Positions 1 through 64,000 of a DNA stretch of 64,000 bases are shown piece by piece; position 1 is the stretch's first letter; each line of letters begins with the position of its first letter. The stretch spans positions 6,273,466 to 6,337,465 of the forward strand of contig BFEA01000012.1 in NCBI GenBank assembly GCA_003427395.1, written 5' to 3'. The position numbers were made by a program, and so were the translations under genes. The notes beneath the pieces were generated by a model. The model made no database searches. It was not told the origin of the DNA and saw nothing but the letters and a program-made list of their open reading frames with translations. This DNA comes from Chara braunii. Taxonomy: Eukaryota > Plantae > Charophyceae.

Positions 1-10554: not shown

Positions 10555-11354
10555 GCAAACAGAGACAGATATCTCCACTCTCGCTTGCCGTGTGCGCACG
10601 CATTCACTACCAACAGAGCGCTTATCGACTCCCAGTCCCAGTCCCAGTCCCTTTCTTCCGCTCCTCCCTGCGCTCTGTCGCGTACGATGGTACGTGAAGG
10701 TGCGGACTCGAGGTGTCCAGAATGAGAGGGGAATAGAGACGGCCGGGAGGGAAAGGCTGACATTGAAGGACGACGCAAATGGAAGAAGTGGCAGGAAGAG
10801 AATAGGGAGGAGAACAATGATTATGGCAGTATCAATCTCATCACGAGAGAACGTGAGAAAGTGATGGTAAAACCAACACGGACCTCCACTTCTCAGCGCA
10901 TAGGCTATAGCCCCTCATGCACTAAAAATGGCATTCGGGAATAACGTTTTTCAGGTTTTGCTCTTTTTTGCCCCGTTCTGTTTTTCGGTCTAGGTCTGTG
11001 TGTGCCCAAGTTTGGTGTGTGTTATTGTAGCCTTGGCCCTTGGATGCGGCTGCTTTGACAGGGTCCTGGAAAGCCTGAAAATCCTGAAAATTCTGAAAAT
11101 TCTGAAAACTGTAGAGGGTGAATTTTGCATGAAAACACATTTTTTTTGCCGCAGGGTTTTAGGCTCCCTTGAGTTTTATCTTTGCGTTGCTTTCTATTTT
11201 GCTGTTGATTTATTTGTGTGCCCACTCTATGGGTCGGTGACAAGTTTGGTTTATAAGCCGTGGGAGCTCTGGAATAAAGACCATGAGAAACCCCTGACCG
11301 CTTCCCGATGAAGGACACACAGGGTGAGGAGGAGATCAGCAAAGCGAGACATAC

Positions 11355-12334
11355 TTCAACTTGTTGAGCTCAACCAAATATGCCGCCTGCTTCGCGGGAT
11401 CCTTGGGACTCCCATCCGCCTCCATCTCCAATTTTTCGAGATGCTTCTTCCTCTGATGGGCTGGCCATTGGGTAACGAACCGCACAACAGCGATATTTCT
11501 GATCGAACCAAGGACGTCGAAAAGCACACGGAGTCTAACATACCCAAGGACACGCAATCGCCCTCTCTCACGGTCTTCCTCCTCTGCTGCGCCAAGCTGT
11601 GCATCAGTCCTGTCTTCTGGAGAATTTCCTAAAAAGGAAGGTTCCTCTCCATCTTTTTTAGAAGAGCGCATCGGCACTCGCTGCTGCTGATTAGCAACCC
11701 CTCCCCTTCCTCCCCCTCCGACTTCTCCCCCTCCCCCTCCCCCTCCCCCTCCTCCCACCTCCCCCGAACTGTCGAGAGCACCTCCTCTTCCTCCTCCGGA
11801 TTTACGCGTCGTCACGTGCCCTCTCTGCCGGTTCCCTACGTGATTTCCGGGAGCACCGCCCCCGATCCCTCCACCACCGCCGCTCCCACCAACGTCCCCT
11901 CCTCCTCCTCCTCCTCCTCCTCCTACCGCAACAGGGCCGCTGCACATCAGTCCCGCTCTCCATGGCAATCCAAATCCGGGGACGTGAACCGCGCAGCAGA
12001 ATCTCCACCCTCCCCTCCCTCTTCCCCCTCCTCCCTGCTCCATCCTTCTACCCAAATCGGTGCCCCCCACCGAAATACTTCGGTAATGACACGTGGCCAA
12101 CTTACCGCCCAATCCTATTGGTCCACTTCCTTCGATCGTCCGATACGCGTATCTGACGAACCGAACCTCTGCAGCCACAAAGCGATTCCTCGAAAACGAC
12201 GACGACGAACACCATACGCCATTCCTGGAAGATACCGAGCACCATTCTTCTCGGCCGGAACATGACAAGCCACCTAATCCTGCACATACCCCTCCCCTTC
12301 CCCGAAAATGCGGGGAAACCACCGCCGCACTCAT
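11355..12334 (-). CDS. FTSH11: First coding exon of an FtsH11-like ATP-dependent zinc metalloprotease (organelle-targeted); downstream exons not found in the window
   Basis: Long Gly/Ser/Arg-rich transit-like N-terminus, then WPAHQRKKHLEKLEMEADGSPKDPAKQAAYLVELNKL, matching the FtsH11 WPFW.QEKRLEKL..EADANPKDA..Q..LL.ELNK block; ends at donor AA|GTATGT (intron begins at 11354). Confidence 0.8.
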
Positions 12335-14655
12335 TCTCCCTCCCTCCTAGGCACTCAACGAGTGAACTTTCCTCCTCACTCTTTCCCTCCTCTTCCTCCT
12401 CCTTGCCAGCAGAATCCGCTTCAAATCGCGATTGCCGACCCAAAACCCCTTACTGACCGGCCCAACACCACCCGATACCACACGTAATGCACACTTATCG
12501 ACGGACTCACCGACTCTTCGAAGCCACAACAAGAAAGCAGCCGATAGGCTTGGTTTAGCATGGGCCCTGGTAAGAAAGCAGTGACTGACCCAGACGGATT
12601 CCTGCTCCGTCTTTCAAGTTGCACCCCGCGCCCGCGCTGCTGACCCGCCGCGGGACCATGGCTGGTGGACTGGCCAATCCTTTCTTGCCTACGTGGTTGG
12701 GTGTGACAACCCAAGGGAGGTTCACTGGCGGGCCCAACGCCAGGACGAAGGTGGTGAGGTGGGTGTTCCGCGGGTCGACTGAAGTGCCCAAGTCGGTCGG
12801 TGCAGTTGACACAAGCGTCCGATATGGCAATCGGCCTTAGCCGCGATTACGTGGCAGCCGCTACGCTACGTGGCCACTGGTTCCCAGGCACTACAGAACG
12901 GAGCGGAAGACCAGACCAGGTGCAAAGGGACACGGCTTCCGAGCCGAAGCAGGAACGCTATGCTATCTGCGCAGGTGCACGTGTGCAGAAAGCACCGTAC
13001 ACTTCTTAACATCAACAGCTATGGGTGAAAGAGACGACAGAGCGCGCGAGCGCGAGCGCGAGCGCGCGCGCGAGAAAAAGAGAGAGAGAGAGACAGGAGA
13101 GCAGCAGCACCGGCGGCCCCCAGGCCCTGCAGCGACCGGCCTCACTCCCACGCTCCACTCTGCTTTCCCTCTCGGCCCAACTATCACGCCGATCACCGAT
13201 TTTCTGAAGACGTGCTGGCAGACGCCCACTGCCCGGCCCCCCGCTGAGCGGCACTTCGGCTATGTTCTTCTCACTTTGGCTATGAAAAAGCGGGGACTGG
13301 CAGTCAATAGAAAACGGCAAAACAAAAACAACTGGCGGGGTTGTGAACAGTCTACTGTATAATTCGAATTCCTGCCGAGTAAAACTGACACGCAGGGATG
13401 GCTTGGACCGGGGCGCTTCCGCCGGCGCAATAGCCCTCGGACCAAGCGCCGCCTACCCGGTAACGGCGGACCTCGCGGACCTCGCGGACGCAAACACTAT
13501 CAGCGTGATAGTAGCGCGGTAGCCTTAGGGATGACTCCATCGGCGTTCCGCCATGTCGGAAGGCCATCTGCACGCAGTGAGAGGTGCGTGATGGGATTGT
13601 CATCGCGTGGGGCCGGATACCAACCCAATTTATCCAGGCCATGGAGCTCCTCAGTGTCTGGATTAGCACAAAGAGAGAGTCGAGCTGACTCGCCCAGGTA
13701 TTAGAAGCCAAGTTAGGTTATCAGTTTATGGCAGGGCAACAGGAGGTCGAGAGGGGGAGGGAGGCACGATCACACCCCCTTGCTCCTGATTTTTAACTGG
13801 CGAGGCGAAACTGGAGAACGAGTACGTGAGATGATTCGAATGTGCTATGAAGAAGGGTCATTTCCCCGGATATAGCTCCAGGGGAGATGCATGTCGACGG
13901 CAAACGAGTGCTTTTCAAAGTTAACTTGGTTTTTTTTTTTTTTTTTTTTAAAGAGGAGCATACTGTTACAATTATCTTTGGCGACAGCGCTCGCGGACGA
14001 TAACGCGACGGCGCTCGCGGACGATATCGCGACGGCGCTGGCGTTCAACAAGGGCTCATCCCCCCGGCTATAGATCCAGGATAGATCCAGGAGTGAAGGA
14101 CGATATAGTATGTGCTTATGAAGACGAAAGAGTGCAGGATGGAAGCTCGGAGGCACAAGTGGAGAGCCCTAACCTGGTCTCCTACATGGCTAAGAGCAGG
14201 GCGATTGTAGTGTGGATGTTAACCAAAGGAGAAGACTATCTGCCAACCGAAGGAGAAGACTATCTGGCGTTAGGTCCTACTACCGGTAGCTACAAGCTGG
14301 AGGTGAAACCATAGTTGACCAGTGCACAGCTGAAGTAGCAGAGAAGCGAGGAGGATGAGCGCACCTTTTGGGTAACTGCGGTGCAACTTAGTTTTTTTTT
14401 GGGGAAAACTAGGGCGCTGTCACGGTTTCAGTTTGAAAATGCGCTTCAGTCACGGATTCGCGAATGGTGTGCCAAAGCGAGGAAAATCCTGAATGTATAC
14501 GACCTACCTGTACGGTAGGGTGGGGATGTGTTGTATTCGAGGGATGCTCGAACTGGATTTTAAACTCTATTCGTGACTGCGCCCTAGTTACTCTTTTTAT
14601 TTATTTTTTTTCCCTTCATAAACTCGTCATTTCATCATTTCATAATTGGAAACGT

Positions 14656-15797
14656 GTCCTTCGGGACATCCGTTAAAATTGGAACGATACAGAGAAGTTT
14701 TTTTTTTTTTTTTTTTAACAAACCATTCATTTATTATTATCAAAACAATCGGAGAGAGGCCGGGGACCTCACATTTCAACCCGGAGTTATCTCGGCAGCA
14801 TCAGCCGATTTAGCTTATCATTACTCCACTGATTCTTCCAAAACCCAGTCCTTCTCAAATCCACAGCAGAACACGACCGCTACAGCTCCTGTCCTCTGAG
14901 AAGGTCTTTTCCCACTAACTTCCTGACTTCAATCAGACGCACGATTAGCTCACTTGCCTGTCCTACTTCTCCCCTACCTACCTGCTACTCTCACCCTACT
15001 ACCTGGCTGTTTCGGGAAGGCCTAACCCGGCCTGGTACCGGCCCACAGCGGTCGGTTGGAACTGACTCAGTTCCTGGTAACCGTGACACTCTACCACCCC
15101 CGACCCCAGTGTGACCTCCCGCGGTCCAGACCAGGAGCCGGCCCCAAACCGAGTGTCCTGGTTCGGGAAATACGACCCACCTACTCTTACCTACTCTCTA
15201 GCCTTCTACTGGCATCTGGGGTCGGGTGGGCCCCTCTGTCTTCCAGACACCAGGTTGGCTCCTAATAAACGACTGTGTCGTAATTGTCCCCGTGCTCTAA
15301 CCACCTGCTGATGACCAAGCTCCCGTCCATGGAGATTGAGGCCAGCCGATCGCTGAGCGCCCAGGTGTTTCGGAACCAGGCAATCCCTTCTCGTCGCTTT
15401 TCCTGATCCGCCTTTCTAGTCCAGTCCGCCCAAATGGACTTGACCATCAACGATCTGAACAGTGCTTCCGCCTGTCTCTCGGGTAGCCCTTCCCCTTTAA
15501 ACCTCAATCCGTTTCTGTCCAGCCAGATGACCCATAGCATCGCTGCCCTGCCGACTTGTGCCACGTAACCCCACCCTTCACAGCTACTTTGGGTCTGAGG
15601 GAGACCTCCAAGTAGAACCCACCTCTGATCCGTCAGCGAATTATCACCCGTTATCCACCGCCAGTATCTCTCCCACCAACCCCACCACTCCTTGGATTTC
15701 GGGCATTCCCACCAAAGGTGGCTCATAGTCTCCTGCGCCGCCTGGCATCTGTCACGTGTGGAGTTGACACGCATAAATCGAGAACTGGTCCAGATTT
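14656..15797 (+). pseudogene. U6 retrocopy split into a 5' part (14656-14697) and a 3' part (15765-15797) by an antisense LINE fragment; 24 nt of U6 missing
   Basis: gtccttcgggacatccgttaaaattggaacgatacagagaag|T19 ... |tgacacgcataaatcgagaactggtccagattt, then an A-rich tail; tggaaacg at 14647 and 15829. Confidence 0.92.
14698..15764 (-). mobile_element. 5'-truncated L1/Tx1-type LINE: ORF2 C-terminus (zf-RVT), 3' UTR and poly(A)
   Basis: Stop-free ORF 15262-15774 with RCQAAQETMSHLWWECP...W and LWVIWLDRN motifs; poly(T) on the plus strand at 14698-14716. Confidence 0.88.
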
Positions 15798-16130
15798 AAA
15801 AATAAATAAATAAATTTGAGAAAAAAAATGGAAACGAGGCCGGGAACCTCCTCACAGACAACCTGAATTGCGGTCCAAGTTCCACTGGGAGCGACGCTCT
15901 TCTTGGAAACTCAAATCAGGATGGCGATTGGTCCACTCCTTTTTTTTTCTTTTTCGTTTTTAGTCCAACCTTCCGAAGGCATCCGACGTTAAGTTTGAGT
16001 TGGATCCAGGCTATGGGGAGAATATGAAAGATAAGATTTGGGTAGAAACCTCAGAAGGAGATATGTTGGGCTTTTTCATTCAGAAGTGATACAGAAGTGG
16101 AGTGTCGGAGGGGAAACAGGTCAAGGCGTC

Positions 16131-16283
16131 AAGGTCAGCAGTGACAGCAACAAGCGCCATCGCACTATGGCAACGGTCAAGAGTCAACATCAAGACCACC
16201 ATATCAAAGGTCAGCAGTGACAGCAACAAGCGCCATCGCACTATGGCGACGGTCAAGGGTCAACATCAAGACCACCATATCAA
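16131..16283. repeat. 76 bp tandem duplication
   Basis: aaggtcagcagtgacagcaacaagcgccatcgcactatggc... at 16131 and 16207. Confidence 0.95.
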
Positions 16284-16759
16284 GACCCGATGGGCCATCC
16301 GGGTGGACCCCCGCCATTACATGGTCAGCAAGGAGATCAGCATGAGCCACTGCAAGGATTTCAACCATTCTCGTCTTTGTATAATCCTACTTACTCTCAA
16401 CCTCCGCAAGTTCGTATAGGTGCAGGACCTGTCCAGCACCCTCCAGATTTCCCTCAAGGCAATCAAGGGTGGGGAGCACTTCCGTTCATGCCATGGAACC
16501 TACAAGGTGGGCAGCCACAGTATGGAATGTTCCCGGGCGCTCATCTGTTTCAAGAAGGCCCTTCGGCCTCCGTTCTAGAGGAACAGTCTCAAGCAGCCCT
16601 TTTTCTATACAAACAACTAGCTGCTATGGGTGGAGTGGATCAATCTGGAGCGATTCCACCCGAAGGTACAGCACCTCACACCAGCCGTCTACCTGTGCCA
16701 CAAGGACCCCTCCCTCGAAGAGGAGTGTTTTTTTTTTTTTTTTGTTTTTTTTTTAAATA

Positions 16760-17830
16760 ATAAAACCCGGGTTTGCCAGAGACGCTGGTAAGAGCAGACC
16801 CCCTAGCAACCCTGTGGCTGGCTCCGGTCTATTGGTCGGGAGCAACACTTGCTGGAAATCGGGTCCAGCATCCCTTACAAGCCAACAATGAGAAGATGTA
16901 CCATCTCCATGACGATCTTCAAGGTCCGAAAGTGCACAACAACGAGGGCACAACTCCAAGCGTATGAGCCGGAGCTACCAGGAGTCAGGCTCACGCAACT
17001 GAAAAGAAACCCGGAGCTGGAAGAGGACATACTGTGGTCTGGGCTCATCCGAGTCCGAGTTCTCGGGGACGACAAAGAACGTTGGTGGGCCTACGAGGCT
17101 TCTACCCCGATCTCCCTACTCCCCTTCGACCCAGAAGAATGGGGATGGGAGGGCAAAAAGCCATTGCCATTGTGGAAATACACTGTGAAAGATTGTTATG
17201 CGAAAATCCACAAAACGGTTGACACCGCCGACATTGTCAAACACCGATGGCAGAGGGATGCATGCCCGACAGCCATGCATACTTTCAAATGGTCCCATTA
17301 CACCAGCATCATGCCTACATCCCACAGCGCACTACAATGGCAGATTGTCTACCGATGCCTACCGACGCCTGTTGCTCTATTGCCCAATGGTACAACAGAT
17401 ATGGCAGTGGTGGATGGCAGCCTGACACTTCCTTACAGACACTGACTTCCCGTGGGACAATATGGCAATTATGCTAAACGACCTCTCCAAAGTTTTGGCT
17501 TCGGAAACCCCATTCCAGCTCAACCTGCTCAAATACACACGACTGGAAATTATGATGGTGGTGTGGCGGGCATGATGCGCTCACGAAAGGAAAGAGCACT
17601 GTTTCGGCTTTCTCCAGGCTAGACAACAGATTATAGACACTATAAGAACGAACATTCAAAGAGTCTGGAAACAGTTGAGCACCACCCTGGAAACAACAAC
17701 TGATCACACACAAAAGGCTCAACAACTCGATCTGTTTCAGTACATATGGCTCGACCCGCAAAGACAGATAGATGAACTGCAAGTCGACCAGCACCTGCAA
17801 TGGAAACCATGGTGGCAGGAGGAACGTGGG
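16760..17830 (+). mobile_element. Degenerate L1/Tx1-type ORF2 3' fragment
   Basis: RVRVLGDDKERWWAYEASTPISLLPFDPEEWGW resembles RIRVIKERDHWWAYRPNRLIAQLAFD in the 19.8-23.9 kb LINE; LQWQIVYRCLPT and LLLYCPMVQQIWQWW are zf-RVT remnants. Confidence 0.75.
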
Positions 17831-19809
17831 TGGCAAAGACGGCCCCTGAGCTCCTTTGCCCGCCCGCTACCAGGACGACCGTTCACCGTGTGTCCCAATG
17901 CAGATCACACTTCCCTGCCCACCCCCNNNNNNNNNNNNNNNNNNNNNNNNNNNNNNNNNNNNNNNNNNNNNNNNNNNNNNNNNNNNNNNNNNNNNNNNNN
18001 NNNNNNNNNNNNNNNNNNNNNNNNNNNNNNNNNNNNNNNNNNNNNNNNNNNNNNNNNNNNNNNNNNNNNNNNNNNNNNNNNNNNNNNNNNNNNNNNNNNN
18101 NNNNNNNNNNNNNNNNNNNNNNNNNNNNNNNNNNNNNNNNNNNNNNNNNNNNNNNNNNNNNNNNNNNNNNNNNNNNNNNNNNNNNNNNNNNNNNNNNNNN
18201 NNNNNNNNNNNNNNNNNNNNNNNNNNNNNNNNNNNNNNNNNNNNNNNNNNNNNNNNNNNNNNNNNNNNNNNNNNNNNACCCTACCCCCCTCCCCTCCTCC
18301 TACCCCCCCGGGCCTGGAAATGCAGTGACTCAACTTTTCTGATGATTTGGCCAGGAATCGACTACAATAAAGCCACAAGGGATGCCCTCTCACGAGAAAC
18401 TGATGGAGTGAACAGCAACGAGCAACAATGACGACCGGAAGCAGAACAGGTGGAAGCTTGAAAGAACACAGCACCCGAACCCCAGCAGATTCTCGAGGAG
18501 AGGGAGGAACTTCGCAACAGAATACAGCCTCAACAAAAGGGGGAACAATGGAACCACCTATCACATCTTAATTGCTCCAGACTCTGCCCCTAGTACCAAA
18601 CTATAGCAATATTGATTCAAAGAGACAGTGTTTCATCTAGCAAATGAAGGGTGGGGGTGGGAGATTGAGAGGCCGGCGTACCTACTGGAACTGGTAAGTT
18701 AAGCATGGATGATAGAACCAGGCATGGAGACTTAATTGGGCGAATGGAGTGAAGCAGAACAGCCAATTCATCACCAACTCCCTCAGCAGTAGCCATGGGC
18801 TCCGAGCGTACTATCATCTCCTTTACACTGCCAGTGGGCAAGCAACTTAGGCTGTCGGGCGCTTTTATGTGCTAAAATTCAGGTCTTTGTAGGACGCTCC
18901 TGCAGCCTACTATCATCACAAACACATCTCTGATTCATGCAAACACTGTTGGCTGATGAAGGGGGGTATAGAACATTTCTAAGAATCAGTGACCAACTCT
19001 CCTAATAGCAGTCGGGAGATCTGTGTATACGACCATTTAAACTATCACTTACCGTAGGCTGCCAGGTAGGCCAGCAACTCAGGCTGTTGTGCAGTCCTAC
19101 CTGCCTGACTTCATTCTTTCTAGGTAAGCCCAGTAACTTGCGGTCATTTCAATTGCATATCTATTTACACAAACAACCACAATGTTTAGGGACGCTGGAC
19201 CCGTTTTCCAACAGGTGCAGCTCCACACCAATAGATGGAGCCTCCCCGACAGTGCTAGTGGTGNNNNNNNNNNNNNNNNNNNNNNNNNNNNNNNNNNNNN
19301 NNNNNNNNNNNNNNNNNNNNNNNNNNNNNNNNNNNNNNNNNNNNNNNNNNNNNNNNNNNNNNNNNNNNNNNNNNNNNNNNNNNNNNNNNNNNNNNNNNNN
19401 NNNNNNNNNNNNNNNNNNNNNNNNNNNNNNNNNNNNNNNNNNNNNNNNNNNNNNNNNNNNNNNNNNNNNNNNNNNNNNNNNNNNNNNNNNNNNNNNNNNN
19501 NNNNNNNNNNNNNNNNNNNNNNNNNNNNNNNNNNNNNNNNNNNNNNNNNNNNNNNNNNNNNNNNNNNNNNNNNNNNNNNNNNNNNNNNNNNNNNNNNNNN
19601 NNNNNNNNNNNNNNNNNNNNNNNNNNNNNNNNNNNNNNNNNNNNNNNNNNNNNNNNNNNNNNNNNNNNNNNNNNNNNNNNNNNNNNNNNNNNNNNNNNNN
19701 NNNNNNNNNNNNNNNNNNNNNNNNNNNNNNNNNNNNNNNNNNNNNNNNNNNNNNNNNNNNNNNNNNNNNNNNNNNNNNNNNNNNNNNNNNNNNNNNNNNN
19801 NNNNNNNNC

Positions 19810-22800
19810 CCCCCCTTCCCTTCCCCCTTTTCCATTTCACTTCCGCAATCCAACCCCTTTGTTCTCCCCCCAGCCAGTCCTTTCCAAAAAGTTGAATTTG
19901 CCTTTTTATTTCGGTATTTAAATGTAAAAAATCCACTTTTCCTTTTACCCTTTCCCGTTGGATAGTAAGGTATGCTTGAATCTGCTGCTTGATTGCTTTT
20001 ATAACTGTTTGCCCTTCGAGGTGGACTCCTTTCATTTCACAGGTACATCTTCTCCACCAAATTGTCCAGAAAACTGCTTTGCGGCTTATCCTAAACATAT
20101 CCCTCCAAGATGCTTGTCTGCTCGGGCTGCCAGGTTTCACACAAGATTGATTTCCAATCCCATGGCCAGGAGATGGTCGTGCCCAATTGCCTCCACACCC
20201 GATCCCACCACCTCCACAGCCAGACCGACCCGGGGCATTGCAAAAAGATGTGTTCAATTGTTTCAGGTCTCCGCCTAGCCGGATATGATGCCACACACAG
20301 TTTGCACCAGGGAAGAGTTTTTCCTTTCTGTTCCAAGGATGTGCGGCGATCAGCCAATCGTTGGTGGGTAGGCAGCGGTGTTCTGCTTGCCATGGCAGAG
20401 AAGCGATCTTGGCCGATACTGCTTTACTAAGTCTGAACCACTTGACTAGTTGGAGCGCACCCTTTTCCAAATTGAGGTGTCTCATCCAACGCTCTATCAC
20501 CACATCCTTTAAGTTCACCTTTGGGTGTAGCAGTCCGTAAGCCCCTTTTACTGTCATTGAGTGGATCTACTGCTTACCAATTCTGCCCCTGCCAATCTGT
20601 GTGGTCCAGACCCAGATGGCCAGATCAAACGCCAATTGTGCAATTAACCTATTAGGTCTATATGCCCACCAGTGGTCCCTTTCCTTAATCACTCTGATCC
20701 GGAAGACCTCCTCTTCTTTAGACCATCTCGTTTCCTCCGGGGAGGTCCTAATCAGCCTGTTGTTTCTTCTGACTTGGAACAAGTTCACCATCACCTTCCT
20801 GTTTGGACGCCCGAATACCACCACATTTCCAACCCGATCCTCACACACTTGTATCCCTACCCAATCACTCTCCTCCAAGGTTCGTCATTTTTTTAAGATC
20901 CTAACCCAATCCAGTGATATCGAGAAAATGATTTTTTCAAGTGTTTCCCCTATATTGTGGCAGTATCGCAGCCTCTCCCTTAACGCTCTTTCAGTTATTC
21001 AATCTTTGGTTTCGGAATCCCAAATATCCCCCACCCTAAGAACACCCTGAGCTACCCAGTCTTTCCACGAGGCCTCCATGCAGTGGGAGTTGTGCCATGG
21101 AAGTCGGTGATCCACCGGTTCCCGAACAGGGGTTGTTTGCACACCTCCTCCCACCTTTATGAAGCCACCTTGTCCGGAAGCAGCAACTTACGCCAGGTAT
21201 CGAGCAATGTGGTCCAAAAAGCGTCATAATTAATATGTCTTCTTGTCGTTTGTCTATCGGATCCTTGCTCTTCATTACATTTTGTCGTTATTTTCAGTGT
21301 AGTCCAGTTTCTGTCCTCCAACCACCTTATCAGGTCCGTGCTTTCGGGGGTGGGGGGGGGGGGGGGGGGGGGGGCGGCAGCCGTTTAATCTGTTGTAGGG
21401 CCAAATTCCTGCTGGGGGAGCGAAAATTGAAAATCAGGCTCTTAACCCATTCCAGAGTCAGTGTCATGATTTATGTGGCAGGATTTAAGATCCTCAGGCC
21501 CCCTTTTGTTTTAGGTTGCACGATCGCCCGTCAAGCGACCCTACTAATCACACTTTGACATTCACGATTTCCCCTCCAAAGGAAGGTCACCACTTGTCTT
21601 TGGAGAGGACGCAGTGTTGTGTTACTAAGCGACCAGATGGTTGTCTTATACCAAAGGGAAGCTAATATCACATTATTGATCACCAAGGCTCTTCCCATCA
21701 AGGATGTGTGTTGGTCCTTCCACTGCGTTAATTTTTCCAGTATTGGATGCATCAGTCATTCATCATTTGATGGCGGGCGACCCTCGTCAGTCATTTGTAC
21801 CTCTAAGACTCTAATAGGTGAGTTGGTTGGTACCCTCCTTATTTGGGGGACCTCTGATGGCCTGCACCCTTGGTAGTGGATCCACTATCCTTCAGTCTTA
21901 CTGCCCCAGTTTACCTTCATGTCCGACAGGGTGCAGAAACGATCCTTCAGCAGCTGAATTTCCTTCATGTTTTTAGGTGAGGCATCAAGCATGAGAGTGA
22001 GGTCATCCACAAACAGAGAGCAAATCAGAAATGCCTCCTCCGGGATATAAGAGACCCCTATTCGCTGAATTTTCTTATGTACTCTCAAGTTTGTTGCCAG
22101 AGCCTCCATGATTATAACAAACAGGAAAGGGGCAATCGGGTCCCATTGGCGTACCGAACGTTCCAAGTCAATTGGGGGGGTCAACCTCCAATTTACTTGC
22201 ACCCCTGTTGTGGCGCTACCATGGAGGATCCCCACCCACCTTATGAAAACATGGTCAAAGTTTAGTTTCTCTAGACATTTATCCATAAAAAATCAGTCAA
22301 CATGGTCATAAGTTTTTTCAAAGTCGATAAAGATTATGGACACGTTGTGCTTTGATTGTCGTGACAACTTTATTACCTCATTTATCAGGAGAATATTATC
22401 CTGTATCTTCCTACCCTTTATAAAGTTTGTTTGTGATGGGTGGATAATGTCTTCCATCACCTGAATCATCCGATTGACAAGAGTCTTCGCCACCATTTTA
22501 TATACTACTATTAATAAGGTGATAGGTCAGTTGCTTTGGATGTTAGTTTTTCCACCTTTCTTATACAGGAAGTATAACACTCCTTGCCCCACCGCCATTT
22601 GACCAGACTCCTAAACCACGCAGTAGTAGTCCATGAGATTGTGTGATAGGGAGTTTCACATAAACTCTCAAAATTTCTTCGGCAGTCCATCGATGTTTGG
22701 GATCGTTTCCTTCTCCATCCGCATAATGGTTGTCCAAACTTCCGCCTTTTCCAGAGGTTTGTCTAATGTCTCTTTCTGCTCATCCGAGAGGCTACACCTC

Positions 22801-23905
22801 AAGGGTTCAAGGAATTAATCTTTTTTATCCTCTGCTCTTTGGGTCGGGTTTTACAACCTGATTTGAATAGGTCTTGGAAGAAACTTCGTGCAATATGCAC
22901 ACATTGCAGAATGGAGGTGGTCAGCTGATCATGTTTTCAGTATGAATTATTTAAGGGCTCTATAACAGTTCCCCTTGTTCTTGCTTTTGCCATAGCAAAA
23001 AAACAGGAGTCCATCATTGTCCCCTCAGTTTTATACTTTCGTAGCTTCCCTCTGATACGTGCACCCTGCCATCGGTGTTCCACGCTAGCTATTATCTGAG
23101 TCTCTAACGATTGGATAACACTACTCAGTTCTTCTAGCTCATAATTTTTAGTTTCTTCTTGCTTCCTTGGCTGATTTAGCTGATGTTGTAATGTCATTTC
23201 ATCGAAAAAACGTTGGGATGCTAACGCTTTCGAAAATCCATTACATTTCTTGGCTACAAAAATCAATCCGTTATTGAACCATTGAACGTTATCGCCAAGC
23301 GTCAGCCTGTGATTTTGCCAGTATGCCCAGGATTCTTTATACGTTTGAAAATTTAGAAGTGTCAACAGGGATGTGTTTAGCTTGTAATAGCAAGGCCCTT
23401 GATCGGGCTTTTTCCGAAATGACAAAATCACCACACACATTGCATGATTTAGCACAGGATATGGGCTTTGTGAAAAAAATTCTGCAATTTGCAGTGCCCC
23501 CTCGAAATTTTCTGAAATAAGAATCAGGTCAATACGAGATCTGGAGATCCTTTGCGACCATTTTTTTCAAAAACTTGAAAAAGTACGTTTTGTCGGGTAC
23601 GATCTGCGGAAGGTGTCATACAGCCTTACTGACTTACAAAGGTTCGTTACTATGTGTTCGTTCATTTCGATATACGTAGGACACGGGGAAGGGATTTTTC
23701 ACTTGTCCAACCATCAGTTCGGGACAACATTCAAGTCTCCCGCCAGTATGATCGGGATGTCCTGCGGGATGCGTTTTTTAATTGATTCGAAAAATGTCAC
23801 TCTTGGCCCCGCCTCATTTGGAGCATATACACAAAAGATAGTCACCAACTCTATCTCCAACATAGCAAGCAGGAGTTGAAGATTTGACAGGGGCAATCCC
23901 CACAT
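19810..23905 (-). mobile_element. Nearly full-length, decayed L1/Tx1-type ORF2 (APE endonuclease, RT, zf-RVT)
   Basis: VYAPN...IILAGDLN (EN); IHPSQTNFIKGRKIQDNI...IDFEKTYDHVD, VRQWDPIAPFLF and LFVDDL (RT); SLMGRALVINNVI; CKLC...ETIEHIFLQCP. Confidence 0.92.
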
Positions 23906-23953
23906 GTACTGCTCGATCGCAAGCAGATACTCCTGGAAAGCAGTGGGGGTTAA

Positions 23954-24260
23954 ACCGTCAGTACCCTTCTGAAGTTGGTTTTCAAAGTCGCGCCACGGTG
24001 CCCAAGCGGGGTTAGGCCGTCGTTGATAAATTCAATAGGCGGTCCGTTTTCTATTTCAACCTTTTTTTCCCGCTCGCGGCCAATGTATGGGAAAGGCACT
24101 TGTGGCTTAAACCACAAGTACTTCCTAAAGTCGTGCCCGTTAACAAACCGCAATTTTATGAAACGTACGAGCCACTATAAGAGCGCCTTAATTCATCCAA
24201 CTAAAACTGTTTCTACTCTATTTTTTTTCGTGGCCGGTAGTTGGGGCAAGTATTGGTGGT
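23954..24260. mobile_element. Two adjacent ~150 bp MITEs (23954-24106, 24111-24260) sharing a central TTAA
   Basis: ttaa|accgtcagtac...gcacttgtggc|ttaa|accacaagtac...gtattggtggt|tcaa. The second unit is the reverse-complement homologue of 41440-41590. Confidence 0.8.
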
Positions 24261-25329
24261 TCAAGTTTTGAAACAAATCCCCGTTGCACTTGCCTAAGGT
24301 TAAATTAATAACCTTGATAGAGATTTGACACAACAGGTAATCTTTCGTTTCCCATGCATCCCATATGCCCTCGGCAACAACTTCCCTAATTTGTCCAGCA
24401 ATCAAGAACAAGTTTGCGTTTTGTTTCATCCCGAATGTTATTATGTCACACTTAGTAGTTGACAGTCCAAAAGCAGGAGGTAAATAATGAGATTAATAAA
24501 ATATGAAATACAACCACAAAGAAGATGATTTGAGCTTTGCTATCATGGCGTCATCATCTCCTCCCCTTCATCCCTTAACCCATCACACCGCCACGGGACC
24601 ACTCAATCCTTCCACTCAAAATGTCACTCAGTTTGAGGTGAACTTCCTCTACGTGCTATGTTATTTTATACTTCTTTCTATACTATTACTCCCGCGTTCC
24701 ACAGGTTCTCCGACTGTTACTTGTGACCAAAACATGAGCAACAAAAAAGAAAAAGAAAAAAAAATCAAAATACTATTGCGCCTAGGGGCGAATTTCGCCA
24801 TTCCTTAAAACATTATTTGCTCCATGGCGGTACCCCCAAAGCGAGGTATCCCCTATCCGAGCCAATTAAAAAAATTATTATCTTGCTTTCCACCACGTTT
24901 TGTCGTGCATGGTCCAATACTGGTGTCGTAATCGACATGTCATCCAAGAGTCATATCGAATCTGTGCAGACACTTATCAGCGGGAGGTAAGATGATCAAA
25001 TCCTTCACCCCTGTCATTCACGCCCAATTTACCCCCGGACAACTTGAAAGGTTAGAGCGTGAAGACCTTTGTCTTCTTCCTCTGTCGTGGTTCGAGGAAG
25101 GTAGGCATAATGAACTCTGATGGATTACGGTTCCACCTCTGAATTTGACATAATTCATCACAGATTTGGAATGCACGTTGCTGCAATAAAATAAATTGAA
25201 TTTTATCTTTTTGCAAGTTGCTCTTACATGCTTGCAACTAACGGGTCAAAACTGCACTTCTATCCCGCTGACAAACTCCTGAGTCCAATCCGCAAGGGAG
25301 AGTGTTGTCACTAAATGAGTAAATTAAAG

Positions 25330-25520
25330 CTAGTTACGCGGCCTAAGGGACACTGCATGTAAACATAAATAAGGTAGACTGAAATTATGGCTTGACGAAA
25401 ACAATATACACATTGCCTGCTTGCACGAAACAAAGTTGAGCGTAGACAAGACTAATTGGATAGGTAAGTGGTGGGATGGACCACAAATATGGTATCCAAC
25501 CCAAGGTTCAAAAGGAAGTA
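25330..25520 (+). mobile_element. LINE endonuclease N-terminal remnant
   Basis: IACLHETKLSVDKTNWIGKWWDGPQIWYPTQGSKG resembles INLQKMKLSEEKLTQLHDWWNGPDLWSPARGRKG at 37.4 kb. Confidence 0.65.
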
Positions 25521-26399
25521 AATTAAAAAATCGTAGATTTTTATGCAGATTCGTGAGGGAGATGGACTTGGGTGAAATTCCTAGTATAAAAATGTGGAAT
25601 GGATAAAGAAGTAGTTAATAAAGCCCTAAATTTTCAAGGTTTTTTCAGGGTGAGTCAGACTTGACACCAGTCCAAAGAGTGGACACCAAACAAACCAACA
25701 ACATTTCTCAAGACCGCAACAAACACTAAACTTGGCACATGCAAACCTTGACAAAATATAAAACAAGGCAAAAAAAAAAAAAAAATCCCCAAATGCACTT
25801 TTCAATGTTTGGGGGGGGGTAACTAGAGGTTGGAAAGTGGGAGTCCCTATTAACCACTTGTGAATGGATAGTGGCCTCTACTTATGTTTCTACGGACAAA
25901 CGAGAACGCATAACCATCTTCAGAGAAATTAATATATTATCCCAAATGCAAAAATATTTATGTTGCGCCGTCGCTCGGCCTGTCACATCCGGTCAGTCAT
26001 GCCCAGGTTAGTTGGGCAGAGGGATGATCGCCCAACAAAACCAGACAGGTCAAAAAAGAGGCAAGGATACCAAAAATAACAAAAAAAACTTCAGGCTAGA
26101 AATTCACTTAGCCTAAGAAGTCATAATAAAGTTTTAACTTCGATGTTGGTGATGGGTCATCCAGAGGGGGTTTGGGGGGTAAATAACAAGGAATTTCAAG
26201 GTGGCTCTTAGCCAAACGTTTTTTGTCGTGCAATTTTATAAAACAATTTATTTTAGATTTTTTTATTATTAATATTATCCGTTGGGACAGCCTAGGACCA
26301 TGCCCAGACCTTGCCCAACCCGGGCCACCAAGGGATCGGCACATGAAAATATTGTATTAGTTTGGGATTGAAATTTTTCATTGCATCATTTTCTTGTCC

Positions 26400-28200
26400 C
26401 AGTCGCATGAGTGTCCACAAAACAAATAATCCCTTCTTGAGTATTCTCAAGGGGGCGAGTATAATATTAGTACCCCATTTGAAATTCCTCTAGTAGTAGC
26501 TAGATAAAGATGGGTTCAATTGCTCAATGTGAACATAGAGGTAATTGGTCATTCTTTGCAACACTGTCGAAAACAATTGCAGTATATCTTTTGTCAAAGG
26601 CAGTATTGTGGTTAGTGGTCTCCCTAGGTGCGACATTGTGTGCAGTGTGGCTTGCAGAAAGGGGCATGAAAGTAGAACTAAAGTGTCAGAGATGCCATTG
26701 GGACTTTGAGTGAGCAGTCCACCTGTAGTGGGACTACGTATCCATAATCATGATATAAAAGTGGATGTTCAGGCATTAACATATAATTTTTGGATAATGG
26801 CTTTATATGGGATAAACAATGGATGTTGTTGGGGGGTTGTCATAAAAAACAATGTTTGTCAAAAGATTGGGGGTATGTTGGACAATTTTATTGAGTTTGT
26901 AGTTTCTATACGATTTGACAATCCATGAATGATTGTGTTTTTGATGGAAGGGAGTGGTCAAAAAAGCAGGTTCGCTCTAACTTTGTGATGCACTTATGCA
27001 TAGCAATCTTGATATACTTGCAGAGAAAGAGGCCAGAACGCAAAGTTCCTACAATCGGTTGAAATAGTTCAAGGAAACGATGTCTTTGTGATACCCCGCA
27101 ACGGTTGAAACAAATGAATCCTTGACTTTATAGCAATCAGATTAAGAAAGGTAGACTCTATTTTTGAATTACATAACAGGAGACAGGCAGAATGGAAAGT
27201 CATGGAGGGAGTGCCATACCTGGTAGGTGAGTCTTTGCTAGACTCAAGTCACCATTTCAGGTGGCTAGTAAGCGTATTATAGACACTAGGAGTAGACTAG
27301 TTTTAGATCGTTAGGCGACTTGTTAGATTGAAAGTGTATTGTATATATCATGTTGCGGAGACTTATGTGGCATATTGGTGAATTTGAGTCCTTGGGGGCT
27401 GATTGGGAAATATAGGTAGGATAATTTATGTGTGGGTTTGTGATGGAGTTCGTTATTTGGGGCGTTTTTTTGTTTGTGTGGATTTTTGGATTTGTGGTTA
27501 ATTCCCCCCCCCCAGGGTTGTGGAAAATCAGGCCATCGATATCCTTTTGGCCATTTCTGTCACTGGACTAAAATCCCCGCCTAAGTTGGGTAATGGTCCA
27601 AATACTCTTCCGGGTTGTCTGCGGAGGGATTCCCGACCTCCCCCCTTTCATTTTGTAATAAAATGGTACTAATTTTGTGTATTAAAATAAACAATTTGAT
27701 GCACTTTGTGCAAAGACCATACTTTTTTTTGCAAACACACACAAACTTTATAATCAATCAAAGAACGAGGTCGGGGGCCTCAAAGTTATACTCGGATATT
27801 GAGATAGGAGCATTCTCTGATTGTAAAATCTTAATATTTCAGCATGATCCATGATGACTATTCCATGTTGTGTCATGGGTATAAAGTCTCCAGGACCTTA
27901 AAAAAATCCTTGTTCTCGAAGTGTACTTAACAGTTGGGGGAGTCAATTAAGATGCTTTCTGGTTCCAGTGTGAGGTAATTATCTTGACGATAGACTGAGC
28001 TTCAAAACTTATCCTCAAAGCCACTTTGGCTTACAGTTTATCCAAACCGATTTGTTTTCCCTTTGCCTCCTTCCAGCTCCAAGTTGCACAGTCAATCCTC
28101 AACTGCTTGAGAGGGGTCCCATTGCATACTAGGTAAGGAACCATTGGGAAACCTTCCTTCCGGGGCATGAACAATATCACCCGAACGTCTATTAAACCCG
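26400..28200 (-). mobile_element. Heavily decayed LINE fragments
   Basis: Frameshifted CTQC...ETTNH near 26600-26650; 27810-27890 is similar in DNA to 37225-37300 within the EN region of another LINE. Limits are approximate. Confidence 0.45.
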
Positions 28201-28568
28201 CGAGACCATACTAGAAGTGCATGCCTGCCCATAGTAATATTGAGAGGCTAGGTCTCTCCTATTGGTATGTTTCCAACCAACATCTTACAGGATAATCAAC
28301 ATCCCAACTCTCCAACCGGCAGCATGACTCATCGTTGTCGGGGCAGATACCCTGACAATGGTATTTGCCGGGGTTTTCCAACGTCGGACGTTGTCCGACT
28401 TTTTCATGGAATTGAAGGACTTGATGAGAACGACGTCTGCCAAAAGTTTATTCAGACCTGGCCTATGACTGACAAATTAAAAGTTTCGAACGTTAGTTCG
28501 AACGCGTGTGGTGTCCAGGAGTAACGGATGTGAATGGTAATGCTTCGTTTTGTCAAAGCCGTGGGAAT

Positions 28569-29105
28569 GTGCGACATGGAAGTCGTAAAACTAGACCTAT
28601 TCTACCTAAAGTAATGTCACGCGGTTGTTAAGCTGCGCGATTCAGAGCCTAAGTAGGCTAAAAAGGGGTCGTCGTGACGAGGATGGACCACGGCGTGAAG
28701 GAACGATTTTAAGGTCCACGGGACGTGCGTCGAGGACCTGGGGCGAAGGCGTCGGGGCCAGTTAGGTAGGGTAGCCGTTGGGGCTGTCGGCTGCCGACCC
28801 CGCCTGCCAGCCACGGCAGCAAGCCGGCTTAGCATGCTCAGCCTGCTAAGCGCTGGGAAGGGGCCTATTGGGCGTTGGAAGCCCTTCATAGAGAAGGGCT
28901 GCTCCTTTTTTATTGTGAAAAGGAGCTAGCCCAGTAGGTACCGTCGCAAGATTACCACCCCGCAGGCATGGGGATCGAACCTGACTAACTGCACTACCGG
29001 GCTAGCTCCTTTTGGAGCAGCCTACGACTAGACAAGGGGTGCGACCGACTTTCGGCCGTGCGATCTTCGAGATCGCGTGGCTGAAATCAGCCGCGCCAGG
29101 GTGAA
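28569..29105 (+). other. Hairpin-dense segment starting GTGCGAC; possible 5' portion of an organellar group II intron (NUMT/NUPT)
   Basis: GTGCGACATGGAAGTCGT fits the GUGYG start with a first hairpin; many short stem-loops follow; no domain V/VI is visible. Confidence 0.35.
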
Positions 29106-29158
29106 ATGGCCTCTGCGCAAGGATGACACGCAAAAATCGAGAAATGTTCAATTTTTTT
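29106..29158 (+). pseudogene. U6 3'-half copy
   Basis: atggcctctgcgcaaggatgacacgcaaaaatcgagaaatgttcaattttttt, followed by A-rich sequence. Confidence 0.88.
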
Positions 29159-29772
29159 GTTTTTGGAAAAAAAAAATACAAACAAACAAACAAAGAGAAG
29201 AAAAAGGAGAGATGCAGGGAAGCGAGATTGAATTGCTCCCCCGCATCTCTGCTTAAAATACATCCAAATGCAGGAAGTTGACCCTGCCCTTTCGCTAGAG
29301 GGAATCGGCTAGTAGGTCGTGGCTATGCCACGACGTGACAGGACCGTTGGCATAAGCCAACGGAAAAAAAAAAAAAAAAAAANNNNNNNNNNNNNNNNNN
29401 NNNNNNNNNNNNNNNNNNNNNNNNNNNNNNNNNNNNNNNNNNNNNNNNNNNNNNNNNNNNNNNNNNNNNNNNNNNNNNNNNNNNNNNNNNNNNNNNNNNN
29501 NNNNNNNNNNNNNNNNNNNNNNNNNNNNNNNNNNNNNNNNNNNNNNNNNNNNNNNNNNNNNNNNNNNNNNNNNNNNNNNNNNNNNNNNNNNNNNNNNNNN
29601 NNNNNNNNNNNNNNNNNNNNNNNNNNNNNNNNNNNNNNNNNNNNNNNNNNNNNNNNNNNNNNNTTTTGTTTTTTTCGTTTTTAGATTTGCGTTAGATTTT
29701 TTTCTTCTTTCCTTTTTTTCTCTCTCGTGGTACCCGTTCGTTTCAAACGAACGAGCAGATAGGACTGCGCCT

Positions 29773-29825
29773 AACTGTTTCGTCGGACTTCCACCGACTC
29801 ATCAGGAGGCTGAGCCTCGACAGTT
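29773..29825 (-). ncRNA. Type III hammerhead ribozyme with intact core (HHR-1)
   Basis: Minus strand AACUG-UC|GAGGC-UCA-GCCUC-CUGAUGA-GUCGG-UGGAAGU-CCGAC-GAAA-CAGUU: all three stems Watson-Crick paired, GUC cleavage triplet, predicted cut between 29819 and 29818. Confidence 0.93.
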
Positions 29826-29913
29826 GGCCGGCCAACTGTATCAGCCGCATAAACGCGGCTATGTGCGGGCCGAATCCTCTCTCTGGGAGAGAGAGAGGGA
29901 AACGTGACTGTGC

Positions 29914-29970
29914 CAGACTATTTCGTCGGACCTTCACCGACTCATTAGGGGGTTGAACCCCTACAGTCTG
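29914..29970 (-). ncRNA. Second type III hammerhead (HHR-2) with a G5A core substitution; probably inactive in this copy
   Basis: Minus strand CAGACUG-UA|GGGGU-UCA-ACCCC-CUAAUGA-GUCGG-UGAAGGU-CCGAC-GAAA-UAGUCUG; GUA triplet, predicted cut between 29962 and 29961. Confidence 0.88.
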
Positions 29971-30007
29971 CTCGTGGGCAGCGAATGTGCCGCCTTAGGC
30001 GGCCAGG

Positions 30008-30083
<76 letters not shown>

Positions 30084-30187
30084 CCAGCTTACCTGCGCCC
30101 GTTGGATTGTGAAAAGGGCTGCAGTGTTAGCAGGCGCGCCCGAACTTGGCGCTGAGAGCGTCCGGGTGCGGGCGCGGGGCAAAGGGA

Positions 30188-30246
30188 GGAAAAAAGACCC
30201 TGTTTAGCTTGACTCTAGTTCGACTATGTGAGATGACTTGGGGAGG
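30188..30246 (+). rRNA. Short degenerate nuclear 25S/28S rRNA fragment; non-functional
   Basis: ggaaaaaagaccctgtttagcttgactctagttcgactatgtgagatgacttg versus conserved LSU GGAAAGAAGACCCTGTTGAGCTTGACTCTAGTCCGACTTTGTGAAATGACTTG. Confidence 0.88.
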
Positions 30247-32189
30247 GGACGTGCTCGTTCGTTTGCAAACGACAAGCTGCCCCTGCCGTAGAAAAATAAA
30301 AAAACAAAAACGAAAAGAAAAAAAAAGGGAGGGTAGAAGTTGGGAAAAGAAAAGGAAACGGCCGCGGATTTAGCCGCGGCCTCAGTCCAGATGCAAGTTT
30401 AGAAGCATCTGGACTATGGATAGACAGCAGACTGTTGCTGTTTCAACAGTCTGCTTGAAAATGGCTGAGTACGACCATTTCTGGGCTGCGTCTGGCCGCG
30501 GGTGAAGGCCAGATGCATTACCAAGGTTCAGAACTTGGTTCCCCTAGGGGAACATCAAGTTCCCTGGCCCCTGATCGTGATTTTGATCAAGGGCCAGACT
30601 CTATTTCGGGATTTGGCTGAGGGCAAAGCAGCTGCCCTCAGCATTCAGCCAGCTATAAAAGCTAGCCTGCCATCCAGCAGCCTCACACTTGTGGCAATGC
30701 TGCTGGGGCATTCTACTTGAGTAGATGCTGGCTGGCTGGCTGCTGGAGTGATGAGGCGAAGTGCTGGAGGTCTGCAGCGAGAGGGGAAAGGAGAGGCTGC
30801 CATAGCCACTCTTTCAGTTGGGGAGGTGCAGGGAAGGTGCTGCCTGCACGACGCTGTGGCGGCAACTGCTTTTGGTGAAGTGCACGGAAGGTGCTGCCTA
30901 TCCGGCACGACTGCGGTAGCTGTTTTTGCATTGGTGCAGGGGAAACTCTGGCCGTTTTGCACAGCGGCGGCAGTGTTTTGTTGGCATACTGCGGAAGCGT
31001 TGCCGAATTTTTGTGACGGCAACAGTGATTTTAGTGGCGATGGTGCGGAAGCGCTGCCGAAATTTTGTGGCGGTGGCATTGATTTTCACAGCGGTGGCGG
31101 CAGAGACATTTTGATGTGAACTGTTGGTAATATTATTGGCACAGTGGCGTGGTACCGGTTTTGACGGCGCGGTGAGCAGTAATTCCACCATCATTTTTTT
31201 GTAGTGTGCGGCAGTCATAGTGGGTCCCAGTGTGACCTGGAGGTTGGACTGACGCTGGTGCGTGGTTGGGATTGCGCGATAGTGCTGTGGCGGTAACGTG
31301 AGACCATCTGGGACCATTTTGGGACCAAGTGGGACTGATTTTAAGATCAAAACGGACGTATTGGGGTGGCTATTGTGAGCGTATGTGGTACTTGGAGACG
31401 GCGCGGACTTGCAATTGGTTGTGAGTATCCTTGGTAAAGGAAGTACAGTTGGGACTGTTGGGACCACATGGGACTCATTGTTGGGAACACCCTCTTGGAG
31501 GGTTATCTCACTTGAGTCTTTCAGTGGAGGTGGCTTCAAGCTCCGCTCATACGAGCACTTGGAGGGTGAGGTGGCCGTCGTTAAGTGGGACGACCACGAG
31601 TTGTGGAGTTGTGAGCTGCATATTTCCAGCTGCAACGGCGATCATTTTCTCAACTTTGACTGGAATACTACTCGGCTTTTTTAAGTGAGCCGGATCAAAC
31701 TTCACTCAAGGTCAGTTGAATGACTCAGATTTCCCGTCACACCTGTGTGAACCCGCATTTTGCTTGACCTTGTCATTTGAATGTTCGAAAGAAAAGGTAG
31801 AGGGAAAGTTGTGCGAGTCATGCATGTGAATGAGAAAGTCTGACTTGAGTATGGGATTGTGCTGTTTTCTTTGGAACTTGTGTTCCTTACTTGTTGTGCA
31901 GGTAGGTAGAAGGATGTTTGTCATGGAGATTGACATTGCCTATTTGGGATGGAGAAAAAAAATTGTCATGTTTCTATCTTCCACCTGCCTGCATGACAAA
32001 AGTAGTGGAATTATGAAATGAGTGAGTTCAGCGGGTGTCATGAAATAGAACTTGTGAATAAAGTGAAAATACAGTCAATTGGACTTAGCATTTTCCCAGG
32101 ATTGACACATTTTATCCGCAATGACCTTCTATATCTGTACATGTTAAAGTGATTCTCATTCTCTATCTCATTCAACTTCTTTACGTCTG

Positions 32190-33450
32190 AGTTACCGTGA
32201 ACCGAGAAGGGATGAGAATAATTGAAAATTACTTGCGGCGGACGCATTCTCTTTTCTCTAGGAGGCATCCAAGGCGGGGGTTCGTATGCTTTCGGAGCCG
32301 GCCCTGTTATCGACTTAGAGTGGACCCAACTCGTCGGGGGTGGTACTTTGCCGACTCGGTGGTGACGACACAACCTCTGAGGTTTGGGTCTTCGGGCTCA
32401 GGCGAGGGGAAGGAGTATCCACAGACCACTTCCTAGAGGAGAGGCATGCAACACGTCAAGCAATGCTCCTGATGAATAATCATCTGCGAAGCAACCTGTC
32501 ATCCAGGAAGATTGAGAATGTATGAAGACAGACGTATGTGTGTTTAATCATAGGTCGACTTTAGGTGGAATGAGTAACTTTGGCAACGTGTCTCATCAAG
32601 TCAAAACTAAGGCAGCCTGACTACCTTGTCGGCTGCATCTATGTTACTATCGATAGTCAACTCCTCGTTGGCGATTGTATGCTTCCTTTGTGGAGTTCGA
32701 CTCGGGGTGGTCGGATTGTTTTGATATCGTGTTGTTGTATGTACTATATGTTGATTCTCTTCTGTCAGTCATCATTTCATATTAGGCATGTTCCTGTCGA
32801 CTACGGTCGACGCTTTTTGGTAGAATTATGTGTGTTCGTTATAACTTTCTTTCGATTATGTGTCTAAGGGACTAGGATTATATGTTGGGTTTCACGTTTG
32901 GTCGAGGCCGTCCTAGTCGACCGACGCTCGTTCGTACCGAGGAGATCAGCGCCCTCGAGAACGGACAACGTTCGGGTCCACTTGGCGTTAACCAAGCGTA
33001 CCTATACTCCAGCGAGCAAGCAAACGCCCTCGGCTGACCTACCTCTGCAATTGCATGTAAAAGCTTTCGCACGTGGGTCGGTAGCTCGGTAGGGATATGC
33101 CCCTGAGGGTGGTGACAGCCCCCAAGGGAAAGTAAGTGTGCCCCGCAAAAACCTATCCTGTCCTAGGGGACCGCGGGATGTATAGCTGGCGCACCCGGCT
33201 AGAGCGGCGAAGGGACAGTGCAACCGCGTCCGTCTTGGCGGTTCGCGGGATTATTTCTGCATCGTCCTAAGTTGTTTCTTGATTTTGTTTTGTTCTAACT
33301 CCTGCGTGACATGGCTGGGAGAGCCCTCGTTCACGCGAGGGCCGATGCGCTCGACACCGTAATCCCGCTCCCACCTATACGAAGTGTCGGGAGGATTCAC
33401 CACCTTCGGGCCCAGAGTTACCCAACTTGTGAAAATCGCCCGTCTTAACA
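32190..33450. mobile_element. Possible LTR-like non-coding repeat abutting a LINE
   Basis: Ends ...gtcttaaca at 33450, where LINE-like coding sequence starts; shares gtcctagtcgaccg and ctaggggacc with 42733-42950. No TG start or TSD confirmed. Confidence 0.3.
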
Positions 33451-33490
33451 ACTCTACCTATTCCACTTAGACAAAGTGTTGCTCCAACCG

Positions 33491-33980
33491 TTCTCTCAAC
33501 TTCCCTTTTAATTTCCTCTGCAATCATCCCATAGTCATTGACCTTCGATACCCCCTTTTGAATCCAACTCTGTCTGAAGTACCCGAATTTGCTCTCAATA
33601 AAGAAAATCGCACCATTGTTGTTTATGATCCAGTTGTGCTCAACGAGAGACTATCTTCTAACATCCTCCTTTGACCTCGGTGGTGCTAATAGCCTAGGCC
33701 TGACTTTCCTCGAGGCAGCAAGGACATCCTACTACCATTCTCTCAACTTCCCTTTTAATTTCCTCAACAATCATCCCATAGTCATTGACCTTCGATACCC
33801 CCTTTTGAATCCAACTCTGTCTTAAGTACCCGGACTTGCTCTTAACAAAGAAAATTGCACCATTGTTGTTTATAATCCAGTTGTTCTCAAGGAGAGGTAA
33901 TCTTCTAACATCCTCCTTTGACCTCAGAGGTGCTGATAACCTAGGCCTGACTTTCCTCGAGGCAGCAAGGACATCCTACT
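33491..33980. repeat. 247 bp tandem duplication of LINE sequence
   Basis: ttctctcaacttcccttttaatttcc...aaggacatcctact starting at 33491 and 33738. Confidence 0.95.
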
Positions 33981-34937
33981 AAAGTTTAGGCCGCTTCCGA
34001 GCATAGGACACAGTCATTAAGGTCACTCACACGTTCGAGGTACAGTTTAGTTTTCATTCAGTGCTCAAGATCAACTTTGCCAGGTGAATCGAGTCGACTG
34101 CTTCCTCCGCCTCCGCTACTTGAGTTATTCAGTAGGCCGAAATGTAGTGTTCTGGGCTGCTGGATCAATGATCGTAAAACCCCCCTGGTCTTGTGGAGTG
34201 CAGATAACATCCCAAGCCACCTTGCAGATATCAACTTTTTGAATCACCCTCTGGCTCTCGGATAAACTACCGAGCATCTTTTATTGTTTTAAGCATCAAC
34301 GAAGGTAGGCGCTGAACCGTGGTAACATATCATCCCAAACCACTTTTATGGAGTGCAGATATCATCCCAAGCCACTTTTATTGTCTTAAGCATCAACGAA
34401 GGTAGGCGCTGAACCGTGGTAACATATCATAAGAGGGCAAAGACTGACACCATTATCACCAAAGCTCGACTTGTTAATGAAAGGTGTTGAGCCTTGCCCC
34501 AACTCTTTACCTTCTTAGCTCCCTTCGTCTGGGTGATAAGCACTTGAGAACAGGTGCAATCCTCCAGTGCCACTTGGATACCCGAAAAACGCTCAACTGC
34601 ATCTGGTGCAACTCTCTCTATTCCCCATCACATTTGCAAGGTAAACCTCCTTCGTAGGCAAACGCTGACTTGTTTCAGTTGGCGACATTTTTTTCCCCCT
34701 CTAGAGAACTCTGCAATATCAATTAGACGAGTATTCAATGCTTTCAAAGAGCTCTTGTCATTCAACAAAACTGCGAATAAATCATTTGCTTCGGGCTTTC
34801 ACCTAGCAGTGTTTCCGATTGATAAGAACTAAGGCAATGATCTCTCGGTGCGTTTTAATGTTGCAGAGCAGCAACTCGAGGTGTAGAACAAAGAGGAGGG
34901 GCGCCAAAGGGCAGCTCTGACGAAGGGATCTAGTTAA

Positions 34938-35053
34938 ACCACCAGTGCCTACCCGGTTCTTAGCCCCGCTCTAAGGCGAATGAATACAAACCCACGTGGT
35001 AAGCCGATTCATCCACCATGTTAACGTCTAAAACAGCAGTAGGTATTGGTGGT
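34938..35053. mobile_element. 116 bp MITE with 15 bp TIRs, flanked by TTAA on both sides, inserted in LINE RT
   Basis: ttaa|accaccagtgcctac...gtaggtattggtggt|ttaa; removing it plus one TTAA restores minus-strand FYLTRSLRQSCPL. Confidence 0.88.
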
Positions 35054-35515
35054 TTAAGTAAAATTTATTTGAGATTTGCCTATTGCAGACAGCTGCAGTG
35101 GAACCATAAATTAATTTGACCCACTAACAGCAGGGGACCCCAAAGCCAACAACTTTAAAGGCGGTGAGTAAGAAATGTCCAGTTGCCCGTATCGTATACC
35201 TTCGCCAAATCTAGGAGAAGGATTGCCACCTCTGAATCGTTTTTGTCAACCCAATCGAGGGTCTAAATAGCCGTTACCACATTTTTGAAATGTCATCTGC
35301 ACGCCTAACTATCTCCCTTCTTGTGCAACATCAAAATGACACCTCTAGTCATTATTCTTCCCAATCTACCACCACTTAGGATCTCATTATACATTACAGA
35401 CAAGTACGGTCCCAAAGCCTCTCAACATGCAATAATAACTTCACTAGCAAGATGCTTTGCCTGGACCCATCACTTGGATGACATTGAAAAACTCTTCTTC
35501 AATCAGTGGCCTATT

Positions 35516-35857
35516 CAACCAGATTTTCCCTTCACCAAGCAGACAAACCGACAGGTTATTCCCAAACGGTGAGGTGTCCGCCATGTTATCGTCCAAACCG
35601 TCAAATGGTTGTCGTGTGGACAAGACGTCGGAGAAATAATCCGTCGTATAATTACACATGTGTTTGTTGAAGACCGCCTTCGGCGAGCCCAACTGGCGGT
35701 CTCCAACAAACACATGTGCAATTATAGGACGAATTATTTCTCAGATGTCTTGTCCACACAACAACCATTTTACGGTTTGGACGATAACATGGCGGATACC
35801 TCACCGTTTGGGAATAACCTGTCGGTTTGTCTGCTTGGTGAAGGGAAAATCTGGTTG
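35516..35857. repeat. Long palindrome: ~163 bp arms, 16 nt loop
   Basis: caaccagattttcccttcacc...gaccgcc (35516-35678) mirrored by ggcggtc...ggtgaagggaaaatctggttg (35695-35857). Confidence 0.95.
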
Positions 35858-37864
35858 GTGCGCATATTGTAGTTCCCCTATTAGCACTGCACTGGATCTC
35901 AGCAAGAGCCAATCGAAAGTCTTCTTGAACATTTGATCCGAAGTTCACAATCCCTTTTACGTTTAAAATCTTATTCTATCTTTCCTATTTTTCTACTTGG
36001 ACTTGATCCCACTTACAAAGTCTCTCAATCCTTTCCTCCAACCAAAAGAGCTAGGAAATCGGGTGGTTTGCTTGTAGGTGATTATCTTCCTCCACTCTAG
36101 CCTGCATGTCATTTTCTTCCTTGGTCCGCTTGTACGCTGCAATTTGAGAGGTGAACTTCGTCTTTCAAAAATTATGCATAAATCTGCGTCAATGCACTCC
36201 ACTCTGGATTCAAAGTATGGCTTATATGTTCATCAATCGAGCCAGAGAGATTCCACCCGATCAGTTATTCCAACATCCTTGAACAAGGTCATATTAAACC
36301 TGATTAGCCTTCCGTACTAGTGAAGTTGATTTTACAGAAACAAAGATTTGTGACCCGAAAATGAATCGTTTCTAGCCTTCACCTTCAAGGCTTCGCTTGT
36401 CGTCGATGTTGCTACTAGAAAAAAGTTGATCCCTCTTCGTGGCAACCTGATACGGCAGAACATTGCTCCAAGTGTAACAATTAGAAATCGGATGCAAGTC
36501 TTTGAAACTTCACAAAACTCCCTCACCTCCATCCACTAAATTAAATTTAGCATTTACTCGGTAATCCCTCATTTATTTTAGAGTCCAAAGTCTGACACCT
36601 CACAACATTCCAATTCTCCTCAATCATCAACCATTCGCTTCGAGGTAAGATGAAACTTAAGGATTTGAAAAAAACGTTTGTTAGTTTGATCCAACACAGA
36701 CATCTGTTTTTTACACCGACATGCAAAGATTCGAATCCTTTTACTTCAGCGATTAATTTCAATTCAGTTTTTGTTTTGAAAGCTGACGTATTAAACTTCA
36801 GAAACCTCCAAAAGAACCCAAAACAAAACCTATCCAAATGCAAAAAATGAAAGGTAACTTCATTATGGTAGTATACCATAATCACTTGGGATACACTCAT
36901 TTCTCCCATTGAACGTACGTAATTTTGATTCATAGATTGCAATTGATTAACATTCAAACTATTTATCATTCCATCACACTATTTTGATACTCCAGACACA
37001 TTTCAACACAAATACACTATACTTGTATCTAAACATTATTTAATAATCTCACTTTTTTTTGCTCCAACCAATGTTTTTAAGCTAGACATCGAAACATGTC
37101 ATGATGCTCCTACTCTGATGACAATCTCTTTTAGCGCTAAGGTCAATGCACAAGATTCCTTAATTAACTATCGACCATAATGATGATCGATTGTCCATGA
37201 AAGAGTAGTAATTCAAGATTTTGAGTATTCTCTGATTGTAGAATCTTAACATATCAGCATGATCCATGGGGACTATTCCACGCTTTGCCGTTGGTATAAA
37301 GTTTTTTTTTTTCCTAAGTATCTTAATCGAAGTTCACAAGATCAACCTTCATCCGTTTATGAAATAAAACGGCTACCCCACCCTTCCTCCCCCTAGCGGG
37401 TGACCAAAGATCGGGTCCATTCCACCAATCGTGCAACTGAGTTAGCTTCTCCTCTGATAGCTTCATTTTTTGAAGGTTTATAACATTCACTTTCTTGCTA
37501 TAGATCCTGAATTTCAAGCGCCGCCCCTTGTGCCTGCCTCGAAATCCCTTAGCCACCTAATGTTCCAACAACGTACTACAATACTACCCATCAATCCTTT
37601 GTGACCGGTCTGATGCTTGGATACTAGATGCGTTTAAACACCTAAGTGAAATTCCGTTGTTTCGTCATACTGGTCATCTGCTCCACTCCAAGTGGTAGTT
37701 GGAAGGGTGTTGAATTTGTTCATGGGGTCAGGGAGTTGTTGCTGGCAAAGGATCAGAAGCTGCTCATAGGAGGCCAAGGAGGCAACCGACCGTGAGTTGA
37801 ACATTTTGAAAATGAAACGACATGGGTCCACTTTTCTCGAATAGAAACCACTTCTAATAGGTCT

Positions 37865-38024
37865 CATACACGTTGTATTTGAATACAAAGTGTATCTTTT
37901 CTATTAGAATTTCGAAAAGAAGAACTATTGTATTCGAATATGACATTACTTTTTTTTTTTTTTTTTTTTTTTGAGGTTACAACCTGCCCTTGTGCTTCCC
38001 GCCAATGATATGCTGCATGCTACA

Positions 38025-38058
<34 letters not shown>

Positions 38059-38061
38059 TCA

Positions 38062-38131
<70 letters not shown>

Positions 38132-38891
38132 TACACACTTTCCCCCACCCCAAAAATAAGTTTCGCTTCAGCCCACTAGTGGAGGTGATATGAGCATCCC
38201 CCTATAGTGGACTTACAGCACAATGGTGGGGAGCGGCACCTGCTGGAAACCAGGTCCAGTGTCCCATGAACATCGTGAATAAAGCACTTGTTGGGGACCC
38301 CCCCACACACACTCTTGTAGTTGCATGTAGCGAACATGATAAAACATAGACACAACAAAATCAGTACCTTACGAGCCTGAGAGTCATTGGAAAGGTGTTA
38401 AATTTTCAGGCTGTTGCATATTGGGGACGGAGTATCGTTGTAGGTGAAGGATCGGTAGGTGGCCGTGATCCTTGAAAAAATCAAAATGGCGTGAGGGCCT
38501 CAGGTTTAAAAATCTAAAATCTGAACCGCCACGTGCGGTTCACACCTGAAACCTCTTCCCAGCCAAGGCAGGTGGCAAGCGGGTAACGCAGTCCTTTTGA
38601 ATCAAGGTGCTTTGCCGCCCCAGATTCAGAAACAAAGAGGGGCATCAATTGCATCCACCTCTCCTCCCCCACCCCCCCCTTTCTCTCTCTCTCACGCACA
38701 CATGCACACACTATTGCTCTCTCCCTCCCCGCCCCCCACACACACATGCGGCGCGCACGAACAGGTCACGTTCATATGCTTTCTTTCACATGCGTTTGTG
38801 GGCTCTCTCTCTCTCTCAAAGTCTCTCTCACATAGTACACACTCTCTCTCACACACACACACACGAATGGACACACACATCTCTCTCTCTA

Positions 38892-38927
<36 letters not shown>

Positions 38928-39015
38928 GCTCACACACACACAGTCATTGTCTACCGCGTGGGCGCGGGGAACGCAACCCTAAGGTAGCCAAATCAATGAG
39001 ACTAAGAGCTAACAC

Positions 39016-39070
<55 letters not shown>

Positions 39071-39137
39071 TTGTTTCATTTGTTGTTATGAGTGTGAGAG
39101 AGAGAAAGAAATAGAGAGAGAGGGAGGGGGGGGACCT

Positions 39138-39175
<38 letters not shown>

Positions 39176-40010
39176 CTGAATGGCAAAATTGAAATATGGG
39201 TCAAATTGCGGCCGCAATCTATTTTGCAGTTGGAATGATTTTTTTAAATTTATGTAGTGTTTTTCCTGGAAAGATCACAACAAAATCTGCGAGTACTCGA
39301 ATTTTCAGGTTTTTTCACGCATTCTTCTGAGCGCGAAAACTCACTGAATTTGGAATATTTTTTTAGTTGGCCCAGGCATGGCTGAGTGGCAAAAATGGAA
39401 AATGTGCTGAATCGGCGCGACTATTAGTTCGTAGTCTAAATGATTTTTTGTAAATGTTCTATTATTATTTCTGGAAAGAACACGACCTCATCTATGGATT
39501 CTCAAAATTTCAGATTTTTGTGCATGCTCGTCTGAGCACAGAAAATTGTCAAAGTTGCCTCTTGCAAAACGCCTGTTTCGTTGTGCCTGATCTGCCTGTT
39601 TTGAGAGGACGGGGCTCAACGCCTGGGCATGAGGGCCCTTTTGCAGTTCACGTGCCCTCACTTCTTTTAGGGGCCCTCACTTCTTTTTGGGGTTCCTCTT
39701 CTACCCGAGGATGAGTCCAATGCCTCCCACTTGTTTTTGGGGTCCACTTCCACCTGAGGACCGGTCCTTCGTTTTTCCAAAAGTCTCGGTTCTACCACAA
39801 CTAGCTATAGGTAGTCCGCAATTTTGGCAAGGACTGGTCCCCCAAATTGTTTTGCCCCCTAAGAACCCACTTTGCTTCCTGGTTGCCCGCCGCCAAAAAT
39901 GCCACACCTTGACACAGACGCGGAAGCCCGCTATACCGCAGCCTAAGGGCTGCGAACACGCATGCACACACACACACACACACACACACGGGTCTCTCTC
40001 TCTCTCTCAT

Positions 40011-40088
<78 letters not shown>

Positions 40089-40749
40089 AAGAAGCCATTA
40101 ATTGTTTAAATCCATGAATATTCTCTCAGTGTATGCCATTAGAGCCAAACGATAATAATGAATCCACCCACTGAACACCAATTCCGAACTGAATCTGGTC
40201 ATAAATGTGGTCCGCACACATCCCTGAAATGATCCAAGACAATTATAACGGCAACCATTTGCAATTTTGCATCACGTTGCCAATCTGAATCAGGCTGATT
40301 GATAAGTCAATGCCCGTATCTAAGGGTGAATACTCATACAACATATAAAGAGAATGACAATAACATGATTGTATATAGTGGCATACTCACACTACCATCT
40401 TACAAAACATATCTGATCGCAATTACGGCTATACATGGATGAATCTGACTGCAATCACGTTGAAAGCTTGTAAGAAAAGTCGTCGTGCGCGTATTCCCTA
40501 AGACTATCTTTCGTATTTCCATCATCTTGTGAGTAACGTCTCCCACTTGTTTCTTCAAACACGATAGTCACTTTTCTCAAATATAAGGGCAGTTCAAATA
40601 GAACACGTACGTGTCGAATTCGAATAGAACGTATTTTCCATTCAGATTTTGAAAAGAAGAAACTCGTGTTCGAGTAGAACTTTACCTTTTCTTTTTCCGA
40701 GGTTAGCGCCTGCCCTTGTGTTACCGGTGGCTGACACGCAACTGCATGG

Positions 40750-40830
<81 letters not shown>

Positions 40831-40909
40831 AACACACACACACACACACACTTTTAACACACACACATCAGACACACACATATACACTCACTCTAACATA
40901 CACACAAGG

Positions 40910-41002
<93 letters not shown>

Positions 41003-41070
41003 CCATTGGCGTTGTGTGTACAGCAAACATGACAAGACATAAACACAACATAATCACTACCTTACACTTC
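37865..41070. repeat. Diverged direct-repeat units (~37865-38370 and ~40600-41070) with embedded (CT)n(CA)n; a ~206 bp diverged tandem at 39174-39550 lies between them
   Basis: Shared gaaaagaagaa...ttcga...gaggtta...cctgcccttgtg blocks and aacatga...cata.acacaaca.aatca.taccttac blocks. Confidence 0.6.
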
Positions 41071-41439
41071 CCTAACCACATCGACAAACAAACTACAGGC
41101 TGCGCACCCATGCCCTCACCGTAAGTCAATTGCACAGAGGTTCGGATTTTGTGTGTGTTCAGGGAGGAGTATGAGCTACAGAGAATGGTGAGGTTCATTC
41201 CATTAGTGCATTGCAATATGGTTTTTATTTCCATTAGTGCATGCATTATGCAGAGTCGTTTTTTAAGCTTCAAATTACTTTTTATGGTATATTGTCTGGA
41301 TGCTCCGGAGTATGACAAACGAGCTACGATTGAGGACAGGGAGAATGATTACTAGATGTTGCATGATTGTCTCACCTGGCTTATATCATTCTACTGTACT
41401 TACCCTATCTGTATATCCATGTCTACCTTAGGGCTTTAA

Positions 41440-42579
41440 ACCACCAGTACTTGGCCCAGCTATCGGCCGCGAAAAAAAATAGAGTAGAAACGTTTCTAGT
41501 TGGATGAATTTGGGCGCTCTTGTAGTGGCCCGTACGTTTCCTAAAATTGCGTAGCGTTAACGCTACGCGACTTTAGGAAGTACTGGTGGTTTAAGCCACC
41601 AGTACACCCGAGGTTAAATGGACGAGCCTGAACTTTAATCTGCCCGAGCCTAAAAGCTAACAGCACCCCAGCTTGGAAAGTGGAGGGTGGTGTACCGGTG
41701 CCGCCCACTTTGAAACTGAACAGTGCTGCGTCTTTTTCACTTGTGTGCCACCCGTGGCAAACTCTCGGTAAAAATCAGCCCCTGTATCTGGCGAGAAACT
41801 GGGCTTGGGCGCCAATACGAAAATGACCAAACAAAACAAAACAAAACAGGTTGATGCCCATGAAGGAAATCCCCCCCCTGATTCTCAACTGACCCTCAAA
41901 GAATAGTGCCCGTATCTAACTTGGAATGGGTGCAGATTCATACAGAAAAAACAAAATTAAATCCCACTTGTGATTCTCAAAAGGTCGGCGCCCGTGAAAA
42001 CAACTGCCTGTCACTCTGATGGGGGTGTTTTGTCCCCACTCGTTCGGCTTTTAGCCCGTTATAACAGGCGCCAGTGGCAGATTGGGGACTGCTTGCCCCC
42101 ACAACCATCTCCCCTGGGTGCATAAAACGCTCTATCACGGGTAGATGCTTGCAGTGAGTATGCCGGGTGCAAAAGAAACGGCCACCCACCAGATTAGAGT
42201 GCATAAACGCCCTGCCTTCCTGGCAGGGCATCTTAAAAGAAAAACAGGAACTCAAAGAGTTCCTCCGAATCTGGAGCCAGGGCCATTTGAATTGACAAAA
42301 CTCCCAGTTCTCTTTCTTGTTTTCTTTTTTTTTCTCCCATTGTTGTTGTTGCTATTTTCTTCTACTCGTTTTTTCTTTTTTAACCAACTTCTAGTCGTTT
42401 TTTCCGTTGTGTCGGCGATGCAGAGAGTTCTGTCTACGTATGTGGAAACACCATTCGCCTTTTTCGCTGGGCCCACCGGCATCCTGCCTCATCGCTTTGC
42501 GGGGCCTTCCCCAAGCGCTGATTTTCTCTTGTGGCGATGAATTTGTTTTGATGCACCGTTGGGGCCATGTACTAGTGGT
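41440..42579. mobile_element. Two adjacent TIR elements (41440-41590, 151 bp; 41595-42579, 985 bp) sharing a central TTAA
   Basis: ttaa|accaccagtac...gtactggtggt|ttaa|gccaccagtaca...tgtactagtggt|ttaa. Confidence 0.85.
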
Positions 42580-44953
42580 TTAAGGGCATATGTGTGTCAA
42601 TATATTCGCCTTTAGTTTAATGTTCGCAGGAAATATAAAGTTATGGGTTTAAGGTGCTGGAAACTAACTAGGCATACAAGTTCATGTTTTGAATGTACAC
42701 TACTTTTATGTGAATAGAGTGGTTAGTCGGATGTCCTAGTCGACCGGCGTAGAACCACGCTTGGAAGAACACTGCCCCATCTGTTGCGCTTGGTAGAGGT
42801 AAGTTGTACCACGCTGGACCCTCTCCTGTCGTAGGGACTCGTGAGACTTATAGTTGACGCACTTGCCCGGAGCAGAGAAGCTTCATGTGTTTTGTAACAT
42901 GCCGAATTCTACGCAACGCGGCAAAGCGCGAGGGTCCCCTCTAGGGGACCAATGCACTCGAGAGGTGGTGCCGTTGCCGCGGATCTCGACTTCGTCCCGG
43001 GATCCTTTCCAAACTTTTGATGGGTGGATGTGTTTAGTGATGCGACAACAGAACTATCATTGGGTCGTGTTAACACTATCGTCTTTACGCAAAGTATAAT
43101 GCATCTTTAAAACCGTGGTAATTTTAAAGTCGAACCCTCACGATCAAGGCTAGCAATCTAGTGGACCATGGTGTTGTTGGCTTCAATCATCCGTGTGGAG
43201 GCCTAGCGAATAGGGGTGCAGTTTTCGAGGCGTCATGACTATTAGTGCCCAAATTCAGCCCAATTATCTTTAGTTACAGAAGACAGTCGTCGGCAGGAGC
43301 AAAGACTAGGTAGATAGCACATGCCTGAGAATTGGTAGGTTCGGGCTCATGTTAGGTAAGGGGTGTTGACGTCCTTATCTAGAGGTTGGTGTTGGGTTGT
43401 TCAGGCCGTGTCTGCGTGTGAGGTTCGCTGAGGAGGCTATTACACTTCGGGAAATAGCGAGTGGTGTTTTTTTTCAAGTATGGGTCATATTTGCTTGTGA
43501 GATCCTTGGTAAGCATGAGGTATTTGCCTATCCTGGGCTAGCAATAACCTGTCAATAGGCTATTGTCCTGGGTTAGCAATAACCTGTCGATAGGCTATTG
43601 TTCCTGGCCTGGGAAGCGATGGTTGGCCAATATGTCTTTGCGAGCTGACCTCATTTGGCACCTATCACGATACGGTTGCCCGCATATGTGCATGGAGGTA
43701 AGATTTGAAACATTCTACACGTACTAGTGGACAGTTTAGCTAGGGGATTATCTACTCGAGTTAGTTTTAGCAATAGGAAGTCCTATACATGTAATTATAG
43801 GTGCTAAGTATGCATGGTGCTAGTAATGCGAACGGGTAGCTTGCTTTATACATTCTGTTAGTTGCAATATGGTTGGAGGTTGTTCATGTTATCATCCACT
43901 TGGGGCAGATTATTTGGAACCTTGGTAGGTCACAATCCGTCGGGAAGGCTGTTGTTATGCATTAATGATTATTCAGGTCTTTTTTACATTATTTCCTTAT
44001 TACTGTGTAGCCGCTGATTATGCCGAGCATATAGTCGGGCAGTTAACTTTTTAGAGTTGCGTGCTAAATGTCCTATTGTCATATTTGGCGCCCATGTTGG
44101 CCAATACAATAATGTACTGTCATTTTAGTCTATATAACCACTCCCTGCTATACGCTGCATTATGGTTTGGGGTGTCTACTCATGCCATTCATCTACCATC
44201 TATTCTTTTAGCGCGATTTCGGTTATACGGGGAACTTATACCACGCGGGGCTGAGAGACGACAAATGCCCTCGACACCGGGAGGCATCGGGAGGAAAGTT
44301 CCTTGTGAATCTCCTATTGTGCAACACCTCCGTTTTCTTGTGAATCAGGCATGAAAGTTCCTTTCGCATCTCCGTTACGGAACCCACAAAAAAGTGGAGA
44401 CGGCAGCTGTATTTAAATATGTCTGCCAAGGGCTGATGGGGAAGGATATTCAGTACCTGCCCAATGTAGCATGGCATTACGTTGCAGTTGCAGCCCACAA
44501 GGAGGAGGACAATTCAGGGGTCTGAGACGGTGAACTGGAAATTATGGCCCCGTTAGCCAGATCGCCCAAGAAGGCGCTCGTGGACTAGAGGGATCACCTC
44601 TGGGTGGGCTTGGCAGAACTCGTTCTCGCTACGCGATGGACAATCTCAGGCCGGAAGACGTTTGGGTATGTCGACTAACAAAGTCGTTTGTTAAACCGCG
44701 GCTTCAAAATTCACGGTACCGGTACTAGTGGTTCTCGACAATCACTTTTTCCCTAAAAAGATGAGCAGCAAATCCATGTACCTGTGACTTTTCTCACAAT
44801 TTTTGTGCAAAATTTTGACCACGAAAAACCATTGAAGCTGGCACAGGCCAACGGCCCCCCTGACCCGCCCCCGCAAGCTTGCAGACTCACAAGCATGTCA
44901 AAAAACATAACAGCTGCGAGAGACTAGTGGTTTGAAAAAAAGATGGGGAAACT

Positions 44954-45257
44954 TTTTTGAAAATGCCCCTCCGACTTCCATTCAGTTGCGGTGTTGCCCC
45001 TCTGACGGCCGAGTTCCCCTGTCGCACCCCTCTGACGGTCAGCTTACCTTGTCGCAAGGTTGCACTGCAGGCAGTTTCGGATTTGCCTGGATTAAGCATT
45101 GGGTCTTTTTGAAATGCCCCTCCGACTTCCATTCAGTTGCGGTATTGCCCCTCTGACGGCCTAGTTACCCTATCGCACCCCTCTGACGGTCGAGTTACCT
45201 TGTCGCAAGGTTGCACTGAAGGCAGTTTCGGACTTGCCCGGATTCAGCATCGGGTCT
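44954..45257. repeat. ~152 bp tandem duplication containing three cccctc(t/c)gac motifs per unit
   Basis: Units start at 44954 and 45106. Confidence 0.92.
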
Positions 45258-46845
45258 CACATCCAGGGGACCTATGGAGAGGACCTATGGAACTGTCTGA
45301 GATAAAGCAGTGGAGATCTGCTGCCGAATTGAAACCTAACCTGCATTCACTGTGGGGTGTTGAGGGGAAGCTGGAGTTGATTCTTCAAAGTTCAAAGCAA
45401 AAAGCTTTCCCGCAAATTTCGGTAGATTTTTTAATTGAGCAGTCGGAGTCCAGCTTGGATGACAATCCACCTCACCGTCGCAATCTACCCCACAGTACAG
45501 CGAACTCATCATAGGCCATCTCTCTCACAGTGATTCTTCTCAAGGCTTTGTATTGGAAGTTGCAGATGCCGACTTGTCCCCGACAGGGCGACACCTGATG
45601 CGAACAGCGCAGTCCAAGGCGCTGCACAGCCTGAGGCTTATTGAACAAAATTGCCGTTCAGGAAATCGCCCTAGGAAAAGGACACCGTGACGCAGTCCTC
45701 CACCATCCAGACCAGTCTCCGGCTGGCTGAACTCGGGACACACCCTCTGCACTGGTCGTGGGATGACCCACACTCATCCTGCAACGTTAGTCTGCAGGAT
45801 TATGCACCTTCCATTGGGTNTCNTCNCAATCTCAGAAATCACACCGCTATACTCGAAAGTGATGACATGTTGGCTCACAGAGAAACCCTCTGACAGGACA
45901 AGATCTGTGATATCGTGGCATCGGACATAGGAAGCAGTGAAACATATTCTTCCAAATCTGTGCATCGTTTTAGTTCTCAAGTGCTGGTTTCGCGACCCCG
46001 ACTCACCCAGCAGTTCCACAATGGCCTGCCTCCAGGGCAGGAATGTGCAAGTCCCCGGACCTCTTCTGGTCGTCGAACGCAGGAAGCAGATAGAAGCCAG
46101 CGACCATGTACGGTGTAACTCTGCAGAACCGAAACGGATCCGGGAAACGAGGACGCGGCTCACATTGACGAAAGATGGACGGAACGCAGCTGGTTTTCAG
46201 ATGGAATCATTGGGATGGAAATTTTATACTGGTCCTACTGGATGCATTTTGCTTGCCAATATACGTAGCTCTCTCAGTGCAAACTGCTATTTTGCTGTAG
46301 CTAGGAAGCNNNNNNNNNNNNNNNNNNNNNNNNNNNNNNNNNNNNNNNNNNNNNNNNNNNNNNNNNNNNNNNNNNNNNNNNNNNNNNNNNNNNNNNNNNN
46401 NNNNNNNNNNNNNNNNNNNNNNNNNNNNNNNNNNNNNNNNNNNNNNNNNNNNNNNNNNNNNNNNNNNNNNNNNNNNNNNNNNNNNNNNNNNNNNNNNNNN
46501 NNNNNNNNNNNNNNNNNNNNNNNNNNNNNNNNNNNNNNCCAAGAACATGTTCGTGTTCATGCGTACGCAACGTTTTGGCGGGATCGGCCAGGTGGGCTGC
46601 AGAGCTCAAAATCATGGCGCAAACTGCTATTTTTGCTGTAGCTTAACTGTTCCCTTGACGCTTGGGGTACCAGATATGTGTTGGCTAATTCTGGACACAT
46701 CCAGTCCAGGAGCATCAAAGTCGCTTGTTGGCCGAACAAGTCGCTTGTTGGCCGAACACCACGGGTACAATCCTCCACGAGTTCAAAGCGAGCTACGCCA
46801 AAGCTCCTTGTATAATCATTTGCCTCCAAGCGCAAAATCCAACGG

Positions 46846-47200
46846 TTCTGAAAAAATGGCAAATCAATTGCTCCATCCAGGCAGCGGACCTGCAACCTGC
46901 TGATTGAAAATCATAACGCCTACCACAAGGCAAAGCGACGTGGTGTTTGGCTTGCGAACCCCTTGAGCTTAGCCTCAAGCAGACCCCTTGGTTGAAGTTG
47001 TGTCGGGGTACAGTGGGTCCGGGTCATGGTCGTATGTGTTGTAGTACTAACCATGCTGTGGGGGGGGGGGGGAGGAATTCGCATCTGCGAACTTCAGTTT
47101 CATCCCAGCACACTTTGCCTCGTGCCAGGTGTCCTGATTTTCAATCAGCAGGTTGCAGGTTCTATGCCTGGAGGGAGCGATTGATTTGTGATTTTCAGAA
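46846..47200. mobile_element. ~355 bp fold-back/MITE-like segment with ~67 bp imperfect inverted arms
   Basis: acctgcaacctgctgattgaaaatca (to 46913) versus tgattttcaatcagcaggttgcaggt (from 47135), extending outward to ttctgaaaa/ttttcagaa. Confidence 0.7.
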
Positions 47201-47489
47201 TGCCCCAAAACCCCGCGGAATGATGGCTGTTAGTGCACAGTTGACAGGGTTGTATGCCGCACACTTGGCATGGTTTCCTCCATGGATCAATAACAGGTCA
47301 GGTACACATTGAGTACAGGGATGGACAACATGAGAGGCATGCTCTACACGCAAATATCGAAGGAGCACGCAAGTCTACCTAAACATATATCAACGTGACC
47401 ACATGCGCTGTTGCAAGGAAGACACCATGATGGTATAAAACTTGGCTACTGGAGGCTTAATCATGGTGTGTGTGTACGTGTATGTCGGC

Positions 47490-47531
<42 letters not shown>

Positions 47532-49197
47532 GTGGAATACCTATACAACAGCTGCTGAGGAGAAGGCAGCTGACAAGATGGTGAGGCAGCATGACATGGA
47601 CTGAAGGAGATGGACAGAACCGGTGGTAAAGTCCTCCGGTGCTGATAAGAGCAGGCACAGTCAGAAACCTAGGGCAATAGAACCGGAATGGCAAGTGGGA
47701 GCGGAATCATCTACTTCATAAGACCTGCAGAGGCTAGACTGGGCAACAAAGCCAACCATAGGGAAAGAGCAAAGAGCAGGCCACTGCAAAGTGCACTCTC
47801 TTCACGAAAAGTACACATGCATCTGGGCTGAAACACAATTAAACCGTCACAAGGAGGAGAAGCAAGCAATAAGTTCGTCAGTGAAAGCTACCTTGCATAC
47901 ACAGCAGGTTACAGTTCCATCGTTTTTCCTCTTTTTTTGCGCCCCATCACTTTTTTGAAGTTTTTTTCCCTTTTTCCTTCTTGTTATAGAATACGATTGC
48001 CGTTGTTATCATGCTTTCCACAGCTTCAATAACAATCAAAAGCCTAAAAAATGCCCTTTCCTCGGAGAAAAGGCAAAAAAAACTTAAAAAAAAGTGTTGC
48101 CATCAACAGATTTGACTTCATGAGATGATAACAAGGTTGTTCATATACACACTGCAGTGCGTTTCACTTGACGATAATGGATCTTCCTGGGTGGACCTGG
48201 TGGAGTGACAATTTTGGAGAAGACCAATAAATTCCCCCTACTTTGCAAATTTCTCCCTGGCTACAAAAAAAAATTAGGAAAATTTGAAATTTCAGCTGAC
48301 ATGAATGTTGCCAGGCCAAATAAGCCTCGAGCCATCCACGCTCATTACGCTGCACCAAACGCTCACAGGAGTCACAGCCTGGAGACACCTCACAGAATTT
48401 TGAAGTCTCAAAACCGTCTTTCATGACAGGAGCATACGCGCTGCATTTTCTCAAGGCCCATGACAGATGTGACTGCAGTTGAGAACCGCGACACGCGCAC
48501 GACATTCAACCTGGCTGATAGCCTCGGTCCGAGTGAGTTCCACTGTGGGAAAGTCAACAAAGGGAACTACTACACGCACGATGAAGTAGATTCAAGATTC
48601 GCGATGTAAGATATCAAGCAGCCAGCGTCCTCTAGTGCTGCATTTCTGCAAATTTCAACCTCACGACCCCAAAGATTCCCATCCTTAAGATTTCAAGCGG
48701 GAACCTACCCTTGGTGCTCTCTTTCTCCAGACTGACGCTCATGTGAAGCAACCTTTTCTCGTGACGGCCGTTTTCCCATTCTTCGTTCCTCCCTTCCCCC
48801 CCCCCTCTCCCCCCCGTCAACACACCCACACACACAAGTGCACACCCTCTCCAGCTGCTTCAGATAACCCTAGGAGACATCAAGAACGACCCAGACACAG
48901 ACAGGCAGCTGAAATAAGCAAGAAAAGGAATGGGAAACCACAGCAACAGAATGACGGAGGATGGAAACATTATTTCGAGGCACTGAATAAGGAAATATTC
49001 AAATATCACAAAAGGAGCTGGATGGACACCGATAACAACAACACTTGGAATCCAAACGGCAGGGAGGATTGACAGGAAAGCGAGGGGGCAGAGAGGGACA
49101 GGGGTAGCAGGGGGCATGTCACACGTGCACACACAAAAACAGAGAAAAAGAAAAAAAGTGCTCATCTTCCTTGCAAAAGAAAAAACTTCAAAAAAAA

Positions 49198-49263
<66 letters not shown>

Positions 49264-52200
49264 TCGAGGAGTGTTAGGAAGGGTACAGTGGATGGTGTGG
49301 AAAGAGGGTAGGTTCAGGCAGGAAGCGGGTGCAAAAATGGGGCAGAAGAGGGCAGGCAGAAAGAGGGCAGGCACAATGTAATGTGGGAGAGTGACTGCAA
49401 AGTTGATTTCAGTGATCCCAGTATGCACAAAGCTAGAAGCAAGTCCATCTGAAAGAAAAAAAACAAATTCAAAAGGGCCGCCATCTGTAGAAGAGTGATG
49501 TGACACCTTTGCACTTATCCTGTGAGTGTGTCGTCCATAATTTGGGCTATACCCGTGTACAAGAGGATGCTCGAAACACATGACTTCACCTTGGAATGGC
49601 TGAGTACAAAATGCACTATGTGACTCCACTCCACAGTAAAATCGTTATCTCAGTGAAGTCTTTTTTACCTCAGTGATACCAGTCGCCAAGCCTTCTCCCA
49701 TGGCCCTTGAAATTCCAGCTACACACTGACAGGGGTTGCGGATTCCGCCACCCACCCCGACCGATCGAGCGTTTTCGAAACCACCCCAGCTTGTGGAGTT
49801 GGAACATCTTTCAAGAGAAGAGCGAACGAGTGAATGGTTGCGGACCGTCACTTACCTCAAACGGTTTTCGAAGCCAATGTTTGGGCGGCAAGAAACAATA
49901 AACTCTGCCCCAAATGAGATTCCCATCCAGCTTGTATGCTAACGACTCCCCGCACATTCCTGCTTAGTCCATAAGCTGTTTCGCCTCGCTCCAGATGCCC
50001 CTGAACTCCATGCTATCCGACAGAACTCCCCGAGGGAGTCTGAAAATCCTTTTTTGTGCGATATGCAGGCATTAGTTAGCCTGTGTACTGCACTCTCGTC
50101 TGTACTGCAGACCGTCAATGGAGCTTCTCCGCTTTCCCGCCCAGAACCCACCATCCATCCATCCATCAGTGAAGGTGCTCCTCACTTTCTGCAGGCGTGG
50201 ATTTACGAAGGACCGCTTCCTCTGATGATTGATTACTGTACATATGCCAACGCGCCTTGACATGTCTTCATGCAGGTTGCAGTGGTGAAATCCACGTCTG
50301 CCTCCGTACCAGGCTCAAAAAGCTCCCCAAGGGAGAAATACACGTCTCCTTCCCCTCACTATCACCTATGATGCAAGCCCCTGAGGGAGGGACATAGGGA
50401 ACAGGTTCCCAGTCAGTTCGACATTGATGAGGATCTAGCAGCAGCCTCTCCGGTTCCAGTTGTCATACCAGCACTATCCAGTCGTCATGCCAGCATTAAC
50501 GACCTTTCCTACCAAACGTAGGTAGGCTTTTTTCAAAGAATTGAAATCCATACCAGACGGGCGTTCTCAGCGCATTTCGCTCTCCTTTCGCTTAAAAATA
50601 GCGCACTACCTGTAGGTGCCAGCCGGACCCAGCAGCACTGGTTTGCATTCGTTCCTAAATAGGAAGTTAAATCCGTGTCTTCAGAGAAAGGATCTGCCAC
50701 ATTTCGGTGAGTTGTTAGCTGCTGCACGGAGCTATTTATCCATTCGGACCACATGTTGTCGTCAACATCAACAGGATTGCCGATCAACGCATCTCTCCCT
50801 ACCTACCTCCGTCCGTCCTGCTCCACCCCATGTACCTCTCCCCACTCTCTCTCGCTACCAAGCTCCTTCCATCGTTCACAGCGCAAGAAAGGCAAGATGC
50901 CAACACAGTATAAAACAAAAGATCAGCGCTGGCCTGGAATAAAGCAAACAAACACACCACCACCTGATTGCAACGAGCAGATTGCAAACGGATCAACTTA
51001 GCACAGGGGATGGGATGATGCTCAAGGCCCAGGGAACCGTGCATGGTGTTCATTCAGGATGGGTGTATCAGACCTGTTCACGTTTATAATAGAAAATCTC
51101 CAGAGGAAGGCAAGATAGAGAATGGATTGACAATGAAGCAGTCTGATTGGTTTGTGGAAGGCGGAAGACCAGCACCTTTGTGGATGCAGTCTCCCCCTCC
51201 CGTCACTCGTTCCCAGTGATCCCATGCCGCAAGCTGCATGGATGGCTGCATGATGTTTGAGAGAAACACCACTGGCCCAATCAATGAGTGGGATTGCAAT
51301 TTGGAACAGAAAGTAATGCTACACTTCATTCCAGAATCCACCTCCCTGCCATGGACAAGGTAAGACGAAGGTACACGGCCACAGCTTGGGGGGCGGTGAG
51401 GAAGGACTTCATAAGGCGGGCAAGCACAGAAACGCTTATTTATATTACACCCAACACCCTCAGTGCTGAGAGAGATTTCAGCGGAAAAAGGAGACAACGC
51501 ACTATGAAATCTGTGCGAAAAGAAGCAAGAAAATCCAGGAATCTTCGGATTTCTTCACCTCCTGATGAGGGAATGAGGGCGGCCCTCAGCCTCGAGTGTC
51601 ATCCCAGCCGTTGATCTCGGATACAGAAAAACGAAGTCCGTCCGTCAATGCACGTCTGGCCTGAACGGCAACACAGCTATCCTCTGGGAATTGTCACCCA
51701 GCGATAACAGAACAGCGACTCGTGAACTCACTTCCACATTCAGTTGGGTCTCTGTACAAACACGCGTGTAAGCGCGCGTGTCGTATTCAACGCGCATGTC
51801 GTATTCAACCCATCTAAAACGTGGATCCCTATCTCAACCTTCTTTTTTCCCGATGCGATCCTGGGCACTGGGGATAGCTCGTCGGCAACAGAAAGAAAGG
51901 CAAACTTGGTACGGAGACAGTGGCAGATGCTGCCGTGCGCAGCTTCCAAAAATAGATGGCACTCAGCACTGAAGCTGTGACTGGAGATTGAGAGTCGATA
52001 GGGCATGTGTTCATAGGTGGAAATTGTACAAAAGATGAGGTGCAAAAAAATATCCAGATCCAGTGGGGGGTCCTCTCTGGAAGCCTGCAGGAGGGTTGGA
52101 TCTTGGAAGCAATATCGTCAAAAGAATCGAGAAAAGATCAAATGATGAAAATCAAATATGTGTCAGCTATTTACAAATCAGATTGTTTGGCCAATGCGGT

Positions 52201-52621
52201 GTGCACATGCATCGTCAGTTAAGCAGTCATGTACATGCTGGAGAATCGCGAGGAATGCTTGTTGCTTCCAGCTTGGTGTCCTCTGCACTTGTTCATTTTT
52301 GCTTGCGACAAGAGAGGAGGGGACAGAAGCCGGCAACCAATCTGGATTATAGACAAAAGAATATCTGCCGCACAACAACAGGCAGGCTCCTGCGTAGAGG
52401 GCTGATGCGGCATTGCACACAGCATGTGGTGAAACCGTGAAACGGAGGGAGGGGAGATAGCTTCCTATCACATTCTTTGCGCCAAAAAAAGTGTGAAGGT
52501 CACCCCACCGATCACACATGGTCTACAACCAAGACAGGGGTTTCGGATTTCTACAGGTGCCAGAACGCTCCATGTCTGGACATCACCAACAAGAAACTGC
52601 TTCCGGGCAAACGCACGGAAC

Positions 52622-54529
52622 TTATACACAATCGAAGTACTTGGGATTGCTTGGAAAGTCGTACTCGACTCTCAGACGCTCGTTTCCGAGATCTGAGCCT
52701 CTCTGAGGGAAAATGACACGCAGATCTCCGTATATGTAGAACTTTCTAGAGCCCTTCTCACTACTACTCCTACTTACCACACCTTGAACAGAGTTCACTC
52801 GAGGGCTCCGTCCACTGGTGTTCGCTGGTTCGACAGATCTATTGTCCAGCACCCAGTCAGGAACGCCACATTTCCTGCCTACGACTCTCCCAGGATAATT
52901 GTCCACCCCATCTTCTGTTTGCTCTACGCCTGCACTCTTTGCTGTGTCAGGTTCCAGCCCCTCAAATTGCAGCTCACCAGTGGAGACCCCTTCTGAGTAG
53001 GCTGCCTCAAAATCCCTGCTGCTGTCAAAACCCTTGCACTCATCACGATTCCTTGCTGATGAGCGAGTGTGTGAGCAGATGAAGCGCACATGCATAGCAT
53101 ATCGCAATGAGCCAGCGATCCCACCACTGCTGCTTCCAGAAGCGTTGGAGAGTGCACCCACATTCTTAGTTGCATGTTGTTCAGTCTGTTGCCTGATTGG
53201 CCCGCCTACTGCTATGTGCACCTTGTTCTCAGAGGAGACAGCAAAGACCTTCTGTCTAAGGAACGTTTTCGTTCCTGCTGGCATGTCCGACAAATCATAG
53301 TCACAAACAAAGGTGTGGATTGGAGTCCTCTCTGGATTGTTGAGTACCAGCTGGATTCGACCCTTCACTGGTACACGATAACGACTGTTGCTATTACAGC
53401 TACCGCTGGAAGACCTCTCAAGCTTTCTCTCACAAAGGCCCTGTATTTCCAAACTTCTACTGACCACAGTGCCTCTATCGTCCGTGGTCGGCATGCATAG
53501 GCAGGACAGGGAAGACTGTGGTTGGGGCATTGGTATCGGAGAACTTGCCTTTGCAATGGGGCTGCTGCTGCCAAACTGGAGGCGACAAGGAGAAAGGGAT
53601 GTAGGCGACGAGGAAGGCCGTGCATACCCATGTGCTGATGACGGCGGTGACTGCACAGTTGCTGAGATCTCCGACAAAAATGGGCGATACATGTCACGCG
53701 ATGAACATTGACCTGGTGGTGAGCCAGAACGGGGCCAATGGCCCTGCAGCGACGTGGACGTGGAAGGTGATGCCGGCACCGTCGTTGACAGTGGAGTGGT
53801 TGGAGGAGCCTCCAAGCTAATGCATGCGCTATACAGGAACGGTCCGTCGTTGAGACAGCTGACTGCAAACGGAAGCTTTCGATGGGTGGGCGAACGACCA
53901 CCGCCAACCACACTGAGCAATGCCAAAAACCCTCCCAATCTCTTCAGCGGACTAGCAGTAGATATACGCCCTGAGAGCAGGCATTCCTCATACGACCCCA
54001 CGAGGGGCTTCCTCTTCTGCAGCAGGACAGCTCCTGGCCAACCACCCCTCCCACCATCCCTTGCGACATTTCCTGTGGAGTCGATGAACTCGTGCTCCCC
54101 ATGCCAGCCAAATACTGCAGGGGGGGACGATGGGAGACCAGGAAGCAATGGCGAGGAGAGCTGACCAGAGTACTTGAGCGAGTGCTTACTTGTTCCCAAA
54201 GACCTCCCCCTATCCGAGAGGCCGCAAGCTCTGCACACCTCCGATTCGTTTCTCAGAGCATCAGACACATCACCCGGCAGGCTCTTCCTAACAGGGATGG
54301 AGATGGGGAGACCTTTCCCCTCTTTGTTGAAGGAAGACCGCCTCGCAAGAAGCCAGGAAGACGTGCCAGTAACCTTGAGGGCAGAGACAGACCCATCAGA
54401 GGCCTGAGTAATGCAACGTGGGCCAAACTCGTGGGCCCCACCATGCAATAAAGAGGGGGAGACAAGAACGACATCGCTCGTCTCCAAGTCATCGGCGACA
54501 TCCTCATCAAGTCTCAAACCCAGTCCCAT
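52622..54529 (-). CDS. FAM214/Atos-like protein (DUF4210 + Chromosome_seg domains), 635 aa, single coding exon
   Basis: [13 protein letters not shown]...GFLALLSV (DUF4210) and [44 protein letters not shown]...LRYAMH...[14 protein letters not shown]...FPSNPKYF. Likely start is MGL at 54529, directly after an acceptor-like ttttgtctgcag. Confidence 0.9.
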
Positions 54530-57394
54530 GCTGCAGACAAAACCGCCAAAGATCGTATTTGTGCAATGTCCTGCGTCCCACTGGGATAAGCACAGGAACC
54601 ATCCATCAATACCCACAAACAAACTCCACCCGCTTACCAGGGAAAGCAACAACAGAGGGATTACAGAAACAGCTAGACATGGCCATCTACAAAGACAAAG
54701 AGATATCCTGCCTGGAAATTATATTTGCACGATGTTATGTCTCCCGCTGGGATAATCACAGGAACATAAAGTAGTACCCCCCCTCTCCCCCCAGGTACTC
54801 CATCCTTTTCACCAGGAAGAGCACAACAGAAGACGCAGGTTACAAACACGCCTGGGTATGAGACACTCACACAGACAGAGATATCCTGCCTGAAGCACAG
54901 AGATTGTGAGGCACCCCTGGCCTCCTGAACCTGGCAAAACCACTGTCCTGCCTGTGCAAAGCCAAAGTCTAATCACTGCAATCAGATCAACCCTAGGGAA
55001 CCGGAAGACCACACCAAAACAGATGCCCTCTGTTCATTGATGAAGGTTTCATAGAAAACGACATTGCATATCCGGTCCAACATCGTTTGAATTGTTTGCT
55101 AGCAAAAGCTCCGGAAACCACGAGGCCCTAACCAGTGTTGCCACGAGCGGGGCGAGAAGATATCCTGAAAGAATGACATCTATCCGTCTCTGCCGGAAAG
55201 GCAGAGGCGCAAAGATGATAGGAACATGTACCAATGACCGCAGCACTGCTATGAGAAGACATGGCAGTGAGCATGGTCAGGCGTGCCATAACACGAAGAT
55301 TCACCTGAGGAGGTTACACATGCACACAAAAAGTTGAAAGAGACGGAAGAGAGAGAACAAAACTCACACGAGGGACACAATGGTGCCAACAAGATAATTG
55401 ACAGAAGATGAGAGGAATGATAGAGTCTACAGTTCACTTGATTGGTAGAGAACATATCAGGGAACTCATTAGAAAGAAGAGGGCAACAGAACGTGAAGAG
55501 GGAAGCAGAGGAGGAAGAGAATTGCCAACGGAAGGGAGGACAACAATGAAGCAGGAAGTTCATTGAAAGGAAAAGGATAAGAACTGAAGCATATAAAATC
55601 AAACAGAGATACGATGGAATAGAGGAAGACGGTGCGTAAAAACTGAACAGGCATGGACACCAGACGGTAACAGAGAGGGATAAGAAGATGGCACCAGGAC
55701 AGGAAGGAAGGAAAAAATGAAGCAGAACCGCCATGAATGATAGAACCTGAAGATGGTGGAATAAAAAACACGAAGACAGCAGCGATAACAATATTGCAGA
55801 CGGACAAAACAAAACTAAAATACACTCACACCGAGTCACACAAGGATTACGGAGCTCAACAGGAGGATCACATTGCGAGAAAACGAGGATAGCATGGCAA
55901 CACCGGGGAAGTAATTGAACAGCGTACCGAGACGGATTGAGAAAAAAGACGCCAATGGAAAAGGAACAGAGTGCTGTGGACGAGGACGGCCACGGTGAGA
56001 GAAAACGAGTTTCGCAGGAGGGCAACAATGAGACAGAATAACGACAAGACAAGAAGAATGTGCAACGACAAAAAGACAGAGAAGTCGTGCGAGACGTGGG
56101 CAAGTCAACAAGAAAACAGAGAGGTGGCAATGGCGCAGAATTACTACAACGGCAGATGAACGCAATCATACATTGTGAAGAAGACAGGGATTCAGCTTAT
56201 GGCATCTACGGAAGAGCAGAAGAAGCGTTGGAAGGAGAGGTGGTGATAGCCCAAAAAGGCGGCTATACAACAGCAACAGAATGGGAAACATGAGATGGAA
56301 GAGGAGGAAACACATGGAAGAGTAACGGTGAAAATGAACAACATTGCAGCAGACATCCATGGAGGAGTGACAAAAGGAGATACAGCGACAAGACAGCATG
56401 ACAAGCCAACCATGCAACATGAAGGCAGTGAATGAAACACAGGAAGACAAAGATGGAGCGGGAAGAAGGAGATGTAACAGCGGCATAGTCGAGCGTGAGG
56501 AAAACAATGAAGGAGAAATTAGCAACGAGCAAGAGATGACAGCAGCAAAGCAGGAGGGTGGTGGCAGCACAGGCAGACAAGAACAGAACAGGAAGATAAT
56601 CTAAAAGACAGACAGCAATGGAACCTGGGGGTGGTTGACGCAGAAAACAACAGAACATTAAAACGACCGAACAGGAACAGAGTGGAACAAGGTGGCAAAT
56701 GAAAAATGGAGAGGGACGGAAGAGCTAGTTAATCCGCATTCTCAAAGCAGACGAATTAAACAATAATAATGGTCAGTAATCTTAGCATGCCGCCTGAATG
56801 GACACCAGCAACACGATGCACCTGATCATCGATACCCGGCGGCACAAAATGCAGCAACAAACCACCAACGTGCACATGGCGGTTCATGCGTGGGGTACAT
56901 TTTGGGGAGCTTAGTTGCTGCGGCGGTGGACTTTCTGTGCAAGCAAACAGTGTGGCATATACAGAGAATGTGGCCTGAGTTCCATATGCGCTTGTCACAC
57001 AGACCCAAGAACGAATGGACTGACGAAGGACTTCTGAGACCTGGAAAGAATTAAGAGGTGGATAAAGGAATTTGCTCTATATATAGACTGGTATCCCAGC
57101 ACCAGCAGACTGGTATCTCAGTATAATTGAAATAGGCCCTCACAATGTCCTGTGATCAGTTAAATGAACCTGTCATGATCCTACCTCATTCATAACGCAG
57201 AAGTCAACTTTGAGATGATGCAAGACTTGCTGAACTGAAGAAGAAGTGAAAAGAGACAGAGCAGAATAGAATGGAGAAGAAGATTAGAAGAAGAAGAAGA
57301 AGAACCACGGTTCAATCTACAATTGATTCTGTAAGTTTTTTCACCCGGAAATTGAGGCCCTGTCCAGTCATCCAGTTTTGTTCTGTTCAGTAGC

Positions 57395-57715
57395 GCTAGC
57401 TTAATTCAATTTTCGTCACTTTCTAGTACCCATCGGCGCCGCCTTTCGGGGTTTCCTTAGGGACCAATTCACTCTGCCTAGATTGACTGAACGCAGAAAC
57501 CCTTGAACTTTCGGCGATCATGTTTTTTTCACCTGGTTTTTTGTTACTCATGTCAGCTAGCTTAATTCAATTTTCGTCATTTTCTAGTACCCATCGGCGC
57601 CGCCTTTCGGGGTTTCCTTACGGACCAATTCACTCTGCGTAGATTGACTGGACGCAGAAACCCTTGAACTTTCGGCGATCATGTTTTTCACCTGGTTTTT
57701 TGTGACTCATGTCAG
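57395..57715. repeat. 161 bp tandem duplication
   Basis: gctagcttaattcaattttcgtca...actcatgtca at 57395 and 57556. Confidence 0.95.
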
Positions 57716-59606
57716 CATTCTCACTTCTGAGTGACAAGAGTCACATGAAACCCACGAACGTGTTCAAAATGTCATCCCCCTAACTTCATCTTCTCCGACC
57801 TCTTCCCTAACTTCATCTTCTCCAACCTCCTCCTCCTCCAATAATCAATAGAATACAAATAATAAATGAACGAGTGAACAAACCCCCTTACTGTGGAAGC
57901 ACTCAAAGAGCTTCCCTTCACACAAAACTCTTTTCATCCTCCTTTCTTCGTTCCAAAGAATCCAAATTAACCGCGGAAGAACACCATATGACCAGTGGAT
58001 GTTCAAAGGACAATGCAACCACAAATGTGGCGCTCCTAAAACATGCCACCATAGCCACAGTCCCGGAGGAAGGTCGAGACCAACCAGTATGAGGGCCTGC
58101 TAGATGCAGCGCCAAACAAGGAAGTGGAGATGGAGGTCAACCACACCCAAGGGTAAGTCCCTCATGTCAGTTACCTCCTTCCTCTCCCTCAACCTCTACT
58201 CTCTTCCTCCTTTCTTCTCAGTAGCCTAGCTTGAGTTACTTCTCCCTCTACCTCCATAAGCCTAGGCCTACTCCCTTCTGCTATTTGCTACTCCATAGCC
58301 ATGGAGGTCGCCCTCCTCTGGCCGGAACAGTAGCATAACCACCAGGTAAATGTGGCAGCCTACTGATTGCACGAAGTGACATGTGCAGAGTCCACGAAGT
58401 GACATACCCCTGACTCCCGACCTCCGTCTCTACGCTGGCCGGGTACCATGGCCTCTACCCGTCCACTACACCTGCCAGAAGTTCCTGCCTTACGGTGGGA
58501 ACACCATTGCAGTCTCCAGTCCAACCTCTAAGCCTGAACCTAACCTGAAATCTAACTAAATATGGGCCTGAATCATAATGACCTCCTAAGGAAGCTACCG
58601 GGCCTTTCTACTCACTTGGGCCCCTTTCTACTCACTTGGGCCTACCTAAGTGCTGGAAACACCCTACCGCATGCTTGCCAGATTCTACCTGTGTCCCTGT
58701 GTGCCCTGGCCTTTCTAGAAGTCCACCAGTGTCCAATTCCAGTCCTACCCCTGTAGTTCTACCTATTTCTGACCCACCCCTCCCGGGAGAGACAGAACAC
58801 AGTATGAGAACATAGCATACTTGTGGGGCATGCACCGTGCAGTGCTGTGAGGTGCGCCGAGTGCCGTGCACACATGTGTGCAGCGCGTGCATGTGCGCAC
58901 CGTGTGCACTGCGCGTGCATGGTAGGTGTCCTCAAGTATGAGTGCACCCCCCAACATGCGCGCACACAGGTACATGTGCCTTTTCTTTTGTGTGTGTGTG
59001 TGTCTGCGTGTGAGTGTGAGTAGTGCAAGGCCGAATAGCTCACAGTCCAAGAAACAAGAAAGAAAAACGAGTTCGCACGCCCACAAAAGGTGGCAAGATG
59101 CGTTGCTTGCTTGCTTAGTGACGGATGTATCTTGCCGTCTTGTGGCGGGTGTACATTCATTTGAATTTCGTGATCTCGCCCTAATACTGACAGTATCCAG
59201 CGAGGACAACAGATACAATGAATGTATCTTGCTGAATCCCCGCGTTCTGATAGATTCAACACCTTCGGCCGTCATTCCACATATACAAAAGACATTAATC
59301 ATGGCGATGTATGTATCCATGTACTACGCAAGATTCATTTTGCACATTTGGTGAGTGGTGGAGCAAGACCCCTTATCTTATGGATTTGGAGAGAATTTTG
59401 GACCACTGATGCACGGAAATATCCCCAAGTCTTACGGATTCTGACAGCAGGCACACGGAAATAGCCCGCAACCGTACAACGTGCAAAATATGGTGGGAAG
59501 GTACCCTTCCCACTTTCCACGGGGAGACACTTTCCTATTTTTCACAATCCGCCCTCACAACGTTCCCCTTTTTATTCCTTTTTTAGCAAAAACATAAAGG
59601 CGGAAT

Positions 59607-59737
59607 GGGCCTCGCTCCACTACTCACCACATGCAGAAAAGACAAAAGTTATGGTGGTGTATCTTTCCATGTTCTAGGGGAAGATTCGCTCTCACTTTGC
59701 AGTGTTTGGACAGTTGGTGAGCAGTGGAGAGAGGCCC
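59607..59737. mobile_element. Second copy of the GGGCCTCGCTCCACT MITE (131 bp), flanked by AAT/AAC
   Basis: TIRs plus shared internal acatgca.aaaagacaaaa, tctttccat and ggaagattc with 7050-7179. Confidence 0.85.
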
Positions 59738-61201
59738 AACGGCGGCCAGTTCTGACAACAACAGAACCGCTTGAGTGAGCACAGCGACGCCCTCATCATG
59801 ACAGATACATAGAGGATAGCACGTACAGGAAAAAGAGAACACAACACACAGACAGTTTAGGGGGCAGAGTGCAGCCCAGAAAAAAAAAAATTGCCTACTT
59901 CATCTCTTAATGTCCGCCGGGCGTGGGAACTCGGATACAATCTCCCCCTTGGGGGGGGGGGGGNGGGGGGGACCTCGGTTTTTGCCCTTGCGGCGCACCG
60001 GGTGTGCGTCCCAAGTGCGCAATGCGCAGTGCACCGCATGTGCGCGACCGGCATGCACGTGATACGCCGCAGGTATAGCGCCACGTGCGCAATGCTTAGT
60101 GCGCCGCGTGTGCACGACTGGCGTGCACGTGATACGCCGCAAGTATGGAACATAGTCAATTCACAGCATGGCAATCATCACATAGCATGGCAATCATCAC
60201 ATAGACACTTGGAGACACACAGGCAAACAGCAATGACACTCGGAACACAAAAATCTCAGCAAATCAAGCCCACAAACAGCAATACACCTTAAACAGCAAA
60301 AGTCTCACTGATTCTGTGCAGGTCATGGCAAGCCCCAGAACACCAACAATATGCCCACCACAACCCTGAGGATCGATCACCAGTGGTGCCAAGCATGCCC
60401 ACCAAAACGCGGGACATGCTTCAAAATAGGACGGGGTTGCCGTCAGCGGATCTAAGGGCACACACAGACCCAAATCTGTGGCCATACTTCTGCTCAGATG
60501 CATCCAGGAAAGTCCAGGTGTGAGTATGCTCTACGGAACTTCTCACCAACGCCAGGTTTTTTAAGCGCCAAGCATCCAGGGGATCTATACCGGATGACAA
60601 ACTTCTCATCCCTTGGCATATCATGGCATTCCATGAAACTAATGCGCACCAGCCATATGCAAATCCACAACAAAGCTACCCTATGATCCCAGACATCCGG
60701 GGCCGTTCCACCCATCCAGGATGTGCAAACGGGCAATCAGGCCATCCAGCCAATGCTTTTTTTCAGGCCATGTGGAAAATTGTAATAATCCCAGCCATAG
60801 TAAGAAGTTTCAACCGCAGGAACATGTTCCGATCACACTCAATGTGGAACCAATCATAATAGAGAATAAGTCATGAAGCACCCCTGGAAGTCCTAAACTC
60901 AGCAGCGAGTTAGAGAAGCAGTCGGCAGGAGGAGGATAGTCTCATTGATAATCAATGATTACAACTGAAACCGCTCTTCAGTTCTCTCTTCAGGACCCTA
61001 TTCCCACAACTCGCCACCTGACATGCCCATCCACCACATTGATTACACTGACAAAGTCTTCTTGCAGCTGTATGCTCAGGTGCCCCACCTCCAGCAATGG
61101 AGCTCGGCTATGGAGGTTGTTGCCTGCCATGTCCAGTCATCAACTCCCAACCGCTGCCTCAATCCTCAATATCACCAACTCGACAGGTAAGTCAAGGCAA
61201 G

Positions 61202-61271
<70 letters not shown>

Positions 61272-61976
61272 NNNNNNNNNNNNNNNNNNNNNNNNNNNNN
61301 NNNNNNNNNNNNNNNNNNNNNNNNNNNNNNNNNNNNNNNNNNNNNNNNNNNNNNNNNNNNNNNNNNNNNNNNNNNNNNNNNNNNNNNNNNNNNNNNNNNN
61401 NNNNNNNNNNNNNNNNNNNNNNNNNNNNNNNNNNNNNNNNNNNNNNNNNNNNNNNNNNNNNNNNNNNNNNNNNNNNNNNNNNNNNNNNNNNNNNNNNNNN
61501 NNNNNNNNNNNNNNNNNNNNNNNNNNNNNNNNNNNNNNNNNNNNNNNNNNNNNNNNNNNNNNNNNNNNNNNNNNNNNNNNNNNNNNNNNNNNNNNNNNNN
61601 NNNNNNNNNNNNNNNNNNNNNNNNNNNNNNNNNNNNNNNNNNNNNNNNNNNNNNNNNNNNNNNNNNNNNNNNNNNNNNNNNNNNNNNNNNNNNNNNNNGT
61701 TGTAGCATGACTAGAGCATCTTACACGGGTCCTTAGGCCCAACATTGTATCTACGGGTCCTTATCGTGATTTCAGGCAGACAGGCCAATCTTTGGTACGC
61801 ACGCAGTCCAGGTACATATGACCACCCCTAGCCCAGCATGCGATTCAGCTGGGTGTGTGGGTTATTTTGTCTGTTCGGAGGCCAGGCATGTATCGTCCTT
61901 GCCTGCCCTCAGACCAGTTTGCTTTGCTTTGTTTTCAGGCAGATGTGTGTGCGTTTTGTCTCATCTGAGCCAGAAC

Positions 61977-62960
61977 ATGTGTTTTCGTCTGTTCTCAGAT
62001 CACTTTGCTTTGCTTCGCTTTTTGTGTTTTCGTCTGTTCTCAGATCACTTTGCTTTGCTTCGCTTTTAGGCAGGCGAATGTGCATTTTGTCTGTTCCGAG
62101 TCCAGGTGTTGGGCATTTCGTCTGTTCTCAGCCCAGCTCGTTTCTGAGGCTGCGCTTGGATCCATTTTTTTTCCTCCATGATCTTCGCCTTGCCTTTGAT
62201 ATTCACTTCCGCCGCCACACATACACAACCCCCCTCTGAAGTTCTCCTCCCTTGTCAACATTCACCGTTCCCTTCCACATTTCTCCTCCACACCTTTGGC
62301 ATTCACAGCTTCTCCTTTGTCATTTAGCCCCTCCCCCATGGCACTTTCCCCCCTTCCCTTCCAAATTCACCCTTTTCGCTTCTCCCCCACCCATATGCAA
62401 TTCAACCTTTTCATCCCCCCTTCCACACATCATCCCTACGTTTAACATTTAACTTCTTTCCCCTAATCGTTTATCCAAACGATTGGCATTCACCTCATTG
62501 ACTTCTCTCCCCTACTCGTTTATGCAAATGACTGGCAGTCACTCCTCCCCCTACCAGGACCTCGCATGTTTCTGTTCCCTCAACCTTCGCAATTACCCCC
62601 CTTGCTTCAACATTAGCGCATATCGCCTCTGCATCTCGAACCCACATTAACATTCACTGCTCCAACTTTCCTCTACACTTCTCCCGCCCTTACATTACTT
62701 GTGTTTGCCACCTACCCCACTCTCTGCCTATTTGGCATCCACACTTCTCCCCCCCTCCACTTCCAATACTTACTCCTCCCCCACGCCCCCCAACTTTGGT
62801 TCCTTCCCGTTTCACATTTGTGCCTCTATGCCCCCGTGGACATTCACTCCTCCCCTCCCCCTCACCATTTTCAATCCTTACTCTCCCCCCCCCCCCCAAC
62901 CAAACTTTGGTTCTTTCCCGTTTCACATTTGTGCCTCTGTGCCCTCTTAGACATTCACTC
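61977..62960. repeat. Short tandem duplications (~45 bp at 61977-62067; ~110 bp at ~62790-62960) in C/T-rich low-complexity DNA
   Basis: tgtgttttcgtctgttctcagatcactttgc twice; aactttggttc.ttcccgtttcacatttgtgcctct twice. Confidence 0.8.
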
Positions 62961-64000
62961 CTCCCTCCTATCCTCCATGCTTCTCGCCTCCCCTTGAACA
63001 CTCACTCATTTCTACACTTGATAACGGCGTTCACATGTTGGAAAGCAGGTGATGGAACCTTTTGATAAGGGGAGCTTACGCCTTGTCACCAGGGAGTTGG
63101 CACTTCTAGGACAAGGGGTTTGCTTGAACTGCATCCGGAGAAAATATTTGCACTTCGTTAGGGGTATTAGAGAGGCGTTTATGGGGTGTTTGCACTTCGT
63201 GAGGAAGTGGGTGTTTGCTTTTCCCAAAGGGTTATTGGATGGGTGCTGCGGCGTATTTGCACATCAGGATGATGTCTGCAATCTTTTTTTTCCTTTTTCA
63301 ATTTAAACACTCAGGCCACTTCTATTCTGGGGGACATCAGTCTGCACCAGCAAGCAAAGAACAAGTTCAAGTAATAGACGGGAAGGGGGTTTCAGCCTGA
63401 TACCCCTGCCGTTCGAGACACTATGCAAGGGGCTAGGAGGGCTAACCAGGGCGGCCATCCGCTGGCCCTTCCTCGGGACTCACATAATGGCCGGGAGCCA
63501 AGGCTAAGCACCCAGACGAGCATTATGTGGGTCACAGGGGAGGCAGCCCGGGTCCCATGGGCGCCCCTCCAATCACCCGGCCTCACAATCTTGCACACCA
63601 TTCCACCCTGTCTACAGCACCTCCCTTAACCCCCCTCTCGTTTCCCCCTCATGGCCATTGTCCAACCCGCTACTGGTCCTCATTACCTACCCTTTACATC
63701 ACCCATTGCCACAGCACGTCAGTCCAAACACCCCACGAACAGCCATCTCAACTCACTTGTTTCACTCATACCCCCTCTCGCTACCCCATAGGTATCACTT
63801 CTCCCAAGTGTTCGTGTTTTTTTCCATTTCCCCCCCTACCTACAAGGCCCATCCTACCTATTCCAGTGCGGCCAGCATTCCGCGCTTCCCCCATCCTACT
63901 AATGTTACATCTATGCCAGCCCCCTTACCACATACCACTTGTCATGTCTGACTATGGTGCATTGCGAGCTGACTATCGTGACCTGGAATCTAACCTACCA

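Follow-up and report, generated by a model that had tools for sequence, protein, structure and literature searches.

The locus examined here, on the minus strand of a 64,000-nucleotide stretch of the genome of Chara braunii (the whole of which is called the window below), carries two hammerhead ribozymes in close succession. It raises the question of whether these ribozymes delimit a small RNA that is cut out at both ends and circularised, or whether they are the remains of an element that spreads by another route. The former had been proposed in an earlier note on this DNA, which predicted the excision of a 143-nt RNA. Read along the minus strand, the region comprises a (CT)36 microsatellite, a leader, the hammerhead HHR-2, the short segment GGCACAGUC, a spacer, the hammerhead HHR-1, the short segment GGCGCAGUC, a hairpin (CUCGUUCGUUUGAAACGAACG), the motif GAGAGAG, and an A-rich tract that ends in an assembly gap. 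A second copy of the hairpin and the A-rich tail lies nearby in the inverse orientation. The individual features are located as follows.

30252–30326, plus strand: second, inverted hairpin and A-rich tail (score 39, vs 21 ± 4 in shuffled sequences)
30011–30083, minus strand: (CT)36 microsatellite, period 2, 36.5 copies, directly upstream of the module
29970–30010, minus strand: leader upstream of HHR-2, 41 nt, with a GCCGC..GCGGC hairpin
29915–29969, minus strand: HHR-2, decayed type III hammerhead (Rfam RF00008, 40.0 bits)
29906–29914, minus strand: 9-nt counterpart GGCACAGUC after HHR-2, from direct-repeat comparison
29827–29905, minus strand: spacer, 79 nt, made of hairpins
29772–29826, minus strand: HHR-1, type III hammerhead (Rfam RF00008, 55.1 bits)
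29763–29771, minus strand: 9-nt extension GGCGCAGUC after HHR-1, from direct-repeat comparison
29664–29762, minus strand: tail after HHR-1, consisting of hairpin CUCGUUCGUUUGAAACGAACG, then GAGAGAG, then A-rich sequence up to the assembly gap
29383–29663: assembly gap of 281 N, starting 109 nt downstream of HHR-1 and concealing the sequence past the A-rich tail

Both ribozymes align end to end with the Rfam model Hammerhead_3 (RF00008), which is the sole member of its clan to match either of them. The score of HHR-1 (55.1 bits, E 1.9e-9) is above the gathering score of 48.5, and that of HHR-2 (40.0 bits) is below it, with E-values of 1.1e-6 in a 2-kb scan and 3.4e-5 over the whole window. With the E-value limit relaxed to 0.5, the Rfam scan still gave no hammerhead other than these two in the whole 64 kb. 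The minimum-free-energy fold of each is a three-way junction, in which stems I and II are capped by loops and stem III is open. In HHR-1 every core base is present and the cleavage triplet is GUC, with the predicted cut falling after C29819; in HHR-2, the corresponding cut would fall after A29962. The interval between the predicted cuts (29961 to 29819) is 143 nt long and folds into hairpins with an energy of -59.4 kcal/mol (z -4.25). The letters of loop 1 (UCA) could pair with those at which loop 2 begins (UGG or UGA), which is a statement about sequence only. These observations bear out what had been claimed earlier for the architecture of the locus, namely tandem, co-oriented type III hammerheads on the minus strand, cleavage sites 143 nt apart, an interval built of hairpins and, at the level of sequence, complementarity between loops 1 and 2.

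The two ribozymes differ considerably in their state of preservation. The core of HHR-2 reads CUAAUGAG, corresponding to the substitution G5A (29946), and its GAAAU segment contains C15.2U (29920), which yields a G.U pair. Both substitutions had been recognised in the earlier note and both do lie at CAG sites; a third one, C17A (29962), by which the cleavage triplet has become GUA instead of GUC, was absent from it. The relatives of HHR-2, taken as reads and contigs from the same organism with at least 85% likeness to the stretch, have G at 29946 and, in most cases, C at 29920 and C at 29962. Since the relatives hold G, C, and C at these three positions, all three changes appear to be derived in this copy. 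A hammerhead tolerates a GUA triplet, as well as a G.U pair at 15.2–16.2. In turn, G5 is essential, and its replacement reduces cleavage by orders of magnitude, as is established by mutagenesis. HHR-2 thus looks like a dead, derived copy, i.e. a relic. Because release of the 143-nt product requires both ribozymes to cut, and HHR-2 is devoid of the essential G5, double cleavage at this locus is unlikely. HHR-1 still looks able to cut, and a transcript of the locus would be cut once, at C29819, with no release of a 143-nt RNA.

The hammerhead core is not private to this module, as it belongs to a very abundant, transcribed genomic family. The summed word depth in DNA contigs (run X1), which conveys an order of magnitude only and is explicitly not a copy number, is about 0.9 million for the HHR-1 core and about 14,000 for HHR-2, 218–358 for the leader of HHR-2, 44–206 for the spacer (a few-fold single-copy depth), and about 10–12 for the unique flank (about 12 at 29664–29675). 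The RNA data consist of one RNA contig set and two oligo-dT raw-read runs (6–12% of each run). In the two oligo-dT runs, the depth over the HHR-1 core is about 1,100 + 625 and 2,480 + 1,340, and thousands of reads match the hammerhead cores, to which the RNA coverage of the locus is confined. All of these reads fit in part and then enter unlike sequence, and for this reason they are assigned to other copies. Over the spacer the depth is zero in each of the three RNA sets, and none of them contains a back-join specific to this unit; both absences are weak evidence, since poly(A)-selected libraries lose small circles. Reads do not preferentially start or end at the cleavage sites, although in poly(A)-selected, partly fitting reads this is uninformative on cleavage. 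The one back-join that does occur in RNA, from 29929 to 29792 (4 reads), also exists in a DNA contig, where 8 additional letters are present, and therefore reflects a genomic tandem elsewhere.

The surroundings of the ribozyme in other members of the family show which parts of the module recur. In most of the related RNA reads the ribozyme continues into UGUCACAGCCCCUCGUUUGUUGUCCUCUUC (agreement 0.91–0.93), which is like the sequence after both HHR-1 and HHR-2; a CUCGUUUGUUG tail, similar to that of HHR-1, stands after the hammerhead in most of these reads. DNA contigs from other loci include monomer forms, in which the hairpin, or GAGAG/A-rich sequence, follows immediately upon the hammerhead, and one contig joins an HHR-2-like end directly to the tail hairpin (joint 29750 to 29909). 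In another contig, the leader of HHR-2 lies beside an HHR-1-like ribozyme, and the 5' part of this leader recurs beside a hammerhead in other genomic copies as well (joints 29820/29823 to 29983). A few further genomic copies, identified in DNA contigs, span the spacer together with HHR-2. Tandem hammerheads are also present at other loci, with spacings of ~60–190 nt (for example, 51 + 9 nt). In contigs of a DNA run and of a probable RNA run, hammerheads are arranged head to tail only 9 nt apart, and this tandem unit of ~60 nt is close to the smallest conceivable one that consists of a hammerhead only.

Similar motifs outside Chara were sought by scanning JGI metagenome contigs for the pattern of the core and stem II. 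None of the 11 loci found is like the Chara flanks, and these loci were rejected as copies of the family, being unrelated hammerheads that merely share stem II; two of the 11 are type III according to Rfam. Type III hammerheads with scores of 53.6 bits are located at L007:8190-8244 (minus strand) and L011:3440-3494 (plus strand) in the metagenome contigs Ga0114902 and Ga0114903. In stem II and loop 2 (GUCGGUGAAACUCCGAC) they match the Chara family majority exactly, and the sequences around them are unrelated and resemble those of prokaryotes or phages.

The part that the two units have in common is short. The direct repeat consists of the hammerhead and the following 9 nt (GGCRCAGUC), 62–64 nt altogether, with 81% identity over 62 nt and a period of 143 nt. 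Homology between the units stops after the 9-nt extension, and other copies diverge at 29763 and 29905. The flanks and leaders outside the 62–64 nt repeat are no more alike in local alignment than shuffled sequences (p 0.2–0.97); by the same comparison, the leaders were rejected both as degenerate hammerheads and as homologues of each other. Because the units are not significantly alike beyond the repeat, the boundaries of the two copies are uncertain. The shared GGCRCAGUC, which ends at GUC, might represent the 3' end of an RNA cut by the following unit. The evidence for such an end is mixed, as some copies diverge at this point, whereas the majority tail continues past it.

Inside the spacer, a (CT)n/(AG)n palindrome is present at 29877–29900, so that, along one strand, the microsatellite changes from CT to AG between the units, and the spacer palindrome CAGUUGGCCGGCCAACUG shares sequence with the 5' strand of HHR-1 stem III. 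The vicinity of the module is free of transposon ORFs, including any for a reverse transcriptase, no reverse transcriptase ORF is found anywhere in the 64-kb window, and Pfam scans of the neighbouring ORFs revealed no transposon domains. A protein collection searched with the antisense frame through HHR-1, for ORFs over family copies, gave no candidate. The module has no LTR, its direct repeat being only 62 nt long, and the window has no tRNA-Met primer-binding site at up to 1 mismatch. Upstream of the module, in the sense of the minus strand, there are two pairs of 54-nt tandem repeats (30818–30925 and 30976–31083, 72–76% identity), which sit within long ORF-like stretches without a Pfam match. 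An exon-like ORF (52625–54652, minus strand) corresponds to an Atos-like / DUF4210 / Chromosome_seg protein and is 100% identical to the NCBI protein CBR_g8659 of C. braunii, by which the source of the DNA is confirmed as this species.

We consider that the locus consists of two decaying copies of a short, non-LTR hammerhead mini-retroelement of Chara braunii, probably dependent on Penelope-like elements, and place the probability of this reading at roughly 0.6. The probable link to Penelope-like elements is drawn from the architecture of the module and from the literature. In the course of events that we infer, in its order as well as in the cutting by the ribozyme and the reliance on a reverse transcriptase of Penelope-like type, the element would be transcribed, often within a longer RNA, and the hammerhead would cut just upstream of its own body, creating the 5' end of an RNA composed of the ribozyme, a short tail hairpin, and an A- or AG-rich end. 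A reverse transcriptase supplied in trans would then copy this RNA into microsatellite DNA, its most likely source being one of the microsatellite-targeting Penelope-like (Chlamys-type) elements of C. braunii, some of which carry hammerheads. Repeated or partial-tandem insertions would yield co-oriented ribozymes at short, variable spacing. The (CT)36 microsatellite is the likely insertion target. Simple successive insertion would be insufficient, because of the switch from CT to AG between the units. The abutting (CT)36, the co-oriented units, and the inverted copy of the tail are compatible with Penelope-like elements, although not specific to them.

Several other sequences in the window resemble copies of RNAs. 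The inverted copy of the tail is preceded not by a hammerhead but by a fragment like large-subunit rRNA (30183–30246, plus strand), in which ~65 nt, AAGACCCUGUUnAGCUUGACUCUAGU, match the eukaryotic model at positions ~2396–2460 (E 0.045). On the other side of the assembly gap, a hairpin (CCGTTGGCATAAGCCAACGG) followed by A19 runs into the gap (29330–29382, plus strand) and looks like the 3' end of another, plus-strand retrocopy. Close to it, also across the gap from the hammerheads and on the opposite strand, is a U6-like sequence (29060–29158, plus strand) with a score of 42 bits, which narrowly misses the gathering score (44). Over its 3' two-thirds it is good U6 ending in a T-run, and its 5' part is swapped for two unrelated hairpins. 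Two full-length copies of U6 (77.6 and 73.2 bits), two weaker or partial ones, and a 5' fragment of U2 are located within ~8 kb of one another, forming the following group.

6467–6571 (minus strand), 8685–8789 (plus), 7301–7408 (plus), 14656–14700 (plus), and 7427–7514 (plus): cluster of snRNA copies or retrocopies

Such sequences could suggest that the module itself is a chimera of retrocopied RNAs, formed when a LINE-type reverse transcriptase switched templates between an abundant hammerhead RNA and an unrelated hairpin with an A-rich 3' end. This origin would agree with the several full and partial copies of U6 and U2 in the window, with the A-rich nature of the tail, and with the inverted hairpin and A-rich tail placed behind a piece of large-subunit rRNA, another abundant RNA; the latter combination may be a template-switch chimera. 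For the module, however, we regard it as unlikely. In the dominant group of related RNA reads, the hammerhead is followed by a tail with the related motif CUCGUUUGUUG (agreement 0.91–0.93), and an HHR-2-like end is joined to the hairpin in the contig with the 29750 to 29909 joint, on account of which the tail seems to belong to the hammerhead element as a rule. In addition, the microsatellite adjoining the module fits the targeting known for Penelope-like elements (PMC8557442).

Another origin, local tandem duplication of one hammerhead segment after a single insertion, followed by neutral decay, would account directly for the 62-nt direct repeat with its 81% identity and 143-nt period. Stem II is the same in both ribozymes, which differ at 13 of their 55 positions, and 10 of these 13 differences are transitions, as might be expected of such decay. 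Nine of the 13, however, affect paired positions, and yet all 17 pairs of HHR-2 are standard, as are 33 of the 34 pair cells over both hammerheads. Three pairs of stems I and III are altered on both sides, with A-U replaced by G-C twice and C-G by U-A once. In a simulation, 13 random substitutions spared all pairs in only 0.02–1.5% of the trials (P 0.0002–0.015), depending on the transition bias. The differences are thus a matter of covariation and not of plain duplication, as had been noticed previously. Since three compensatory pairs are improbable under neutral drift, HHR-1 and HHR-2 both descend from ribozyme lineages in which selection maintained the fold, and this is what copies of an active family should show. 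A G.U wobble intermediate is the classical path of compensatory change, and in the family majority G.U wobbles are found at the pairs of stem I that covary between HHR-1 and HHR-2. The family majority also differs from HHR-1 at 29788 and 29791, its loop 2 being UGAAACU, and its stem III resembles that of HHR-2. At 29814 and 29817 the states of HHR-2 are those of the family majority, which points to a different lineage of the family, or to gene conversion. With the flanks of the repeats being unlike as well, local duplication is quite improbable.

Finally, a working retrozyme- or viroid-like module, with both hammerheads cutting and the 143-nt RNA circularised as an intermediate of transposition or replication, would suit the co-oriented ribozymes 143 nt apart, the well-folded interval between them (z -4.25), the descent of both from functional ribozymes suggested by their covariation, the few further genomic copies that span the spacer and HHR-2, and the tandem hammerheads of other spacings elsewhere in the genome, but it is very unlikely in view of the G5A substitution in HHR-2, its sub-threshold Rfam score, and the G5 kept by its relatives, to which the zero spacer depth and the lack of a unit back-join in three RNA sets add weakly, as poly(A) selection loses small circles, and the proposed excision of the 143-nt RNA is not supported.

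Two decaying copies of a mini-retroelement, as preferred here, can be compared with three known systems. The closest of these in terms of organism are the Chlamys-type Penelope-like elements of C. braunii, which reach very high copy number (Craig et al. 2021, PMC8557442). Two Chlamys subclades, including families of C. braunii, carry canonical hammerheads, with a 3' hammerhead in Chlamys-2_cBra, and Chlamys-type elements prefer microsatellite targets and form partial tandems and inverted truncated copies (PMC8557442). The module resembles Chlamys-2_cBra and the PLE-X-like elements of C. braunii in the possession of a canonical hammerhead in non-coding terminal sequence of the same organism, and it shares with the Penelope-like elements of this alga their very high copy number, association with microsatellites, and partial tandem or inverted truncated copies. 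This likeness is one of architecture and published description. Unlike these elements, the module has no reverse transcriptase, endonuclease, or gag-like ORF within reach. Penelope-like elements use type I hammerheads. At least in the accessible part of its text, PMC8557442 describes no stand-alone units of ~100–150 nt and gives no hammerhead type.

The second system comprises the metazoan non-LTR retrozymes, tandem repeats of 170–400 nt with type I hammerheads and circular RNAs, for which a preprint (10.64898/2026.07.22.740005) argues a derivation from Penelope-like elements as their non-autonomous forms. The module is similar to them in being non-coding, devoid of LTRs and of its own reverse transcriptase, and in having co-oriented tandem hammerheads at short spacing; a dependence on Penelope-like elements is likely to be common to both. 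It differs from them in that its hammerheads are of type III rather than type I, and in that only the ribozyme and 9 nt are repeated, whereas in the metazoan retrozymes the repeat comprises the unit as a whole. At 143 nt, the spacing also falls short of their 170–400 nt.

The third system, the plant retrozymes, has type III hammerheads within LTRs of 300–400 bp, together with a polypurine tract and a primer-binding site, and its insertions are flanked by target-site duplications of 4 bp (PMC4918200). Their unit is 600–1000 nt long, with a core of 300–600 bp between the LTRs (Cervera et al. 2016, PMC4918200). The module is like them a non-autonomous, non-coding element of the green lineage with type III hammerheads, which, standing in tandem, could in principle mark the two ends of an RNA unit. 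In contrast to them, its repeats are of 62 nt and not of 300–400 nt, it has neither a tRNA-Met primer-binding site nor a polypurine tract, its interval is of 143 nt vs 600–1000 nt, and it is inserted beside a microsatellite. Since the module ends in the microsatellite and in the assembly gap, no target-site duplication can be read. The earlier note was thus right to set the locus apart from the plant LTR retrozymes.

Taken together, these comparisons suggest that the module would work in the manner of a non-LTR retrozyme or of a Penelope-like element's terminal region. The description of it as an undescribed non-LTR type III element holds as regards the type III hammerheads and the lack of LTRs, as attested for the latter by the 62-nt repeats and the absence of a primer-binding site. 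The word "undescribed", in turn, is too strong, because hammerheads in the Chlamys elements of C. braunii, the targeting of microsatellites, and tandem and inverted insertions have been published (PMC8557442). In the searchable literature, the hammerheads of Chara are mentioned only briefly, within Penelope-like elements.

We can speculate that intact relatives of the dimer, or the short tandem arrays with spacings of ~60–190 nt, yield very small circular RNAs with type III hammerheads, and that they constitute a non-LTR, microsatellite-targeting lineage of retrozymes of which this locus would be a decayed member; this extension is a tentative one. If true, the lineage would link the hammerheads of Penelope-like elements to viroid-like RNAs and to the retrozymes of plants, and its monomers would be below the size of those of any described retrozyme. 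The single locus described here is a relic and matters little alone, and it is the family that matters more. Chara braunii seems to contain a very large number of copies of type III hammerheads, carried by tiny, LTR-less, transcribed elements associated with microsatellites. Such a combination of the ribozyme type of plants with the Penelope-like mode of spread of animals, in a streptophyte alga, would bear on the origin of the plant retrozymes, and perhaps also on that of the viroid-like hammerhead RNAs.
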